Below are positions 1 through 64,000 of a DNA stretch of 64,000 nucleotides, in pieces. The notes beneath the pieces were generated by a model. That model searched no databases and had not been told where the DNA came from. It worked only from the letters and a program-made list of their open reading frames with translations. The position numbers were made by a program, and so were the translations under genes. Numbering within the stretch: the stretch's first letter is position 1; every line of letters begins with the position of its first letter. The DNA is taken from NCBI GenBank assembly GCA_005879315.1, contig VBLC01000044.1:1805-65804 (forward strand). The letters are read 5' to 3'. This DNA comes from Deltaproteobacteria bacterium (GTDB taxonomy: Bacteria > Myxococcota > Myxococcia > Myxococcales > 40CM-4-68-19).

Positions 1-389
1 TCGATCATCCGCCGCCCGAAGGCCGAGGTGCAGTGGAACGTGCCGTTCAAGACGATCTCCACCACCGTCCGGAATGCGTTGGGGCTCAAATCTTCGCTGG
101 CGGCGAGGAAGTTGCCCGCCGCGTTGTTCACCAGCCCGTCGACGCGCGGCAGCCTCGCCGCTACCTCCGCCACCTGCGCGGGGTCGCGCACGTCGCAGGA
201 GTACCCGCTCGCGCTCCCGCCGGCGGCGGCGATCTGCGCGACCACCGCGTCGAGCTTTTCCTTGCGCCGGCCGATCACCACCGGGTGCGCGCCCAACTCG
301 GCGAAGCGGCGCGCCATCTCTGCCCCCAGCCCGCTGCCCCCGCCTGTCACGACGATGACACGGTCCTTCAAGAGTCCCGCTTGGAACAT
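1..389 (-). CDS. short-chain dehydrogenase/reductase (SDR), N-terminal 129 codons; gene runs off the window start
   Basis: Own reverse-complement translation from ATG at 389: MFQAGLLKDRVIVVTGGGSGLGAEMARRFAELGAHPVVIGRRKEKLDAV...VDGLVNNAAGNF. It has the TGxxxGxG Rossmann motif and the NNAG motif, with GGGAGG 6 nt upstream. Absent from the ORF track because it is open at the edge. Confidence 0.8.
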   Translation of the reverse strand, partial: MFQAGLLKDRVIVVTGGGSGLGAEMARRFAELGAHPVVIGRRKEKLDAVVAQIAAAGGSASGYSCDVRDPAQVAEVAARLPRVDGLVNNAAGNFLAASEDLSPNAFRTVVEIVLNGTFHCTSAFGRRMI

Positions 390-502
390 CGGCATCCTCC
401 CGGTAGAAGGAGGCGCACAATGCAAGCACGCAAGGAATCGATCAAGCCTGGCGCGGCCTTCGTCGAGGCGCGCGTCGAATCCGCGCGCTGGGTCATCCTC
501 CG

Positions 503-2026
503 ATGATCTTCGCCCTGTTGCTTCTCGCCGCCTCCGCGCCGCAGAAGGGGAGGCTGGTGGTGGTGGCGGTGATCGATCAGCTCCGCTACCAGGACGTGCT
601 CTGGCTTGCGCCCGAGCTCGGCTCGCGGGGCTTCGCCGGTCTGGGAACGCCGGCGCCGATGCGCTACGACACGGTCGTCACCGAGACGGCCGCCGATCAC
701 GCCGTGCTCTCGACCGGCGCCTACGCCGACATGAACGGCGTCGTCGGCAACCGCTTCTATGTCGAAGGAGCGCGCCGCGAGCTGGTCGAGGATCCCTCTT
801 GCCCGGTGTGGGGCGCGCCGCAGATCGGCCGCAGCTCGGCGATGCTCCGCGTCCCGACCGTGGGCGATGCCTTCAAGCTCGGAACCGACGGCGCGGGCCG
901 CGTCGTCTCGGTCGCCGTCAAGGATCGCAGCGCGCTGTTTCTCGCCGGCGCCTCCGCCGACCTCGCCGTCTGGTTCGAGCTGGAGACGGGCGAAATGGCC
1001 TCGACCACCTGCTACGCGCCGGGCCCGCCGCCCTGGCTGCCGCAGCACGTGCTCGTCGACTGGAAGGACTGGGTGTGGACGATGTCGCGGCCCGACGCCA
1101 TCGCGCGGCTGGTGCCGCAGGCGCGCAACGAGGGATCGCGGCCGGCGAACGACGTCGGCGCGGAATTTCCTCATCCGGTGGGCAACGGCAAGATCGACAA
1201 GCGGCTCGCGCTGGCGGCGCGCAATTCGCCCGCTGCATCGACCTCGGCGCTGCGCACCGCGAGCGCGGCCGTCAAGGCGATGGCGCTGGGCGAGAGCAAC
1301 ACCACCGACCTGCTGTTCGTCGCGCTCTCTTCCGTCGACGGCGTCGGCCACCAGTTCGGGACGCTGACGCGCGAGCGGGTCGACACCATCCTCCGCACCC
1401 ATGACGAGCTGGGCGCTTTTCTCTCCGGGCTGCGCGCGCGGCTGGGCAAGAGGCTTTCGGTCTTGCTCACCTCCGATCACGGCCTCAATCCGACGGCGTC
1501 GGATGAGCGGCGCCTGCGGGTCGGGCAGGGCGGCACCATCGACCTGGACGGGCTCATTCAAAAATTGAACCGCGCTCTCGACGAGCAGATCGGCCTGCGC
1601 CGCGAAGGCTGGGTCCTGGCCATCGACGGCAGCCAGCTCTGGCTGCGGTCGCCGTTTCCCCCGAAGGCGGTGCAGGCCGCGGTCGAGGTGCTGCGCCGCG
1701 AGCCGGGGCTGTGGAAGGTGATCCCGGCCGACGAGATCGACGCCGCGGAGAGCTTCGTCCGCCACTCCTGGTTCGCCGGTCGCAGCGGTCAGGCGATGCT
1801 GGTGACGCGGCCTCTCTGGACGATGAAGAAGGCGGCCGACGCCGCGGACCACGGCTCCCCCTGGAACGACGACGCGCTCGTGCCGGTGTCGCTCCAGGCG
1901 CCCGGCTTCCGGCTGCGCCGCAATGGAGTGATCCGCGCCACGCAGATTGCGCCGGCGATCGCGGCGCTGCTCGACGCTGCTCCACCCGCGGCTGCGCTCG
2001 ACGACCCGGCGATCGAGCACGAGTGA
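503..2026 (+). CDS. nucleotide pyrophosphatase/phosphodiesterase (alkaline phosphatase superfamily) family protein, probably exported
   Basis: Track ORF of 507 aa with a hydrophobic N-terminus. Motifs VVVVAVIDQLRY, TETAADHAVLSTGAY..GVVGNRFY, SSVDGVGHQFG and LLTSDHGL are collinear with NPP metal-site and nucleophile motifs. Confidence 0.75.
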   Translation: MIFALLLLAASAPQKGRLVVVAVIDQLRYQDVLWLAPELGSRGFAGLGTPAPMRYDTVVTETAADHAVLSTGAYADMNGVVGNRFYVEGARRELVEDPSCPVWGAPQIGRSSAMLRVPTVGDAFKLGTDGAGRVVSVAVKDRSALFLAGASADLAVWFELETGEMASTTCYAPGPPPWLPQHVLVDWKDWVWTMSRPDAIARLVPQARNEGSRPANDVGAEFPHPVGNGKIDKRLALAARNSPAASTSALRTASAAVKAMALGESNTTDLLFVALSSVDGVGHQFGTLTRERVDTILRTHDELGAFLSGLRARLGKRLSVLLTSDHGLNPTASDERRLRVGQGGTIDLDGLIQKLNRALDEQIGLRREGWVLAIDGSQLWLRSPFPPKAVQAAVEVLRREPGLWKVIPADEIDAAESFVRHSWFAGRSGQAMLVTRPLWTMKKAADAADHGSPWNDDALVPVSLQAPGFRLRRNGVIRATQIAPAIAALLDAAPPAAALDDPAIEHE

Positions 2027-2081
2027 GCACTTTCCGAGCCAGTCGGAGGCGCTGCAAGTGAGGGCGCCCTACCTTCGAGGA

Positions 2082-3374
2082 ATGGAGCTGCCCGCGCCGG
2101 GCCTCGGCTCGCCGACGCCCTCGTACCAGGAGGAATTGTCCGCCTCCCAACTGGGCGCGATCTACAGCGCATGTCTCTTGTCGGGGCCGCTCTTGCTGGC
2201 GTTCACGCTGCTCGACCGCGCGCTGGTCCCGGAGGACTGGCTGCCGCTCCTCGCCGTGCGAGCCGTCGCTGCGCTCTCCCTGGCCGGCTGCGCGCGGGCG
2301 ACGGCGAGACCGGGCGCCGCACCTTTGCCCTTGGCGGCAGCGGCGACGGCGATCATCGCGGGGACCGTCGAGGCCGCGCTCATGCAGACGGGCGGCGCTG
2401 CGAGCCCGTATCTGTATTCGATCCTGGTCGTGCAGGCGGGAGTCTCGACGCTCTTGCCCTTGCGCACCTGGCAGGCGGTGCTGCTCAACGCCGAGGTCCT
2501 GGTCATCGCGCTGGGTCCTTTCGCGCTGCGGCCGCCGCCGCGCGAGCACTACATGACGCTGATCATCGCCTGCTCGTATCTGGGGACGATGACGGTGGTG
2601 AGCATCGTCGGCGCGAGCGCGCAGGAGCGGGTGCGCCGGCGCGAGCACCAGGCGCGCGCCGAGTTCGCCCGCCACTTCGGGCTGCTCAACCTCGGCACGC
2701 TCGCCGGCGGACTCGCCCATGAGCTGTCGAATCCGCTGAATGCGCTCGTCCTCCAGGTGGAGCTTCTCGCCCGCGAACCCGAGAGCGGCTCCAAGCGGCT
2801 GGAGAAGCTGCGCGGCAGCCTGGAGCGGATGCGCAACATCCTCGAGGCGATGCGGGGGGGCGCGCGCCTTTCGGCGGGCGAACGGCGGCTCGTCGATCTG
2901 GCGCGCGAGGCCGATCTTGCCTTCACCCTGCTCGAGTCGAAGCTGCGCAACCGGGCTGTGCGCGACTACGGCGAGGTCCCGCCCGTCTACTGCCAGCCGA
3001 CGCTACTCGGCCAGGTGCTGGTCAATCTGCTCGCCAACGCCGCCGACGCCGTGGCGGGCATGGAGCAGCCCAAAGTCGCGCTGCGGCTGCGCCGCGACGG
3101 ACAGCTCGCGCTCGTCGAAGTGGAGGACAACGGCCCGGGCGTACCCGAGGAGTTGCGCGCGAAGATCTTCCAGCCCTTCTTCAGCACCAAGGGAGATCAG
3201 GGCAACGGCCTGGGGCTGTGGATCTCTTCCGAGATCGTGCGGGTGCACGGCGGGACGCTGACGGTGCATGAGGGGAGCTGGGGCGGGGCGCTCTTCCGCG
3301 TCGCGCTGCCGATCGACGCGCGGACGCTCGAGGCGCAGGAGTCGCGCGAGGCGCCGCCGCCGCCTGGATCTTGA
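2082..3374 (+). CDS. membrane-bound sensor histidine kinase (no adjacent response regulator)
   Basis: H-box HELSNPLNAL, N-box LLANAADA, G-boxes DNGPGV and GNGLGLWIS; the N-terminal half is multi-pass hydrophobic. Start placed at ATG 2082 (GAGGA just upstream) because the earlier part of track ORF 1947..3374 overlaps the preceding gene. Confidence 0.85.
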   Translation: MELPAPGLGSPTPSYQEELSASQLGAIYSACLLSGPLLLAFTLLDRALVPEDWLPLLAVRAVAALSLAGCARATARPGAAPLPLAAAATAIIAGTVEAALMQTGGAASPYLYSILVVQAGVSTLLPLRTWQAVLLNAEVLVIALGPFALRPPPREHYMTLIIACSYLGTMTVVSIVGASAQERVRRREHQARAEFARHFGLLNLGTLAGGLAHELSNPLNALVLQVELLAREPESGSKRLEKLRGSLERMRNILEAMRGGARLSAGERRLVDLAREADLAFTLLESKLRNRAVRDYGEVPPVYCQPTLLGQVLVNLLANAADAVAGMEQPKVALRLRRDGQLALVEVEDNGPGVPEELRAKIFQPFFSTKGDQGNGLGLWISSEIVRVHGGTLTVHEGSWGGALFRVALPIDARTLEAQESREAPPPPGS

Positions 3375-3405
3375 ATCGAGGGGCAAGGCGCTCTAGCCTC
3401 GCTCG

Positions 3406-4476
3406 ATGATGCCTTCGCTGCGGGCCCATGAGCATCGCGAAACGGCGACGCGCGCCGGCCTTCTCTACGTCACCGACGGCATCGCCGGGATCCGCCGCGA
3501 GCGCAACGGCAGGGGATTCATCTTCTACGCGCCCGACGGCAGCCGCATCGACGGCGACGAGCGCAAGCGCTTCGACGCCCTCGTCATCCCGCCCGCCTGG
3601 ACCGACGTCTGGATCTGCCCCCACCCGCGCGGCCACATCCAGGTCACCGCGCGCGACGCCCGCGGCCGCAAGCAGTACCGCTACCACACGCGTTACCGCG
3701 AGGCGCGCGACAAGTCCAAGTTCCGTCGCATGCTCGAGTTCAGCGAGATCCTCCCCGAGATCCGCGAGCGGGTGGAGCGCGACCTGCGCGCGCGGGATCT
3801 GACGCGGCGGCAGGTGCTGGCCACGGTGGTGCTGCTGCTCGACAAGACGCTCATCCGGGTGGGCAACGACGAGTACGTGCGCGAGAATCGCTCTTTCGGG
3901 CTCACCACCTTGCGCGACCGTCATGTGGAGATCGAGGGGGCGAGGCTGCGCTTCTCCTTCCGCGGCAAGAGCGGAGTGAACCACCAGGTGGCGATCACCG
4001 ACCGGCGCCTGGCGCGCATCGTTCAGCGCTGCCAGGATCTGCCCGGGCAGGAGCTGTTCCAGTTCCTCGACGAGCGGGGGAAGCGTCAGACCATTTCCTC
4101 CGACGACGTCAATGCCTACCTGCGCGAGTCGACGGGACGGGACATCACCGCCAAGGACTTCCGCACCTGGGCCGGGACGATGCTGGCGGCGAAGGAGCTG
4201 ACGGCGATGGGGCCGGCGCGCAGCCGGCGCGAGGCCGACCGGAACGTCAATCGTGCCATCGATACGGTGGCCGAGCGGCTCGGCAATACCCGGGCGGTCT
4301 GCAGGAAATACTACGTGCATCCGGGTCTGGTGCGCCTGTATCTCCTCGGCCTGACGGTCTCGCTGCCCTCGCGGGCCGTGCCGCGGCAGTTCCGGCGGGA
4401 AAATCCGCCGGCGGCCCTGCGCCGCGACGAGGTGGCGGTGCTGCAGTTCCTGCAGGAGAAAGCTGCCGAGGATTAG
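3406..4476 (+). CDS. DNA topoisomerase IB (poxvirus-like bacterial type)
   Basis: 356 aa. Contains GRKQYRYH, FRGKSG, TAKDFRTW and the C-terminal NTRAVCRKYYVHP, which carries the expected catalytic Tyr context of bacterial TopIB. Confidence 0.85.
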   Translation: MMPSLRAHEHRETATRAGLLYVTDGIAGIRRERNGRGFIFYAPDGSRIDGDERKRFDALVIPPAWTDVWICPHPRGHIQVTARDARGRKQYRYHTRYREARDKSKFRRMLEFSEILPEIRERVERDLRARDLTRRQVLATVVLLLDKTLIRVGNDEYVRENRSFGLTTLRDRHVEIEGARLRFSFRGKSGVNHQVAITDRRLARIVQRCQDLPGQELFQFLDERGKRQTISSDDVNAYLRESTGRDITAKDFRTWAGTMLAAKELTAMGPARSRREADRNVNRAIDTVAERLGNTRAVCRKYYVHPGLVRLYLLGLTVSLPSRAVPRQFRRENPPAALRRDEVAVLQFLQEKAAED

Positions 4477-4562
4477 GCGCGGCCCGGACGGCTTACACCG
4501 CCCGAGGGCCGCGCACCCTCGGTCCTTGTCCGCGCTCCCCGACTCTCGCGTAACCTTTCGGC

Positions 4563-4661
4563 ATGATGCAGTTGGCAAAGTCCTGGCTGCCAACCCTGGC
4601 GATCTACGCGCTCGGCGCGATCCCGCCGGTCGTCTTCGTCTTGCTCCTCTCGGCGAGATAG
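4563..4661 (+). CDS. possible 32-aa hydrophobic micropeptide (MMQLAKSWLPTLAIYALGAIPPVVFVLLLSAR) abutting the PilZ gene
   Basis: Own translation. Third-codon positions are G/C in about 29 of 32 codons, as in real genes here. Its stop TAG (4659-4661) is followed directly by the PilZ ATG at 4662. No clear Shine-Dalgarno; below the track size cutoff. Confidence 0.3.
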   Translation: MMQLAKSWLPTLAIYALGAIPPVVFVLLLSAR

Positions 4662-5165
4662 ATGCGGCGCGTCCGCGCCAGAGGGATCGCCGCGCACGTT
4701 CGCGCGGGCGCGGCCGCGTTCACCTGTCAGGTCGAAGAAGTCTCGGACGAGGGCGCCTTCCTCCGCACCGATCGGCGCCTCGGGTTGGGGCTTTCCATCG
4801 AGGTCGACCTGGTGAAGCCGGGAGGCCGCAAGGCATTGCACACTCGCGCGCGCACGTCGCGAGTAGTGGAGAGTGGAGCCAGCGCGCAGCCCGGCATCGA
4901 AGTGCAATTCGTCTCGATCAACCCCGACGATCAACAGCGCCTCGCCGCCTGGATCGATGAGCTGAGCGGGCTTTCGGCTGCGGTCGCGCCGGCGGAGGAA
5001 GCTCCGTCCCAGGACGCGACCAGGATGATGGTCCAGGTGAAGGGACTCCTCCTGGAGATGGACGCGCTCCGCGATCAGCTGCGCGAGCGCGATGGCGAAG
5101 TCGAGGATCTTCGCCGGCAGCTCGCCACCGTCGAGCAGCTCCTCGGCCGCCGCAAGGGCGGCTAG
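4662..5165 (+). CDS. PilZ domain protein with C-terminal coiled-coil
   Basis: N-terminal RRVRAR (RxxxR) and EVSDEGAFL (D/NxSxxG-like) motifs; C-terminal heptad-like region MMVQVKGLLLEMDALRDQLRERDGEVEDLRRQL. Confidence 0.7.
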   Translation: MRRVRARGIAAHVRAGAAAFTCQVEEVSDEGAFLRTDRRLGLGLSIEVDLVKPGGRKALHTRARTSRVVESGASAQPGIEVQFVSINPDDQQRLAAWIDELSGLSAAVAPAEEAPSQDATRMMVQVKGLLLEMDALRDQLRERDGEVEDLRRQLATVEQLLGRRKGG

Positions 5166-5345
5166 ATTAGGGCCAACGCTGGTCAGTCAGCATCTTCGCC
5201 TTCGAACGAGAACGAGCACGAGCTCGACGTCGGGCACGAAAAGGAGCACGAGCTCGAGCTCGACGTCGAGCACGAAAAGCAGCACGAGCACAAGCTCGGC
5301 TCTTGATCAGCATTGCGCTTAGACTAGGCGCAATGCTGATCAATG
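5166..5345. repeat. hexamer-periodic intergenic element, copy A: 16 tandem GNNCGA-type hexamers (5204-5299), then a perfect 15-bp-stem hairpin (5304-5342)
   Basis: Read directly from the sequence. Positions 5210-5299 match 30622-30711 at 77/90 by hand alignment. The hairpin is tgatcagcattgcgc-N9-gcgcaatgctgatca. Confidence 0.8.
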
Positions 5346-5399
5346 AAGCGACGTCTAACTCGTCGGAGAGCCTAGAAGCGGGAAAGGGAAGGGGGGCGG

Positions 5400-7316
<1,917 letters not shown>

Positions 7317-7394
7317 GGAGCGCTACCTTGCTTGTAAAGGATTCGAAAAGGGGCGAGGCTTCTATCTGATCTGGCTTGATTAGACAATCGAGCG

Positions 7395-7793
7395 ATGCCG
7401 ACGGTTCGCGGCCATCATCACCTCGCCATCCAGGTCAAAGACCTGCGGGCGGCCGAGCGCTTCTATGTCGAGGCGCTGGGGTTGCCCGTCGTGCGCCGTT
7501 GGCCGCGCGAGGATGGGCCGGGGGAGCGGTCGGTCTGGCTGGGGGTGGGCGCCGGCGAAGAATTCCTCGCGCTCGAAGCCTGCGATGCCGAACGGCCGCC
7601 GGCGCCTTTTCGCGATCCGCACGGTGGCCTGCACCTGCTTGCGCTGCGCATCGACGTCGCCGACCGACCGGACTGGGAGAAGAAGCTCGAGAAGCTCGGG
7701 GTCGAGATCGTGCACCGCACGCGCTGGACGCTCTATCTGCGCGATCCCGAGGGCAACCGGATCGGGCTCTCCCACTATCCGCACGAGCCATGA
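7395..7793 (+). CDS. VOC (glyoxalase/bleomycin-resistance/dioxygenase) family protein
   Basis: 132 aa. HHLAIQVKDL...FYVEALGL and LYLRDPEGNRIGL are typical VOC fold signatures. Confidence 0.8.
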   Translation: MPTVRGHHHLAIQVKDLRAAERFYVEALGLPVVRRWPREDGPGERSVWLGVGAGEEFLALEACDAERPPAPFRDPHGGLHLLALRIDVADRPDWEKKLEKLGVEIVHRTRWTLYLRDPEGNRIGLSHYPHEP

Positions 7794-8452
7794 TGGAGTT
7801 CTTCCACCGTGCCGCCGAGGGGCCGCTCGTCCGGCGGCTGCTCGACCAAGGGATTCGCGACCCACGCGTCCTGGCCGCCTTCGAGCGCGTTCCGCGACCT
7901 TTTTTCGTCCCCGAAGAGGCGCAGGGGGAGGCCGAAGCCGACCGGCCGCTCGACATCGGCCACGGTCAGACCATCTCGCAGCCCTTCATCGTGGCGGCGA
8001 TGACGGAGGCGCTCCACCTGGAGGGGCGCGAGCGCGTTCTCGAGGTCGGCACCGGCAGCGGCTACCAGACCGCCATCCTCTGCGAGCTGCTGCCGCTCAG
8101 CACCGTCGTCCGCACCCTCGAGATCGTCCCGGAGCTCTCGGCTCGGGCAGAGAAGATTCTCGGCGAGCTGGGCTACGAAAACGTCGATTTCCGCGTCGGC
8201 GACGGCGCGCTCGGCTGGCCGGAGGCGGCGCCCTTCGACGCCATTCTCGTCGCGGCGGCGCCGTCGATCGTGCCGCCGGCGCTGCTCGAGCAGCTCGCGC
8301 CAGGCGGCAGGCTGGTCATTCCCGTGGGGCCGACGCCGGAGCATCAGGAGCTGCAGCTCTGGCGCAAGAACCCGGACGGCGGACTCGAAGTCCGGCCGCT
8401 GATGCAGGTACGTTTCGTACCCATGACCGGCGGCGCAACAGGGGTGCACTGA
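7790..8452 (+). CDS. pcm: protein-L-isoaspartate O-methyltransferase
   Basis: In-frame tail of track ORF 7376..8452 starting MMEFF. GQTISQPFIVAAMTEAL and VLEVGTGSGYQTAIL SAM motifs. ATG 7790 overlaps the upstream stop (ATGA). Confidence 0.9.
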   Translation: MMEFFHRAAEGPLVRRLLDQGIRDPRVLAAFERVPRPFFVPEEAQGEAEADRPLDIGHGQTISQPFIVAAMTEALHLEGRERVLEVGTGSGYQTAILCELLPLSTVVRTLEIVPELSARAEKILGELGYENVDFRVGDGALGWPEAAPFDAILVAAAPSIVPPALLEQLAPGGRLVIPVGPTPEHQELQLWRKNPDGGLEVRPLMQVRFVPMTGGATGVH

Positions 8453-8479
8453 GCCGCCCTTCGCTGGTACGCTCGGCGG

Positions 8480-9028
8480 ATGCGCTGCCCGGTGTGCGAG
8501 AGCGACAATCCCCGCGACGCCGCGGAATGCATCAGCTGCGGAAGAAAACTGTCGGGGAAGGCGGACGCCGTCGCCGACGGGCCGCTCCTCGAAGGTCTGG
8601 AGCAGACGCTCTACAGCGGAGGCGCGGACGCCCCGGTGCAGTTCCTGGGCGAGATCGAGCAGACCCGTCTGGTGACCAAGCCCATCGCCGTCGACGCAGA
8701 ACTGATCCCCGGCGTCGAGCGGACGCAGCTCGAGATCGATCCCGCTGCAACCTCCCTCTGGAGCGGCGGCGTCGAAGTCGATCGCGGCCGCGAGACCGAC
8801 GACGGCGTGCGCACGCTCGCGCCGCAGGACGAAGCTTGTCCTTACTGCGGCGCCGTCGCCGAGGGCGTCCTCTGCGACAACTGCGGCCGCCGCAAGACGC
8901 TCTACCTCGAGCCCGTTGCAGCCGGTGCCGGCCTGGACAGTGTGCGCTGCCCCGCCTGCCTGTCGCGGGTGCTTGCCGGGCCGCGCTGCAGCGACTGCGG
9001 CCTGCCGTTCCCCGTCACTGAAATCTGA
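8480..9028 (+). CDS. hypothetical protein with three CxxC...CxxC zinc-ribbon modules
   Basis: CPVCESDNPRDAAECISCG, CPYCGAVAEGVLCDNCG and CPACLSRVLAGPRCSDCG. Confidence 0.6.
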   Translation: MRCPVCESDNPRDAAECISCGRKLSGKADAVADGPLLEGLEQTLYSGGADAPVQFLGEIEQTRLVTKPIAVDAELIPGVERTQLEIDPAATSLWSGGVEVDRGRETDDGVRTLAPQDEACPYCGAVAEGVLCDNCGRRKTLYLEPVAAGAGLDSVRCPACLSRVLAGPRCSDCGLPFPVTEI

Positions 9029-9040
9029 CTTCCGTCAAGA

Positions 9041-9484
9041 TTGACGGGCGCCCTTTCCGCGGAGTACCACGCGCCGATGCCGCACGACCGCAGGGCCCTG
9101 GAAGAGGAGTTGGAACGTCTTGCCCGGGCCGCGCGCGTGCGCCGCTCGGTCGACGGCTTCACCCGCGCAGCAGTCGAAGGATTCTGCTGGGCGGTCGTCG
9201 CGGGCATCTGCGGCAGGCTGCTCTGGGACTCGAGCCAGCCGCCCATCTTTCTCTGGCCGATGCTCCTGCTGGACGTCTTGCTCCTCTGGGATGCCGTGCG
9301 CGGCTACCGGCGGGCGCACGCCAATCTGCGGCGCGAGCTCTTGCTCGAGGCGCGTGTGCGCGAGCTGCGCGTAGAATTGGGCATCGACCTTCCGCCGCAG
9401 GCGCGGAAGTTGGAGAGCGAGACCAGTCCTCTGCCGGGCGCAGCACCGCAGCCGAAGGGCAAGGCACTGGAGACGGGGACATGA
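9041..9484 (+). CDS. hypothetical membrane protein
   Basis: 147 aa with two hydrophobic segments (FCWAVVAGICGRLLW, IFLWPMLLLDVLLLW). Its stop overlaps the tmk start (ATGA). The start is uncertain (TTG 9041 or ATG 9077). Confidence 0.5.
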   Translation: MTGALSAEYHAPMPHDRRALEEELERLARAARVRRSVDGFTRAAVEGFCWAVVAGICGRLLWDSSQPPIFLWPMLLLDVLLLWDAVRGYRRAHANLRRELLLEARVRELRVELGIDLPPQARKLESETSPLPGAAPQPKGKALETGT

Positions 9485-10110
9485 CGGCGCCCGGTCGTTT
9501 CATCGTCTTCGAAGGGCTCGACGGCGCCGGCACCACCACGCAGTCGAAGCTCCTGGCGGAGCGGCTGCAGCAGAAAGGCCGCACCGTCCACCTCGCCCAC
9601 CAGCCCAGCGACGGGCCGGTGGGCCAGCTCATCCGCCAGATCCTCGCCGGCCGCGCCGCCACGACCCAGGCCGACGGCAAGCTGGGCATCGTCGACGAGC
9701 GCGGCATGGCGCTGCTCTTCGCTGCCGACCGCCTCGATCATCTCGCCTCGCAGATCGAGCCGCGGCTCGGGCGCGGAGAGGACGTGATCCTCGACCGCTA
9801 CACCTTGTCCTCGCTCGCCTACCAGGGCGCGAGCGTCTCGCACGAGTTCATCCTGGTGGCGAATCGCTACGCCCGGAAGCCCGATCTGACCCTCTTCCTC
9901 TACGTGCCGGCCACCGTTGCGCTCGAGCGGGTGCGCATGCGCGGCGCGAAGCTGGAGCGCTACGAGACGGCCACGCAGCTCCAGGCGATCGAGCGCGAGT
10001 ACTCGCGGCTGGTCGGCACGCTGGCGAGCGTCGTCTCCATCGACGGCACGCGCCCGGTCGCGGAAGTGTCCGATCTCTGCTACGCAGCGCTGCAGCAGCA
10101 ACTCGGTTGA
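9481..10110 (+). CDS. tmk: thymidylate kinase
   Basis: FIVFEGLDGAGTTTQ P-loop and the DRY motif region (ILDRYTLSSLAYQG). Confidence 0.9.
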   Translation: MTAPGRFIVFEGLDGAGTTTQSKLLAERLQQKGRTVHLAHQPSDGPVGQLIRQILAGRAATTQADGKLGIVDERGMALLFAADRLDHLASQIEPRLGRGEDVILDRYTLSSLAYQGASVSHEFILVANRYARKPDLTLFLYVPATVALERVRMRGAKLERYETATQLQAIEREYSRLVGTLASVVSIDGTRPVAEVSDLCYAALQQQLG

Positions 10111-10116
10111 AAAGCG

Positions 10117-11666
<1,550 letters not shown>

Positions 11667-11670
<4 letters not shown>

Positions 11671-12392
11671 GCAGCGCGGCCATCATCGTCATCGGCAACG
11701 AGATCCTCTCGGCCAAGGTGCAGGACGAGAACGGGCCCTGGCTGGCGCGCGAGCTGCGCGATCTCGGGGTGGAGCTGCGCCGGATCGAGACGGTGCCCGA
11801 CGAAGTGCCGCTCATCGTCGATGCGCTGCAGAGGTGCCTCAAGTCGGCGCGCTGGGTCTTCACCAGCGGCGGCATCGGGCCCACGCACGACGACGTGACC
11901 ATCGCGGCCGTCGCGCAAGCCTTCGGGCGCAAGCTGGTGCGCGATGAGCGAACGCTACTGCTCCTGCGCGCACGGTTCGGGTCGGAGCTCAACCCGGCGC
12001 GGATGCGGCTCGCCGAAGTTCCTGAGGGCGCGCGCGTCGAATTCCACGAAGGGTATCTCTTTCCCGTCCTCTCGCTGGAGAACGTCGTCATCCTGCCCGG
12101 CGTGCCCTCGCTCTTGCGCGAAGGCTTCACCAGGCTGCGCGAGCGGTTCCGGCAAGCGCCCATCTTCTCCCGCGCGCTCTATCTCGGGCTGGGCGAGGGG
12201 GCCGTCGCCGAGCACCTCGACGCCACCGTCGCGCGATATCCCGCCGTCGGCATCGGGAGCTATCCGCGCTTCGACGAGGCCGACCACCGCGTGAAAGTGA
12301 CCTTCGACGGCCGCGACGAAAAGGAAGTGCGCGCCGCACTGGAGCATCTGCGCGCTCTCCTACCGCGCGGGGCGATCATCCGCGAAGACTAG
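11667..12392 (+). CDS. CinA-like / molybdopterin-binding (MoCF biosynthesis) domain protein
   Basis: Tail of track ORF 11343..12392 from GTG 11667 (GTGA overlap with the upstream stop): VSSAAIIVIGNEILSAKVQDENGPWLARELRDLGV...TSGGIGPTHDDVT. Confidence 0.8.
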
Positions 12393-12402
12393 AAGCCAAC
12401 AG

Positions 12403-12561
12403 CCGGGCCCGGGTTCGTTTACGTTCACGGGGACGGGAACGGCTACGGGCACGGGTCGGGTTCGGCTACGATCTGGCAGCTAGTGCGCGCTCTTTTTCCG
12501 AACCCGTCGGCGTCCCCGTACACGCACCCGTGTACGAACCCGGGCCCGGTCTTTTTATTTT
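12403..12561. repeat. 147-nt imperfect palindrome with NACGGG-type hexamer-periodic arms, followed by a T-tract; probable terminator / REP-like element
   Basis: Perfect 16-bp terminal inverted repeats CCGGGCCCGGGTTCGT at 12403-12418 and 12534-12549. Inner pairings such as ggggacg/cgtcccc and cgggttcgg/ccgaacccg read directly. T-tract tctttttatttt at 12550-12561. The element fills the gap between convergent stops at 12392 and 12555. Confidence 0.75.
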
Positions 12562-15500
12562 CTCAATGAGAGGTACGCTTCGCTGACCGCGAACCGTACG
12601 AGGCGCGCAACCTCGGGCCGGTCGAGCGCGCCATGGCACTCGGCAGCCACGATGGCGATGGCCGCGGCAGGATCGCCGCAGACCGCCATGCCCGCGCGCT
12701 CCGCGCTCTCGCGAATGCCGAGCGCGAGAGGTTCCCAGTTCGACGGCAATCCGGCGGCCGCTCTCGCCGCCAGCGGCGCCAGCCGCGCCCGGCCCTCTGA
12801 CCCGACCGCGCGCGCCAGCAACTCCGCCATTGCCGCATCCGCGGGGGGCAGCTTGCCGAGATCCGTCCCGGCCGGCGCCGCCAGCCGCACCAGCTCGGCC
12901 ATCAGCGTTCCCAGCCGCGCGGGCGGCAGCGGCGCGACCGCGTGCGTGCCGCGCCGGATGTGCGCCAGCGCCCGGGCGAAGAGGAAGCGCTGCTGCCGCG
13001 GCGTGTAGCGCTTGGGCACCTCGGCGCCGACGAGGATGCCGGGCGTCTCAGCCACCACCGGCGCGACGACGGCAGGCTCGTTGCGGGCGAGGAAGAGCTG
13101 CGGCTCCGGCATTCCCAGGGCGCGGGCGATGGCCGCCATCACGCGGCGCACGGGATTGTCGCCCTTGACCAGCCCTCCGCGCCCGCCACTCATGTCGGTC
13201 GGCAGCGCGCGCGCCAGCTCGGGCGCTGCGGCGGCGAGGAGCTCACGGGCGGCGCCCTCGTCTTCGGTCGCATGCACCGCAGAGCTATCGGCGATCTGCG
13301 GCAGACCGATCGGGGGCGGCTGGGACGCCGTACCTTCGTGGACGGCGCGCTCCTCCGCAGTGGCCAGGTTGAGGGCGGACAGCGCCGCCGCCGCGCAGAA
13401 CGCCGCGTCGGTCCTGCCGATCGACTGGAAGAGCGAGACCAGCCCGCGCAGCGACTCGGGCGAGGGCGGCGACAACTCGAGCAGCGCCCGATGCGCCCCG
13501 ATCGAGTCCTGCGGCGCGCGCTGCGAGGTCAGGTCCGCCACGTGGCGCAGCGCCGCCCGATTGCGCGGCTCGAGCGCCACCGAGCGCTTGAAAGCGGCCA
13601 GCGCCTCCTCGGGCTGGCCGAGCGCGATGTAGCCGCGCGCCAGCTCGTCGGTCCATTCGGTCAGCTGCGCGCGGGTGGGCGACGGATCGACCGGCGCCGG
13701 GAACACCTCGAGCAGCTTGCGGTACAAGCGGACCGACTCTGCGCGCCGCAGCGCGGGCGCCCCGGGGGCGAGTGTGAGCAGCAGCGCAGGCTCGAGCGAA
13801 TCGAGCGCGCCGCCGAGGAGCGAAAGCGCCTTCTCGGCTTCGCCCAGCCCGGCGTAGAGGCGGCCGAGGCGCAGGCCCCACGACTCCATCCGCGGATCTT
13901 TCCCGTCGAGCGCCAGCCGCTTCTGCAGCGCATCGGCGGCCTCCTGCGGCCGGCCGGCGGCCTCGGCCGCGTCGGCGCGCACCTCCAACGCCTTGGCGTT
14001 TTCGGGGTCGCGGGCGAGCGCGCGCCCGGCGGCGAAGAATGCGCCGTTCGCATCGTCCAGCTCGCGCAACTTGATCGACGCCGCCTGGATCCAGGCCAGC
14101 GCACCGGCCTTCGCCTCCGAGTGGTTCTGTCCGATGCGCTGGTAGATCTCGACGATGGCCGGAGCGGGATCGTCTCCGAGAACCGAGCGCAGCTTGATGG
14201 CCGCCTCGGAATTGTTCGGGTCTTGCTCGAGCACGCTGGTCAGGTGCTGCACCGCTTCGTCGCGGTCGCCCATGTCGACCGCGAGGAGCGCCGCTTCCAC
14301 CATCGCGCCTGCCGCGAGCCCCGGGTCCTTGGCGAGCCCGGCCTCTATTGCGAGAAGCCGCATCACCTCGTGCTTGTCGCCGGACAGCTCCGCGATGTGC
14401 CGGGCGCCCTTCACCGCCAGGAGCGACTCCGGATCGCTCGCCAGCGCCTGCTGGTACGCCGCGCCGGCGTCCTCGATGCGGCCCTGCTCGGTGAAGATCT
14501 CGGCCTGCTGCAAGGCCAGCGCGGCGCGGGTATCGCCGTCGGCGTGGGCGCAGCGGAAGGCGAGGTGCTCGGCCAACAGCCCTTTCTGCCCGGACGAGCG
14601 GAGCGCCTCCTCCACCAGATCGAGCGCAACCCTGTCCTGCGGATTGAGCGCCAGCGCGCGCCGGTACTCCGCGACCGCCTGATCGCGCTCGCCCGCCGCC
14701 AGCCGATCCTCGGCGGACTCCGAGCGCAAGAGCGCCGCGGCGCGCGGATCCTGGCAGCGGGAAGCGAGCCTGCCGCGCAGCTCGGCCCGCTCGATGCGCG
14801 CATCGCTGCCTTTGTCCTGTCCGATGAGCGCGAGGAGCTGGGCGGTCGCTTCCAGGTCGCCCGGCGTCTCCTCGAGCAGCGCGCGCAGGAGCGCCGCCGC
14901 CCTGCCGGGCTGCCCGCCCCGATGGGCGAACAGCGAAGCCGCCCAGCGGCGCGCCTCGTTGCGCTCGGTGAGCGACTGGGCGGCGCCGGCCAGCTCTTCG
15001 AAGGCCTCGGCCGCGTCGAGATACTTGCCCGTCCAGGCGAAGAGCCGCGCCAGCTGCGCCCAGGCGAAGGCGGCCTGCGGGTGGGACTGCGCAGCCTTGC
15101 GGTAAAGCTCGAGCGCGCGCCGCGGATCGCCGACGCGCCACTCCGCCAGCTCGGCGGCGCGGCCAAAGGCCTCGGCTCGCAGATGGCCCTCCGGGACAGT
15201 CTCGGCGATCTGCACCAGCACCGCCAGCGCGGCTGCGTGATCGCCGCGCCGCAGCTGCAGTTGCGCCAGCCGGCGCAAGACGGCGAGGTCGGCTCCAGCC
15301 AGCGCCAGCGCCTGCGCGCAGGCCTGCACCGCCTCGTCGAGCTGGCCTTCCGCCTCGAGCAGGGCGGCGCGCTCGGCATGGAGCGCCGAGGCGCGGTCCG
15401 GGTCGGTCGCGCGCGCCTCTTCGGCGATCAGCTCGAGGCGCTCGGCCGGCGGCAGCGTGGGGAGAGCGAGCAGCGCATTGCGCGCCTCGCCCGAAGGCGG

Positions 15501-17240
15501 ATAGACGCCGCGCGCCTTGTGCAGGAGCGCAGTCGATCGCGGGTCGTCGCCGGCAGCGCGAGCGAGCTCGCTGGCCTCGAGGAGCAGGTCGCAAGCGTCG
15601 GAGCCATAGGTCGAGTCGGCGCGCGCTTCCAGCGCCTGCGCGAGCTGCGCGAGATCGCCCGACTTGAAAGCGAGCATGCTCCAACCCTCGAGCCAGCGCG
15701 GGCTGCTCAGGCCGCGCGCCATGTCGGCGGCGCGCTGGGCGAGCCGCATCGCACGGTCGGGCTCCTCGTTGGAGAGAAGCGCCGCGGCGCGCGCCAGAAG
15801 CTCGCCGCCCAGCGCGCGCGGCAGCTGCGCCGAGGCATCTTCGAGCAAGTCGGCCAGCTCGGCCTGCCCGCCGATGAGCGGCAGCGTGCGGGTCAAGAAC
15901 CGCAGCGCGCCGCCATGGCCGGGCACGAGGCGGAGCGCGCGCCGAGCCAGGTCGGCCGCCTCCTGCCGCTCGCCGGCGCGCTCTTGCCAGGCGGCCGCCT
16001 CGAGATAGAGCGCGGCGGCCTCGCGCGCGGAGTGCGACTCGAGCGACTCCCCCAGGGTCACGAAGCGCGCCGCCGCCTCGGTGGGATCGCGTTGCGCCAC
16101 CAGGCGCGCGTGAACCGCGATGGCCGCCGTATCGCCGGGATTGTCGGCCAGGGCATCGGAGAGGAGCTGCTCGCGCTCGAGCGGGTCGTCGAGCAGCATC
16201 GCCGCGCGCATCTTGAGAGAGGCGCGCTCGGTCGGATCGACGGCGCCCTCTGCCCGCTGGCGGAGCATCTCGGGCAGCTCGGACGACTTCTGCTGCTCGG
16301 CCAGCTCCGTGCAGAGCGCCAGCAGCGCTCCGTCGCGGCGATTGTCTTCGAGCGCCGACTTCACTTCGGCCAGACCCTCGGCGGCGCGCCCGAGCCGGAA
16401 GGCGGCGATGGCCGCCACCAGCGCGCGGTCCGATGCGCTGCCGGTCCGCTCGGCGCGAGCGCGGCAGAGGCGGAGCACCGCCTCCCAGTCGTTGTGCGCG
16501 CGCAGCCGCAAAAGTGTGGCGAGAAAGCCGATTGGATCGTTGCCGTCGGCCTGGTTGAGGCCATGCACCGCCTCTTCACGCAGCGCCTCCAGCTCGCCAT
16601 GGGGCGCGAGCGATTCAGCCGGCTCGACGAGCAGCTCCTCGACCAGGAGCACCGCGCGCCGCAAGAGCTGCGCCTTGTAGACCGGGTCGCGCGTGGCGCT
16701 CGCCCAGCGCACCAGAAGCCGCGCGCACTGGACGCGGTCGCCCTCGTGCAGCGCCGCCTCGACGGCCGCCTTGAGCAGCGCGGGGTGCTCCGGCGCAAGC
16801 TGCAGCGCCTGCTCGATCAACCTCTTCGCCTCCTCGCGCTCGCCCTGCTCGGAGTGAAGGAGCGCCTGGGCGCGGAGCGACTCGGCCCGCTGCTCCGGGT
16901 CCTTGAGGAGCGCCTCCTCGCGCTGGTGCAGCGCGAGCGCCTTCTCGTAACGGCCCGCGCTGGCGAAGAGCCGCCGCGCCGCCTCGAGATTCGGCCGGTA
17001 GAGCGGATTGAGGAGGAAGGCATTCTGGTAGCAGACCGCCGCGCTCCTCTGATCGCCGAGCTGTTCGACGAAGATGCGCCCCATGGCGTAGTGCACCGGC
17101 GCGGCCGCCTGGGTGCGGCCGAGGGCGCGCGCTTCGGCCTCGAGCTGGGCGAGGATCTCCTTGGCCGCCTGGACCTCGGCTTCGGTGGGCTCGCGCTGGG
17201 GGATCGGTGCTGGAAGCTCGGCGGTGACGATGGGGTCCAT
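12555..17240 (-). CDS. giant tetratricopeptide-repeat (TPR) protein, 1561 aa
   Basis: Dozens of 34-aa TPR-like units (for example AAVCYQNAFLLNPLYRPNLEAARRLF, EAKRLIEQALQLAPEHPALL and EALAAFKRSVALEPRNRAAL) plus a non-repeat C-terminal domain. Confidence 0.85.
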   Translation of the reverse strand: MDPIVTAELPAPIPQREPTEAEVQAAKEILAQLEAEARALGRTQAAAPVHYAMGRIFVEQLGDQRSAAVCYQNAFLLNPLYRPNLEAARRLFASAGRYEKALALHQREEALLKDPEQRAESLRAQALLHSEQGEREEAKRLIEQALQLAPEHPALLKAAVEAALHEGDRVQCARLLVRWASATRDPVYKAQLLRRAVLLVEELLVEPAESLAPHGELEALREEAVHGLNQADGNDPIGFLATLLRLRAHNDWEAVLRLCRARAERTGSASDRALVAAIAAFRLGRAAEGLAEVKSALEDNRRDGALLALCTELAEQQKSSELPEMLRQRAEGAVDPTERASLKMRAAMLLDDPLEREQLLSDALADNPGDTAAIAVHARLVAQRDPTEAAARFVTLGESLESHSAREAAALYLEAAAWQERAGERQEAADLARRALRLVPGHGGALRFLTRTLPLIGGQAELADLLEDASAQLPRALGGELLARAAALLSNEEPDRAMRLAQRAADMARGLSSPRWLEGWSMLAFKSGDLAQLAQALEARADSTYGSDACDLLLEASELARAAGDDPRSTALLHKARGVYPPSGEARNALLALPTLPPAERLELIAEEARATDPDRASALHAERAALLEAEGQLDEAVQACAQALALAGADLAVLRRLAQLQLRRGDHAAALAVLVQIAETVPEGHLRAEAFGRAAELAEWRVGDPRRALELYRKAAQSHPQAAFAWAQLARLFAWTGKYLDAAEAFEELAGAAQSLTERNEARRWAASLFAHRGGQPGRAAALLRALLEETPGDLEATAQLLALIGQDKGSDARIERAELRGRLASRCQDPRAAALLRSESAEDRLAAGERDQAVAEYRRALALNPQDRVALDLVEEALRSSGQKGLLAEHLAFRCAHADGDTRAALALQQAEIFTEQGRIEDAGAAYQQALASDPESLLAVKGARHIAELSGDKHEVMRLLAIEAGLAKDPGLAAGAMVEAALLAVDMGDRDEAVQHLTSVLEQDPNNSEAAIKLRSVLGDDPAPAIVEIYQRIGQNHSEAKAGALAWIQAASIKLRELDDANGAFFAAGRALARDPENAKALEVRADAAEAAGRPQEAADALQKRLALDGKDPRMESWGLRLGRLYAGLGEAEKALSLLGGALDSLEPALLLTLAPGAPALRRAESVRLYRKLLEVFPAPVDPSPTRAQLTEWTDELARGYIALGQPEEALAAFKRSVALEPRNRAALRHVADLTSQRAPQDSIGAHRALLELSPPSPESLRGLVSLFQSIGRTDAAFCAAAALSALNLATAEERAVHEGTASQPPPIGLPQIADSSAVHATEDEGAARELLAAAAPELARALPTDMSGGRGGLVKGDNPVRRVMAAIARALGMPEPQLFLARNEPAVVAPVVAETPGILVGAEVPKRYTPRQQRFLFARALAHIRRGTHAVAPLPPARLGTLMAELVRLAAPAGTDLGKLPPADAAMAELLARAVGSEGRARLAPLAARAAAGLPSNWEPLALGIRESAERAGMAVCGDPAAAIAIVAAECHGALDRPEVARLVRFAVSEAYLSLRK

Positions 17241-17255
17241 GCTGGCCCGAGCGTA

Positions 17256-18800
17256 TCAGAGGGTCAGGCCTGCCGCCGAGCGCGCTTCGCCGTCGATCTG
17301 CGGCAGCATTTCGCGCAGAACGGCGATGTCCCGATGCAGCTCGCGGTCTGCGTCCATGTGTGGAACGCGGCTGCGGATGAGCTCATGCGCGGCCCGCGCG
17401 CCGACGCCCGCAAGGAGCGGCTTGCGCAGGTCGAGCGCCTGGGCAGCGACCAACAGCTCGATCGCCAGCCCGCTCCGCGCGTTGTCGACGACCGTCCGCG
17501 CCTTGAGGGCCGCCGTCATCCCCATGCTGACGTGATCTTCTCGTCCCGCCGAGGAGGGAATGCTGTCCACGCAGGCCGGATGAGCCAATATCTTGCTCTC
17601 GGCGGCGAGCGCCGCGGCGGTGACCTGCGCGATCATGAAGCCGGAATTGAGCCCGGAGTTCGCGGCGAGAAACGGCGGCAGGCCCGAGAGCGAGGGATTC
17701 ACCAGCTGCTCCACCCGCCGCTCGCTGATGGTCTGCAGCTGCGCGCAGGCGATGGCGAGCAGGTCGAGCGCCTGCGAGACGGGCTGGCCGTGGAAGTTGC
17801 CGCCGCTCACCACCGTGCCGGCGGCGACGTCGTCGGTCGCGCTGGCGAAGACGAGCGGATTGTCGGTGGCGGCGTTGGCCTCGATCTCCAGCGTGCGCCG
17901 GACGAAGGCGAGCGCGTCGCGGGCGGCGCCGTGCACCTGCGGCGCGCAGCGGAGCGAGTAGGGGTCTTGGACCTTCTCGCAGGACTCGTCCTGGTGGCTG
18001 GCATTGATCTGGCTCTTGGCGAGCAGCGCTCGCAGATCGGCCGCGACGCGCGTCTGCCCGGGGTGGCCGCGCACGCGCTGGATGGCGGCGAGGAACGGCT
18101 TGTGGGAGCCCTTCAGCCCTTCGACCGTCATGGCGCAGGCGACGTCGGCGATGCGCGCGCAGCGCTCGGCTTCGAGCAGCGCGAGCGCCCCCACCGCCTC
18201 CATGGCTTGCGTGCCGTTGACCAGCGCGAGGCCCTCTTTCGCCTCCAGCACGACGGGCTGCAGGCCGGCCTTCTCCAGCGCTTCGCGCCCCGGCATCCGC
18301 CGGCCTTGGAAGAAGGCCTCGCCTTCGCCGATCAACACCAGCGCGAGATGCGCGAGCGGCGCCAGGTCTCCGCTCGCGCCCACCGAGCCTTTCTCGGGCA
18401 CGATCGGAATGACGTCGCGCTCGAGCAATCCGACGAGGAGATCGAGCGTGCTCTCCCGGATGCCGGAGTAACCGCCGGCGAGCACGTTGGCGCGCAGGAG
18501 CATGAGCGCGCGCACCTCGCCAACGCTGAGAGGAGCGCCGATGCCCGCCGAGTGGCTGAGGATCAAGTTGCGCTGCAGCTTCTGCAAGTCGGCGCGAGGG
18601 ATGGAGACCTCGGCGAGCGTGCCGAAGCCCGTGTTGATCCCGTAGGTCGGAGTCGAGCCCTGGGCGATGTGGTCGACCAGCTGCCGGGCCGCGCGCACCC
18701 GCTCGCGGGCGAGCGGCGCGATCTCGATGCGCGCCCCGGGGCGGGCCACCGCGCCCACCTGCTCCAGCGTCAGATCGGCTCCGGAAAGAACGATGCGCAT
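17256..18800 (-). CDS. hutH: histidine ammonia-lyase
   Basis: 514 aa. [19 protein letters not shown] and the [17 protein letters not shown]-forming ASG triad. Confidence 0.9.
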
Positions 18801-18910
18801 GCGCGCCGACCTTTACCACCTTCCGCTCGCGCGGCGAGAACGAGGCGCCTTGGCACCGGCCTCTCTCCTCTACTAGTCTGCGGCGCAGACTTCGTCGAAA
18901 GGGGGGTCCG

Positions 18911-19792
18911 ATGCGGGCTTTCGCCGCCGCAGCCTTTGCGCTTCTTCTCGCCTCCGCCGCTCGGGCCGATGACACGGCCGCGCCGGTCATCGAGCACAAG
19001 CCGGTGACCAGCGCGGAGCGTGGCGCGAAGTTCGTGCAGGTCTTCGCCAGGATCACCGACCAGTCGAAGTTCTTCCCGCAGGTCTTCTATCGCTACGGGC
19101 CCGGCGAGTATCTGAAACCCATCGACATGAAGCGGCTGCAGGGGCAGAAAGATGTGTGGGGCGCGAACGTCCCCGTCAAGGGCGACCTGATCGAGTACTA
19201 CATCGAGGCCTACGACGAGTACGGCAACGGTCCCGGCCGCGCCGGCGATCCCGACAAACCTTTCCGCATCGACACTTCCGGCGAGGGCGGCGTCGCGCCG
19301 CCGCCTGTCGCGAAGACCCAGCCGGCGCCTGCGCCTCCCGCCGAGGCCGTCACGCCGCCGCCGGTCCGTCCCCTTCCTCCGCTTGCGGAGACGACGGCGC
19401 GCGCACCATCCGGCGGCCGCACCTGGACCTGGATCGCGGGCGGCGCCGGCGTGGGTCTTCTCACCGGCGGCCTGCTCGCGGGCGTGGCGTTCAAGAAAGC
19501 CGACGATGCCTACCAGAAGCGGCTGAGCGATCCACAGAATGGCGCGGTGTCGTTGCAGCAGCAGTACGACGCGAACAAGTCGCTCGGCACGACCGCGACC
19601 ATCCTCAGCATCGCGGGAGTCGTGCTGGTCGGGACGGGAGTCGCGCTCTGGTTCTACGAGTCGCCGCGCGAATCGGCCAAGCCCGACCGCGGCTCGGGCA
19701 TCTACGGCAAAGGCGAGAGCGAGCACGGCGTCGCCGTCGCGGCTGCTCCCGTCGACGGCGGGGGCGCCATCGCCGTCGCCGGCAAGTTCTGA
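18911..19792 (+). CDS. exported hypothetical protein with a Pro-rich linker and two C-terminal hydrophobic segments
   Basis: Signal peptide MRAFAAAAFALLLASAARA, a Pro-rich tract and TM-like segments WTWIAGGAGVGLLTGGLLAGVAF and TILSIAGVVLVGTGVALWF. Confidence 0.6.
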   Translation: MRAFAAAAFALLLASAARADDTAAPVIEHKPVTSAERGAKFVQVFARITDQSKFFPQVFYRYGPGEYLKPIDMKRLQGQKDVWGANVPVKGDLIEYYIEAYDEYGNGPGRAGDPDKPFRIDTSGEGGVAPPPVAKTQPAPAPPAEAVTPPPVRPLPPLAETTARAPSGGRTWTWIAGGAGVGLLTGGLLAGVAFKKADDAYQKRLSDPQNGAVSLQQQYDANKSLGTTATILSIAGVVLVGTGVALWFYESPRESAKPDRGSGIYGKGESEHGVAVAAAPVDGGGAIAVAGKF

Positions 19793-19801
19793 AGAGACGC
19801 G

Positions 19802-21043
19802 TTGGCGCTCATCGTCCAAAAATACGGCGGCACGTCTGTCGGGGACGTAGAGCGCATCCGCAAGGTCGCCCGCCGCGCGCTCGCCACGCGCAACGCCGGC
19901 AACGACGTGGTGGTCGTCGTCTCGGCGATGGCGGGCGAGACCAACCGTCTCTTGAAGTTGACCAACGAGATCTCCAGGAGGCCGAGTGAGCGCGAGCAGG
20001 ACGTCGTCGTCTCTACCGGCGAGCAGATCTCGGTTGGCCTCTTGGCGCTGGCCATCCAGGAACTGAACGGCAGTGCCCGCAGCTTTCTCGGCCATCAAGT
20101 GCGCATCCTCACCGACTCGGCTTTCTCCAACGCGCGCATCCGCAGCATCGATGCCGCCAAGCTCTTCGACAGCCTGAAGCGTCACGAGATCGCCGTCGTC
20201 GCCGGCTTCCAGGGCATCGACGAGCAGGGAAACATCACCACGCTGGGGCGGGGCGGCTCGGACACGACCGCGGTGGCGCTCGCCGCCGCGCTCAAGGCCG
20301 ACGCCTGCGAGATCTACACCGACGTGGAGGGCGTCTACACCACCGACCCGCGCGTCTGCGACCGGGCGCGCAAGCTCGAGCGCATCTCCTACGAGGAGAT
20401 GATGGAGATGGCGTCGCTCGGCTCGAAGGTGCTGCAGATCCGCAGCGTCGAGTTCGCCATGAAGTACAAGGTGCCGCTCTGGGTGAGATCGACTTTCAGC
20501 GACGACCCCGGCACCCTGGTGCGCGAGGAGGACAAGGCGATGGAGGACGTGCTGGTCAGCGGGATTGCCCTCGACCGGAACGAGTCGCGCTTCGTGGTGC
20601 GCGCCGTGCCGGACAATCCCGGAGTGGCGGCGCGGATCTTCGGGGCGCTCGCCGAGCAGGGGATCGTGGTCGACGTGATCGTGCAGTCGCCGGCGCGCGA
20701 GGACGGCCGCACCGACGTGGCCTTCACCGTCGGCCGGCCCGACGCCGACAAGACTTTCGAGCAAGTGAAGAAGATCGCCGAGCAGCTGGGGGCGGGCAAG
20801 GTGGAGCGCGAGGAGGGCATCGCCAAGGTGAGCATCGTCGGCGTCGGCATGCGCAACCACGCGGGCGTCGCAGCGAAGATGTTCCAGGTGCTGGGCGGCG
20901 AGGGGGTCAACATCCGCGTGATCTCGACCAGCGAGATCAAGATCAGCTGCCTGGTCGACGAGAAGCACGCGGAGCGCGCGGTGCGCGCGCTGCACACCGC
21001 TTTCGGGCTCGACGGGCCGCCGAAGCGCGGGCAGGAGGGCTGA
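19802..21043 (+). CDS. lysC: aspartate kinase
   Basis: [28 protein letters not shown] and tandem C-terminal ACT regions. TTG start as given in the track. Confidence 0.9.
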
Positions 21044-21259
21044 GTGCTGATCCGCTGCCAGAGGTGCCGCGCGCTCTATTCGCTCTCGGACGGCGTCGCT
21101 CCGGCCGGCGCGCGCTTCAAGGTCGAGTGCGGCCGCTGCCTGCTGGTCTTCGAGGCAGCCGCGCCGCCCCCTCGCAGGGCGGAGGCAGTCCAAGGTACCG
21201 GGACTCCCGTAGGCACGGCCGTTCCTCAGAGAGAAAAAGATTCCTCACCCGAGGCCTGA
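21044..21259 (+). CDS. small MJ0042-type zinc-ribbon protein
   Basis: MLIRCQRCRALYSL...FKVECGRCLLVFEA. GTG start immediately after the lysC stop. Confidence 0.55.
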   Translation: MLIRCQRCRALYSLSDGVAPAGARFKVECGRCLLVFEAAAPPPRRAEAVQGTGTPVGTAVPQREKDSSPEA

Positions 21260-21314
21260 AGTCTGAGGCTTGTGGCCTCGGCAGCAAGGCACGCCCCTTG
21301 CTGCGCTGCCCGGC

Positions 21315-22499
21315 ATGCTCGCGATTCTCTTCTGGCTCGCAGTCGGTTGCATCCTGCATACCTACCTGATCTATCCGCTGGTGCTCATCGCCCTGGATGC
21401 GATCTGGCAGGCGCGCGGAGCCTGGTTCTACCTGAACGGCAACGAGCGGCGCCGCCCGCCGGCCCAGCTCGGCCTTCCGCACGTGTCGGTGCTGATCGCG
21501 GCCTTCAACGAAGCTCCCTGCATCGCCAGGCGCATCGAGAACCTGCTCGAGCAGGACTATCCGCCCGACAAGCTGGAGATCCTCGTCGGCTCGGACGGCT
21601 CGACCGACGAGACCGACGCCATCGTCCAGCACTACGCGGCGCGGTCGGTCCGGCTCTCGCGCGGCGAGCGCGTCGGAAAGGCCGGCGTGCTCTCGCGGCT
21701 CGTGTCTTTGGCCAAGGGCGAAGTGCTGGTGATGACCGACGCCAATACCACCTTCGAGCGCGACGCCGTCCGCCGCCTGGTGCAGCCGCTGCGCGATCCC
21801 GAGGTCGGCCTGGTCTGCGGCCGGCTGCGGCTGCATTCGCCCGTCGGCGCGCCGGTGACCGAGAGCGCGTACTGGAAGCTGGAGAGCCTGCTCAAGCTGT
21901 ATGAGTCGCGCCGCGGCTGCGTGATGGGAGCGAACGGAGGCATCTATGCCGTGCGCAAGCACCTCTTTGCGCCGCTGCCGGCGGGGACGGTGGTCGACGA
22001 TTTCGTCGCGGCCCTGCGCGTGCTCGAGTCCGGCTCGCGGGTGCGCTACGAGCCCGAGGCGGTGGCGCACGAGGAGGCTGCGCCCGATCACACCGGCGAG
22101 TACCGGCGCCGGGTGCGCATCGCGGCGGGCTGCTTCCGCGCCATCTCGCAGTATCGCGACCTGCTTTCGCCGCGGCATGGCTTCACCGCTTTCGCGCTCT
22201 GGTCGCACAAGATGCTGCGGTGGCTGGTGCCGCACGCGATGGTGGTCGCGTTCTTGACGAATCTAATCATCGCGCGCAGCGGCCGGGTCTACTCGGTGAC
22301 GCTGCTCGGCCAGTGCGTGCTCTACCTCTTCGCGGCGCTCAGCCTGCTCGGCCTCACGCCGCGCAAGCTGCGCGCGGTCACCGACGCCGCGGCCCACTTC
22401 GTCGAGATGAATGCAGCGCTGCTCGTCGGCTTCGTCAAGTTCAGCCGGGGCGCGCAGGGCCAGACCTGGACCCGCACCGAGCGCGCCCGGGCTGCTTGA
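21315..22499 (+). CDS. family 2 glycosyltransferase, membrane-embedded (processive-type architecture)
   Basis: VSVLIAAFNE, VGSDGSTDET and VMTDANT (DxD-like), with an N-terminal TM and C-terminal TM helices. The start is either ATG 21315 or TTG 21270 (track). Confidence 0.8.
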   Translation: MLAILFWLAVGCILHTYLIYPLVLIALDAIWQARGAWFYLNGNERRRPPAQLGLPHVSVLIAAFNEAPCIARRIENLLEQDYPPDKLEILVGSDGSTDETDAIVQHYAARSVRLSRGERVGKAGVLSRLVSLAKGEVLVMTDANTTFERDAVRRLVQPLRDPEVGLVCGRLRLHSPVGAPVTESAYWKLESLLKLYESRRGCVMGANGGIYAVRKHLFAPLPAGTVVDDFVAALRVLESGSRVRYEPEAVAHEEAAPDHTGEYRRRVRIAAGCFRAISQYRDLLSPRHGFTAFALWSHKMLRWLVPHAMVVAFLTNLIIARSGRVYSVTLLGQCVLYLFAALSLLGLTPRKLRAVTDAAAHFVEMNAALLVGFVKFSRGAQGQTWTRTERARAA

Positions 22500-23366
22500 T
22501 CACTCGCGGCAGGCCGGCGAGCAAACCAGCGTCTTGCCGTCCGGCATCAGCTCGCAAGCTCCGCTGACGGTCTCGTCATCCCAGAGGAAGGAGCAGGCCG
22601 CGTCCTTGGTCAGCTTGGCGCAGGCATCGAGCGCTGCCTGAGGCGGCGGCGGTGGCGGGGGCAGGCAGACGGTGATGCCGTTGGGCAGCTTGTGGCAGAC
22701 GCCGGTGAAGGTCTTGCCCTCGTCGGTGACCGTGCAGGCGTCGCCAGCATTGTGACCGTCGCAGGCGGTGACGAAGGGCTCTGGCTCAGGCGGCTCCTGC
22801 GGCACGCAGGCGAGCAATCCCGACTCTGTCACGGCGCGGCAGAAGCCATTCACCTTGACGGTGCCGGCGGTGAAGGAGCACGAGTCCCCCGGCTTTCCCG
22901 TGTCGCAGACCTCGACGGGCGCCGGCGGGCCGGGGATGCAGACCAGCGTGCCGTTCTCTACCGCCGCACACTCGCCGGTGACGGTCTTGTCGCCCACCTT
23001 GAAGCTGCAGTCCGCGTCCGCCTTCAAGGTCGCGCAAGCTGTCACGGGCGGAGAGGCAGGCGGCGGTGAAGGGAGACACGCGACCGGGCCGCCCGGGAAG
23101 AGCGCGGCGCACTTGCCGGTGAAGGTCCCCACCGTGCAGTCGGAACCGACGACCTTGGGAGCGGCGCAAGCAGCGACGAATTCGGCGGGCGGAGAGTGCT
23201 CGGCCTCGACGTCATCTTTCTCGGAGTGGGGAGGGGCGCACTCCACGCCGTCCTGCGAGAGCTGGGCGGCGATGAGCGCCGCGGCGCTCGAGGAAGAGCT
23301 GGACGATTTGCCCCTGCCGCAAGCGGCAGCGAGAGCGGCGATACAGACGAGGGACAGTGCGCGCAT
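22500..23366 (-). CDS. lipoprotein built from five 4-Cys repeat modules separated by Pro-rich linkers
   Basis: Lipobox LAAAC. Five units of about 40 aa with pattern C-x8-9-C-x11-12-C-x9-10-C, followed by PPP-rich spacers. Confidence 0.7.
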   Translation of the reverse strand: MRALSLVCIAALAAACGRGKSSSSSSSAAALIAAQLSQDGVECAPPHSEKDDVEAEHSPPAEFVAACAAPKVVGSDCTVGTFTGKCAALFPGGPVACLPSPPPASPPVTACATLKADADCSFKVGDKTVTGECAAVENGTLVCIPGPPAPVEVCDTGKPGDSCSFTAGTVKVNGFCRAVTESGLLACVPQEPPEPEPFVTACDGHNAGDACTVTDEGKTFTGVCHKLPNGITVCLPPPPPPPQAALDACAKLTKDAACSFLWDDETVSGACELMPDGKTLVCSPACRE

Positions 23367-23448
23367 TGATGGAGCCTCCGAGGCGAGTACCCGACAGGGC
23401 CTGACGGGTTATCTGCTGCACCGGAGTAGCGTCTGTGACAAGGCGCAC

Positions 23449-23482
23449 AAAAAAACAGCCCGGCTGTCTCACACAGCCGGGC
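23449..23482 (-). terminator. rho-independent terminator downstream of tRNA-Glu
   Basis: On the minus strand, a 10-bp stem gcccggctgt/acagccgggc with a 5-nt loop, followed by TGTTTTTTT. Confidence 0.8.
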
Positions 23483-23486
23483 CAGA

Positions 23487-23562
23487 TGGTGACCCCAACG
23501 GGATTCGAACCCATGTTTGAGGCGTGAGAGGCCTCCGTCCTAGGCCGCTAGACGATGGGGCC
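23487..23562 (-). tRNA. tRNA-Glu (anticodon CUC)
   Basis: Hand-folded cloverleaf: GGCCCCA TC GTCT AGCGGCCTA GGAC G GAGGC CTCTCAC GCCTC AAAC ATGGG TTCGAAT CCCGT TGGGGTC A CCA. Confidence 0.9.
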
Positions 23563-23610
23563 GCCTTTCCTTTTCCCCGCAGCTCTGACCCGCAGGATAT
23601 ATATCGCAAG

Positions 23611-23684
23611 TGGTTGGGGGACTAGGATTCGAACCTAGATAGTAGGAGTCAGAGTCCTACGTCCTGCCGTTAGACGATCCCCCA
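23611..23684 (-). tRNA. tRNA-Gln (anticodon CUG)
   Basis: Hand-folded cloverleaf: TGGGGGA TC GTCT AACGGCA GGAC G TAGGA CTCTGAC TCCTA CTAT CTAGG TTCGAAT CCTAG TCCCCCA A CCA. U1-A72 is typical of tRNA-Gln. Confidence 0.9.
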
Positions 23685-23810
23685 TGAGCAGGGATTTCAT
23701 TTGGTTGTGCGCTGCAGCACTGCACCCGCTTTGATGCGGGGCAGCCTTCTATCGAAGCCGCGCCTCGGGCACAAGCGGATCATGATTGGTCCAGGCGTGC
23801 GCCAGGCCGC

Positions 23811-26573
23811 CTAACGCCAGCCCGCCGCGAAGGCGCTCCGGATCACGCTGTCTTCGCCGACGAGCGACAACGTCGGGTTCGACCGGAGGCAGTGCTGGAA
23901 GTCGGCCCGAACGTCCTCGGCCGAGACCGATTCGAGCTCCCGCTGCTCATCGCCGGGCTCGAGCGAGTAGCTCATTTGAGCGCGCGCGAGGAGCTGCGCC
24001 GCGGCGGCCTCGTTGGTGATCTGCCCGAAGGCGATGGTCGCCGCCCGTTCGAGCCGCGCCCAGCTCAGCTCGACCTCACCCGGCGGCGCCTCGGCGAGCT
24101 CGAACAGGGTCCGCCGCCCCTCCCGCAGCGCGAGTGTGAGCTTGGCGTTTTCGATGTCCACGACGACCTCGAGGTACGCGGTCCCGCCTTCCAACGTGAC
24201 GGCGCGCGCCGCGGCGCCGTAGGTCGCGCCCGCCGTCTCCCGGAGCGAACGGAAAAGGCGGTCCTGTAGCAGCCGCGCCGCGAGATGGTGGCGCGCGGCG
24301 GCCGCGCTCGCAGTCACCTCGGGCAGCAGGCAGCCGAACCGGACCTCGCCCTGCGTGGCTCCGGGTCTCGGGGTGGGCAAGAAGCGCGGCGCGCCCCTCG
24401 CTGAGGCGGTGGTCGCAGGTGGCGGCGCCGGCAGCTTCGGGGAGCGGTCGCTCCAGCCGCCGAACGACTCGTCGATCCACTTCCTGACTTCGGTCGGGTC
24501 GAAGTCGCCCACCACCGCGACTGTCGCGTTGCGCGGCGAATGCGTGCGCGAGATGAAGTCCAGCGCCCCATCGACCGTGGCGTTTTCGAACTGAGCCGGC
24601 TCGGGCGAGCGGCTGTAGGGATGATCGGAAAGCACGGCCGCGAGGAACTGCTTGCGCGCGAGCCGGGTCGGCTCCTTCTCGCGGCGCAGCAGCCAGGGGA
24701 GCTCGAACTCCTTGTAGTAGACCGGCGCAGCGCGATCGACCTTCATGCTGCGCGTGTACTCGGCCAGCGTGGCGAGGAGGATCTCCGCGTTCCCGGAAGA
24801 ACCCTCGGCGAGGTAAGCGATAAAGTCGTCGCCGCGGCGCTTGCGCACGTGGCCGCCGTACTCGCTGGGGTCGTTGACCTTCGAGCCCGGCACGCCCCAG
24901 TCTTCTGCGAAGGCAGCAGAGCCGCCGTCCAGCAAGGCAGCGGGGCCGATCGCGAGCGAGACGCTCGCGGTGAGCAGCGGCAGGCCCGCGCGCTGCTCGA
25001 GAACGACGGTCAGACCGTTCGGCAGTGTGTAGCTCGTGGTCTTTGGCGCGTTGGTGAGGAGCGCGTCCATCCACTCTCGCGGCGCCTTCGCGACGGGCAC
25101 CGCGCGCTCCTCGCGAATGGAGGCGGCGGCCCCGCCGGTGCGCGCGGCGACTGGAGCGGAGTCCCCGCTCCGCGGGATGAAGAGCACGCCCCTGGCGCGG
25201 TCGGCGGTCAGGAACGGGCGCGCGTACTCGGCGAGACGCTCGGGCTTGATCTCCGCGATGTCGCGCATGGCGTGCGAGTAGAGCGCCGGATCCCGGGAGA
25301 AGTGCGTCACCGCCGCGCGCCGGGAGCCGCGGCTGCCCAGATGTTGCGCCGCGAGCAGCTCGTCGACCAGCAGCTGGCGGCGCAGGCGCGAGAAGAACAC
25401 GTCGGTCATGCTGTACCGCTCGCCCGGCAAGCCGCCGGGACCAGTGAGCATGAGGTTCGGGATCCGCGGTGCCTCGTCGCGCAGTCTCTGGAAGGTCTTC
25501 TGCGGATCCGCGGCGGCGTGCAGCTCGACGCGGCACAAGAGGAGCGATGCCTCGGTGCCGGGGATGGGCGCCACCTCCAGGTTCGCGATGTCACGGTCGT
25601 CGAGCATCAACTCCGCCAGGCGGCGCTGCGCGGCACCGGCCAGAAACTGGAGAAGAAAACCGTCGCGGTCGAAGCCGCGCGGCAGCGACCAGGCAACCCA
25701 CAGCTCGGGACCCGCGATCGACGCCTCGACGCGCTCGATCGCCTTCGGCGGAGTCGGGGGTGCCGGCAGGCGCGGAACCTGTGCGGACATCCGCTGCGGA
25801 AGCCGCACCGGCTCGGAAGACGCCAAGAGCCGGGTGGGCAGGCTGCTTGCGAGGAGCTTGTCGACGGTGGCGAGGTCGACGTCGCCGATGATCACGAGCG
25901 TCATGTTGTCCGGCCGGTAGTGCGTCTTCGCGAACGCCTCGACGTCCGCCCACTGGATGGCGGAGAGGCTCCCGTGGCTGCCGCCGATGGGACGCGCGTA
26001 GGCGTGACCGGGCGGGAAGAGCGCCGCCTGCATGTGCGCGAGCGCGTCCCCGACGAAGCCGGTCTCGTTGCGTTGGCGCAGCTCGTTGCGAACCACGTCG
26101 AGCTCGATGGCGCGCTCCGCTTCGGGGATGGCCGCAACCGGCGCAAGCAGGCGCGAGCCCTCGATCTTGAGGAGCTGCGGCAGCGCGGCCGCAATGCCTA
26201 TCTCGTAATAGCTGGTCGCGTCGAAGGAGGTGCTCGCGTTGCGGTCCACGGCGCCGGAGTGGTCGAGCTGATTCGAGAAGCTCTCCGCGCCTCCAGCGCG
26301 CGTGCGGAAGGCGAGGTGCTCGACGTAATGTGCGAGGCCCTCCTTGCCGGCGGGATCGCTCGACGAGCCGCTGCCCACCACCACGAAGACGCCGGCGAGC
26401 GGCGTGCGCGAGTCCTTCTCGACGACGACGCGCAGGCCCGAAGGAAACGCGAACGTCCTCAGTGGGAACTGGACGGGCTTGAGCTGCAGGCCCTGCTTGT
26501 GGACGACGTTGATGCCGCCGCAGGCCACCAGTGCAAGAAGCAGCGCCGCCGCACGCCCCGAGACGATTGGCAT
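23811..26573 (-). CDS. M16 (pitrilysin/insulinase) family zinc peptidase, double-module, lipoprotein-type leader
   Basis: 920 aa. HxxEH motif in GLAHYVEHLAFR in the first module, a second M16-like module lacking the motif, and the leader AAALLLALVACGG. Confidence 0.85.
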   Translation of the reverse strand: MPIVSGRAAALLLALVACGGINVVHKQGLQLKPVQFPLRTFAFPSGLRVVVEKDSRTPLAGVFVVVGSGSSSDPAGKEGLAHYVEHLAFRTRAGGAESFSNQLDHSGAVDRNASTSFDATSYYEIGIAAALPQLLKIEGSRLLAPVAAIPEAERAIELDVVRNELRQRNETGFVGDALAHMQAALFPPGHAYARPIGGSHGSLSAIQWADVEAFAKTHYRPDNMTLVIIGDVDLATVDKLLASSLPTRLLASSEPVRLPQRMSAQVPRLPAPPTPPKAIERVEASIAGPELWVAWSLPRGFDRDGFLLQFLAGAAQRRLAELMLDDRDIANLEVAPIPGTEASLLLCRVELHAAADPQKTFQRLRDEAPRIPNLMLTGPGGLPGERYSMTDVFFSRLRRQLLVDELLAAQHLGSRGSRRAAVTHFSRDPALYSHAMRDIAEIKPERLAEYARPFLTADRARGVLFIPRSGDSAPVAARTGGAAASIREERAVPVAKAPREWMDALLTNAPKTTSYTLPNGLTVVLEQRAGLPLLTASVSLAIGPAALLDGGSAAFAEDWGVPGSKVNDPSEYGGHVRKRRGDDFIAYLAEGSSGNAEILLATLAEYTRSMKVDRAAPVYYKEFELPWLLRREKEPTRLARKQFLAAVLSDHPYSRSPEPAQFENATVDGALDFISRTHSPRNATVAVVGDFDPTEVRKWIDESFGGWSDRSPKLPAPPPATTASARGAPRFLPTPRPGATQGEVRFGCLLPEVTASAAAARHHLAARLLQDRLFRSLRETAGATYGAAARAVTLEGGTAYLEVVVDIENAKLTLALREGRRTLFELAEAPPGEVELSWARLERAATIAFGQITNEAAAAQLLARAQMSYSLEPGDEQRELESVSAEDVRADFQHCLRSNPTLSLVGEDSVIRSAFAAGWR

Positions 26574-26620
26574 GCGCGTCCAATACCATGACGATGGGAG
26601 TTTTTCGGATGCAGAAAGCT

Positions 26621-27013
26621 CTACTGTCCGACGGGAACGCAGCCGCAGGATTCGCTGGCGAGGCCGCTTTCCCCCAGGCGCTCGCAGCGAAAGCCCTCGG
26701 CGCAGGGTTCACAGACGCAGCTGGAGGGGAGCATCGAGCGGAAATGTCCGCCGCCGCCGTTGAAGACCGGCGACCAGGATGGGGGCGGCACTTTCGGCCC
26801 CGGCTTGGGAGAGGCTGGCGGGATCGGATGCGCGTGCGGAGTCGGAGAGCCGACCGGATGAGCATGGGGAGCGCCGCCGCTCGCCCGCGCACCTGAAGCG
26901 CGAGCGCCGCCGGCATGACCGCCGCTGCCGTGAGAATGTCCTCCGCCGCCGTGGCCGCGGGCGAACGCAGCCCCAGTGAGAAAGAGAACAGCTGCCGCCA
27001 TCCTGGCGCGCAT
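26621..27013 (-). CDS. small exported His/Gly/Pro-rich protein with a Cys-rich C-terminus
   Basis: Signal-like MRARMAAAVLFLTGAAFA, then GHGGGGHSHGSGGHAGG...HAHPVGSPTPHAHP and a C-terminal SSCVCEPCAEGFRCE...SCGCVP. Same strand as its neighbours. Confidence 0.45.
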   Translation of the reverse strand: MRARMAAAVLFLTGAAFARGHGGGGHSHGSGGHAGGARASGARASGGAPHAHPVGSPTPHAHPIPPASPKPGPKVPPPSWSPVFNGGGGHFRSMLPSSCVCEPCAEGFRCERLGESGLASESCGCVPVGQ

Positions 27014-27052
27014 GCACGCCCCCGCGTTCCGACTCTACCAGCGGCCATTCAT

Positions 27053-27397
27053 TCAACGGCCGCTTTTCTTCTCCTTCTCCGGCTCGGGCTCCTTGCCCGG
27101 AAGGATATAGACCCGGACCTCGCCGCGGCCGGCTTCGTAGATGTTCGCCCCTTCCCACTCCACGCCGGAAGGGTTCTGGATGTGCAGCGCGCGCACCGCC
27201 GTCTGGCTGTGCAGGACGTGGCGCGGATACTTCCCTGCCGGCAAGGCGCGCCGGTAGAACTTGAGCACCTCGTCCCACGGCTCGGCGAAGCGGTAGCGGT
27301 CCTCGTCGATCTTGACCGCGCCGTCGGGGAGCAGGAAGCCGCGCGCCTTGAATCCCTCGGCAGCGAGCAGCGCGGCGGCGAGCAGGAGCGCTTTCAC
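27053..27397 (-). CDS. small exported hypothetical protein
   Basis: Tail of track ORF 27053..28813 from GTG 27397, which overlaps the gltX stop (GTGA). Sequence VKALLLAAALLAAEGFKARGFLLPDG...EVRVYILPGKEPEPEKEKK. Confidence 0.55.
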   Translation of the reverse strand: MKALLLAAALLAAEGFKARGFLLPDGAVKIDEDRYRFAEPWDEVLKFYRRALPAGKYPRHVLHSQTAVRALHIQNPSGVEWEGANIYEAGRGEVRVYILPGKEPEPEKEKKSGR

Positions 27398-28773
27398 TTG
27401 ATCTTCTCCAGCGCGGCGTCGATGCGCCGCAGCGCCTTTTCCTTGCCGAGCAGCGCGATGGTTTCGAAGAGCGGCGGGCTCACGGTCGTGCCGGTCACGG
27501 CCGTGCGCACCGGCTGGGCCAGCTTGCCGAGGCCGAGCCCCTTTTTCTCGGCGAGCTCGCGGAAGGCGTGCTCCATCGCCTGCGGGCCCTGATCGAAAGT
27601 CCGCCCGATCAAGTCGCGCGCCTCGGCGAGCAGCGGCTTGGTCTCGGCGGTGAGCTGCTTCTTGACCGCCTTCTCGTCGTACTCGGGCATCTGCGGCTCG
27701 ATGTACGCGCGGTAGGCGTCGCGGATCTCGTTGAGGGTCCGGGCCCGCTCCTGCATCAGCGCCACGAACTTCTCCGGGACGCCGCAGGCCTTGGCCAGCT
27801 CGGAGGGCGGGGTCATCTTGATCCACTGCTGGTTGAGCCAGGCCAGCTTCTCGGGATTGAAGACGCCGGCCGTCGCGCCGACGTGCTCCCAGTCGAACTT
27901 CTCGATCAGCTCCGGGATGGTGAACATCTCCTGGTCGCCGTGCGACCAGCCCAGCCGTACCAGGTAATTGACCAGCGCGCCCGGCAGGTATCCGTCGTCG
28001 CGATATTGCAGGACGCTGACCGCGCCGTGCCGTTTCGACAATCTCTGCTTGTCGGAGCCGAGGATCATCGGCAGATGCGCGAAGACCGGCACCGGATACT
28101 CCAGCGCCTGGTACATGAGGATCTGCCGGGGCGTATTGACGACGTGGTCGTCGCCCCGCGCCACCATGGTGATCTTCATCTCGATGTCGTCCACCACCGC
28201 GCCGAAATTGTAGAGCGGAACTCCGTCGGCGCGGAGGATGACCTCGTCCTGGAATTCCTTGTGGGGAGTGGTGATCTCGCCCTTGACGAGGTCCTTGAAA
28301 GTGGTGCTTCCCTCCTCGGGCATGCGGAAGCGGACCACTGCGCCGGGCGTGCCCTTGGGAAGATTCTTGTTGCGGCAAGTGCCGGGGTACTTGAAGTGGC
28401 GCTTCTCTTTCTCGGCCTCCTTGCGCAGGCGATCCAGCTCCTCCTTGCTGCAGTCGCAGCGGTAGGCCTTGCCCCGCGCGATCAGATCCTCGGCGTGCTT
28501 CCGGTACGTCTCGAGCCGCTGCATCTGGAAATAGGGAGCGTGCGGGCCGCCTTTGAGGGGGCCTTCGTCCCAGTCGAGACCGAGCCAGGTGAGGCCGTCG
28601 AGAATGGCCTTCTCGCTCTCCTGCGTGCTGCGCGACTGATCGGTGTCCTCGATGCGCAGGACGAAGACGCCTTTCTGCTTGCGCGCCCAGAGCCAGTTGA
28701 AGAGCGCAGTGCGTGCTCCGCCGATGTGCAGGTAGCCGGTGGGGGAGGGCGCAAAGCGGACGCGGACGGACAT
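27394..28773 (-). CDS. gltX: glutamyl-tRNA synthetase
   Basis: MSVRVRFAPSPTGYLHIGGARTALFNWL (HIGH motif) and KLSKRHG (KMSKS-type). Start set to ATG 28773; the upstream extension in the track is Arg-rich junk. Confidence 0.95.
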   Translation of the reverse strand: MSVRVRFAPSPTGYLHIGGARTALFNWLWARKQKGVFVLRIEDTDQSRSTQESEKAILDGLTWLGLDWDEGPLKGGPHAPYFQMQRLETYRKHAEDLIARGKAYRCDCSKEELDRLRKEAEKEKRHFKYPGTCRNKNLPKGTPGAVVRFRMPEEGSTTFKDLVKGEITTPHKEFQDEVILRADGVPLYNFGAVVDDIEMKITMVARGDDHVVNTPRQILMYQALEYPVPVFAHLPMILGSDKQRLSKRHGAVSVLQYRDDGYLPGALVNYLVRLGWSHGDQEMFTIPELIEKFDWEHVGATAGVFNPEKLAWLNQQWIKMTPPSELAKACGVPEKFVALMQERARTLNEIRDAYRAYIEPQMPEYDEKAVKKQLTAETKPLLAEARDLIGRTFDQGPQAMEHAFRELAEKKGLGLGKLAQPVRTAVTGTTVSPPLFETIALLGKEKALRRIDAALEKIK

Positions 28774-28811
28774 AGGGGCAGACGAGATAGCAGAAGCTAT
28801 GATGCGCCGCC

Positions 28812-30488
28812 ATGCTCCTTCTAGCCCTCTTGCTCGCTTTCCCCGCCGTCTCTCCGCGCGGCGCAGTGGCGGCCGCTCATCCCCTCGCCGCCGAGGCGGG
28901 CGCATCGCTTTTGGGGCGCGGGGGCAACGCCGTCGACGCTGCGGTGGCCGCCGCTTTCGCTCTCGGAGTGGTCGAGCCGCAGAGCTCGGGCATCGGCGGC
29001 GGCGGTTTCGCCCTGGTCTTCACGGCGAAGGACAAGCAGGTGCACGCGCTCGACTTCCGCGAGCTCGCGCCTCTGCGCGCCACGCCCGACATGTACCTGG
29101 AGAAGGGACAGCCGCGACAGGACCTGGCCAACGCCGGGCCGCTCAGTGTGGCGGTTCCGGCGGCGGTGCGCGGCTACGCCGAGCTGGTCAAGCGCTTCGG
29201 AGCGAAGCCGCTCAACCAGGTGGTGAGCCCGGCCGAGCAGATCGCGCTGCGGGGATTTCCCGTCGACCTGCCCTTCGTCCGCGCTTCCGAGGAGAGGAAG
29301 GAGTGCCTGGCGGCGGATCCGGAAGCGGCGCGCACCTTCCTGCGCAACGGGGAGACGCTGGATCCGGGCGATCTGCTCCGCGAGCCGGAGCTGTCGCGCA
29401 CCCTGCATCTCATCGGCCAGCGAGGTCCCGACGCCTTCTACAAGGGCCGCATCGCCCGCAGCATCGTCGAGACCCTGAAGAAGCGCGGCGGCATCCTCGA
29501 GGAGGGCGATTTCGACAAGGTCGCGATGCGCGAGCGCGCGCCGCTCGAGTCGACCTATCGCGGCCATCGCGTCGTCACCATGTCGTTGCCCAGCGCGGGG
29601 GGCGCGCTCCTGCTCGCGCTGCTCAACGTCCTCGAGCGCGAGCAGCCGCGCGCGGGGGGTTATCGGCCCGAGCGATTCCTCCACGTCATGATCGAGGCCG
29701 AGAAGCGCCTCTTCGCACTGCGGCAGTCGATGGGCGATCCCGCCTTCAATTCCGGCCTGGAAGAGCGCGTGCGGCGGATGGTGACCAAGGAATTCGCCGG
29801 CGAGCTCCACCAGGAGATCGGCGAGCGCGCCACGCCGACGGCGACGCTGGTGCAAGCCGCGCAGCACGGCACGACCAGCGTCTCCGCCATCGACGAAGAG
29901 GGAAACGCCGTCGTCCTCAGCACCACCGTCAACGACGCCTTCGGCTCCTGCGTGATGGCGAAAGGAACCGGGGTCCTGCTCAACGACCAGATGGACGACT
30001 TCTCCGTCGCTCCCGGCGTGCCCAACGCCTACGGCCTGCGCGGAGATTTCGAGAATGCGCCTGGGCCGGGCAAGATCCCGCTCTCGTCGATGGCGCCGAC
30101 GCTGCTCTTCGGTCCGGCGGGCGAGCTCGAGCTCGCCATCGGCGCGGCGGGCGGCGCCACCATTCCGACCACGGTCGTGCAGGCCATCAGCCACCTGGTG
30201 GACGACGGCATGCGCATCGATCGCGCCATCGGCGCGCCGCGCATCCACCACAATCTCTTCCCCGACGTGGTCCACGTCGAGCCCGCCGGCCTGGAGGCGG
30301 CCACCGCTCGCGCTCTCGAAGCGCGCGGCCACCAGCTGAAGTTCGGCGGCGAGCCCGGCCACGACGAGGGCCCGGGACTCTTCGGCAGCACCTGGGGCAA
30401 GGCTTGCGCGGTGCAGGTCGATCCGGAGCGCGACTGGCGCATCGCCACCTGCGACCCGCGCAGCCATGGCAGCGGCGCGGTGCCCTAG
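28812..30488 (+). CDS. ggt: gamma-glutamyltransferase
   Basis: 558 aa. AGGNAVDAAVA-type N-terminal region, GIGGGGF, and the autoprocessing/catalytic Thr context QHGTTSVSAIDEEGNAV. Confidence 0.9.
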   Translation: MLLLALLLAFPAVSPRGAVAAAHPLAAEAGASLLGRGGNAVDAAVAAAFALGVVEPQSSGIGGGGFALVFTAKDKQVHALDFRELAPLRATPDMYLEKGQPRQDLANAGPLSVAVPAAVRGYAELVKRFGAKPLNQVVSPAEQIALRGFPVDLPFVRASEERKECLAADPEAARTFLRNGETLDPGDLLREPELSRTLHLIGQRGPDAFYKGRIARSIVETLKKRGGILEEGDFDKVAMRERAPLESTYRGHRVVTMSLPSAGGALLLALLNVLEREQPRAGGYRPERFLHVMIEAEKRLFALRQSMGDPAFNSGLEERVRRMVTKEFAGELHQEIGERATPTATLVQAAQHGTTSVSAIDEEGNAVVLSTTVNDAFGSCVMAKGTGVLLNDQMDDFSVAPGVPNAYGLRGDFENAPGPGKIPLSSMAPTLLFGPAGELELAIGAAGGATIPTTVVQAISHLVDDGMRIDRAIGAPRIHHNLFPDVVHVEPAGLEAATARALEARGHQLKFGGEPGHDEGPGLFGSTWGKACAVQVDPERDWRIATCDPRSHGSGAVP

Positions 30489-30745
30489 GCGCAATGCCTG
30501 TCAGTTAGCCCCTATGCCCTGCCGTGCTCGTGCTCCTGCTCCTTTTGGTGCTCGGTGTTGTTCCCGTTCAGTGCTCGGGGCTTGTTCGCGGGCGATGTAG
30601 ATCGAGAGTGCACCCGAATCAGAACGAGCACGAGCTCGACATCGGGCACGAAAAGGAACACGAGCACAAGCTCGACATCGAGCACGAAGACGAGAACGAG
30701 AACGACCACGGCTAATTGATCGGCATTGGTCTCAGGCGTCCCTGC
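30489..30745. repeat. hexamer-periodic intergenic element, copy B: inverted arms with imperfect 22-bp terminal inverted repeats
   Basis: Read directly. Left arm 30522-30593 has TCGTGC-type hexamers; right arm 30622-30711 has GCACGA-type hexamers. Terminal repeats are 30489-30510 and 30710-30731, matching 17/22. The right arm matches copy A at 77/90. Confidence 0.8.
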
Positions 30746-30753
30746 CTTACAAT
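30726..30753 (+). promoter_or_regulatory. candidate sigma-70-type promoter TTGGTC-N16-TACAAT just upstream of ATG 30763 (near-leaderless)
   Basis: Sequence match only. The -35 lies inside the right terminal repeat of element B. Confidence 0.35.
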
Positions 30754-30762
30754 GGCCTGGCG

Positions 30763-31242
30763 ATGCTCGCACTCCTCCTTGCTGCCACGATACAGGGACC
30801 GGCTGACATCGCCTCGTTGACGCTTGCCTCCGATGCAGTCGTCCGCGCCGAGGTGCTCGGCAAGGAAACCCACTGGGGCGCGGGCGGCGGCGAGATCTTC
30901 ACCACCGTCACGCTGCGCCCGCTCGAAATCTGGAAAGGCGAGCCCGCCGCGCAGTTCTCGCTGCTGGTGCCGGGGGGCAGGCAGGGCGAGCTCGACCAGG
31001 TTGTGCAGGGGGCGGCCCTCTTCCGCGAAGGCGAGGAGGTGGTCGTCTTCCTCGAGCGACGCACGCCCGGCGTCTACCAGGTGGCGCGGATGGCGCTGGG
31101 GAAGTTCACGGTCGGCGCAGTCTCCAGGCGCGCCGTGCGCGATCGCAGCGGCCTTTCCTGCGTCGGCTGCGGCGCGGACGAGGCCGACGCTCTCCCGCTG
31201 GACGAGCTGCGCGCCCGCGTCCTGGGGAGTCTGCGAAAGTGA
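30763..31242 (+). CDS. hypothetical exported protein
   Basis: 159 aa with N-terminal MLALLLAATIQGPA. Its stop overlaps the GTG start of the metzincin gene (GTGA). Confidence 0.55.
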   Translation: MLALLLAATIQGPADIASLTLASDAVVRAEVLGKETHWGAGGGEIFTTVTLRPLEIWKGEPAAQFSLLVPGGRQGELDQVVQGAALFREGEEVVVFLERRTPGVYQVARMALGKFTVGAVSRRAVRDRSGLSCVGCGADEADALPLDELRARVLGSLRK

Positions 31243-33278
31243 AGAGGTTCGCGGCGCTCGCGCTGCTCTTGCCGTGCGCCGCGCTGGCCTGGCAGGGGCA
31301 TCGAGCCGCCGACGGGCAGTTCTTGCGCTGGTCCTTTCCCGACAAGCAGCCGATGGTCGTGCGGCTGGTCGCGCCGCCGCCCTCGCTGCGCCTCAAGGCC
31401 GGCTCGGATCTGCACGCCGCGCTCACCTACGCGGCCGAGGCATGGCAGGCAGTCGAGACCGCGCATGCGCCGGTGCGCGTGCTCGAGCAGGTTGCTCCGC
31501 GCCAGCCGCAGCGAGGCGAAGTGCTGGTGAGCTTCGAGACGGCAGCGGTCTTCCCGCCGGGCCGCGACGCCGCCGGCTTCACCGAGCTCTCCCTCGAAGG
31601 TCACGACATCACCGCCGCGCGCGTGCACCTCAACGCCGCCGACTTCGACTGGTCCACCGACGGGAGCCAGAGCGCGCTCGACGTCCAGACGGTCGCCGCC
31701 GAGCACCTGGGCCACGCGCTCGGCCTCGCCCATCCCTGCGGCGACCTCGACACTGACCTGCCTTCCTGCGCGACGCTGCCGGCCGCGCTGCTGCGAGACT
31801 TGCAGCGCGACGTCATGTTCGCCTCTCTCGCGCCCGGGCCGCGCAGGACGCTGGCGCAGGACGATCGCGACGGCCTGACCGCGCTCCTGCCCGCCGCTGC
31901 GCCTGAGATCGCTCCCGAGCTGCTCGCTCTCTTGCCCCGCTGCCTCGAGTCAGCGACACCGCCGCAGCTCACGCTGCGCGTCGGGCGGACACCGAAGACG
32001 CTGGTGCGGCTCGAGCTCTACAAGTCCGGAATCCTCGTCCAGTCGCAGCCGCTGCAGCGCAACGCCAAGGGCGAGCTCTCCGTCCAGTTCGGGGCTGACC
32101 TCCCCGCGCCGCCAGCGAGGCTCGATGCGCTCCTGGTGGCAGACTCGGAGAAGGCCGGCGCGCTCCTCGGGGCGCTCGAGCTGAGCCTGTCGTGCAAGGC
32201 AGGCGGCTGCGCCAGCGGCGGCGCCTCTCTGCTCGCGCTCGTGCCGCTCCTGCTCTTCGCGCTGCGGCGCAAGCGGACGCTGCTTCTCGCCTTGCTCTTC
32301 GCCGAGCCGGCTCTCGCCTACAAGCGGACCCTCAATTCGGGCGGCCTTTGCATCTGGTGGGACAGCCGCGGACACAGCTTCATGATCGACGCGCGCGGCA
32401 CCCCGGACGTCGTCGGCGACGCGGCCTTCACCGCAATCCGCAGCAGCTTCCAGACCTGGTCGACCACGACTTGCTCGGACCTCTCCTTTCCCGACCAGGG
32501 CCTCTCGATGGATCCGCGCGACCGCGTGGTCGGGTACTTTCCGCGCGTCTGCTCCGGCTGCGGGTGCATCACTCCCGTCAACCGCAACCTCGTCCTCTTC
32601 CGCACCGCGAACTGCCGCCAGCAGGGTGTCGTGCCCTCCGGCGATCCGTGCCTGAGCAAAGGCGGCTGCGGCAACACGTACGACTGCTGGGACCGCGGCG
32701 ACGGCGTCCTCGCCACCACGACGACCACCTCGAACAGCTTCACCGGCCAGATCTACGACAGCGACATCGAGATCAACGACTCGCCGGCGGCCGACGGCAG
32801 CAAGCTCGTCTTCACCGCTCTCGATGGGCCGCCCTGCACCGGGCCCAACCAGACCGGCTGCATCTATTACGACGTGCAGAACACCATCACCCACGAGGCC
32901 GGGCATTCGCTCGGGCTCGACCACAGCCTCGATCCGACCGCGACCATGTACGCCAGCGCGCCGCAGGGCGAGATCAGCAAGCGCACGCTGCACGCCGACG
33001 ACATCCAGGCCATCTGCGACATCTATCCGCGCAGCCTCGACGGCGGCCTGTCGCGCACCGTGACTTGCCTGGGCGATCCGATCACGCTCACCTCAACCGC
33101 CGGATCGAGCGGCGGCTGCGGCTGCTCGCAGGCTCAGGCGGGATCGGGCGCGGCGCTCGCGGCGCTGCTCTTCCTGCTCCAGAGGAAGCGCCGCTCGAAA
33201 AGAAGGCCCCAGCTGGCGATGATCCCGAGCAGCGCTGCCGCCAGCGCGAGCTTGCGGCCGAACGGCAACGTCTCCTGA
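31239..33278 (+). CDS. tandem matrixin-like metzincin; one 679-codon ORF containing two protease-like modules, each ending in a MYXO-CTERM-like tag
   Basis: Module 1 has VAAEHLGHALGLAHP (31701-31733, HE swapped to EH). Module 2 has the canonical HEAGHSLGLDH (32892-32924) plus an ATMYA Met-turn. Tags are GGCASGGASLLALVPLLLFALRRKR (32190-32276) and GGCGCSQAQAGSGAALAALLFLLQRKRR (33102-33206). Confidence 0.7.
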   Translation: MKRFAALALLLPCAALAWQGHRAADGQFLRWSFPDKQPMVVRLVAPPPSLRLKAGSDLHAALTYAAEAWQAVETAHAPVRVLEQVAPRQPQRGEVLVSFETAAVFPPGRDAAGFTELSLEGHDITAARVHLNAADFDWSTDGSQSALDVQTVAAEHLGHALGLAHPCGDLDTDLPSCATLPAALLRDLQRDVMFASLAPGPRRTLAQDDRDGLTALLPAAAPEIAPELLALLPRCLESATPPQLTLRVGRTPKTLVRLELYKSGILVQSQPLQRNAKGELSVQFGADLPAPPARLDALLVADSEKAGALLGALELSLSCKAGGCASGGASLLALVPLLLFALRRKRTLLLALLFAEPALAYKRTLNSGGLCIWWDSRGHSFMIDARGTPDVVGDAAFTAIRSSFQTWSTTTCSDLSFPDQGLSMDPRDRVVGYFPRVCSGCGCITPVNRNLVLFRTANCRQQGVVPSGDPCLSKGGCGNTYDCWDRGDGVLATTTTTSNSFTGQIYDSDIEINDSPAADGSKLVFTALDGPPCTGPNQTGCIYYDVQNTITHEAGHSLGLDHSLDPTATMYASAPQGEISKRTLHADDIQAICDIYPRSLDGGLSRTVTCLGDPITLTSTAGSSGGCGCSQAQAGSGAALAALLFLLQRKRRSKRRPQLAMIPSSAAASASLRPNGNVS

Positions 33279-34213
33279 AACCAGAGAAGCGCGGTCGTGC
33301 CGGCGACGGCGAGCGCGAGCGTCGCCGCCAGCCAGCCAACCTCGCGCCGCGAGAGCTGGACCGCGTGCTTCTCTTGCTGCGCGCGCGTGATCTCTGGCGT
33401 CGGCGGATGGCCCCACTCCGGCCCCTTCAAGAAGACGCGCACCTTGTCGAAGCCTTTGAGCTGCACGCTGCGCCTGCGCATGTCGAAGAAGTGATGCATC
33501 TGTGCCCAGATCGGGTCGAAGCTCTTGAGCGGCTTGACCAGCCCGTAGACGGCCTCTTCCTTCTCCTCTTCGAAGGTGCCGAAGAGGCGGTCCCAGATGC
33601 AGAGGGTGGCAGCGTAGTTCTTGTCGAGATAGCGCGGATTGATCCCGTGATGCACCCGGTGCTGCGAGGGCGTGTTGAAGAGCCTTTCGAAAATTCCCAG
33701 CTTCCCCACCAGCTCGGTATGGATCCAGAATTGATAGAGGGTCGACGCCGATTCGATGATGAGAAACGTGGCGGGCGGCACGCCGATCAGGGCGAGCGGC
33801 AGGTGCAGCGGCCAGAGGGTCCACACCGAGAGCACCGCCTGCCGCAGCGCAACCGCCAGGTTGTAGTCCTCGCTCTGGTGGTGGACGATGTGCACCGCCC
33901 AGAGCGCGTTGACCTCGTGCGAGAGCCGATGCCAGAAGTAGTAGGCGAGGTCGACGGCGAAGAAGGCGATGAGCCAGGGCCAGACCGAGCCGGGCCTGAA
34001 TTCGATCCATCGATGTCTGTAGAGCCAGGTGTATCCGGCGGTGAGGAAGCCGACCTCGAAGACGAGGAAGATCTGCTGCGTCATGCCGCAGGAGAGATCG
34101 GCCACCGCATCGGCAAAGCGATAGAGCTTGAGCCCGCGGCGCCGGGCGAGCCAGAGCTCGACGCCCATCAGCAAGAAGAAGAAGGGAATGGCCAGCGCGA
34201 TCGGATTCGGCAT
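33134..34213 (-). CDS. fatty acid hydroxylase / sterol desaturase superfamily membrane protein
   Basis: His boxes HRLSHE, HIVHHQSEDYN and HRVHHG. Start at ATG 34213 (MPNPIALAIPFFF); the upstream extension in the track is rejected. Confidence 0.85.
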   Translation of the reverse strand: MPNPIALAIPFFFLLMGVELWLARRRGLKLYRFADAVADLSCGMTQQIFLVFEVGFLTAGYTWLYRHRWIEFRPGSVWPWLIAFFAVDLAYYFWHRLSHEVNALWAVHIVHHQSEDYNLAVALRQAVLSVWTLWPLHLPLALIGVPPATFLIIESASTLYQFWIHTELVGKLGIFERLFNTPSQHRVHHGINPRYLDKNYAATLCIWDRLFGTFEEEKEEAVYGLVKPLKSFDPIWAQMHHFFDMRRRSVQLKGFDKVRVFLKGPEWGHPPTPEITRAQQEKHAVQLSRREVGWLAATLALAVAGTTALLWFQETLPFGRKLALAAALLGIIASWGLLFERRFLWSRKSSAASAAPDPA

Positions 34214-34671
34214 TACTCCTCGGACTCGAGATCCTCTTCGTCGTCGGGCTCGGTCAGGGGCGAAGGAGCCATCTTCTCCGGCCGCTCCACTTTCTTCGCT
34301 GCCAGCCGGCGATCGTCCTCGCGGGCGCTGAGAGCCACCTGGCCTTGCCCGTCCAGCTCGAAAGTCACCAGTATCCGCGGTTCGCCGGCCTTGGCGGGAC
34401 TGATGCCCTCGACCATCCACCATGCGTCGCTGTGCAGCTTGTCGGCCGTGTGGCCCGCGCCGCGCAGCACGTGGATGAGGATGTGCTTCTCGCCGTCCTT
34501 CGCGGTGGTGAAGCTCTCGGTTGCGCTGGTCGGGATCTCGCTCCCTTGCGAGAAGAGCTGCGCCACCGAACCGCCGGGCTGCTCCACCGAGACCGGCTCG
34601 CCCAGCGAAGGAGGCCGCGTCTCTTTCTTGCAGGCAGCGAGAGCGAGGACGAGCAGCAGCGCCCGCTTCAC
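34213..34671 (-). CDS. lipoprotein consisting of an Hsp70 (DnaK) substrate-binding beta-domain only
   Basis: Tail of track ORF 34213..38976 from GTG 34671 (GTGA overlap with the aminotransferase stop). Lipobox VKRALLLVLALAAC. ILIHVLRGAG...GISPAKAGEPRILVTFELDGQGQVALSARE aligns with the window's own Dna[11 protein letters not shown]...[30 protein letters not shown]. Confidence 0.65.
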   Translation of the reverse strand: MKRALLLVLALAACKKETRPPSLGEPVSVEQPGGSVAQLFSQGSEIPTSATESFTTAKDGEKHILIHVLRGAGHTADKLHSDAWWMVEGISPAKAGEPRILVTFELDGQGQVALSAREDDRRLAAKKVERPEKMAPSPLTEPDDEEDLESEE

Positions 34672-36011
34672 CGCACCGCCTCCGCCAAGGCATCGGCGAG
34701 GATGCGGATGGCGTCGTCCACCTGTCCCCGCGAGACCGTCAAAGGCGGCGCGATGCGCAGCGCATTTGCGTAGAGGCCGCCCTTGCCGATGAGCAGCCCG
34801 CGCTTGCGCGAGGCTTCCATCAGCCGCGCCGTGGCGGGGCCGTCGGGCTCCTTGGTGCCGCGATCCTTGACCAGCTCGATGGCCTGCATGAGACCCATCC
34901 CGCGCACTTCCCCGATGGCAGGGAAGCTTTGTCGAAGGTCCTCGAGCCCTTCCCGCAGCGCCTTGCCCATCATCTGCGCATTGAAGAGCAGCTTTTCCTC
35001 CTCGATGACCTGGATGGTGGCCTTGGCCGCCGCCATGCTCGGCGGTCCCCCGCCGAAAGTGGAGATGCTGTTGTAGGTCGCCTTGTCGGCCAGTTTCGCC
35101 CTCGCCATGGTGAGGCCGATGGGCTGGCCGTTCGCCATGCCTTTGGCGCTGGTGAGGATGTCGGGCTCGACACCGAAATGCTCGATGCCCCACCACTTCT
35201 CGCCGGTGCGGCCCCAGGCCGTCTGCACTTCGTCGACGATGATCTGGCCGCCGGCGGCGCGCACGATGGGCGCGACGATCTGGAAGTACTCCTTGGGCGG
35301 AACGATGAATCCGCCCACGCCCATGATCGGCTCTGCGATGAAACCCGCGACCTCGCCGGTGGTGGTGGTCTCGATCAGGTTCTTGACGTCCTTGGCGCAG
35401 GCGAGCCCGCAGTCGGGATAGGTGAGGCCGAAATCGCAGCGGTAGCAGTAGGGCGCGTGAGCGTGCTTGATGCCGGGGATTTCGCTCTGCAGCGGGCGGT
35501 AGTTCTTGTTGCCCATCATGTTGACCGCGAGCGCGCCCCGGCCGCCGTAGCTGTGGCGCAGGGCGATGAGGTCGAGGCGGCCGCTGGCGACTTTGGCCAG
35601 CTGTACCGCGGTCTCGTTGGCCTCGGTGCCCGAGTTGGTGAAGAAGACCTTGGCGGGCTCCTTCATCGGCCGCAATTGGACGAGCTTCTCGGCCAGCTCG
35701 ATCTGCGGGACGGTGGGGTAGAGCGTCGAGACGTGCACCAGCTTCTTCTGCTGCTCGATGACCGCCTCGGTCACTCGCGGATGGCAATGGCCCACCGAGA
35801 CGGTGAGGATGCCGGCGAAGAAGTCGAGATACTCCTTGCCGTCGACGTCGCGGAGCGTGAGTCCCTTGCCGGACTCGAGGACGAGCGGCTCCTGGTAGTA
35901 GGTGCCGACGTTGGGAAAGAGCAGTTCCTTCTGCTTGCGGCGGAGGGTGGCGCTGCGCGAGTCGTCCATCGGCCGGAAGATAGCAGAAAGCGGGGCACGG
36001 CCGAGAGCCAT
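34668..36011 (-). CDS. class III (omega-type) aminotransferase, likely beta-alanine/aminobutyrate-type
   Basis: 447 aa. FTNSGTEANE, DEVQTAWGRTG and LTSAKGMANG (PLP Lys). Sits in a pyrimidine catabolic context. Confidence 0.9.
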   Translation of the reverse strand: MALGRAPLSAIFRPMDDSRSATLRRKQKELLFPNVGTYYQEPLVLESGKGLTLRDVDGKEYLDFFAGILTVSVGHCHPRVTEAVIEQQKKLVHVSTLYPTVPQIELAEKLVQLRPMKEPAKVFFTNSGTEANETAVQLAKVASGRLDLIALRHSYGGRGALAVNMMGNKNYRPLQSEIPGIKHAHAPYCYRCDFGLTYPDCGLACAKDVKNLIETTTTGEVAGFIAEPIMGVGGFIVPPKEYFQIVAPIVRAAGGQIIVDEVQTAWGRTGEKWWGIEHFGVEPDILTSAKGMANGQPIGLTMARAKLADKATYNSISTFGGGPPSMAAAKATIQVIEEEKLLFNAQMMGKALREGLEDLRQSFPAIGEVRGMGLMQAIELVKDRGTKEPDGPATARLMEASRKRGLLIGKGGLYANALRIAPPLTVSRGQVDDAIRILADALAEAVR

Positions 36012-36038
36012 GCCCCGCTGGAATTGATGCGCCGCTCT

Positions 36039-36590
36039 TTAGAAGTAGTAGCTGGCGAAGAGGCCGGAGGTGCTGGTGGACAGCTGCGTGGTCGTCGAGG
36101 AGCCCGTCGGCCCGCCGATGTTCCCGATGGTGAAGCCGAGAGCGAGCACGCCGCCGACCGAGAAGCGATCGGTGAACAAGTACTCGACGCCAACCCCTCC
36201 CGCGAAGGTGAGCGCCTCGGCCCCGTCGGTCGCACTGACCTTGTAGCGGGTGAGCACGACCGAGGGCTGCAGGAAGAGCGCGATGCGATCGCGCTTGTGC
36301 TGGTACATGCGCGCGCCCAGGCCGAGTGTCAGGGTGGCGGGGCCGTAGCCGGACGAAAGAATGGCGTCGAAGCCGACCTCGGCGCGCACCGCCACTCCAT
36401 CGTTGATGAAGTAGCTTGCTCCGATGGTGCTGGCGAAAGCCGGCGAGCCGCCGACGCTCACCGTCGATCCTGGTAGCTCGGGCGCGGGACCCAGGCCGAA
36501 GGACAGACCCATCATTCCCTTGGAGTCGAAGTCCATCCTCCCAGGCGAGGTGACGGCGGCGGCTGCGACGAGGATTGCGAGCAGGGGCAT
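36039..36590 (-). CDS. small outer-membrane beta-barrel protein
   Basis: Signal MPLLAILVAAAAV, alternating beta-strand pattern and a C-terminal aromatic end SGLFASYYF. Confidence 0.7.
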   Translation of the reverse strand: MPLLAILVAAAAVTSPGRMDFDSKGMMGLSFGLGPAPELPGSTVSVGGSPAFASTIGASYFINDGVAVRAEVGFDAILSSGYGPATLTLGLGARMYQHKRDRIALFLQPSVVLTRYKVSATDGAEALTFAGGVGVEYLFTDRFSVGGVLALGFTIGNIGGPTGSSTTTQLSTSTSGLFASYYF

Positions 36591-36665
36591 TTTGGAACCT
36601 CCCCCTCCGTCGTAGCCGAGGCGCGCAGATAGGCAATTTTTTGTCGGTCGCGCCTGCGAAAAGCC

Positions 36666-38051
36666 TTACGCGAGGGTCAGGCCCCGCTTGAGAAAGCGGC
36701 CTTCGCCCTTGCGGCCGATGAAGTTGCCGTTCTCCACCACCGGCTTGCCGCGGGAGAGAACGACCGTCGGCGCGCCCACCACCTCGCGGCCCTCGTAAGG
36801 GTTGTAGTCGACCTTCATGTGATGGGTCTTGGCGGAGAGCGTGTGGCGCTTCTCCGGGTCCCAGACGACGACGTCGGCATCGGCGCCAGGCGCGAGCGTT
36901 CCCTTCTTGCCGAAGAGGCCGAAGATCCTGGCCGGCGCTGCCGAGTTGAGCTGCACCCAGCGGTTCAGGCTGATCTTGCCGCTGCGCACGCCTTCGAAGG
37001 TGAGAGAGAGCCGCGTCTCGACCCCGGGCGCGCCGTTGGGGATCTTGCTGAAGTCGGCTTTTCCGAGCTCCTTCTCCTTCATGCAGAAGGGGCAGTGGTC
37101 TGTGGAGACGCACTGCAAGTCGTCGAGCTGCAGCCCGCGCCAGAGGTGCTGCTCGTTGCCGGGCATGCGCAGCGGCGGGCTCATCACGTACTTGCTGCCG
37201 GCGAAGCCCGGCTCCTCGTAGTTGCGATGGTCGAGGAAGAGATACTGCGGGCAGGTCTCGGCGTAGGCCCTGACGCCCCGATCCCGGGCCATGCGCACCT
37301 GCTCGAGCGCCTCCGCGGCAGAGAGGTGGACGATGTAGAGCGGCACCTTGGCCACTTCGGCGAGAGCCAGGACCCGATGGCTCGCCTCGGCCTCGAGTCG
37401 CGCCGGCCGCGTCAGCGCGTGCCAGACCGGCGCGGTCTCGCCGCGCGCCTTCGCTTCCTCGATGAGGACGTCGATGACCGGCCCGTTCTCGGCGTGCATG
37501 CAGATGAGGCCGCCGTTCTCGCCGGTCTTGCGCAGGGCGCGGAAGATGCTCGCGTCGTCGACGTAGAAGACGCCGGGGTAGGCGGTGAAGAGCTTGAAGC
37601 TGGTGACGCCTTCGCGCTTGACGAGGTCGTCCATGTCGCTGAGGGCCTGCTTGTTCACCTCGCGGACGATCATGTGGAAGCCGTAGTCGATGACCGCCTT
37701 GCCTTCGGCCTTGCCGTGCCAGTCGGCGAGGCCGGCCTTGAGCGAACCGCCCTGCGGCTGGATGGCGAAGTCGACGATGGTGGTGGTCCCGCCGAACGCG
37801 GCCGCCTTGGTTCCCGACTCGAAGTCGTCGGCGCTGGTCGTGCCGCCGAAGGGCATGTCGAGGTGCGTGTGCACGTCGATGCCGCCGGGGATGACGTACT
37901 TGCCGCGCGCATCGATGCGCTTGTCGAGCTTGCCGTAGACCTTGGCGAGGTCCTTGCCGACGGCGCCGATCTTCTCGTCCTCGATGACCAGATCGGCGAC
38001 GAAGGTGTCGGTCGGCGTGACCAGCGTCCCGTTCTCGATGATGGTGCGCAT
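36666..38051 (-). CDS. dihydropyrimidinase / D-hydantoinase
   Basis: 461 aa. PGGIDVHTHLDMPFGGT and the cyclic amidohydrolase pattern throughout. Confidence 0.9.
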   Translation of the reverse strand: MRTIIENGTLVTPTDTFVADLVIEDEKIGAVGKDLAKVYGKLDKRIDARGKYVIPGGIDVHTHLDMPFGGTTSADDFESGTKAAAFGGTTTIVDFAIQPQGGSLKAGLADWHGKAEGKAVIDYGFHMIVREVNKQALSDMDDLVKREGVTSFKLFTAYPGVFYVDDASIFRALRKTGENGGLICMHAENGPVIDVLIEEAKARGETAPVWHALTRPARLEAEASHRVLALAEVAKVPLYIVHLSAAEALEQVRMARDRGVRAYAETCPQYLFLDHRNYEEPGFAGSKYVMSPPLRMPGNEQHLWRGLQLDDLQCVSTDHCPFCMKEKELGKADFSKIPNGAPGVETRLSLTFEGVRSGKISLNRWVQLNSAAPARIFGLFGKKGTLAPGADADVVVWDPEKRHTLSAKTHHMKVDYNPYEGREVVGAPTVVLSRGKPVVENGNFIGRKGEGRFLKRGLTLA

Positions 38052-38060
38052 GCGCTGCTC

Positions 38061-38927
38061 CTAGGGAAGCTGCTTGACCATGTTCTCGTACGTCTCCGGC
38101 CGGCGGTCGCGGTAGAACTGCCAGACGCGGCGGACCTCCTCGATCAGATCGAGGTTGAGGTCGGCGACGATCAGCTCGTCGCGGTCCTCGCTGCCCTCGG
38201 CGAGAACATTGCCGCGCGGATCGACGAAGTAGGAATGGCCATAGAACTTGCCGATGTTCCAGGGCGCCTCGGTGCCGACGCGGTTGATGCAGCCCATGAA
38301 ATATCCGTTGGCCACGGCATGGGCGGGCTGCTCCAGCTTCCAGAGATATTGCGAAAGCCCCGCGACCGTCGCGCTGGGATTGAAGACGATCTCCGCCCCC
38401 GAAAGGCCCAGCAGCCGCGCCCCCTCGGGGAAGTGGCGGTCGTAGCAGATGTACACGCCGATGGTCGCGTGCTTCGTCTTGAAGACCGGATATCCGAGAT
38501 TGCCGGGCTTGAAGTAGTACTTCTCCCAGAACCCCGCCGTCTGCGGAATGTGGTTCTTGCGGTACTTGCCGAGATAAGTTCCATCGGCGTCGATGACGGC
38601 GGCGGTGTTGTAGTAGACGCCGGCCATCTCCCGTTCGTAGACCGGCACCACCAGCGCCATCTGATGCTGCCGCGCGAACTTCTGCAGCCGCTCGACGGTC
38701 GGTCCGGGCACCGGCTCGGCAGCGTCGTACCAGTCGGGTGTCTGCGCCGGACAGAAATAGGGGCCGTTGAAGATCTCCTGCAAGCAGAGGATCTGCACCC
38801 CCCGGCGCGCCGCCTCCTCGAGCAAGGGGATGTGCTTCTCGAACATCGCCTCCTGGATCTCCTTCACGGAGCCGTCGGACCTGGCGTTGGCGCACTGGAT
38901 GAGGCCGGAGCGGACGGTGCGGGGCAT
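38061..38927 (-). CDS. beta-ureidopropionase-like carbon-nitrogen hydrolase (nitrilase superfamily)
   Basis: 288 aa. LCLQEIF (catalytic Glu region), YRKNHIP (Lys) and GVYICYDRHFPE (Cys). Confidence 0.85.
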   Translation of the reverse strand: MPRTVRSGLIQCANARSDGSVKEIQEAMFEKHIPLLEEAARRGVQILCLQEIFNGPYFCPAQTPDWYDAAEPVPGPTVERLQKFARQHQMALVVPVYEREMAGVYYNTAAVIDADGTYLGKYRKNHIPQTAGFWEKYYFKPGNLGYPVFKTKHATIGVYICYDRHFPEGARLLGLSGAEIVFNPSATVAGLSQYLWKLEQPAHAVANGYFMGCINRVGTEAPWNIGKFYGHSYFVDPRGNVLAEGSEDRDELIVADLNLDLIEEVRRVWQFYRDRRPETYENMVKQLP

Positions 38928-39101
38928 GTCGTTCTCCTCCGGGCGGCAAGGTCGCGCGGAAGGAGCTTCGGGTCAACCCATGAAAGCGGACGCTGCTTGC
39001 CTTCGCCGCGCGTTTGCGAGACAGTTTCCCCGAGGCTTGAACCTCGCCGGCCTCCGCACCCGCAGCTCTAGAACGCGCACCTTCGAGATGGGAGGGCCGT
39101 C

Positions 39102-39899
39102 ATGGCCCGCAAGAACACGGCAGCGGCGTTGAAGCCTGAGTCGTCCAATGGCAAGGGACCGCGGACGCCCCCCGACGCGCGCAAGGATCTGCTCGATCGG
39201 GCGGCGCGCAACCTGGCGGGCGCCTGTCAGTTCCGCTCCGATCCGCTCTCCGACGCGAAGGGCTGCAGGGCGGTGGTGGAGGCCATCCGGGTCCATCGGG
39301 CGGAGCTCGCCCGGCGCGGCCTGACGGCAGCGTATGGCGAGGCCGCGCTCCAGCTGGCGCGGGAGATCGAGGACCACCTGCAGGCGCTATCGGCAGCCGC
39401 GGTGACGGCGCGAGGGCGATCGCCGGAGGCTGCCGAGCTGCTCGCCGACGCTGCCGCCACGGCGCAGGCGGTGCGTGAGGCGGCGCTTCGCGTCTCACGC
39501 GGCGCCGACGGCCGGCGGCTGGCGCGCGACTTCGGCGTCGGGGAGCCGTTCAGCGCCCGCCAACAGGGGCACGTCCTGCGCGCGCTGCGGAAGATTCTCG
39601 CCGCCATCGAAGCGCATCCGAATGTGGCCGCCGACATCGGCCTGCTTCCCGAGGACGTGCAGACCATCGAGGGTCTCGCCGCCGAGCTGGAGCGGCTCCC
39701 GGTCGGGCCGCTCTCGGACGAGCAGGCCAAGCTCTTCGAGGCGCACGCCGCGCTGCGCGCTTTCTTCGATCTGGTCTCGGCCAAGGCGTCGCTGGCGCTG
39801 GCGGCGGATCCCGACGAGCGCGCCCGGCTGCTCTCGCTGATTCCGCGCGGCGAGGATCGGCGGCATCTGCGCCGGCAGCCCGAATCTGCGTCGGTGTAG
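39102..39899 (+). CDS. hypothetical Ala/Arg-rich helical protein
   Basis: Track ORF of 265 aa with an ATG start preceded by GGGAGGG. No recognisable motif. Confidence 0.5.
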   Translation: MARKNTAAALKPESSNGKGPRTPPDARKDLLDRAARNLAGACQFRSDPLSDAKGCRAVVEAIRVHRAELARRGLTAAYGEAALQLAREIEDHLQALSAAAVTARGRSPEAAELLADAAATAQAVREAALRVSRGADGRRLARDFGVGEPFSARQQGHVLRALRKILAAIEAHPNVAADIGLLPEDVQTIEGLAAELERLPVGPLSDEQAKLFEAHAALRAFFDLVSAKASLALAADPDERARLLSLIPRGEDRRHLRRQPESASV

Positions 39900-39948
39900 G
39901 TTTTACCGCACTCCCGGCTGGCGGGTATGAACGGCTGGGAGGAAGACC

Positions 39949-40437
39949 ATGAAAACTTTCTTGATGGGAATCGTGGCCGCCTCGCTGCTCGTGCCCGCGG
40001 CTGCGCGGGCCGACCGCGGCGAGCGGCTGGAGAAGCGCGGCGAGCGGATGGAGCGCCAGGGCGAGCGCCGCGAGAAGCGGGGCGAGCACCGCGAGCAGCT
40101 GGGCCAGAAGTTCGAGCAGAAGGCTTCGGCTGACGAGCAGAAGGCCGCCGAGCTGCGCCAGGACGGCAAGACCAGGGCCGCCAACGCGATGGATCGCAAG
40201 GCCGCGCGCGAGGAGCGCCGCGGACAGCGCCTCGAGCGCCAGGGCGAGCGGATGGAAAAGCAGGGCGAGCGCCGCGAGAAGCGCGGTCAGCGCGTCGAGA
40301 AGCGGGGCGAGCGGTTGGAGAACCGCAACGCCAACGGCATCGCCAATGGAGCCAGGCCGGCCACGCCCGCTACGCCTGCGCAGCCTGGCGTAAGCGCCGC
40401 TTCGCCCGCGTCGCCTGCGACACCTCCATCCAAGTAA
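39949..40437 (+). CDS. exported, highly charged heptad-repeat protein
   Basis: Signal MKTFLMGIVAASLLVPAAARA, two blocks of five GERxEKR-type heptads and a Pro/Ala/Thr-rich tail. Confidence 0.6.
   Translation: MKTFLMGIVAASLLVPAAARADRGERLEKRGERMERQGERREKRGEHREQLGQKFEQKASADEQKAAELRQDGKTRAANAMDRKAAREERRGQRLERQGERMEKQGERREKRGQRVEKRGERLENRNANGIANGARPATPATPAQPGVSAASPASPATPPSK
40018..40122 (+). repeat. 5 x 21-nt tandem repeat (ggcgagcgg.tggag.agcgc type) inside CDS 39949..40437, block 1
   Basis: Units start at 40018, 40039, 40060, 40081 and 40102, read directly. Confidence 0.85.
40222..40326 (+). repeat. 5 x 21-nt tandem repeat inside CDS 39949..40437, block 2
   Basis: Units start at 40222, 40243, 40264, 40285 and 40306, read directly. 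Confidence 0.85.
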
Positions 40438-40459
40438 TCCGAGCGCAGCCGGATCTTGC

Positions 40460-40494
40460 GCCGCCTCCGGAGTCGTCGGAGGCGGCTTCTTTTT
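40460..40494 (+). terminator. rho-independent terminator after 39949..40437
   Basis: gccgcctccg-gagtcgt-cggaggcggc (10-bp perfect stem) followed by ttcttttt. Confidence 0.85.
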
Positions 40495-40513
40495 GACCAG
40501 ATCGCAGTCTGGA

Positions 40514-41332
40514 TCAAAGCAGCTTGAGCTGGCCGGGGTCGGGCGGCGGCTGCTCCGGCTCCGGTTGCCCCGCATATTGCCAGGCGGGAATCTCGAGGAG
40601 GGCCTGGACCGGGGCATGGTCGCTCGTGCCGAACTCGCGATGGCTGGTGCAGGCCGTCGCCTTCGCCGCCAGCGGCTCGCTGGCGAGAACGTAATCGAGG
40701 CGCCAGCCCATGTTCCGCTGGCGCATGTTCCGCCACGGCGCCCACCAGGTGAAGAGCCGATCGTCGTCGGGAAAGAATTTGCGTGAGAGATCGACCAGGC
40801 CGTGGCCGATGATCTTCTCGAGCAGCTCGCGCTCGTGCGCCGTCTGCCCCACCTGCTCGGGATTGCGCAGCACCGGATGGACGTCGCGCTCCTCGCGCGC
40901 GACGTTCAGATCGCCGCAGAGAACGAGCCGCGTCGCGGCCTGGCGCTGCGCCGTGAACTGCTCCAGCCCTTCGAGAAAGCGCAGCTTGGCAGCGAAATCC
41001 TTGTTGCCGTTCGGCACGTAGACGGAAGCGACCTCGAAGTCGCCGGCCCGCGCCGTGACGATGCGGGTCTCGTGGTCGAAGTCGGGATGGGAAAAGAGCG
41101 GCCGGCCGGGAAAAGTCTCCTTGCGCAGCTGCAGGGCCACGCCGGAGTAGCCCTTGTGCCCGTGCCAGAAAGACCAGTAGCCGGGGAGCGCGCAGAGCGT
41201 CGCCGGCACCTGCTCGGGAGGCGACTTGATCTCTTGCAGAGAGACGACGTCGGGCTGTTCGCGCTCGACCCACTGCACCACTTCAGTGGATCGGGCGCGA
41301 ATGCCGTTGACGTTCCAGGTGACGATTTTCAA
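40514..41332 (-). CDS. xthA: exodeoxyribonuclease III
   Basis: MKIVTWNVNGIRAR, DVVSLQEIK and the C-terminal SDHAPV. Confidence 0.9.
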   Translation of the reverse strand: MKIVTWNVNGIRARSTEVVQWVEREQPDVVSLQEIKSPPEQVPATLCALPGYWSFWHGHKGYSGVALQLRKETFPGRPLFSHPDFDHETRIVTARAGDFEVASVYVPNGNKDFAAKLRFLEGLEQFTAQRQAATRLVLCGDLNVAREERDVHPVLRNPEQVGQTAHERELLEKIIGHGLVDLSRKFFPDDDRLFTWWAPWRNMRQRNMGWRLDYVLASEPLAAKATACTSHREFGTSDHAPVQALLEIPAWQYAGQPEPEQPPPDPGQLKLL

Positions 41333-41338
41333 GCGCGG

Positions 41339-43258
<1,920 letters not shown>

Positions 43259-43309
43259 GTCTCTCCTCAAATCTTTTCCGCGGCCTTTGGCTCGCCGCGG
43301 TGCGGCGGT

Positions 43310-43337
43310 ACAGTAAGTACGCCAGGGGGGCTGTCAA
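43310..43337 (-). promoter_or_regulatory. candidate dnaK promoter: TTGACA-N16-TACTGT; also reads as CTTG-N17-CTTACTG, loosely sigma-32-like
   Basis: Sequence match only, about 50 nt upstream of the dnaK ATG. Confidence 0.3.
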
Positions 43338-43354
43338 GGAACGAAAGGCGGCGC

Positions 43355-44608
43355 TTGAGCGAGCTGCTGGCAGGCGAGCGGATCGGCCGGCGGTACGTGC
43401 TGCTGCAGAGGCTCGGCCTCGGCGGCATGGGAGAGGTGTGGCTGGCGGAGCTGGAAGGGGCGGGGGCCTTTCGCCGGCGGGTTGTGATCAAGTGCCTGGC
43501 GCCGGAGCGCCGCGGCGACCAGCGGCTGGCGGCGATGCTGGCCGACGAGGCGCGCGTGGTGGGGCTCGTGCACCATCCCGGCGTGGTCGCGGCCATCGAC
43601 TATCTGGAGACGGAGGAACACGGGCCGATCTTCGTGCTCGAGTTCGTCGATGGCGCCTCGCTGCGCACCGTGCTCAAGCTGGCGCGGCACAAGAAGATGC
43701 TCTTGCCCGAGCGACTGGCGGCGCACGTCGGCGCCGAGGTCGCGCATGCGTTGCACGCCGCGCATATGGCGGTAGGACTCGACGGCCAGCCGCTCCACAT
43801 CGTCCACCGCGACGTCGCGCCGGACAACGTGCTCCTCTCGCGCTCGGGCGCGGTCTACCTCGGCGATTTCGGCGTGGCCCGCGCGGCAGGCAATTCGGAC
43901 ACCACGCTGCCCGGCAGCCCGAAAGGAAAGATGGGCTTCATGGCGCCGGAGCAGGCGGTGGGGCGGCCAGTGGGACCGGCCGCGGACATTTTTTCGCTCG
44001 GGCGCGTCATCGCGGATGCCGCCGACGTGAGCTGCGGACCTTCGCTGCGGGCGGTGATCGAGAAGGCGACCGCGCACGACCCGCGCGCCCGCTACGCGAG
44101 CGCCTCCGAGCTGGCCGCGGCGCTGGTGCAGGCCTGCCCGCCTCCGCCCGATCCCGACGGCGCTCTCGCCCGCTGGCTGCGCGAGGCGGCGCCGGACGCT
44201 TTCGTCTTTCGCCAGACGAGTCCTGGCTCGAGCCCGGCTCCGCTCTTCGCTGCGGTGCCGCCGCCCTCGCGCTGGAAACTGAAAGCCGTGGCGGCGGGAG
44301 CCATCGTCGTCTTCGTCGTCCTGCCGGTCGCGCTCATCCACTCGGCCATGCGCGGGAGCGAGCTCGTCTCGACGGCGGTGGCCGGCATCAGAGCTCCGCA
44401 GGGGACGCTGCGCGTGACCAGCAGGCCGGAGGCGGCCGAGGTCTACGTCGACGGACGCCTGCGGGGGAACACGCCGCTCTTGCTCGAGTTGCCGCCGGGA
44501 AGACACGCCGTTCGGGTCGGCTCGCCGCGGCTCGAGCACTGGCGCGCCGCGGAGGTCAACGTCAAGGACAACGTCGAGCATCGCCTGGAAGTCGATCTGA
44601 GCGAATGA
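43355..44608 (+). CDS. Ser/Thr protein kinase with a TM segment and C-terminal PEGA domain
   Basis: Tail of track ORF 40802..44608. LGLGGMGEVWLA, VVIKCL, HRDVAPDNVL, DFGVA and APE. TM AVAAGAIVVFVVLPVALI. PEGA-like LRVTSRPEAAEVYVDGRLRGNTPL. TTG 43355 is the only start upstream of the Gly loop. Confidence 0.85.
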   Translation: MSELLAGERIGRRYVLLQRLGLGGMGEVWLAELEGAGAFRRRVVIKCLAPERRGDQRLAAMLADEARVVGLVHHPGVVAAIDYLETEEHGPIFVLEFVDGASLRTVLKLARHKKMLLPERLAAHVGAEVAHALHAAHMAVGLDGQPLHIVHRDVAPDNVLLSRSGAVYLGDFGVARAAGNSDTTLPGSPKGKMGFMAPEQAVGRPVGPAADIFSLGRVIADAADVSCGPSLRAVIEKATAHDPRARYASASELAAALVQACPPPPDPDGALARWLREAAPDAFVFRQTSPGSSPAPLFAAVPPPSRWKLKAVAAGAIVVFVVLPVALIHSAMRGSELVSTAVAGIRAPQGTLRVTSRPEAAEVYVDGRLRGNTPLLLELPPGRHAVRVGSPRLEHWRAAEVNVKDNVEHRLEVDLSE

Positions 44609-44673
44609 AGCAGCGCGGCCCCGCCAGCATTCAGCGGGGCCGCGCACCGAAGTCTACCGCTCGATCAGATTCG

Positions 44674-45681
44674 CTACGGATACGACAGCACGCATCCGCC
44701 CGCGCCGCCGTTGAACGCATTGCTCCACAGCGACTGAACCGGGAAGCTCGCGCCGTTCATCGACACGCTCGCCGAGGCGCCCTGGCCCGAGCTGATCCAC
44801 GCGCACTTGTCGCCGTTCTCTGCGCCGCCCGAGTCGAGCCAGCCGCCGTTGGGGAACTGATCGCTGATGGTCTCGGCGTACTCGTGGCCACCGACGATGG
44901 TGATGCCGGCATTGGGGCCGAGTCCGTTGAAGTTCGCGCCGCAGCTCGCGCCGGCGTCGGTGATGTACGGCATGTTGGTGTAGGCGATGTTGCCGGACGT
45001 GCTCGACGTCGAGCTGTGCCACGCGCAGAACTGGGTGCCGAAGCCACTCGAGTTGTGCCCCGAAGGCGTGGAGATCACGTACTGCACGCTGGCGTTGCTG
45101 GCGGCGCTGGTGTTGCCAAAATGCGCCGCGGCCCGCGTGGCCTCGCCGGCCAGGGCGGACTGGGAGATGCGCTTCGGGAGCGAGCTCCCGTCGCACCAGA
45201 CGCCGGCGAGCTGGTTGGTCTGGTTGCCCGCGGCCTGGCCGGCCCCGTTGCAGAAGAAGGTGCCCGAGGCGACCCCTTGGCAGTACTGGGTGACGCTGTT
45301 GGCCCACGAGCTGCCGCCCGCGTGGTTGAAGAAGCTCTGCTGGATTCCGGCCTCGCCGCTCGGGTCGCTGGTGGGCGCGTTGTTGGAGCAGGCCCACTGC
45401 GAGCCCCACCACACCACGTAGACCTTCGGCGCGGTCTCCACGCCGATTCCGCCGACGCCGCCGTGGTAGGAGAGGTTGCTGCTGGTGCCGGCAGTGCCGC
45501 GGGCATCGCCGACGACTCCCGTGCCGGCCGCCTCTCTCGCAGCCTGCGCTGCCTCGACGGTCGAATGGATCACGACCGGCGGTTGGCCCTCCTCGATGAT
45601 TTGCGATCCTCCGAGATTCGACTGTCCGCATCCGGCAAATCCGGCGATCGCTGCGACGGCAAGCAGCTTCGTCATTTTCAT
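44674..45681 (-). CDS. Ser/Gly/Asn-rich lipoprotein of unknown function
   Basis: MKMTKLLAVAAIAGFAGC lipobox preceded by GGAGGGG. Contains NLSYHGGVGG...KVYVVWWGSQW and GGHEYAETISD. The upstream 46 codons in the track are rejected. Confidence 0.65.
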   Translation of the reverse strand: MKMTKLLAVAAIAGFAGCGQSNLGGSQIIEEGQPPVVIHSTVEAAQAAREAAGTGVVGDARGTAGTSSNLSYHGGVGGIGVETAPKVYVVWWGSQWACSNNAPTSDPSGEAGIQQSFFNHAGGSSWANSVTQYCQGVASGTFFCNGAGQAAGNQTNQLAGVWCDGSSLPKRISQSALAGEATRAAAHFGNTSAASNASVQYVISTPSGHNSSGFGTQFCAWHSSTSSTSGNIAYTNMPYITDAGASCGANFNGLGPNAGITIVGGHEYAETISDQFPNGGWLDSGGAENGDKCAWISSGQGASASVSMNGASFPVQSLWSNAFNGGAGGCVLSYP

Positions 45682-45821
45682 TGTTGGTTCCCCTCCGGGG
45701 GCTGGTGAACGAGCGCGCGGAATACACCCCACCAGGCAGGCCAGGCGCAAGCGGCCTGTCGACCGGGAAAGCGCAATGGTTGACACGCTACTCAAGATAC
45801 GATACTTGCATGATGGCATTC

Positions 45822-45843
45822 AGGCGATGCCACTGAATCGCCT
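45822..45843. promoter_or_regulatory. 7-bp inverted repeat AGGCGAT-N8-ATCGCCT just upstream of the MerR-like gene (candidate operator); TTGACA at 45780-45785
   Basis: Read directly. Its function is inferred only from position. Confidence 0.25.
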
Positions 45844-45848
45844 CAGGG

Positions 45849-46364
45849 GTGGCGATGGCGCAGCGCGAAGCCGACGAATACGACGCGCTCGAGCAAAGCC
45901 ACCCGACTGGCATTTCGGCGGGGCAGATCGTCGAATTCTTCATCCCCAAGGGGGTGAAGCTGGCGCAAGCCACTTTCCGCAAGTACGTGCAGCTCGGGCT
46001 GCTCCCCCGCTCGCGGCGCGTGGGCGAGAAGGGCAAGCACCGCGGCTCGCACGGCCTCTATCCGGCCAGCGCCGTCCGCCGCATCCATCTGATCAAGTCG
46101 CTGATGGACGAGGGGATGACGCTCGAGGAGATCCGCCGCTCCTTCATCTTCTTCCGCGGCCAGCTCGACGGAGTCGAGCGCTCGCTCGACGAGCTGTTCG
46201 CCGCGCTGGACAAGTCGCTGGCCGAAAAGCCCGAGCTGAAGCCTCCCCGCCGCAAGGAGTTGGAGCGCCTGCTGGGTGAGCGGCGCAAGCAAGCCGATCA
46301 GTTCGTCAAGGACATGGAGCGCACGGTTTCGGAAATCACCGCACGCGAGAAAGAGGGGTCGTAG
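45849..46364 (+). CDS. MerR-type HTH protein with a C-terminal coiled-coil
   Basis: [10 protein letters not shown]...[13 protein letters not shown]...[31 protein letters not shown] matches the MerR HTH-wing-helix pattern. GTG start. Confidence 0.65.
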
Positions 46365-46366
46365 CG

Positions 46367-46864
46367 ATGAGCGATCCGAAGAGGAGCACGCTGCCCGTCC
46401 TGCCCGACGAGCCCGAGCCCGCCAAGCCGCGCCAGAGGGCGCGCACCATGAGCCGCAAGGAGATGGCGCGGATGTTCCGCCAGCAGTCGGCGGCGGGCGG
46501 GATCGATCCGGAGCTGGAGGCGTTGATGGCCGAGCTGGACGCCACGCGGCCCAAGACTCGCGGCGAGTGCGCGCAGGGCCCGCGGCCCTGCCCCTACGTC
46601 TCCTGCAAGTACAACCTCTACGTCGACGTCAACCCGCGCACCGGGTCGGTGAAGATGAACTTCCCCGACAAGGAGCTGTGGGAGCTGGCCGAGACCTGCG
46701 CGCTCGACGTCGCCGACCGGGCCGGCATCACCCTCGAGGAAGTCGGCGTCATCATGAACCTCACCCGCGAGCGCGTCCGGCAGCTGGAGATGCGCGGCCT
46801 CTCCAAGCTGCGGGTCATCGCCGACGACGAGCCGCGGCCGGCCCGCGACGCGGAGGACGACTAG
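46367..46864 (+). CDS. sigma-70 region-4-like HTH protein with a Cys cluster
   Basis: [18 protein letters not shown]...[41 protein letters not shown]. Starts 3 nt after the upstream stop. Confidence 0.6.
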
Positions 46865-46937
46865 TCCGCCCGTCGCATCTCGCTCCGGCGCAGGTTGTCG
46901 CTGATCGCGCGGTGCGAGAAGTGATATCAACCCGCGC

Positions 46938-48530
46938 ATGACCGTTGCGCGAGCGCTCCTCTCCGTCTCCGACAAGTCGGGAATCGTCGAGTTCGCCAGG
47001 GGGCTGGCCGGACTGGGCATCGAGATTCTCTCGACAGGCGGCACCGCGGCGCTGCTCGGCAAGGAGGGGGTCCCGGTCAAGCAGGTGCAAGAGCTGACGG
47101 GCGCGCCCGAGATGCTCGGCGGGCGGGTGAAGACGCTCCATCCCAAGATCCACGGCGGCCTGCTCGCGCGGCGCGATCTCGCCAGCGACAAGGCCGACAT
47201 GCAGTCGCAGGGCCTCTTGCCCATCGATCTGGCCGCGGTGAACCTCTACCCCTTCCGCCAGGCGGTCGCGAAGGGGCTGCCGTTCGCCGAGATCATCGAG
47301 AACATCGACATCGGCGGGCCCTCGATGATCCGCTCGGCGGCGAAGAATGCCGAGTACGTCACGGTGGTCGTCGACCCGGCCGACTACGGCGTGGTCCTGG
47401 CCGAGCTCCAGCAGAAGCGCGAAGTGCACGAGAGCACGCGGCGGCGGTTGCAGGCGCGGGCCTACGCGCACACGGCGGCCTACGACGCGGCGATCGCGGG
47501 ATGGCTTGCCGAGGAGCAGGCGAAGGCGCATCCCGAGCAGAGCGGCGGTTTCGCCGAGGCGCCGCCCTTGAACGAGTACCGGCGACTCCAGATCTTGCGC
47601 TACGGCGAGAATCCGCACCAGCGCGCCGCTTTCTACGCGGCGGTGCCGCAGCCGCGCGAGCCCACGCTGGCAGCGGCGCGCCAGCTGCAGGGGAAAGAGC
47701 TTTCGTACAACAACATCCTCGACGGCTCTTCGGCGCTGGAGGCGCTCAAGGAGCATGCCCTCGGCGCGCGCGGTCCCGCGGCGGTCGTGATCGTCAAGCA
47801 CACCAATCCCTGCGGCGCGGCGCGCGCGCCGCGATTGCTGGAGGCGTACAAGCTCGCCCGCGACGCCGATCCGGTGAGCGCCTTCGGCGGAATCGTCGCC
47901 CTCAGCCAGCCGGTCGACGCGGCCACTGGAGCGGCGCTGGCGGAAACGTTCCTCGAGGCGGTGATTGCCCCCTCCTTCGATCAGGGCGCGCTCGACGCGC
48001 TCCGCTCGAAGAAGTCGCTGCGCCTCCTGGAAGTGCCGCTGCTCGGCGAGGGTCGCGAAGCCTGGAGCCCGGAGCCGCGCGAGATCCGCACCATCCCCGG
48101 CGGCCTCCTGGTGCAGACCCGCGACCTGGCCGACGCTGATCCGCGCGGTTGGCGCACGATGACCAAGCGCGCGCCGCTCGCCGAGGAGCTGGAGGCGCTC
48201 GCCTTCGCCTGGTCGGTGGTGAAGCACGTCAAGTCCAACGCCATCGTTCTGGCGCGGCCCGACGTGACGGTCGGCATCGGCATGGGACAGACCAACCGCG
48301 TCGACTCCGTGCGCATCGCGGCACAGCGCGCGGGCGAGAAGGCGCGCGGTGCGGCGCTCGGGTCGGACGCGTTCTTTCCCTTTCCCGACGGAGTGGAGGC
48401 GGCAGCGGCGGCCGGCGTGACGGCCATCGCCCAGCCGGGCGGGTCGGTGCGCGACGACGAGGTCATCGCGGCGGCCGACCGGGCGGGCATCGCCATGGTC
48501 TTCACCGGAGTTCGCCATTTCAGGCACTAA
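46938..48530 (+). CDS. purH: bifunctional AICAR transformylase / IMP cyclohydrolase
   Basis: ALLSVSDKSG, GGRVKTLHPKIHGG and the C-terminal MVFTGVRHFRH. Confidence 0.95.
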   Translation: MTVARALLSVSDKSGIVEFARGLAGLGIEILSTGGTAALLGKEGVPVKQVQELTGAPEMLGGRVKTLHPKIHGGLLARRDLASDKADMQSQGLLPIDLAAVNLYPFRQAVAKGLPFAEIIENIDIGGPSMIRSAAKNAEYVTVVVDPADYGVVLAELQQKREVHESTRRRLQARAYAHTAAYDAAIAGWLAEEQAKAHPEQSGGFAEAPPLNEYRRLQILRYGENPHQRAAFYAAVPQPREPTLAAARQLQGKELSYNNILDGSSALEALKEHALGARGPAAVVIVKHTNPCGAARAPRLLEAYKLARDADPVSAFGGIVALSQPVDAATGAALAETFLEAVIAPSFDQGALDALRSKKSLRLLEVPLLGEGREAWSPEPREIRTIPGGLLVQTRDLADADPRGWRTMTKRAPLAEELEALAFAWSVVKHVKSNAIVLARPDVTVGIGMGQTNRVDSVRIAAQRAGEKARGAALGSDAFFPFPDGVEAAAAAGVTAIAQPGGSVRDDEVIAAADRAGIAMVFTGVRHFRH

Positions 48531-49758
48531 GGTCGTCATCATCGGCGCAGGAGGGCGGGAGCACGCCATCGTGCGATCGCTGCGGCGCAGCGGCGCGGAG
48601 CTGGTCGCCGTTCCGGGAAATCCTGGCATCGCGCGCGAAGCTCGCTGCGTCCCGGCGCAGCCCTCGCTCGCCGATGCGGCGCTGGCCGAGCGGCCCGACC
48701 TGGTCGTGGTCGGCCCCGAGGCGCCTCTCGCCGAAGGCTTCGCCGACCGGATGGCGCGCCAGGGCGTGCCCTGCTTCGGTCCGTCGAAAGCCGCGGCGCA
48801 GATCGAAGCCTCGAAAGCCTTCGCGAAGGAGATCATGGGCGCCGCCGGCGTGCCTACCGCCGCGGCGCAGGTCTTCGACGATCGCCTGAAGGCGCGCCGG
48901 CACGCGCAGTCGAAGGGCGCCAGCGTCGTGAAGCTCGACGGCCTCGCGGCGGGGAAGGGCGTCATCGTCGCCGACGACGGCGCGCAAGCCGCCGCTGCCG
49001 TCGAGGAGCTGTGGCGACCGGGCGCGAGGCTGCTCGTCGAGGATCGGCTCGAAGGGCGCGAAGTGTCGGTGATCGCCCTCTGCGACGGCGAGAACGTCCT
49101 CCCGCTCCCGCCGGCGCGCGATCACAAGAGACTCCTCGACGGCGACAAAGGACCCAATACCGGGGGCATGGGCGCAGTCTCCCCTCCCTCGGACGCCACG
49201 CCGGAGCTGGTCGAGCAAATTGCAGAAAATGTGCTGCGACCCACGGTGCGCGAGATGGCCCGGCGCGGCATGCCCTTCGTCGGCGCGCTCTATGCGGGGC
49301 TGATGGTGAACAGCAGCGGCATCTCCGTCCTCGAGTTCAACTGCCGCCTGGGCGACCCGGAGGCGCAGGCCATCCTCTTGCGGCTGCGCTCCGATCCGCT
49401 GCCGCTCTTTCTCGCCGCGGCGCAAGGCCGGCTCGCCGGCCAGAAGGCCGTCTGGGACTCGCGCACCTCAGTGGCGGTCGTGCTCGCCGCGCACGGCTAT
49501 CCGGGGACTCCGCGCGCGCTCGACCGCATCGAGGGCCTCGAGGCGCTCGTCAAGGAGGAGGGCGACGACCTCTGGGTGCTCCACGCCGGCACGCGCGATC
49601 ACGACGGCAAGATCGTCACCGGCGGCGGCCGCGTCCTCACTGTCGTGGCGCTCGGCACAGGTCCGGCGCAAGCGCGGGCGCGCGCTTACGGAGCGGCCGC
49701 GCGCATCTCCTTTGCCGGCATGCAGCTCCGCTCGGACATCGCCGCGCTGGAGGGGTAG
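48517..49758 (+). CDS. purD: phosphoribosylamine-glycine ligase; start likely non-canonical (ATT 48517)
   Basis: The conserved KVVIIGAGGREHAIV is encoded from 48529, upstream of the first canonical start (GTG 48571, track). No ATG/GTG/TTG/CTG lies in frame back to the stop at 48418-48420. CCGGAG sits 6 nt before ATT 48517. Confidence 0.85.
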   Translation: MSGTKVVIIGAGGREHAIVRSLRRSGAELVAVPGNPGIAREARCVPAQPSLADAALAERPDLVVVGPEAPLAEGFADRMARQGVPCFGPSKAAAQIEASKAFAKEIMGAAGVPTAAAQVFDDRLKARRHAQSKGASVVKLDGLAAGKGVIVADDGAQAAAAVEELWRPGARLLVEDRLEGREVSVIALCDGENVLPLPPARDHKRLLDGDKGPNTGGMGAVSPPSDATPELVEQIAENVLRPTVREMARRGMPFVGALYAGLMVNSSGISVLEFNCRLGDPEAQAILLRLRSDPLPLFLAAAQGRLAGQKAVWDSRTSVAVVLAAHGYPGTPRALDRIEGLEALVKEEGDDLWVLHAGTRDHDGKIVTGGGRVLTVVALGTGPAQARARAYGAAARISFAGMQLRSDIAALEG

Positions 49759-50871
49759 CTGACGGGGCGGCAGAAAATCCTCGGCCAGCTCGATCGCCTG
49801 CTCCTGCGCGACCTGCTGCGCCTCTTCGCCGCCACGCTCGGGGGCGTGGTGGCCATCTATCTGGTGATCGATTTCGCCGACCGCGCGCACGGCTTCACCG
49901 GTCCCGGCTGGGCCCGCGCTGCAGCCGAGCTCTATGCCAACAAAGCGGCCGTGATCGGTTACCAGCTTGCGCCGGCCGCGTTGATCATCGCCGCGGCCCT
50001 CCTGGTCGCGCAGCTCTCGCGGCGGGGGGAGCTGACCGGCCTGTTCGCATTGGGCGTGCGGCCGCTGCGGCTGGCGTTGCCGCTGGCGGCGTTCGCTGCG
50101 GCGCTCGGCGCGCTGCTGTTCTTCGGCGGCGAAAAGGTCGTCGTGCGGGCCGACGCGCGCGCCGAGGAGATCACCACCTCGCGCTTCAACAAATGGGGCG
50201 ACTGGGGCAGCTACCATTTCACTTCCTCCTGGCTGCGGGGCAAGGAGGGGCGCATCTTCCACCTCGGACCTGCGCGCGAGGGCGGCTGGGAGCCGGTGCG
50301 CGTTCTCGAGATCGCCCAGCCCTTCCGTATCGCGCGAATGATCTGGGCCGACCGGATCGAGCCAGCCGGCGACGGCCGCTGGCGCCTCATCCATGCCACC
50401 GAGCGGCGCTACGGTCTTTCCGGCGCGGCGGGCGGCTCCATCGAAGAGCGGCACGCGGCGGTGCTCCTGGAGGACTTTCCCGAGACGCCGGCCGAGCTCA
50501 AGCTCCGTGAAGGCCGCCCGCGGCAGCTCCCCTGGGGGCAGCTGCGCGAGCAACTGCGCCGCCGCCGGCTGACCGGCCAGCGCTTCCGCGAGTACGAGGT
50601 GACGCTGGCCGAGCGCGCCGCGCAGCCGGTCCAGATCGTGCCGGCAGCGCTCGCGGCGATGGGCCTCTCGCTGCGCCTGCAGCGGCCGCGCAAGCGGATG
50701 GCGCTTTCGGGAGCCGTCGCGCTCGGCATCGGACTCTCCATGGCGCTCTGGGCAGTGTCGGTAGTGGCCCATTCGCTCGCCATCGCCGGCGTGCTCTCGC
50801 CCTGGCTCGCGGGATGCGTTCCCGGCATGGTCAGCGCGCTCGGTGCAGCGGCCGTCTTCCACCGCGGGTGA
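49759..50871 (+). CDS. LptF/LptG (YjgP/YjgQ) family permease; start likely CTG 49759
   Basis: The family-typical N-terminus ILGQLDRLLLRDLLRLFAATLGG lies upstream of the track start GTG 49846. CTG 49759 directly follows the purD TAG, and GGAGG ends 5 nt upstream. Confidence 0.8.
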   Translation: MTGRQKILGQLDRLLLRDLLRLFAATLGGVVAIYLVIDFADRAHGFTGPGWARAAAELYANKAAVIGYQLAPAALIIAAALLVAQLSRRGELTGLFALGVRPLRLALPLAAFAAALGALLFFGGEKVVVRADARAEEITTSRFNKWGDWGSYHFTSSWLRGKEGRIFHLGPAREGGWEPVRVLEIAQPFRIARMIWADRIEPAGDGRWRLIHATERRYGLSGAAGGSIEERHAAVLLEDFPETPAELKLREGRPRQLPWGQLREQLRRRRLTGQRFREYEVTLAERAAQPVQIVPAALAAMGLSLRLQRPRKRMALSGAVALGIGLSMALWAVSVVAHSLAIAGVLSPWLAGCVPGMVSALGAAAVFHRG

Positions 50872-50917
50872 CCACCGCCGGACGCCGCTGGTCCCTGCTT
50901 GTGACCACTCGGTTTTT

Positions 50918-50934
50918 CTGGCACAAAACCCGCG
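50918..50934 (+). promoter_or_regulatory. candidate sigma-54 promoter CTGGCACAAAACCCGCG (GG-N10-GC spacing)
   Basis: TGGCAC at 50919-50924 and GC at 50932-50933. Lies in the gap between lptF/G-like (end 50871) and the rmlA-like start (50964). Confidence 0.3.
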
Positions 50935-50963
50935 CCGCGATGCGCCGCGGGAAGGAGAAAAGT

Positions 50964-51722
50964 GTGAAGGGCATCATCCTCGCCGGCGGCACCGGCTCGC
51001 GGCTGTATCCGCTGACCAAGGTGACCAACAAGCACCTCCTCCCCGTCGGCCGCGAGCCGATGATCTTCCATCCGGTCAGGAAGCTCACCGAGGCGGGCAT
51101 CGAGGAGATCCTCATCGTCACCGGCGTCGACCACATGGGCGACGTGGTCAACCTGCTCGGCAGCGGCAAGGAGTTCTCCTGCCGCTTCACCTACAAGGTG
51201 CAGGACGAAGCGGGCGGCATCGCCCAGGCGCTCGGCCTGGCCGAGAATTTCGCCCGCGGCGATCTCTCTTGCGTCATCCTCGGCGACAACGTCTTCGAGG
51301 ACCCGATCGCTCCCTACCTGCGCTCCTTCCGCGAGCAAGCGCGCGGCGCGCGCCTCTTGCTCAAGCAGGTGCACGACCCGCAGCGCTACGGCGTCGCCGA
51401 GGTGGAGGGCTCGAAGGTCGTCCGCATCGTCGAAAAGCCCAAAGAGGCGAAAAGCGATCTCGCGGTGGTCGGCGTCTACTTCTACGACGCGCAGGTCTTC
51501 GACGTCATCCGTACCCTGAAGCCGAGCGCGCGCGGCGAGCTGGAGATCACCGACGTCAACAACCATTACCTGCGCAGGGGCGAGCTGCAGTGCGACCGGC
51601 TCTCCGGCTGGTGGACCGACGCCGGCACCTTCGACTCGCTCCACGCCGCCAACGAGCTGGTGGAGGGCCGCGCCCGCGACGCGCACGAGGCCGAGAAGTC
51701 CTACGACGGGGGCAAGCATTGA
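50964..51722 (+). CDS. rmlA: glucose-1-phosphate thymidylyltransferase-like sugar nucleotidyltransferase (short form)
   Basis: VKGIILAGGTGSRLYPLT...KHLLPV. GTG 50964 is preceded by AAGGAG at 7 nt. Confidence 0.85.
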   Translation: MKGIILAGGTGSRLYPLTKVTNKHLLPVGREPMIFHPVRKLTEAGIEEILIVTGVDHMGDVVNLLGSGKEFSCRFTYKVQDEAGGIAQALGLAENFARGDLSCVILGDNVFEDPIAPYLRSFREQARGARLLLKQVHDPQRYGVAEVEGSKVVRIVEKPKEAKSDLAVVGVYFYDAQVFDVIRTLKPSARGELEITDVNNHYLRRGELQCDRLSGWWTDAGTFDSLHAANELVEGRARDAHEAEKSYDGGKH

Positions 51723-52729
51723 CGGTGCTCGTCACCGGCGGCGCCGGGTTCATCGGCTCGAACCTGGTGCGCTTCCTCCGCCGCGAGCGGCCGGACTGGA
51801 CCGTCGTCAATCTCGACAAGCTCACCTACGCGGGCAACGCCGAGTCGCTCTCCGACCTGCGCGAGGATCCGAAGCACGTCTTCGTCCACGGCGACATCGC
51901 GGAGGCGAAGCTGATCGATCGCGTGCTGCGCGAGCACGCGGTCGAAGCAGTGTTGAACCTCGCGGCGGAGAGCCACGTCGATCGCAGCATTCTCGGGCCC
52001 GCGATCTTCGTCGAGACCAACATCGCCGGAACGCAGGTGCTGCTCGACTGCGCGCGGCAGGCGGGCGTGAAGCGGTTCGTGCAGGTCTCCACGGACGAGG
52101 TCTACGGCTCCCTCGGTGCCACCGGCCAATTCACGGAGTCGTCGCCGCTGCGGCCCTCGAGCCCGTACAGCGCATCGAAGGCCGCGGCGGATCTGCTGGT
52201 GCTCGCCTATGGGCACACTTTCGCGATGGACGTCATCGTCACCCGCTGCTCGAACAACTACGGCCCCTATCAGTTTCCCGAGAAGCTCATCCCGCTGATG
52301 ATCGCCAATGCGCTCGAGGGCAAGAAGCTGCCCGTCTACGGCGACGGCAGGCAGGTGCGCGACTGGATCCACGTCGAGGACCATTGCCGCGCTCTCTTGC
52401 TCGCCCTGGAAAAGGGCCGCTCGGGCGAGGTCTACAACGTCGGCTCCGACAACGAGTGGCCGAATCTCCAGATCGTCACCCGCCTCCTGCAAGTCCTGGG
52501 AAAGGGTCGCGAGCTGATCGAGCACGTCAAGGACCGCCCCGGCCACGACCGAAGGTATGCCATCGACGCCAGCAAGGCGCGCAGCGAGCTGGGCTGGACG
52601 CCGCGCATCGGCTTCGCAGAGGGCCTGCAGGCGACGATAGACTGGTACCTGCAGAACCGCGGCTGGTGGGAGCGGGTCCGCACCGGCGAGTACCGCAGCT
52701 ATTACGAACGCAACTACGGGAGCAGATGA
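51719..52729 (+). CDS. rmlB: dTDP-glucose 4,6-dehydratase
   Basis: VLVTGGAGFIGSN, STDEVYG and YSASKAA. TTG 51719 overlaps the upstream stop (GTG 51725 is an alternative). Confidence 0.9.
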   Translation: MTVLVTGGAGFIGSNLVRFLRRERPDWTVVNLDKLTYAGNAESLSDLREDPKHVFVHGDIAEAKLIDRVLREHAVEAVLNLAAESHVDRSILGPAIFVETNIAGTQVLLDCARQAGVKRFVQVSTDEVYGSLGATGQFTESSPLRPSSPYSASKAAADLLVLAYGHTFAMDVIVTRCSNNYGPYQFPEKLIPLMIANALEGKKLPVYGDGRQVRDWIHVEDHCRALLLALEKGRSGEVYNVGSDNEWPNLQIVTRLLQVLGKGRELIEHVKDRPGHDRRYAIDASKARSELGWTPRIGFAEGLQATIDWYLQNRGWWERVRTGEYRSYYERNYGSR

Positions 52730-53613
52730 CGACGCTGGTGACAGGCGCGAACGGGCTCGTCGGCAGCCGGCTCGTGGCGCGGCTCGCCGCGGCGGGCGAG
52801 CGGGTGATCGCGGTCGGCCGCGGGCCTCGGCGTTTCTCCGAGGCCGCCGAGTACGTCGATCAGGACTTTCTCTCGCAAAAGCTGGGGGAGACCATCGCCG
52901 GGCTGCGCCCCTCCGCCGTCCTCCATGCCGCAGCGATGACCGACGTCGACGCTTGCGAGGCCGACCCGGTCGGCGCCTGGCTCCTCAACGCACATCTGGT
53001 GGAGAGCGCTGCGCTCGCCTGTCGCGAGATCGGCGCGCGGCTCGTCGCGCTCGGGACCGATTACGTCTTCGACGGCGAGCAGGGACCTTATTCGGAGGAA
53101 GACCTCCCCAACCCCCGCGGCGTCTATGCGCGCAGCAAGCGCGCCGGCGAGGAGGCAGCGCTGCTGCTCGCGCGCGACGTGGCGCTCTGCCGGGTGGCGG
53201 TCGTCTACAGCGGCCGCAAAGGAAGCAAACGCACCTTCGCGATCAGCGCAGCCGAGAATCTCGCCGCCGGGAAGCAGGTCAAGGCTTTCTCCGACCAGAT
53301 CGTCTCGCCGACGCTGGCCGACAACGCCGCGGAGATGGTGCTCGGCGTGCACCGCTCGGGCGAGCAGGGGATCTTCCACTGCGCGGGCGGCTCGATCGTC
53401 TCGCGGGTCGAGTTCTGCCGCGCCCTGGCGCGCAAGCTCGGCGCCGATGAGGATCTGGTCTCTCCCGTGCGTACCTCCGAGGTGAAATTGCCCGCGCCCC
53501 GGCCGCTCCGTTGCGCCCTCAAGACCGACAAGGTGAAGCGCCTGTTGGGGGAGTCGGTGCCGCTCGCTCTCGACGCGCAGCTCGATCGCTTCCTCGCCGA
53601 GAGGCGCGCATGA
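52726..53613 (+). CDS. rmlD: dTDP-4-dehydrorhamnose reductase-like (RmlD substrate-binding family)
   Basis: MTTLVTGANGLVGS, HAAAMTDVDACE, GTDYVFDG and YARSKRAGE. ATGA overlap with rmlB. Confidence 0.8.
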   Translation: MTTLVTGANGLVGSRLVARLAAAGERVIAVGRGPRRFSEAAEYVDQDFLSQKLGETIAGLRPSAVLHAAAMTDVDACEADPVGAWLLNAHLVESAALACREIGARLVALGTDYVFDGEQGPYSEEDLPNPRGVYARSKRAGEEAALLLARDVALCRVAVVYSGRKGSKRTFAISAAENLAAGKQVKAFSDQIVSPTLADNAAEMVLGVHRSGEQGIFHCAGGSIVSRVEFCRALARKLGADEDLVSPVRTSEVKLPAPRPLRCALKTDKVKRLLGESVPLALDAQLDRFLAERRA

Positions 53614-54467
53614 AGGCGATGGAGCTGGCCTCGCCCGCGCCGGCGGCGCTCGCGACCGAGTCGCCCAAGCGGCCCTCGCCGCTGCGCGAGCTGTGGAGCT
53701 TCCGCCAGCTGATCGCGCTCCTGGTCGTCCGCGAGCTGAAGGTCCGCTACAAGCGCAGCGTCCTCGGGCTGCTCTGGACGATGCTCAATCCGCTGCTCCT
53801 GATGGTGGTCTACACGGTGGTGTTCAGCACCATCTGGCGCTCGAGCTTCCGCAACTTCTCCCTCTTCCTGCTCAGCGCGCTCTTGCCCTGGCTCTTCTTC
53901 AACACCGCCGTCCTGCAGGGGCTCTTCGCCGTCATCTCCAACCAGGAATTGATCCGCAAGGTGCGCCTGCCGCAGGCGGTCTTTCCGCTTTCGGTCGTCG
54001 GCTCGAACCTGGTGAACTTCGCGCTCTCTCTGGTGCCGCTCTTCCTGGTGATGGCGGCGCTCGACCAGCCCTTCACCCCCGCGCTCCTCTTCCTGCCCGT
54101 GGCGATGTTCATCCTCACCGTCTTCACCAGCGGCGTGACGCTCTTCTTCGCCACCGCCACCGTCTTCTTCCGCGACGTGCGCCACCTGGTGGAGGTCATG
54201 CTGCAGATGGTGATGTACCTCTCGCCGGTCTTCTACGACCTGCGCACCCTCGGCGAGCCGACGACCTGGTGGTTCCCTCTTTTCAAGACCTGCCTGCAGC
54301 TCAATCCGCTGACCTACATGTTTTCGCTCATCCGCGACCCTGTCTATTACGGGAGGCTGCCAGAGCTCTCGACGGTGGTCATCGCCTGCAGCGCGGCGGT
54401 TTTCTCGCTGGTGGTCGGCTTCTTCTTCTTCCAGCGGCTCTCGCCCCGCCACATCCATTACCTCTGA
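53610..54467 (+). CDS. wzm: ABC-2 type polysaccharide export permease
   Basis: ELWSFRQLIALLVVRELKVRYKRSVLGLLWTMLNP and six TM segments. ATGA overlap. Confidence 0.85.
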   Translation: MKAMELASPAPAALATESPKRPSPLRELWSFRQLIALLVVRELKVRYKRSVLGLLWTMLNPLLLMVVYTVVFSTIWRSSFRNFSLFLLSALLPWLFFNTAVLQGLFAVISNQELIRKVRLPQAVFPLSVVGSNLVNFALSLVPLFLVMAALDQPFTPALLFLPVAMFILTVFTSGVTLFFATATVFFRDVRHLVEVMLQMVMYLSPVFYDLRTLGEPTTWWFPLFKTCLQLNPLTYMFSLIRDPVYYGRLPELSTVVIACSAAVFSLVVGFFFFQRLSPRHIHYL

Positions 54468-55243
54468 TGCGCAAGGGAGAGATCATCATCCGCGACGTCG
54501 GGGTCTGCTTCCGCCTCTACCGCGAGAAGGTCACCACCTTGAAGGAGGCGGTGGTCCATCGCTTCCGCCATCTGCGCTCGGCGGAGAACTTCTGGGCGTT
54601 GCGGCACGTGAACGTGAGCATCACTCCGGGAGAGGCGATCGCGCTGGTGGGCCACAACGGCAGCGGCAAGAGCACGCTGCTCAAGACCATCGCCGGTGTC
54701 CTGCAGCCCAGGGAGGGTGAGGTCTTGAGCGCCGGCCGCATCAGCCCGATGATCGAGCTCGGCGCAGGTTTCGATCCCGAGCTCTCCGGCCGCGACAACG
54801 TCTACTTGAACGGCGCGCTGCTCGGCTTCTCGCGCAAGCAGATGGAAGCCAAGTTCGACGGCATCGTCGCCTTCAGCGAGCTGGGCGACTTCATCGACAT
54901 GCCCATCAAGAACTACAGCTCGGGCATGTATGCGCGCTTGGGGTTCGCCATCGCCCAGGACGTCGAGCCCGACATCCTCATCGTCGACGAAGTCCTGGCG
55001 GTGGGCGACGAGCGCTTCCAGGAGAAGTGCAAGGCGCGCATCCTCGACTTCCGCAGCGCAGGCGTGACCTTCTGCTTCGTTTCCCACAACCTCGAGGCCG
55101 CCCGCTCGCTCTGCCCGCGCGCCGCCGTGCTGCACCATGGCCGGCTCGCCTTCGACGGGCCCATCGAGCAGGCGTGGGAGAAATACCGAGAGCTGGAACG
55201 CGGGCCGATGCCCGGGCCCCAGATCAACGTCGCGGCCTCGTGA
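54467..55243 (+). CDS. wzt: polysaccharide ABC transporter ATP-binding protein (no C-terminal carbohydrate-binding extension)
   Basis: GHNGSGKSTLLK (Walker A), YSSGMYARLGFA (signature) and ILIVDEVLAVGD (Walker B). Confidence 0.9.
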   Translation: MRKGEIIIRDVGVCFRLYREKVTTLKEAVVHRFRHLRSAENFWALRHVNVSITPGEAIALVGHNGSGKSTLLKTIAGVLQPREGEVLSAGRISPMIELGAGFDPELSGRDNVYLNGALLGFSRKQMEAKFDGIVAFSELGDFIDMPIKNYSSGMYARLGFAIAQDVEPDILIVDEVLAVGDERFQEKCKARILDFRSAGVTFCFVSHNLEAARSLCPRAAVLHHGRLAFDGPIEQAWEKYRELERGPMPGPQINVAAS

Positions 55244-55294
55244 CAGCGCGATGACACCGGGCGGTTACTCTGGGGCGAACCCCGGAGGGCCCGC

Positions 55295-56062
55295 TTGGTT
55301 TATCTCTTCTTTGCCGGTCATTGGCTGCTCAGCGTGCTCATGCAGAGCCTTTTCCAGCATCGCTACGCCGCCCACCGCATGTACGTCATGGGCCCGCGCA
55401 CCGAGCGCGCCCTCCATCTCCTCACCTGGCTCTTGCAGGGATCGTCGTACCTGAACCCGCGCGCCTACGCCATCCTCCACCGCGAGCACCACGCCTTCTC
55501 CGACGGCGCACGCGACCCGCACGCGCCCGGATCGCACACCAACGCCTTCTCGATGATGTGGAGCACCAAAGAGCGCTATTCGGACTATGCCCACGACCGG
55601 CGCAAGCCCGAGGCCCGCTTCGACGGCGGCACGCCGGAGTGGCCCGCTCTCGAGCGCGTCGCTGACTCGTGGCCGGTCCGCGTCCTCTTCGGCGTGCTCT
55701 ACGGCTGCTTCTACCTCGCCTTCGCCACGCACGCCTGGCAGCTCGTCCTGATGCTTCCCTTCCATTTCGTGATGGGCCCGGTGCACGGCGCCATCGTCAA
55801 CTGGTGCGGCCACAAGTACGGCTACCGGAACTTCGACAACGGCGACAAGAGCCGCAACACGCTGCCCTTCGACTTCCTCACCATGGGCGAGCTCTTCCAG
55901 AACAACCACCACAAGTACGCGCAGAGCCCCGATTTCGCCGCGCGCTGGTTCGAGATCGATCCCGGCTGGCAGGTGCTGCGCCTCTTGGCCGCGGCTCGCA
56001 TCGTCGCGCTGCGCACGCCGCAGCGGGCAGAGTACCCGGAGCCGCTCCGCCGCGCAGCGTGA
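55295..56062 (+). CDS. membrane fatty acid desaturase family protein
   Basis: His boxes HRYAAHR, HREHH and QNNHHKY with hydrophobic segments. TTG start as in the track. Confidence 0.8.
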   Translation: MVYLFFAGHWLLSVLMQSLFQHRYAAHRMYVMGPRTERALHLLTWLLQGSSYLNPRAYAILHREHHAFSDGARDPHAPGSHTNAFSMMWSTKERYSDYAHDRRKPEARFDGGTPEWPALERVADSWPVRVLFGVLYGCFYLAFATHAWQLVLMLPFHFVMGPVHGAIVNWCGHKYGYRNFDNGDKSRNTLPFDFLTMGELFQNNHHKYAQSPDFAARWFEIDPGWQVLRLLAAARIVALRTPQRAEYPEPLRRAA

Positions 56063-56074
56063 TAGACCGGCGGC

Positions 56075-57301
56075 ATGCTCGGATCGTGGGGCCGTTATCC
56101 GCCGCCGCGCCATGTCGCGGAGCGGCCCATCGCCTGGCGCGACGAGCCGCTTCCCGAAGCGCGGCCGCTCCTCGCGTACGGACAGGGGCGCAGCTACGGC
56201 GACTCTTGCCTGAACGACGGTGGCGCGCTCGTGCCCACGGCCGGGCTCGATCGGTTCATCTCCTTCGAAGGAAGCCTGCTGCGCTGCGAGTCGGGGGTGA
56301 CGCTGGGCGAGATCCTCTCGCTCTCGGTGCCGCGCGGATTTTTTCTTCCCGTCGTCCCCGGTACGCGGCACGTCTCGGTGGGCGGGGCGATCGCCAACGA
56401 CATCCACGGCAAGAACCATCACCGCGCCGGGACCTTCGGCCGGCATGTGCGGCGGCTCGAGTTGCTCCGCTCGGACGGCCGCGTCGAGTGCGCGCCAGGA
56501 GACGAGCTCTTCGCGGCGACCGTCGGCGGCCTGGGCCTGACGGGGCTCATCACCTGGGCGGAGCTGGAGCTGAAGCCCATCCCCGGCTCGGCCATGCGCG
56601 TCGAAGCCATCCCTTTCGGCGGGCTCGACGAGTTCTTCGCGCTGAGCGAGGAGAGCGACGCCCGCTGCGAATACACCGTGGCCTGGCTCCACGTGGTCCG
56701 CTCGCGGGGGATCTTCTTCCGCGGCGACCATGCCGCGGGAGCTGCGCGGCCGCCGCGGCGCGGGCTGATCGTGCCATTCTCGCTGCCCCTGGTGATCGAC
56801 CTCACCACCGAAGCCTTCAACAAAACCTATTTCACCGCGCAGAAGATGGGCCCGCGCTCGCGCGCCGAGCACTTCGAGAAGTTCTTCTTTCCGCTCGACG
56901 CGCTCGCCGGCTGGAACCGGCTGTACGGCAAGCGCGGCTTGCTTCAATTCCAGTGCGTCGTTCCCACCAAGGAGGCGCTGCAGGCGCTCTTGCAAGAGGC
57001 GCCTTCCTCGCCGCTCACGGTGTTGAAGAAGTTCGGCGAGCTGCAGTCGCCGGGAATCCTCTCCTTTCCCCGGCCCGGCTTCACCCTCGCGCTGGATGTG
57101 CCCAACCGCGGCGCCGAGACCTACGCTCTCTACCTCCGCCTGGAGAACATCGCGGTCGAGGCGGGCGGCGCGATCTATCCCGCCAAGGACGCGCGCATGG
57201 CGCCGAAGAGCTTCGCCCGCTCGTATCCGCGGCGCGGCGAATTCGAGCGGCACATCGATCCGGCGTTCTCCTCTTCTTTCTGGCGGAGAGTGGCGCGATG
57301 A
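56075..57301 (+). CDS. FAD-dependent oxidase homologous to decaprenylphosphoryl-beta-D-ribose 2'-oxidase (DprE1-like)
   Basis: GRSYGDS, PGTRHVSVGGAIANDIHGKNHH, GGLGLTG, FFPLDALAGWNRLYG, LQFQCVVP, LSFPRPGFTLALDVP and GGAIYPAKDARM are collinear with DprE1 as I recall it. Confidence 0.85.
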   Translation: MLGSWGRYPPPRHVAERPIAWRDEPLPEARPLLAYGQGRSYGDSCLNDGGALVPTAGLDRFISFEGSLLRCESGVTLGEILSLSVPRGFFLPVVPGTRHVSVGGAIANDIHGKNHHRAGTFGRHVRRLELLRSDGRVECAPGDELFAATVGGLGLTGLITWAELELKPIPGSAMRVEAIPFGGLDEFFALSEESDARCEYTVAWLHVVRSRGIFFRGDHAAGAARPPRRGLIVPFSLPLVIDLTTEAFNKTYFTAQKMGPRSRAEHFEKFFFPLDALAGWNRLYGKRGLLQFQCVVPTKEALQALLQEAPSSPLTVLKKFGELQSPGILSFPRPGFTLALDVPNRGAETYALYLRLENIAVEAGGAIYPAKDARMAPKSFARSYPRRGEFERHIDPAFSSSFWRRVAR

Positions 57302-58023
57302 AGGTGCTCGTGCTCGGCGCCACCTCCGCCATCGCCCAGGCGGCGGCGCGGGTCTGGGCGGCGCGCGGGGCGGAGCTGTTCCTGGTCGGCCGCAACAGCG
57401 AGCGGCTCGGCGCCGTGGCCGACGACCTGCGCGCCCGCGGCGGCAAGGCGCTCACGCTGGCGCAGGACCTGAACGACGAGAAGCAGCACGAACCGCTGAT
57501 CGAGAACGCGCTGCAGGCCATGGGCGCGATCGACGTCGTGCTGGTCGCGCAGGGGCTGCTCGGCGATCCCGCCGGGCGCGACGAGGACCCCGCCGCGGCT
57601 GAATTGATCCTCCGCACCAACCTGGTCGCGCCGGTGCGCCTCTTGACGCTGCTCGCGCCGCGGATGCAGCCGGGAGCGTGCATCGCTGCCATTTCCTCGA
57701 CCTCCGGCGACCGGGGCCGCGCCCAGGTCGGCGTCTACGGCGCCTCCAAGGCGGGGCTCGACTCCTTTCTCTCGGCCCTGCGGCAGCGGCTCTCGCGCCG
57801 CGGCGTGCGCGTCCTGACGGTCAAGCCTGGCTTCGTCCACACGCCGATGACGGCGCAGAGAAAGAAGCACGCGCTCTACACCTCGCCGGCGGTGATCGGC
57901 CGCGGCATCGTGCGCGCCGTCGACCGCGGCCGCGACGTGGTCTACCTGCCCTGGTACTGGCGGGTGATTCTCCTCATCGTCCGGCTCATTCCAGAAACTG
58001 TCTTCAAGCGCCTCTCGTTCTAG
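57298..58023 (+). CDS. SDR homologous to decaprenylphosphoryl-2-keto-ribose reductase (DprE2-like)
   Basis: VLVLGATSAIAQA, YGASKAGLD and a C-terminal RLIPETVFKRLSF like the DprE2 tail. ATGA overlap with the upstream gene. Confidence 0.8.
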   Translation: MKVLVLGATSAIAQAAARVWAARGAELFLVGRNSERLGAVADDLRARGGKALTLAQDLNDEKQHEPLIENALQAMGAIDVVLVAQGLLGDPAGRDEDPAAAELILRTNLVAPVRLLTLLAPRMQPGACIAAISSTSGDRGRAQVGVYGASKAGLDSFLSALRQRLSRRGVRVLTVKPGFVHTPMTAQRKKHALYTSPAVIGRGIVRAVDRGRDVVYLPWYWRVILLIVRLIPETVFKRLSF

Positions 58024-58032
58024 AGTACAGCC

Positions 58033-58956
58033 GTGGATCGGACCGACTCCGCCGCCGGCAGGCTGGCCGGGCAGCTCGCTGCACCGCGCGCCTCCGCGCT
58101 GCTCGAGGCCATGCGGCCGCGGCAGTGGAGCAAGAACGTCTTCGTCTTCGCCGGCATCGTCTTCGCCGGGCGGCTCTTCGACGTGCGCGCCGAGCTGCGT
58201 GTGCTCGCCGCCTTCGCCGTCTTCTGCGTGGCGAGCAGCTCGGTCTATCTCGCCAACGACGTCGCCGACCGCGCCTCCGACGCGCACCACCCCTTGAAGC
58301 GGCTGCGCGCCGTCGCCTCGGGGCGGCTCTCGCCGACGCTGGCCGGCGCCGCTTCCGCCCTGCTCGGCGCCATCGCCGTCGTCGCCGCCGCGCTGCTCAA
58401 CCGCGCCACGCTCGCCCTCGTCCTCGCTTATCTGCTCTCGACGTTGGCGTACAGCTTCTGGCTCAAGCGCCTGTTTCTGGTCGACGTCATGATCGTCGCT
58501 GCCGGTTTCGTCCTGCGCGCCGTGGCGGGCGCGGCGGTGATCGATGCGGAGATCTCTCCCTGGCTGCTGGTCTGCTCTTTTTTGCTCGCACTCTTTCTCG
58601 CGCTCGGGAAGCGGCGCGCCGAGCTGGTGCTCCTCGGCGAGGACGCCGGCAGCCACCGGCCGGCGCTCGGCCACTACAGTCTCCCTCTCGTCGACAGCTG
58701 GCTCACCGCGCTGTCCGGCGCGACCATCGTCTCCTACGCCATCTACACGCAGTCGCCGCGCACGGTGGAGCATTTCGGGACGACGAACCTGCTCTACACC
58801 GTCCCCTTCGTCATCTACGCGCTCTTCCGCTACCAGCAGCACATCCTGCGGCAGGACGCGGGCGGCGATCCGGGCAGCCTCCTGATGCAGGACCGGAGCC
58901 TCTGGCTGGCTCTTCTCGGCTGGGCCGTCACCGCCGCAGCCGTGATCTATCGCTGA
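58033..58956 (+). CDS. UbiA-family prenyltransferase resembling decaprenyl-phosphate phosphoribosyltransferase
   Basis: RPRQWSKNVFVFAG, the Asp-rich motif YLANDVADRASD and multiple TM helices. Starts 9 nt after the DprE2-like gene. Confidence 0.8.
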   Translation: MDRTDSAAGRLAGQLAAPRASALLEAMRPRQWSKNVFVFAGIVFAGRLFDVRAELRVLAAFAVFCVASSSVYLANDVADRASDAHHPLKRLRAVASGRLSPTLAGAASALLGAIAVVAAALLNRATLALVLAYLLSTLAYSFWLKRLFLVDVMIVAAGFVLRAVAGAAVIDAEISPWLLVCSFLLALFLALGKRRAELVLLGEDAGSHRPALGHYSLPLVDSWLTALSGATIVSYAIYTQSPRTVEHFGTTNLLYTVPFVIYALFRYQQHILRQDAGGDPGSLLMQDRSLWLALLGWAVTAAAVIYR

Positions 58957-59905
58957 AGGCGCGCAGGGCCATGAGCCCGCCGCCGGCCGCGGCGCGCAGC
59001 TCGGCGAGAGCCAGCGATGGCCGACCGCGCAAGAGCTCGAGCGGCGCCTTCACCGCCGCGCGATAGGCCATCGTCAGCGGAACCAGCGCGGCCGCCTTGA
59101 AGAGCGGCTGGTGCAGCGCCACGGTGCGCAGGTGGCCGACGCCGAGCAGATAGCGCTGCCGCGGGGAATCAGCGCCGAGAGTCGCCGCGAAGCGATGCCG
59201 GGCGATCGCGCCGCGCACATACCAGCAGGCGATGCCCGATCGCCGCGCGCGCAGCGAGAGATCGACGTCCTCGTAGTAGGCGAAGTAGGCGGGATCGAAG
59301 AGGCCGATCTTCTCCAGCGCCGTCGAGCGCAAGAGGGCAGCGCCGCCGGTGACTCCTTCGACGGGGCCGTCGGCACGGTCCAGCTCCGCGAGCGGCAGGT
59401 CGAAGTCGCGATCGCGGGCTCGGCCGAAGGCGTCGATGGCGAGGCCTGTTGAGTTGACCCGCTCCTGCCCGCGGAAGAGCAGGGTGCCGCAGAAGAGCCC
59501 CGCCTCGGGTTGCTCTGCGGCTGCGCGCCGCATCTGCTCGAGCCAGCCGGCGCCGAGCTCCACGTCGTTGTTGACCAGCGCGACGAATCGCGCGCCGTCC
59601 GCGAGCGCGCGCCGGATGGCCTCGTTGTTGGCGCGGCCATAGCCGACGTTCTGCGGAAGCCGCAGCACATCCACGCCGGGGAAGTCGCGCGCGACCATTT
59701 CCGCCGTACCGTCGGTCGAGCCGTTGTCCACCACCGTCACGCGCAGCTGCTGCCCGCGCTGGGCGAGGAGGGCGCGCAGGCAGTCGCCGATCAGGTGCTT
59801 GCCCTGCCAGCTCACCACCACGGCATGGACGGACGGTTGTGTTACACCCTCCGGTCCCTTGATCGACGTGGGGATCAATGCCGCTCCTCTCGCCGCTCGG
59901 CGCAC
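58928..59905 (-). CDS. family 2 glycosyltransferase (rhamnosyltransferase-like)
   Basis: AVVVSWQG...VVDNGSTDGT and YYEDVDLSLR. The start is ambiguous (GTG 59905, TTG 59878 or GTG 59821). The 3' end overlaps the UbiA gene by 29 nt. Confidence 0.8.
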   Translation of the reverse strand: MRRAARGAALIPTSIKGPEGVTQPSVHAVVVSWQGKHLIGDCLRALLAQRGQQLRVTVVDNGSTDGTAEMVARDFPGVDVLRLPQNVGYGRANNEAIRRALADGARFVALVNNDVELGAGWLEQMRRAAAEQPEAGLFCGTLLFRGQERVNSTGLAIDAFGRARDRDFDLPLAELDRADGPVEGVTGGAALLRSTALEKIGLFDPAYFAYYEDVDLSLRARRSGIACWYVRGAIARHRFAATLGADSPRQRYLLGVGHLRTVALHQPLFKAAALVPLTMAYRAAVKAPLELLRGRPSLALAELRAAAGGGLMALRAFSDRSRLRR

Positions 59906-60830
59906 CGGTGTGGGACGCTACATCAGCGGGCTGCTCGGCGCGCTGGAGGCGGAACAGCCCGCCGGCTTGCGCGCCCGGCCTCTCTTCATGCCCGGCCCGG
60001 CCACCGCCTTGCGCGATCTGATCAAGAGAGTCCCCGGTGCATATGCCATGGTCGAGGTTGCGCGAGCCCTGGCCCTCGAGCGCGAGCGGCAGCGCGGTCT
60101 CGCCGTGTATCACGAGACCAACCACGCTGCGCCGCCTTTTCGCGGGCCGGTGGTGCTGACCGTCCACGACCTCTCGACGGTGCTGCACCCCGAGACGCAG
60201 GAGCGCGCGCGGGTGCGCCATTTCTCCCGCGCGCTGCGCTGGCGGGCGAGGAATGCGGCGCGGGTGATCGTGCCCACCGAGGCCATCGCCCGCGAGGCCG
60301 CCGAACACCTGTCAGTAGCGCCGGCCCGGCTGCGTGTCATCCACCACGGAGTGGACGCGCGCTTCACGCCCGCGCCGGGGCCGCGCAAGGATTTTCTCCT
60401 CTATGTGGGCGACGGCGGCCCCCGCAAGGGGCTGGAAACGCTGCGCGCCGCGCGCCTGCCCTTCGTGCACGCCGGGCCGCCCGACAATTTCGTCTCCGAC
60501 GACGAGCTGCTCCGCCTCTACCGCGAGGCGGCGGCGCTGGTCCTGCCTTCGCTCTACGAAGGCTTCGGCTTGCCGCTCCTCGAAGCGATGGCCTGCGGCG
60601 CTCCCTGCATCGCCAGCGACGACCCCGCGCTGCTGGAAGTGTCGCAGGGGGCGGCGCTCCACTTTCCCCGCGGCAACGCCACTGCGCTCAAGAGCGCGCT
60701 CGAGCGGGTCCTGCGCGACCCGGCCCTGCGCGAGGAGCTCTCACAGAGGGGCCTCGAGCGCGCCGGCGCCTTCCGCTGGAGCGATTGCGCCGCCCGCCAT
60801 GCCGAGGTCTACCGCGAGGCCGCGGCGTGA
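59859..60830 (+). CDS. family 4 (GT-B) glycosyltransferase
   Basis: Tail of track ORF 59724..60830 from TTG 59859 (LIDVGINAAPL). Contains LVLPSLYEGFGLPLLEAMACGAP. Confidence 0.8.
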   Translation: MIDVGINAAPLAARRTGVGRYISGLLGALEAEQPAGLRARPLFMPGPATALRDLIKRVPGAYAMVEVARALALERERQRGLAVYHETNHAAPPFRGPVVLTVHDLSTVLHPETQERARVRHFSRALRWRARNAARVIVPTEAIAREAAEHLSVAPARLRVIHHGVDARFTPAPGPRKDFLLYVGDGGPRKGLETLRAARLPFVHAGPPDNFVSDDELLRLYREAAALVLPSLYEGFGLPLLEAMACGAPCIASDDPALLEVSQGAALHFPRGNATALKSALERVLRDPALREELSQRGLERAGAFRWSDCAARHAEVYREAAA

Positions 60831-61927
60831 AGGTCGCGCTGGTGCACGACTGGCTCACCGGCCTGCGCGGCGGCGAGCGTGTGCTCGAGCAGCTCTGCCA
60901 GCTCTATCCAGCGGCGGACGTCTTCACCCTCGTCCACGTGCCCGGGTCGGCGGGGCCGATCATCGAGCGGCACAAGATCACCGCGAGCTTTCTCGATCGA
61001 CTTCCTCTCGCCCATTCGCACCACCGCCGCTACTTGCCGCTCTTTCCCCGCGCCGTGGAGAGCCTCGACCTGCGCGGCTACCAGCTGGTCCTCTCCACCA
61101 GCCACGCCGTCGCCAAGGGCTGCATTCCCCCGGAAGGCGCGACGCACGTCGCTTACATCCACACGCCGATGCGCTACGTCTGGGACCAGTTCGACGCCTA
61201 CTTCGGCCCGGGCCGCGCGGGGCTCCTCACGCGCATCGCTGCGCATGCGGTGGCCCCTTTCCTCCGCCGCTGGGACGTGCGCTCGACCCGGCGCGCGCAC
61301 GGCATCGTCGCCAACAGCAACTTCGTCGCCGAGCGCATCCGCCGGTTCTGGGGCCGCGAGGCCGACGCCGTCGTCTATCCGCCGGTCGACACGCACCGAT
61401 TCGTCCCCGCCGCGGAGGGGCCCGACGAATATGCGCTGATCGTCTCGGCGCTGGTGCCCTACAAACGGCTCGATCTGGCGGTGCGCGCCTTCTCCCGCGC
61501 GAAGCGCCCGCTCCTCGTCGCGGGCGATGGCCCCGAGATGGCGAGCCTGCGCGCCCTGGCGGGACCGTCGGTGCGCTTTCTCGGCGCCGTGCCCTTCGAA
61601 GACCTGCCCCGCCTCTACGCTCGCGCTCGATTCTTCGTCCTCCCCGGCGAAGAGGATTTCGGCATCGCGCCGGTCGAGGCGCAGGCCGCCGGCCGGCCGG
61701 TTCTCGCGCTCGGCAGCGGCGGCGCGCTCGAGACCGTCATCGAAGGCCAGACCGGCGTCTTCTTCCCCGAGCCGACCGTCGAGTCGCTCCTCCGCGGCCT
61801 CGCCCTCATCGACGAGCTGCGCGCCGATCCTGCTTTGATCCGCGCGCACGCCGAGAGATTCGCCGCCGGGCGCTTCGCTCCCGAGCTGAAGCGCGAGATC
61901 GATCGGGTCATCGCCCGCCGCGCTTGA
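60827..61927 (+). CDS. family 4 (GT-B) glycosyltransferase
   Basis: Tail of track ORF 59510..61927 from GTG 60827 (GTGA overlap): VKVALVHDWLTGLRGGERVLE. Contains FVLPGEEDFGIAPVEAQAAGRPV. Confidence 0.85.
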   Translation: MKVALVHDWLTGLRGGERVLEQLCQLYPAADVFTLVHVPGSAGPIIERHKITASFLDRLPLAHSHHRRYLPLFPRAVESLDLRGYQLVLSTSHAVAKGCIPPEGATHVAYIHTPMRYVWDQFDAYFGPGRAGLLTRIAAHAVAPFLRRWDVRSTRRAHGIVANSNFVAERIRRFWGREADAVVYPPVDTHRFVPAAEGPDEYALIVSALVPYKRLDLAVRAFSRAKRPLLVAGDGPEMASLRALAGPSVRFLGAVPFEDLPRLYARARFFVLPGEEDFGIAPVEAQAAGRPVLALGSGGALETVIEGQTGVFFPEPTVESLLRGLALIDELRADPALIRAHAERFAAGRFAPELKREIDRVIARRA

Positions 61928-61957
61928 CAGACTTCGCGCGGTGCGCACGTTGCTCCG

Positions 61958-62947
61958 ATGCCAAGGCTCGCCTTTCTCGATCATCCGCAAGCGACCCCAA
62001 CCCTTCCCGCCCCCGCCGTCGACGAGGCCGAGGCCCTCGACGCGTACTCCCGTGCCGTCATCACCGTCGTCGACAAGGTCGGCCCCGCCGTCGCCAGCGT
62101 CTCGGTGAAGACCTCGCGCCGCTTCCGCCCCGAAGGCGGCGGCTCGGGCGTCCTCTTCACTCCCGACGGCTATCTGCTCACCAACGCGCACGTCGTCCAC
62201 GGCGCGAAAGAGGTCTCGGTGGCGCTGCCCGACGGCACGACCCACGACGCGCACGTCGTCGGCGAGGACCCGCCCACCGATCTCGCGGTGGTGCACATCG
62301 ACGGCGCGCACCTGCCCACCGCCGAGCTGGGCAAGAGCAGCGCGCTGCGCGTCGGCCAGCTGGTGGTGGCCATCGGCAATCCGCTCGGCTTCTCCTTCAC
62401 GGTCAGCGCCGGCGTGGTCAGCGCGCTGGGCCGCTCGCTGCGCGCGCAGGACGGCCACTTGATGGATGCCATCATCCAGACCGACGTGGCGCTCAATCCG
62501 GGCAACAGCGGCGGACCGCTGGTCGACAGCCGCGCACGCGTCGTGGGCATCAACACCGCGATGATCATGGGCGCCCAGGGGCTCAGCTTCGCGGTGCCGG
62601 TCGACACTGCCCGCTGGATCCTGGGCGAGCTGATGCAGCACAGCCGCGTCCGCCGCGGTGTGCTCGGGCTGGCCGGGCAGGTGCGGCCCCTCGATCGCCG
62701 TCTGGCCCGCCGGCATTCGCTCACGCAGAAGACGGGCGTGGAGGTGATGGAAGTGGTGCCGGGAAAGGCAGCGGCCGCTGGCGGAGTCAGGTCCGGCGAC
62801 ATCGTCCTCGCGCTCGACGGCAAGATGGTGACGAGCGTCGACGAGGTTCACAAGCTGCTCGACGCCTCCTCGATCGGCCGCCGCATGCCGATCAAGGCGC
62901 TGCGCGGTGCGGCGCTGGTCGATCTGGAAGTCGTCCCCGGCGAGTGA
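61958..62947 (+). CDS. HtrA/DegP-like S1C serine protease with one PDZ domain; no signal peptide
   Basis: LLTNAHVV (His), DLAVV (Asp), GNSGGPLV (Ser) and a C-terminal PDZ-like GVEVMEVVPGKAAAAGGVRSGDIVLALDG. Confidence 0.85.
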   Translation: MPRLAFLDHPQATPTLPAPAVDEAEALDAYSRAVITVVDKVGPAVASVSVKTSRRFRPEGGGSGVLFTPDGYLLTNAHVVHGAKEVSVALPDGTTHDAHVVGEDPPTDLAVVHIDGAHLPTAELGKSSALRVGQLVVAIGNPLGFSFTVSAGVVSALGRSLRAQDGHLMDAIIQTDVALNPGNSGGPLVDSRARVVGINTAMIMGAQGLSFAVPVDTARWILGELMQHSRVRRGVLGLAGQVRPLDRRLARRHSLTQKTGVEVMEVVPGKAAAAGGVRSGDIVLALDGKMVTSVDEVHKLLDASSIGRRMPIKALRGAALVDLEVVPGE

Positions 62948-62960
62948 TATTCGCGCCTCG

Positions 62961-64000
62961 ATGTTCAAGCGCTACCACCAGCTCTTCACCGCGCTGCGCG
63001 TGCTGCTGGATCTGGCGATCGTGGCAGCGGCTTTCGCCGGCGCGTACTCGCTGCGCTTCAACTCGCCCCAGACCTGGCCCTATCCGGAGCTGCCGGCAGC
63101 GCGCGAGACGCTCATCGTCGGCGCCCTGGCCCTCCTCATCTGGCCGCTCTCGCTGCGGGCGATGGGTCTCTACCGCGCCCAGCGGCAGAAGACGCCGCTC
63201 GACGAAGTCTTCGGGGTCTTCAAGGCGACGCTGGTCGCGGGCCTTCTGCTCGTCTCGGCGACGTACTTCGTCCGCGAAGCGCGCTACTCGCGCGCCATGC
63301 TCGCCATCTTCACCACGCTCGCCTTCCTCGGCGTCGCGCTGGCGCGGGTCTTCTTCAAGGAGATCCTCCAGGCGCTGCGCCGGCGCGGCTTCAACCTCCG
63401 CTACGTCCTGGTGGTCGGCGCGGGGCGGCTGGCCCGGCAGGTGCTGGAGCAGATCGATCTGCACCGCGAGCTCGGCTTCCGGCCCGTCGGCTGCCTCTCT
63501 CTGCAGCGCAAGCGGGTCGGAACCAGCGTGGCCGGCAGCGAGGTGGTCGGCACGCTGCGCGAGCTGCGCCAGGTGCTGCAGGCGCGCGGGGTCGATCAGG
63601 TGCTCGTCGCCTTGCCCTCGCGGTCCTTCCACCATCTGCCGCGCATCATGGAGATCTGCGCCGATACCACCGTGGACGTGAAGGTGGTTCCCGATCTCTA
63701 TCAGTACGCGACGCTCTTCGGCGGGCTGGAGGAGTTCGGCGGCCTGCCGGTCGTCAATCTCCAGTCGACCGGCGTGCTCGGCATCAACGCCGTCGTCAAG
63801 CGCATCTTCGACCTGGTTTTCTCGGCGCTCTTCCTCCTCGTGCTCTCGCCGCTGCTCTTGCTCGTCGCTGCGCTCATCAAGCTGACCAGCCGGGGGCCGA
63901 CGCTCTTCACGCAGGAGAGGGTCGGCCTCGACGGCAAGCCCTTCCGGATGCTCAAGTTCCGCACCATGCGCATCGACGCCGAGCAGGAAGGGCCGCGCTT
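62961..64000 (+). CDS. polyprenyl-phosphate hexose-1-phosphate transferase (WbaP/EpsZ-type phosphoglycosyltransferase), 5' part; continues past the window end
   Basis: Own translation from ATG 62961: MFKRYHQLFTALRVLLDLAIV..., N-terminal TM helices, a Rossmann-like VLVVGAGRLARQV, then KRIFDLVFSALFLLVLSPLLLLVAALIKLTSRGPTLFTQERVGLDGKPFRMLKFRTM. Open at the edge, so not in the track. Confidence 0.85.
   Translation, partial: MFKRYHQLFTALRVLLDLAIVAAAFAGAYSLRFNSPQTWPYPELPAARETLIVGALALLIWPLSLRAMGLYRAQRQKTPLDEVFGVFKATLVAGLLLVSATYFVREARYSRAMLAIFTTLAFLGVALARVFFKEILQALRRRGFNLRYVLVVGAGRLARQVLEQIDLHRELGFRPVGCLSLQRKRVGTSVAGSEVVGTLRELRQVLQARGVDQVLVALPSRSFHHLPRIMEICADTTVDVKVVPDLYQYATLFGGLEEFGGLPVVNLQSTGVLGINAVVKRIFDLVFSALFLLVLSPLLLLVAALIKLTSRGPTLFTQERVGLDGKPFRMLKFRTMRIDAEQEGPR

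Follow-up and report, generated by a model that had tools for sequence, protein, structure and literature searches.

The C-terminal sorting tags LPXTG, PEP-CTERM, GlyGly-CTERM and MYXO-CTERM are treated as terminal domains both in their definitions and in searches for them. Precursors that are cut at internal signal peptides are exemplified by FbcH, the cytochrome b/c1 precursor of Bradyrhizobium japonicum, and by the flavivirus polyproteins, in which one open reading frame (ORF) with an internal signal, a signal-peptidase site and an alternating topology gives rise to two mature proteins in fixed stoichiometry. In the MYXO-CTERM system, the myxosortase MrtX is a CPBP intramembrane protease (bioRxiv 10.1101/2023.06.07.544157; PMC11980579), whose cleavage of the tag is Cys-dependent and releases the tag peptide (PMC11980579). 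The substrates of MrtX include TraA, and both the published tag definition and all tested substrates are C-terminal (PMC11980579; bioRxiv 10.1101/2023.06.07.544157). The MYXO-CTERM processing machinery, which the initial annotation of the locus described here had called unknown, is thus now known (PMC11980579; bioRxiv 10.1101/2023.06.07.544157).

The locus lies in a stretch of 64 kb from an uncultured soil myxobacterium, which is referred to below as the window. Similar to the substrates of MrtX, the protein in question belongs to a Myxococcota lineage, has an N-terminal signal peptide (SP1) and carries a tripartite tag (tag 1) composed of an invariant-Cys motif, a hydrophobic helix and an Arg/Lys cluster. 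In contrast to these substrates, tag 1 is internal, being followed by 333 residues, the first of which form a second signal peptide (SP2) that shares its basic cluster; no bacterial example of an internal sorting tag combined with an internal signal peptide was found in the literature searched. The precursor resembles the FbcH type in being a single ORF whose internal hydrophobic segment terminates at a predicted signal peptidase I site (ALA↓YK), while it differs from FbcH and the flavivirus polyproteins in that its internal signal is preceded by a sorting tag which myxosortase could remove, so that both products would leave the inner membrane. With the matrixins (human MMP catalytic domains, bacterial karilysin, PF00413) both halves of the protein share the MMP fold (Foldseek target-normalised TM-score ~0.7), the zinc helix, the Gly turn, the third His and the Met-turn. 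Unlike matrixins, they have no pro-domain cysteine switch and would be anchored via C-terminal sorting tags, and half 1 additionally contains a Cys insert of ~28 residues, an Ig-like domain and, in the window, EH in place of HE. We consider it probable, on the basis of sequence, that the product of the ORF is a secreted polyprotein, from which two different metalloproteases of matrixin-like type would be matured through the internal SP2 and myxosortase processing.

Organisation of the locus

The following features were assigned:

30763 to 31242, + strand: upstream gene of 159 codons, no family assigned, with a signal-peptide-like N-terminus
31239 to 33278, + strand: predicted polyprotein precursor ORF (half 1, hairpin, half 2), continuous frame, ~30 fused homologues
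31239 to 31289, + strand: signal peptide 1, MKRFAALALLLPCAALA, with an ALA↓WQ cleavage pattern (from sequence)
31290 to 31895, + strand: half 1 catalytic-type domain, matrixin/MMP fold (AlphaFold2, Foldseek, Pfam M10)
31701 to 31733, + strand: half 1 zinc-helix motif EHLGHALGLAH (residues 155–165), i.e. HExxHxxGxxH with the first two residues swapped
31815 to 31817, + strand: Met193, candidate Met-turn of half 1 (DVMFAS), invariant column (n=29 sequences)
31911 to 32192, + strand: half 1 C-terminal Ig-like beta-sandwich domain (model strands at residues 228–316; Foldseek matches)
32193 to 32276, + strand: internal MYXO-CTERM-type tag 1, composed of the Cys motif CKAGGCAS (32193–32216), the helix GGASLLALVPLLLFAL (32217–32264) and the basic cluster RRKR (32265–32276)
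32277 to 32318, + strand: signal peptide 2, TLLLALLFAEPALA, followed by YK; predicted signal peptidase I site between 32318 and 32319
32319 to 33110, + strand: predicted half 2 mature protease (NF041905; Pfam M10)
33111 to 33194, + strand: MYXO-CTERM-type tag 2, composed of GGCGCS (33111–33128), AALAALLFLL and QRKRR; aligns to the end of the NF041905 model
33195 to 33278, + strand: tail after tag 2, 27 codons plus stop, inside the convergent gene; predicted to be cytoplasmic and discarded
33134 to 34213, − strand: convergent fatty-acid hydroxylase family gene, likely start Met at 34213 (Pfam FA_hydroxylase, 99.4 bits)

The ORF of 679 codons begins at a GTG, contains no in-frame stop and holds two matrixin-like modules, as had been noted initially, and this whole arrangement recurs in about 30 independent assemblies, which sets it apart from a chance occurrence. 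The GTG and the stop codon (TGA) of the upstream ORF overlap as GTGA; at 31224–31229, 9 nt before the GTG, there is an SD-like GGGGAG. The upstream gene has no match in Pfam or NCBIfam; it is syntenic in orthologous loci, in which a neighbour of 159–166 aa is conserved. In one such locus (L039) half 1 and the upstream gene share a frame, probably through an error or a recent change. At the other end, the convergent fatty-acid hydroxylase gene (355–360 aa as called in orthologous loci) overlaps the polyprotein ORF by 145 nt, and the 27-codon tail (33195–33275) together with this gene overlap is also present in L050, L051 and L001.

By profile comparison, half 2 is a full member of NCBIfam NF041905, the model of myxosortase-dependent metalloproteases of the MXAN_2677/MXAN_2678 family: residues 347–679 score 270.3 bits (cut-off 250) over model positions 7–283 of 283, and the whole ORF scores 278.1 bits. 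It shares with this family the whole-model match, the HExxHxxGxxH motif, the Met-turn and a terminal-type tag. However, the members of the family are free-standing proteins of ~283 residues with their own start, whereas half 2 makes up the C-terminal part of a longer ORF (679 residues) and carries its signal peptide at an internal position (residues 347–360). A fused orthologue (P0013) is named after the NF041905 family by PGAP. The perfect HEAGHSLGLDH (32892–32924), the Met-turn (ATMYAS, 32940–32957) and the tag attributed to half 2 were all located, but the tag is not at the very C-terminus since 27 codons follow.

The Pfam model Peptidase_M10 (PF00413), suggested as a check, recognises half 2, with its zinc motif and Met-turn, at 46.7 bits against a cut-off of 24 bits, while half 1 remains below this threshold (22.3 bits, E 1.3e-4, profile positions 84–124 only). 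Despite this score, the modelled fold of half 1 is clearly MMP-like: the AlphaFold2 model of its catalytic-type domain (pLDDT 90.9, pTM 0.88) matches MMP-13, MMP-11, MMP-3 and MMP-2 in Foldseek with E ~1e-7 and target-normalised TM-scores of 0.62–0.72 (0.66–0.72 for MMP-13, MMP-11 and MMP-3). The Cys-containing insert of half 1 is located between the third His and the Met-turn, the Foldseek matches of its C-terminal domain are Ig-like, CopC and IPT domains, and the A-x-A↓W pattern of SP1 is kept in orthologues. The two halves are only ~20% identical and belong to different subfamilies, and are thus not close paralogues.

The junction between the two halves

The proposal of an internal MYXO-CTERM-like tag joined to a signal peptide without an intervening stop was borne out, as the Cys motif, the helix, RRKR, a second hydrophobic stretch and ALA↓YK succeed one another; the tag itself is present, but its start had been placed a few codons off (at 32190), with GGCAS beginning at 32202. 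Tag 1 is followed by 333 in-frame codons after R346 and no stop, whereas the tag family is defined as C-terminal, and its RRKR would double as the n-region of SP2. Against the curated sorting-tag models, tag 1 scores 16.9 bits on TIGR03901 (cut-off 20) and 13.8 bits on TIGR03382 (cut-off 15.85), and the terminal tag 2 scores no better on TIGR03901 (15.9–16.4 bits). The outcome of this check, which had also been suggested at the outset, is therefore mixed: the window copy is under both cut-offs, while the orthologous copies of L040 (21.9 bits on TIGR03901 and 21.4 bits on TIGR03382) and L041 (22.1 bits on TIGR03382) exceed them.

Every orthologue junction consists of C..GC, a hydrophobic stretch of 14–17 residues, a basic cluster, a loop, a hydrophobic stretch of 12–16 residues and AxA↓Y/F, an arrangement that obeys the positive-inside rule. 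The best-conserved positions of the junction are those that processing would require: among 29 fused sequences, C319, G323, C324 and A360 are invariant and A358 and Y361 are at least 90% conserved. The loop is rich in R, K, P and G and varies from 0 to 55 residues across orthologues. Counting against the polyprotein reading, the loop of the window is only 4 residues long, the junction helices are short (~14–16 residues) and the AlphaFold2 pLDDT of the junction is only 32–49. Junction lengths of 123, 126, 129, 165, 177 and 264 nt were observed, all multiples of three, and length changes are almost always in frame. Palindromic repeat elements were found inserted exactly between the basic cluster and SP2 and are read in frame in most lineages, indicating that the predicted cytoplasmic loop tolerates such insertions.

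We infer the hairpin topology and both cleavages from this junction anatomy. Translation would begin at a single start, GTG 31239, and SP1 would take half 1 (MMP-fold and Ig-like domains) across the inner membrane until transfer is stopped by the tag 1 helix, leaving RRKR in the cytoplasm. The hydrophobic stretch of SP2, which follows immediately, would then re-initiate translocation, and the polypeptide would cross the membrane out-in-out as a helical hairpin made up of the tag helix, RRKR and SP2; half 2 would be exported and retained by the tag 2 helix. Signal peptidase I would cut after ALA360, giving half 2 the N-terminus YKR, which is conserved, and a myxosortase (a CPBP intramembrane protease of the MrtX type) would cut just after the modified Cys of tags 1 and 2. 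The products would be two surface proteases, each with a lipid anchor of its own and always in a 1:1 ratio, with a hairpin peptide of ~36 residues and the 27-residue tail as discarded by-products.

The hairpin might instead serve as a permanent double-pass anchor, the junction staying uncut in a single mature two-headed membrane protein with two periplasmic protease domains. Many membrane proteins have hairpin anchors, the hydrophobicity of the junction helices would suffice for one (mean Kyte-Doolittle 2.6 for the tag 1 core and 1.9) and cleavage of the junction is deduced from its anatomy; however, the invariant junction residues are those of cleavage (the tag Cys motif and AxA↓Y), neither of which a plain anchor would need. 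Additionally, curated sorting-tag models match orthologous copies of tag 1, the standalone half-1-like relatives P0038 and P0043 end in a terminal MYXO-CTERM tag, half 2 aligns from position 7 of the model of a free-standing protein family, and the loop tolerates inserts of 0–55 residues, repeat-derived sequence included. An uncut protein is thus improbable, and processing of a polyprotein remains the preferred reading.

Conservation of the fused frame

About 30 full-length fused homologues (636–857 aa, down to 43% identity) with the same tandem layout were drawn from JGI, ENA, NCBI and Logan assemblies, and an exhaustive HMMER search added ~16 more distant 50%-identity clusters (520–650 aa), in which tandem M10 modules are joined by a tag, a basic cluster and a signal peptide. 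Orthologous DNA loci were located with half-1 patterns alone and compared for a stop near 32277, as had been advised; 11 of the 13 decidable loci read straight through. Some lineages are split: in L034 the tag is followed after 16 codons by a stop and half 2 lies in a different frame, and in L001 the tag is interrupted by a frameshift. Apparently, therefore, half 2 can also be made on its own. Over the two halves and the junction, dN/dS ranges from 0.19 to 0.46.

These data bear on the explanation that the open frame is an artefact of sequencing or assembly, or a recent neutral stop loss in a gene moving towards pseudogenisation. Chance stops are few in high-GC DNA, one metagenome-assembled genome (L001) is frameshifted at the tag and the upstream gene of L039 is in frame with half 1, but some 30 independent assemblies of four different origins, as well as distant relatives at ~30% identity, have the same open frame, and the dN/dS values speak against decay. 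Conservation of the fused frame effectively refutes this explanation, which we regard as exceedingly improbable.

Three options had been put forward in the initial annotation: (a) a fusion of paralogous genes by stop loss, (b) overlapping genes in which the tag of one encodes the signal peptide of the next, and (c) a polyprotein cut at the internal tag. The third is the best supported, given an ancient and conserved stop-less fusion, the invariant tag Cys and AxA↓Y site and the lack of a conserved internal start. As to the first, a stop-loss fusion is probably the historical origin of the gene, predating, by sequence comparison, the divergence to ~30% identity; the event would be old and the modules are not recent paralogues.

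Some relatives depart from the common layout. In P0034/L051 half 1 has been lost by an in-frame deletion with its start and SP1 kept, a further instance of frame retention. Two others count against the proposed hairpin: P0035 has SP1 and no tag helix, and the junction of P0052 contains only one hydrophobic stretch, at odds with such a topology. The tag and signal-peptide junction is also found with other partners: in L007 and L010 a module homologous to the 159-aa family is fused through it downstream of an M10 protease, and in P0028 a third module follows tag 2. A distant fused relative is encoded two genes away from a CPBP/Rce1-like protease; no myxosortase/CPBP protease gene is present in the 64-kb window, which is uninformative as the window covers part of the genome only.

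Possible internal initiation

The two halves might alternatively represent separate genes in one frame, with half 2 produced mainly from an internal start in tag 1 (GTG 32241, CTG/TTG 32262 or similar); the tag-coding sequence would double as n- and h-region, and the read-through fusion would be tolerated, with myxosortase removing everything after the tag Cys. The possible starts GTG 32241 and CTG 32262 exist as reported, neither with an upstream SD-like motif. Sporadic GTG and TTG codons occur in tag 1: L030, 98% identical to the window, has TTG in place of CTG 32262, which yields M-RRKR-TLLLALLFAEPALA, an ideal signal peptide, and a TTG in L040 gives M-RRRR.... Furthermore, split versions are known (the stop of L034 and the frameshift of L001), palindromic repeats, which are usually intergenic, sit between the basic cluster and SP2, one inserted repeat has GGAGG upstream of an in-frame start, and the modules downstream of the tag in P0028 and L007 begin with Met.

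Conversely, no ATG, GTG or TTG for half 2 is conserved in position among the 16 lineages with DNA, nor is the type of start codon, and SD-like motifs at the junctions of these lineages occur only within inserted repeats; the start of the ORF itself, by contrast, is preceded by GGGGAG. L041 has no candidate internal start at all, those of L032 and L057 lie inside the h-region of SP2 only and would be unusable, and GTG 32241 is lost (GCG) even in L030. Chance TTG and GTG codons are expected in a Leu/Val-rich helix, length changes at the junction keep the frame and, in the absence of a stop, every ribosome that starts at 31239 makes the fusion anyway. The second option, (b), may thus act as an extra route in some lineages (e.g. 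by the TTG of L030), although there is no conserved start position, no SD-like motif and, in three lineages, no usable start. Internal initiation as the main source of half 2 is unlikely, and translation of the polyprotein from GTG 31239 is preferred.

Possible significance of an internal sorting tag

The combination of tag helix, basic loop and signal peptide may be a natural, reusable polyprotein linker in Myxococcota, in which MYXO-CTERM would work internally and myxosortase and signal peptidase I would yield at least two lipid-anchored surface proteins; on these sequences the case is about evenly balanced. If so, no sorting-tag system before it would have been shown to work at internal positions, and bacteria would have a parallel to the way in which host signal peptidase processes viral polyproteins. 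Should the cleavages be confirmed, a free C-terminus near the tag would not be required by myxosortase, and membrane-topology-encoded polyproteins would deliver two surface enzymes at a fixed 1:1 ratio. It would also follow that annotation pipelines which consider protein ends only miss internal tags and give two-protein precursors the name of one protein, as in the PGAP entry for P0013. The fused family offers a ready natural substrate for establishing in which order lipidation and the cuts by myxosortase and signal peptidase would take place.

The HE-to-EH swap in half 1

The reported swap in the zinc motif of half 1 is real (EHLGHALGLAH, codons GAG CAC); the canonical HExxHxxGxxH is not matched, while the other five motif positions and Met193 are retained. 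The codons are GAG CAC in the window, L030 and L050, as opposed to the canonical CAC GAG in L031, L054, L055 and L056. EH was found only in the window, L030/P0004 and L050/P0005, which form the sub-clade of the window (at least 90% identity), and all other orthologues have HE, so that the possibility, raised initially, of EH in all orthologues does not apply. In this motif Glu would take the first zinc-ligand position and His that of the general base. The initial suggestion of a pseudoprotease or an altered catalytic geometry is a reasonable hypothesis: from its sequence, the EH form of half 1 has most likely lost all or most of its catalytic activity, and is probably a pseudoprotease; it may be kept for another role, e.g. 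binding, partnering or regulating half 2.

Comparison of the window with L050, both of which carry the swap, gives dN/dS values of 0.24 in half 1, 0.19 in the protease domain of half 1 and 0.30 in half 2, and there is no rate acceleration relative to L031. As these rates (0.19–0.24) indicate that purifying selection has continued to act on half 1 since the swap, the EH form is a retained variant and not a product of decay. A precedent is provided by NF041938 (RSIGE_not_HEIGH), a MYXO-CTERM-anchored inactivated metalloprotease, i.e. a tag-anchored myxobacterial metzincin relative that is kept with a destroyed zinc motif, to which half 1 may be an analogous pseudoprotease. Unlike members of NF041938, half 1 does not match the model (half 2 scores 100 bits against a cut-off of 375 bits), and its change is a swap in the order of HE that keeps both residues, is restricted to one young sub-clade and has an independent origin. 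The new element, according to the orthologous sequences, is the confinement of the swap to the sub-clade of the window, with canonical motifs in the other orthologues and purifying selection on half 1 thereafter. The EH variant constitutes a natural experiment on the metzincin zinc helix, in which a swapped order of ligand and base persists under purifying selection. Between the window and L030, half 1 differs by 4 non-synonymous and 0 synonymous changes and half 2 by none, tiny numbers which hint at a somewhat relaxed constraint on half 1.

Organisation of the protease gene and identity of its two halves

The region from position 31239 to 33278 on the forward strand constitutes a single open frame of 679 codons that starts at a GTG, which overlaps the TGA of a 159-codon ORF located immediately upstream (GTGA) and is preceded by GGGGAG 9 nt before it. 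The features that the initial annotation had assigned to this frame were all located where it had placed them, to within a few codons.

Features of the protease ORF and its convergent neighbour (coordinates, strand, feature)
31239-31289, +, N-terminal signal peptide (SP1)
31701-31733, +, zinc motif of half 1, EHLGHALGLAH
32193-32276, +, internal MYXO-CTERM-type tag following half 1 (tag 1: Cys motif, helix, RRKR)
32277-32318, +, internal signal-peptide-like segment (SP2), a second hydrophobic stretch TLLLALLFAEPALA, then YK
32892-32924, +, zinc motif of half 2, HEAGHSLGLDH; a Met-turn, ATMYAS, is also present
33111-33194, +, tag of the same type following half 2 (tag 2)
33134-34213, -, convergent fatty-acid hydroxylase gene

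A 27-codon tail after tag 2 enters the convergent hydroxylase gene. The resulting overlap of 145 nt (33134-33278), in which the tag 2 helix and tail that close the protease ORF face the 3' end of the hydroxylase gene, is of equal length in the related loci L050 and L051 and exists in L001 too.

Half 2 (residues 347-679) scores 270 bits (cut-off 250) on NCBIfam NF041905, the myxosortase-dependent metalloproteases of the MXAN_2677/MXAN_2678 family, with model positions 7-283 of 283 aligned, and therefore equals a complete, normally free-standing protein, inclusive of its signal peptide and terminal tag. Half 2 also exceeds the cut-off of Pfam Peptidase_M10, on which half 1 is marginal (22.3 bits against 24). 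The AlphaFold2 model of half 1, derived from an alignment of 31 homologues, is confident (pLDDT 90.9, pTM 0.88); its N-terminal 200 residues superpose on the catalytic domains of MMP-13, MMP-11, MMP-3 and MMP-2 (Foldseek E ~1e-7, target-normalised TM-score 0.62-0.72), and residues ~225-318 adopt an Ig-like beta sandwich in the predicted structure. The halves share only ~20% identity and so do not stem from a recent tandem duplication.

Conservation of the fused frame

Orthologous loci were retrieved from genome and metagenome contigs using peptide patterns of half 1 alone, an approach that cannot favour fused genes. These loci retain the gene order gamma-glutamyltranspeptidase, 159-aa gene, protease ORF and convergent hydroxylase, and half 1 continues into half 2 in one frame at 11 of the 13 loci with a readable junction (L030, L031, L032, L033, L035, L042, L040, L041, L002, L003 and L050), or at 12 of 14 if the window is counted. 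The two non-continuous loci are L034, with a stop 16 codons past the tag, and L001 (from a MAG), with a frameshift within the tag. A full-length protein query identified ~29 fused homologues (636-857 aa, identity as low as 48%) in four data sources, and PGAP names one of them simply as an NF041905 family member; because fused proteins in the protein database carry gene-caller bias, the DNA-level tally is taken as the primary count. In an exhaustive HMMER search of mature half 1 against 1.84 billion representatives, all full-length orthologous representatives were fused. Furthermore, ~16 additional 50%-identity clusters of distant relatives (~30-35% identity, 520-650 aa) follow the same plan, i.e. 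two M10-like modules between which lie, in this order, a Cys motif, a hydrophobic stretch, a basic cluster, another hydrophobic stretch and AxA followed by Y or F. Judged by these comparisons, the fusion is conserved and not an error. The standalone half-1-like relatives P0038 and P0043 end in an ordinary terminal tag, suggesting a terminally tagged protein as the ancestor of the fused form.

A word-indexed protein query with half 1 returned three homologues, as if the family were tiny; the full-length query and the DNA pattern scans revealed this to be a prefilter effect. In P0034 (L051:121-1248) and P0035, nearly all of half 1 is deleted in frame, with the start of half 1 and SP1 retained and running into SP2 and half 2; the tag helix is partly kept in P0034 and absent from P0035.

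Anatomy of the junction

Sequence patterns and hydropathy were the basis for assigning signal peptides and topology. Alignment of the 29 fused homologues identified C319, G323 and C324 (all in tag 1) and A360 as invariant, the last being the -1 residue of the putative signal-peptidase site, while A358 (-3) and Y361 (+1) are at least 90% conserved. A basic cluster always lies between the two hydrophobic stretches, and after it come 0 to ~55 residues enriched in R, K, P and G; by the positive-inside rule, this is the composition expected of a cytoplasmic loop that links an out-to-in helix to an in-to-out one. Where the junction is compact (the window, L031, L032, L002 and L041), a single set of four or five basic residues would double as cytoplasmic anchor for the tag and n-region for the second signal peptide. 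The distant fused relative P0052 (L052:3001-4938), which possesses only one hydrophobic stretch between an internal Cys motif (GCTC) and AEA/YK and lacks the basic cluster, does not fit this hairpin model.

Tag 1 of the window scores 16.9 bits on TIGR03901 (cut-off 20), which is indistinguishable from the 16.4 bits of tag 2 in the same protein, and half 2, which bears the latter tag, belongs to a family that NCBI names as myxosortase-dependent. The orthologous tag 1 exceeds the cut-offs in L040 (21.9 bits on TIGR03901 and 21.4 on TIGR03382) and L041 (22.1 bits on TIGR03382).

The long linkers at some junctions are GC-rich palindromic repeat elements with arms such as CACCGCGGAGGCGCGGAG...CTCTGCGCCTCCGCGGTG (L001:7020-7215, L003:5005-5160, L033:1290-1495, L034:4375-4570 and L036:4505-4579); their hairpins have predicted energies of -90 to -106 kcal/mol. 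The elements are inserted exactly between the basic cluster of the tag and SP2 and are mostly read in frame as protein; none occurs in the window. The notion that long linkers represent ancestral intergenic spacers was rejected, since the repeats are polymorphic among close relatives (absent from P0012, present in L001) and missing from the deepest branches.

Candidate processing of the precursor

The tag helix keeps MYXO-CTERM proteins in the inner membrane; their invariant Cys is thought to be lipidated, and the CPBP protease myxosortase MrtX cuts them with release of the tag peptide, after which the type II secretion system carries the protein to the surface (PMC11980579; bioRxiv 10.1101/2023.06.07.544157). 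The junction of the one conserved ORF described here carries both sorting-tag and signal-peptidase motifs, with a charge distribution fitting a hairpin. In the proposed scheme, SP1 would export half 1 and tag 1 would halt transfer, whereupon SP2 would restart transfer for half 2 and tag 2 would halt it again; signal peptidase I would cut at ALA/YK and myxosortase would cut both tags, yielding two separate surface-anchored proteases in a 1:1 ratio, while a hairpin peptide and the tail would be discarded. The near-invariant Tyr that would form the new N-terminus fits cleavage at a defined point. Within the 64-kb window, neither a myxosortase (tblastn, CPBP query) nor other tagged proteins (tag regex) were detected. 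P0052 (loci L052 and L053) is encoded two genes away from a 263-aa CPBP/Rce1-like intramembrane protease (L052:1438-2229, - strand), which does not reach the cut-offs set for the curated myxosortase-type families, so this linkage is only suggestive.

The components of such a system, i.e. matrixin-like proteases, MYXO-CTERM, myxosortase and signal peptidase, are all known, and its nearest functional analogies are FbcH, the cytochrome b/c1 precursor of Bradyrhizobium, and viral polyproteins that are cleaved at internal signal sequences. No description was found in the literature of an internal sorting tag placed head-to-tail with a signal peptide such that one ORF specifies two tagged proteins; in papers on the MYXO-CTERM system the tag is C-terminal by definition and fusions go unmentioned, and searches of the literature on MXAN_2677/2678 and on bacterial internal-signal polyproteins found nothing relevant.

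Separate translation of half 2

All in-frame ATG, GTG and TTG codons between the Cys motif and the cleavage site were tabulated for the 16 lineages with DNA. No start position is conserved among them, and no SD-like motif precedes a candidate except inside an inserted repeat. L041 has zero candidates, while those of L032 and L057 are TTG codons inside the h-region only, which would leave stubs of 9-11 residues. The GTG at 32241, earlier suggested as a possible start, is GCG in L030 (a 98-99% twin of the window) and lacks an upstream SD-like motif, and was dismissed as a conserved start of half 2. The CTG at 32262 corresponds to TTG in L030, where it would create a signal peptide of textbook form beginning M-RRKR; internal initiation may therefore occur occasionally. 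A scan of 30400-33500 found no sigma-70-like site that might act as an internal promoter, which is weak evidence given the organism. The distance from the first Cys to the cleavage site varies among lineages (123, 126, 129, 165, 177 and 264 nt) in multiples of three only, and the in-frame deletion in P0034/L051 spares the start codon of half 1 and SP1 and still leads into half 2. Taken together, the start-codon survey, the junction lengths and this deletion indicate that selection acts on reading through the junction, with L034, L001 and P0035 (in which the tag helix is absent) as counter-examples.

The EH motif of half 1

The standard metzincin site uses its first His as a zinc ligand and its Glu as general base. 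The exchange of these residues noted in half 1 proved to be real, the codons reading GAG CAC in the window clade versus CAC GAG in the next relatives. EH is not shared by all half 1 orthologues, being limited to the window, its 98-99% twin (L030/P0004) and a 90% relative (P0005/L050, ATEHLGHSLGLAH), while relatives at 60-70% identity (P0006-P0010; at DNA level L031, L054, L055 and L056) have A[A/T]HELGH; EH is therefore a true order swap of single and recent origin. The swap requires four substitutions or two codon indels. As most clades read xEHELGH, a one-residue register shift from an EHE ancestor (deletion of GAG, insertion of GCC) was weighed, but the nearest relatives (the same four loci) read A[A/T]HELGH, so a literal change of CACGAG to GAGCAC would fit better.

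Both the window and L050 carry the swap, so their divergence is post-swap. Its dN/dS is 0.24 for mature half 1, 0.19 for the protease domain of this half, 0.30 for half 2 and 0.22 for the upstream gene, and comparison with L031 reveals no acceleration of its rate in half 1. This half is therefore being retained and is not decaying as a pseudogene. The seven differences between the window and L030 (four non-synonymous in half 1, three in the junction, none in half 2) are too few to interpret. The swap probably abolishes or strongly reduces catalysis by half 1, a presumed loss paralleled by NF041938, a curated myxobacterial family of tag-anchored inactivated metalloproteases; a functional Glu-His-His site is also possible.

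The upstream 159-aa family and further fusions

The upstream 159-aa protein (30763-31242) has no match in Pfam, NCBIfam or PDB sequences, and a TIMP-like resemblance was supported by no tool. Since its family always adjoins these proteases, it may be their partner or regulator. A different pair with the same kind of junction occurs in two distant Myxococcota MAGs (L007:3878-5308 and L010:3965-5230), in the order M10-like protease, MYXO-CTERM-like tag, in-frame second signal-peptide-like stretch and a module homologous to the 159-aa protein; the window protein matches the L007 module with a BLASTP E of 3e-7. P0028 (857 aa) has a third module in frame past tag 2, where the RLRRRR of the tag is followed by a linker, MARLAAPTAALFVLLLAAAPGVRA and ~150 residues, giving a three-module open frame. 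In L039:1505-2822, on a short metagenome contig, the 159-aa gene and half 1 share a frame without an intervening stop, while L035, a close relative, has them in separate frames. The shared frame may reflect a sequencing error or a recently lost stop, and a protein fused in this way would lack a coherent topology.

The 274-nt spacer (30489-30762) that separates the transpeptidase gene from the 159-aa gene contains a 36-nt imperfect tandem repeat (30621-30700, 2.2 copies), which on the + strand reads as a His/Glu/Asp-rich small ORF of 36 codons with a GTG start (30607-30717, VHPNQNEHELDIGHEKEHEHKLDIEHEDENENDHG). The repeat and small ORF are found only in the window and L030; the corresponding spacer of L050 is 12 nt.

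Follow-up and report, generated by a model that had tools for sequence, protein, structure and literature searches.

The SBD gene lies on the minus strand of the window, by which we mean the whole 64,000-nucleotide stretch analysed here, and comprises 152 codons followed by TAA (Table 1). Its product joins a lipoprotein signal to an Hsp70 substrate-binding beta-domain (SBD-beta) and an acidic tail. The GTG start (34671..34669) overlaps the TGA of an aminotransferase gene (34670..34668), and the final A of the TAA is the first base of the ATG of an FA_hydroxylase gene, giving a TAATG junction. The sequence-only reading had reported this ORF with its overlapping start and its junction, and we find all three as it described them, on the minus strand.

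Table 1. Positions of the SBD gene, its parts, its neighbours and the DnaK gene within the window
Feature	Position	Strand	Basis or remark
Whole gene, 152-aa lipoprotein (Hsp70 SBD-beta domain plus acidic tail)	34213..34671	-	GTG start, TAA stop
Shine-Dalgarno-like GGAGG, 7 nt 5′ of GTG, within the end of the aminotransferase gene	34679..34683	-	Direct sequence reading
GTGA overlap of SBD start codon and aminotransferase stop codon (translational coupling)	34668..34671	-	Direct sequence reading
Signal peptide, residues 1-13 (n-region KR positive; hydrophobic LLLVLALAA)	34633..34671	-	Sequence variable, hydrophobic in all homologues
Lipobox Cys14 (+1 of the mature lipoprotein), followed by Lys15 at +2	34630..34632	-	Cys kept in 122/122 relatives
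Tether, residues 15-26, KKETRPPSLGEP	34594..34629	-	R19, P20, P21, L23 and E25 conserved (alignment)
Hsp70 SBD-beta sandwich, residues 27-128 (E. coli DnaK 399-500), eight strands	34288..34593	-	Homology and model
Acidic tail, residues 129-152 (24 residues), in place of the helical lid	34216..34287	-	Model and sequence
Conserved tail motif PSPLTEPDDEED, residues 136-147	34231..34266	-	Motif kept in 119/122 relatives
FA_hydroxylase-family membrane protein, TAATG junction	33134..34213	-	Pfam PF04116; neighbour only in close clade
Class-III aminotransferase, conserved upstream partner	34668..36011	-	Pfam PF00202, E=4e-94
Putative 8-stranded outer-membrane beta-barrel, 183 aa, ends YYF	36039..36590	-	Weak Pfam OMP_b-brl, E=5e-5, below gathering score
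Dihydropyrimidinase	36666..38051	-	TIGR02033, 594.9 bits vs cut-off 393
CN_hydrolase (beta-ureidopropionase-like), first gene of the co-directional cluster	38061..38927	-	Pfam PF00795, E=1.9e-66
DnaK of the same window	41339..43270; ATG start at 43258		Compared with SBD protein

A constrained gene in a pyrimidine-catabolism cluster

The SBD gene lies in a cluster for reductive pyrimidine catabolism, co-directional and tightly spaced with the dihydropyrimidinase, CN_hydrolase and aminotransferase genes (intergenic gaps along the cluster of 9, 75, 27, -4 and -1 nt), which is an observation of co-location only. Scanning positions 32900-39400 for promoters and terminators returned nothing on the minus strand, a result compatible with one transcript and otherwise uninformative, and the ORFs upstream of the cluster had no Pfam match. 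In some genomes PreT/PreA lie near the cluster (PreA of locus L036 scores 663 bits against a cut-off of 335); a tblastn search found neither in the window.

Among the loci compared, 31 of 32 have the aminotransferase directly upstream of the SBD gene. The 4-nt overlap is present in the gene calls of L001, L003-L005, L028 and L033-L036, and overlap with Aminotran_3 extends to loci of ~47% protein identity. The hydroxylase, outer-membrane protein (OMP)-like, GT2/GtrA and M48 neighbours, by contrast, vary. The OMP-like gene recurs in L001, L006, L020 and L036. We rejected the hydroxylase as a functional partner, given its absence downstream in L012, L018, L028, L029 and L033-L036; the TAATG junction singled out by the sequence-only reading exists in the window but is not conserved, and it is the aminotransferase that is the conserved coupled partner. 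ECF sigma and anti-sigma genes were likewise discarded as conserved neighbours, since L033 and L034 alone have them. Those neighbours that are conserved encode cytoplasmic enzymes of catabolism and name no client. The SBD protein would be made together with the aminotransferase, and because of this shared synthesis with an enzyme of the pyrimidine cluster its expression would probably fall under the same conditions of scavenging or starvation.

Searches with the window protein recovered 279 homologues, and searches with divergent members 305. These ~300 proteins are 152-184 aa long and come mostly from MAGs labelled Myxococcales or Deltaproteobacteria. Ka/Ks against 22 orthologues is 0.17-0.47, and the ORF is a real gene under constraint. 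GC-rich DNA here does yield very long spurious ORFs, one of which (1587 aa) shares the reading frame of the SBD gene, as would suit a chance ORF or the remnant of a truncated hsp70. Against such an origin stand the hundreds of homologues with equal length and the same start, the Ka/Ks below 0.5, the gain of a signal peptide and a conserved tail motif, and the presence of a Shine-Dalgarno sequence with a coupled start. We regard this explanation as effectively refuted by conservation.

An Hsp70 substrate-binding beta-domain behind a lipoprotein signal

The SBD protein matches the Pfam HSP70 profile at E=1.9e-13 (50 bits against a gathering score of 20.6), the match covering only profile positions 394-493 of 599, and a Pfam scan at E<=10 returned nothing else. 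Against the DnaK of the window, 33 of 92 residues are identical (36%, E=8e-17) without a gap, in agreement with the residue-by-residue likeness to its SBD-beta claimed earlier. Moreover, a profile of the family searched against the PDB retrieves the DnaK SBD at E=1.7e-18. This homology is far beyond chance. The NCBIfam HscA and DnaK models align only at about positions 382-497, and the protein falls below the equivalog cut-offs of both (DnaK TIGR02350, 54.9 against 822.55 bits; HscA TIGR01991, 67.3 against 708.55, the top NCBIfam score).

The AlphaFold (AF2) model used here was built on a 65-sequence alignment and has a pLDDT of 93-96 over residues 21-130, with eight strands and no helix past residue 128. 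It replaced an earlier model from 29 close homologues with a pLDDT of 59.7, in which residues 11-46 were unreliable. All 50 of the Foldseek matches listed were Hsp70 chains or substrate-binding domains (105-123 columns, probability 1.00), and the model superposes on the SBD-beta of DnaK and BiP with an rmsd of 1.3-1.5 Å. These distances are to ATP-state open conformers, peptide-bound closed ones lying at 2.4-2.6 Å, although this likeness to the open state may be a modelling bias. Absence of a significant HSP70 profile match, or a predicted fold other than the SBD-beta sandwich, had been named at the outset as grounds for abandoning the sequence-only reading; both checks were run, and it passed both.

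The protein has the same eight-stranded sandwich as the SBD-beta of DnaK (E. coli DnaK 393-507; PDB 1DKZ, 1DG4, 4B9Q), at 30-36% identity and gapless over about 95 residues. DnaK additionally has an ATPase domain, a VLLLD linker and a helical lid, and the SBD lipoprotein is without all three. A nucleotide-binding domain (NBD) is absent, 152 aa being too short and the DNA upstream encoding the aminotransferase in another frame. The lid (SBD-alpha) is absent, since the model has no helix after residue 128. Both absences had been asserted from the sequence alone, and both hold. The segment before strand 1 is occupied by the lipobox and KKETRPPSLGEP in place of the interdomain linker.

The N-terminus, VKRALLLVLALAAC, is a standard lipobox, and MKRALLLVLALAAC comprises the positive n-region, hydrophobic h-region and lipobox cysteine of a lipoprotein. 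The export signal proposed in the sequence-only reading is present in every one of the 122 relatives examined, the cysteine being kept while the sequence of the h-region varies. Of the 114 relatives to which the lipobox pattern gave a score, 109 have lysine at +2, as do all 8 relatives missed by it. In a divergent subclade +2 is T or S, so the lysine rule fails there. In M. xanthus, lysine at +2 marks 8 of 12 inner-membrane lipoproteins, and one +2-Lys signal sequence put mCherry into the inner membrane (PMC3222651); this rule is statistical and drawn from one species only. K15 of the SBD protein fits it. The protein would be exported via Sec, cleaved by signal peptidase II and acylated on Cys14, and because of its +2 lysine it would probably be retained in the inner membrane, facing the periplasm. 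Both lipidation and location are predicted from the signal sequence.

Conserved and replaced residues of cleft, loops and tail

The hydrophobic pocket of the domain is kept (V29, F54, I64, I66 and I100). In DnaK numbering, the family alignment has I401 replaced by V, F426 kept, V436 replaced by L/I/V, I438 by I/V and I472 by V/I. However, pocket conservation gives no proof of binding because these residues also build the core of the fold. The arch is altered, with Met404 replaced by Pro in 123 of 123 sequences and the Ala429 position variable (A, G, K, S or R), and the latch Arg467 is Ala in 118 of 123. The residues that contact the NBD in DnaK are replaced almost invariantly (K414 by Q, N415 by G, D481 by Q). 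The cleft segments SVEQPGGS and FTT are as invariant as the loops QGSEIP and DxQG. Judged from alignment and model, the proline at the arch, the missing lid and the open conformation argue for weak or altered peptide binding.

The tail is acidic, as had been stated, with a net charge of -9 over residues 131-152. Its motif PL(T/S)EPDD (pattern P[LA][TSA][ED]PD[DE]) is retained even in members with only 47-55% identity. In the model, residues 131-140 have a pLDDT of 81 and isolated beta-bridges are formed at S22 and L139; this hints at docking of the tail into the cleft.

Possible function and a wider class of proteins

By the standard account, Hsp70 function cannot be separated from the ATPase cycle, and the bacterial periplasm, being devoid of ATP, is without an Hsp70. 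Predicted to work outside the cytoplasm by virtue of its signal peptide and lipobox, and having no ATPase in a compartment without ATP, the SBD lipoprotein would be incapable of that cycle. We infer that it most likely serves to bind peptides without ATP, anchored on the periplasmic side of the inner membrane. The mature protein would consist of a 12-residue tether, a lid-less SBD-beta sandwich and the conserved acidic tail, with the former ATPase-docking face held near the membrane. It would act as a clamp with fast on and off rates, and possibly with low affinity since it has no lid, its retained pocket gripping an extended, hydrophobic-centred peptide segment of perhaps one client, or a few, among the envelope or exported proteins. 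To this whole reading, an exported inner-membrane lipoprotein serving as an ATP-independent peptide clamp and made together with the aminotransferase, we give a probability of about 0.45. The sequence-only reading had likewise proposed an envelope-anchored, holdase-like peptide-binding module; its fold and lipoprotein signal are borne out by the profile search, the model and the 122 relatives, and peptide binding is the part that stays conditional.

Known systems offer partial parallels. Lid-less SBD fragments retain peptide binding, at faster kinetics, and are prone to bind their own tails or linkers. Such engineered fragments (DnaK 393-507, PDB 1DG4; lid-truncated BiP, PDB 7A4V) have the same domain boundaries as the SBD lipoprotein but are laboratory constructs, whereas the latter is natural, conserved, predicted to be exported and equipped with its own tail motif. 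HscA is an Hsp70 dedicated to IscU and thus a precedent for an SBD that recognises a single client motif. Unlike the SBD lipoprotein, HscA (PDB 1U00) works in the cytoplasm as a complete Hsp70, with ATPase domain, lid and a J-protein partner, and there are no isc genes near the SBD gene. Skp, SurA, Spy and HdeA/B hold unfolded segments without ATP, the same job as proposed here. They are soluble, whereas the SBD lipoprotein is predicted to be lipid-anchored, and have no kinship with it in sequence or fold, its only Pfam match being HSP70. Two papers on M. xanthus Hsp70 cover NBD-containing proteins only, and full-text literature searches turned up no characterised Hsp70 SBD protein that is exported or lacks an NBD.

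The same residues could be read differently. The fold may have been kept while binding in the cleft was lost, leaving a docking or adaptor module that regulates a membrane or periplasmic partner through the face that once docked the NBD (loops QGSEIP and DxQG) or through the acidic tail. The family shows no variation in the bottom loops L2,3 and L6,7, which are nevertheless unlike those of DnaK, and this, together with the retention of the tail motif, the arch proline and the open conformer of the model, is what such a module would lead one to expect. However, the cleft segments are equally invariant, the hydrophobic pocket is intact and no membrane partner gene is conserved among the loci, where hydroxylase, OMP, GT2/GtrA and M48 genes all vary; we consider an adaptor unlikely. 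The fixed site behind the aminotransferase would be explained if the domain had become a receptor or sensor in the periplasm for some nutrient or small molecule linked to pyrimidine or beta-alanine catabolism, given that the whole family is strictly linked to the cluster of CN_hydrolase, dihydropyrimidinase and aminotransferase genes and that the cleft loops are invariant, as a single ligand would predict. Yet no transporter or signalling gene is consistently adjacent, the ECF genes being confined to the two loci named above, a second family (below) sits in integron cassettes without metabolic context, and to our knowledge no Hsp70 SBD is a natural small-molecule receptor, so that this role seems rather improbable.

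A further possibility is a decoy or immunity factor, in which an exported copy of the DnaK peptide site would trap peptides aimed at DnaK, for instance proline-rich antimicrobial ones, while these are still outside the cytoplasm. The structural matches do include the DnaK SBD with pyrrhocoricin, oncocin and apidaecin, and integron cassettes, where the sister family resides, are the typical home of accessory resistance and defence genes. However, direct evidence is absent, the arch and nearby contact residues are unlike those of DnaK, and the family of the window is chromosomal and fixed in a catabolic operon. Moreover, PADLOC models at E<=0.01 matched neither the window protein nor three proteins of the second family. 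We hold a decoy to be very improbable.

The SBD-beta-only lipoprotein architecture extends beyond Myxococcota. A second family, annotated as 'Hsp70 family protein' and carried by chromosomal integron cassettes in Gammaproteobacteria such as Lysobacter, Saccharophagus and Stutzerimonas, has the same lipobox and SBD-beta in about 145 aa. It is only 27-38% identical to the family of the window, has a CxxPC pair but not the acidic tail motif, and occurs in cassette arrays where the latter occurs in a catabolic operon. Lipoboxes, a CxxPC pair (95/120) or N-terminal membrane anchors also occur in other small SBD-beta proteins without an NBD, and the sequences of these proteins independently support an extracytoplasmic use of the domain. 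A neighbour-joining tree of SBD-beta domains places the small exported forms apart from full-length Hsp70s, with the second family beside that of the window; being rough, without support values and with long branches, it is a hint only. Lid-less and ATPase-less SBD-beta modules on the outer face of the cytoplasmic membrane may form an unrecognised class of ATP-independent envelope peptide-binding chaperones or receptors, comprising no fewer than two families of lipoproteins plus one group with membrane anchors. One family would be fixed behind a pyrimidine-operon aminotransferase in uncultured Myxococcota and another spreading as integron cassettes in Gammaproteobacteria. We advance this broader proposal as a tentative and somewhat doubtful one.

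The finding points to hundreds of proteins, some of them on mobile integron cassettes, of which many are nameless and the named ones are called 'Hsp70 family protein', 'molecular chaperone DnaK' or 'molecular chaperone HscA'. These labels mislead because a protein consisting of the SBD alone cannot be an Hsp70 chaperone as ordinarily understood. The strict coupling with a pyrimidine-catabolism aminotransferase offers a concrete entry point for genetics, and the SBD lipoprotein a natural system for the in vivo abilities of a lid-less, nucleotide-free SBD. If the proposed role is true, nature uses the peptide-binding site of Hsp70 alone, outside the cytoplasm.

A lone Hsp70 substrate-binding domain

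The folded domain of the lipoprotein is an Hsp70 substrate-binding beta-subdomain (SBD-beta) and nothing else. The Pfam HSP70 model matches it significantly (50 bits against a gathering score of 20.6, E=1.9e-13) over profile positions 394-493 of 599 only, and the NCBIfam HscA (67 bits) and DnaK (about 56 bits) models hit the same segment, far under their whole-protein cut-offs. The sequence-only reading had aligned the protein residue by residue with the window's own DnaK, and this was borne out by BLASTP (33/92 identities, gapless, E=8e-17); moreover, a family profile matched the isolated DnaK SBD structures 1DG4, 1Q5L and 1DKX at ~2e-18. An initial AlphaFold prediction built on 29 close homologues was of poor quality, yet its structural matches were Hsp70 SBDs only. 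A second, from 65 sequences, reached a mean pLDDT of 85.5 (93-96 over residues 21-130) and predicts a sandwich of eight strands. Among the 50 Foldseek matches listed for it, 50 were Hsp70 chains or substrate-binding domains (105-123 aligned columns, probability 1.00). The proposed lack of a nucleotide-binding domain (NBD) and helical lid also stands, given the restricted Pfam match and a model that is helix-free beyond residue 128. Nearest among the matches listed (1.3-1.5 Å over 105-108 residues) were 7KRT, 4B9Q, 5NRO, AMPylated BiP and Ssb, with SBD-beta in the ATP-bound, open, domain-docked state, while peptide-bound closed SBDs lay further off (2.4-2.6 Å). Model m9a5800267214 of the isolated domain (window 34288-34593) is closer to the open, NBD-docked conformer despite the missing NBD, a likeness that could reflect either a true preference or bias in the modelling.

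DnaK numbering is obtained by adding 372 to the residue number of the protein. The residues of the DnaK hydrophobic pocket are retained: I401 as V in 121/123 sequences, F426 in 123/123, V436 as L, I or V, I438 as I or V and I472 as V or I. At the substrate arch (Met404 and Ala429), Met404 is replaced by Pro, as is neighbouring Thr403 by Gln, in 123/123, and the Ala429 position varies (A, G, K, S or R). The lid latch, Arg467, is gone (Ala). NBD contacts are likewise replaced (Lys414 by Gln, Asn415 by Gly, Asp481 by Gln, Ile483 by Gln or His), and in the former NBD-docking loops the replacement residues are themselves invariant (QGSEIP and DxQG). The NBD-docking face is where the chain of an Hsp70 runs into SBD-beta. 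Here this face lies only 12 residues from the lipid anchor, and therefore it is probably kept against the membrane or a partner in the membrane. The helical lid's place is taken by a 24-residue tail, acidic as first described (net charge -9 over residues 131-152), whose motif PL(T/S)EPDD(D/E)ED occurs in 119/122 members and is kept down to 47-55% overall identity.

Gene family, start and export

The gene belongs to a real, constrained family, with Ka/Ks of 0.17-0.47 against 22 orthologues. The window protein as query returned 279 homologues, the best 120 of which are all 152-164 aa long and 66-99% identical; two divergent members as seed returned 305 (150-184 aa). In data with one genome per species, at least 22 species carry the gene, a lower bound since the scan relied on two exact peptide motifs, and every one is an uncultured Myxococcales or 'Deltaproteobacteria' MAG. 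The family is narrow, since only three hits below 1e-30 came from 1.84 billion cluster representatives searched exhaustively with phmmer. These sequences are already public under generic names; where named, the best 120 are 'Hsp70 family protein [Myxococcales bacterium]', 'molecular chaperone DnaK' or 'molecular chaperone HscA'.

The GTG start does overlap the aminotransferase stop, GTG and TGA sharing GTGA, and GGAGG lies 7 nt 5' of it. All homologues begin at the identical point in the alignment (M/V-K/R-R), which fixes the true start. The reading frame stays open upstream for 1587 codons (window 34213-38976, minus strand), running through both the aminotransferase gene and the dihydropyrimidinase gene, an artefact of GC-rich DNA by which ORF-based gene callers could be misled.

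The sequence-only reading had noted a lipobox, and in 122/122 members examined a signal peptide runs up to a lipobox Cys. Its hydrophobic core differs in sequence among homologues, the usual mark of a functional signal peptide, and the mature domain is otherwise Cys-free. Nearly all of the main clade has Lys at +2. In M. xanthus, 8/12 inner-membrane lipoproteins carry +2 Lys, and one such signal sequence put mCherry in the inner membrane (PMC3222651). From lipobox, +2 Lys and this rule, the protein is predicted to be anchored in the inner membrane, facing the periplasm. Members of a divergent subclade carry T or S at +2, and their final membrane may therefore be different.

Genomic context and related architectures

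The gene is fifth of six co-directional genes with gaps of 9, 75, 27, -4 and -1 nt, and a scan of the cluster for promoter-like or terminator-like minus-strand sites found none. The aminotransferase is directly upstream in 31/32 informative loci, the exception (L029) having dihydropyrimidinase there, and the 4-nt overlap recurs in every gene-called case, including members ~47-55% identical. Since most loci come from one uncultured clade, the weight of this count lies mainly on six divergent loci (L028, L029, L033-L036). In two of them, L033 and L036, PreT and PreA (dihydropyrimidine dehydrogenase; PreA of L036 at 663 bits, cut-off 335) adjoin the cluster; both are absent from the window. The reported TAATG junction exists, one A being common to the SBD TAA and the hydroxylase ATG, and the hydroxylase follows the SBD gene in the close clade but only there, so the junction is not conserved. 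Envelope genes embedded between dihydropyrimidinase and aminotransferase also vary (OMP-like in the window, GT2/GtrA glycosyltransferase or Ser_hydrolase in other genomes). The link that proves robust is therefore the one to the aminotransferase, part of a cluster for reductive pyrimidine catabolism (CN_hydrolase, dihydropyrimidinase and aminotransferase) that occupies window 34668-38927 on the minus strand. The simplest reading of this coupling is co-regulation under scavenging or starvation.

Nearby, a metalloprotease converges on the hydroxylase gene, the 3' ends of the two ORFs overlapping by 145 nt (133 nt in a similar arrangement at L001). A kinase domain begins just upstream of dnaK on the opposite strand.

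Features of the window and of related loci
Feature	Location	Strand	Remark
CN_hydrolase	window cluster, gene 1	-
Dihydropyrimidinase	window cluster, gene 2	-	TIGR02033, over cut-off
183-aa OMP-like protein	window cluster, gene 3	-
Class-III aminotransferase	window cluster, gene 4	-	directly upstream of SBD gene
SBD lipoprotein	34671..34213, gene 5	-	152 codons + TAA stop
FA_hydroxylase	33134-34213, gene 6	-
Myxosortase-dependent metalloprotease	31239-33278	+	MXAN_2677/2678 family, 278 bits against cut-off 250
Ser/Thr protein kinase domain	about 43400-44608	+	HRDVAPDN and DFG motifs read in ORF translation
ECF sigma + zf-HC2 anti-sigma	L033:1185-2062; L034:625-1505		transcribed divergently from pyrimidine cluster in two divergent genomes; not in window
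Integron integrase, Stutzerimonas	L031:3686-4651		TIGR02249, 497 bits against cut-off 265
Family 2, Stutzerimonas	L031:6001-6444		third ORF after integrase
Family 2, Saccharophagus	L032:6001-6432		within run of 19 small ORFs
TM-anchored small SBD-beta, NBD-less	P0161, P0233, P0254
Lipobox two-repeat SBD-beta + helical lid, NBD-less	P0130, P0135, P0141

The SBD-beta-only lipoprotein architecture reaches beyond this family. The exhaustive search recovered other small NBD-less SBD-beta proteins with a lipobox or N-terminal membrane anchor, among them a second family (family 2) of ~145 aa, in which all 7 sequences of seed alignment A2 have the lipobox Cys, a lipobox was scored in 92/120 members and a CxxPC pair in 95/120. 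Its hosts include cultured Lysobacter, Saccharophagus, Stutzerimonas and Pseudoteredinibacter, and a Cyclobacteriaceae MAG. The Saccharophagus ORFs are spaced by 130-157-nt repeats with a CATAAC-type inverse core start and a GTTATG/GTTAGG core end, which are attC-like sites; family 2 genes appear as cassettes of chromosomal integrons. In a rough neighbour-joining tree without support values, small exported SBDs cluster apart from full-length Hsp70s. SBD-beta also behaves as a mobile module (P0133, P0140, P0151, P0175, P0127, P0136), in forms including tandem repeats with a Ser/Thr kinase and DnaJ_C but no ATPase domain, Hsp70-GrpE-kinase fusions, and full Hsp70s with a second SBD-beta.

A possible tethered peptide clamp

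The protein passes the Pfam HSP70 threshold via one subdomain only, lacks ATPase, linker and lid, and fails equivalog cut-offs. The names DnaK, HscA and Hsp70-type molecular chaperone should not be applied to it. It resembles engineered lid-less SBD fragments (1DG4), and full-text literature searches found no described example of an SBD-beta-only exported protein.

A binding-dead docking or adaptor module is an unlikely account. A ligand sensor linked to pyrimidine catabolism is more doubtful still. That the protein is a decoy for DnaK-targeting peptides seems very improbable, and an artefact or relic is scarcely credible in a family under such constraint.

We tentatively favour, at a probability of about 0.45, an ATP-independent, lid-less peptide clamp tethered at the periplasmic face of the inner membrane. 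It would function like ATP-independent periplasmic chaperones without being related to them, and its ligands would be extended segments in one or a few proteins of the envelope or the exported set; a narrow client range is expected from the family-specific invariant cleft loops, narrow taxonomic range and fixed operon position.
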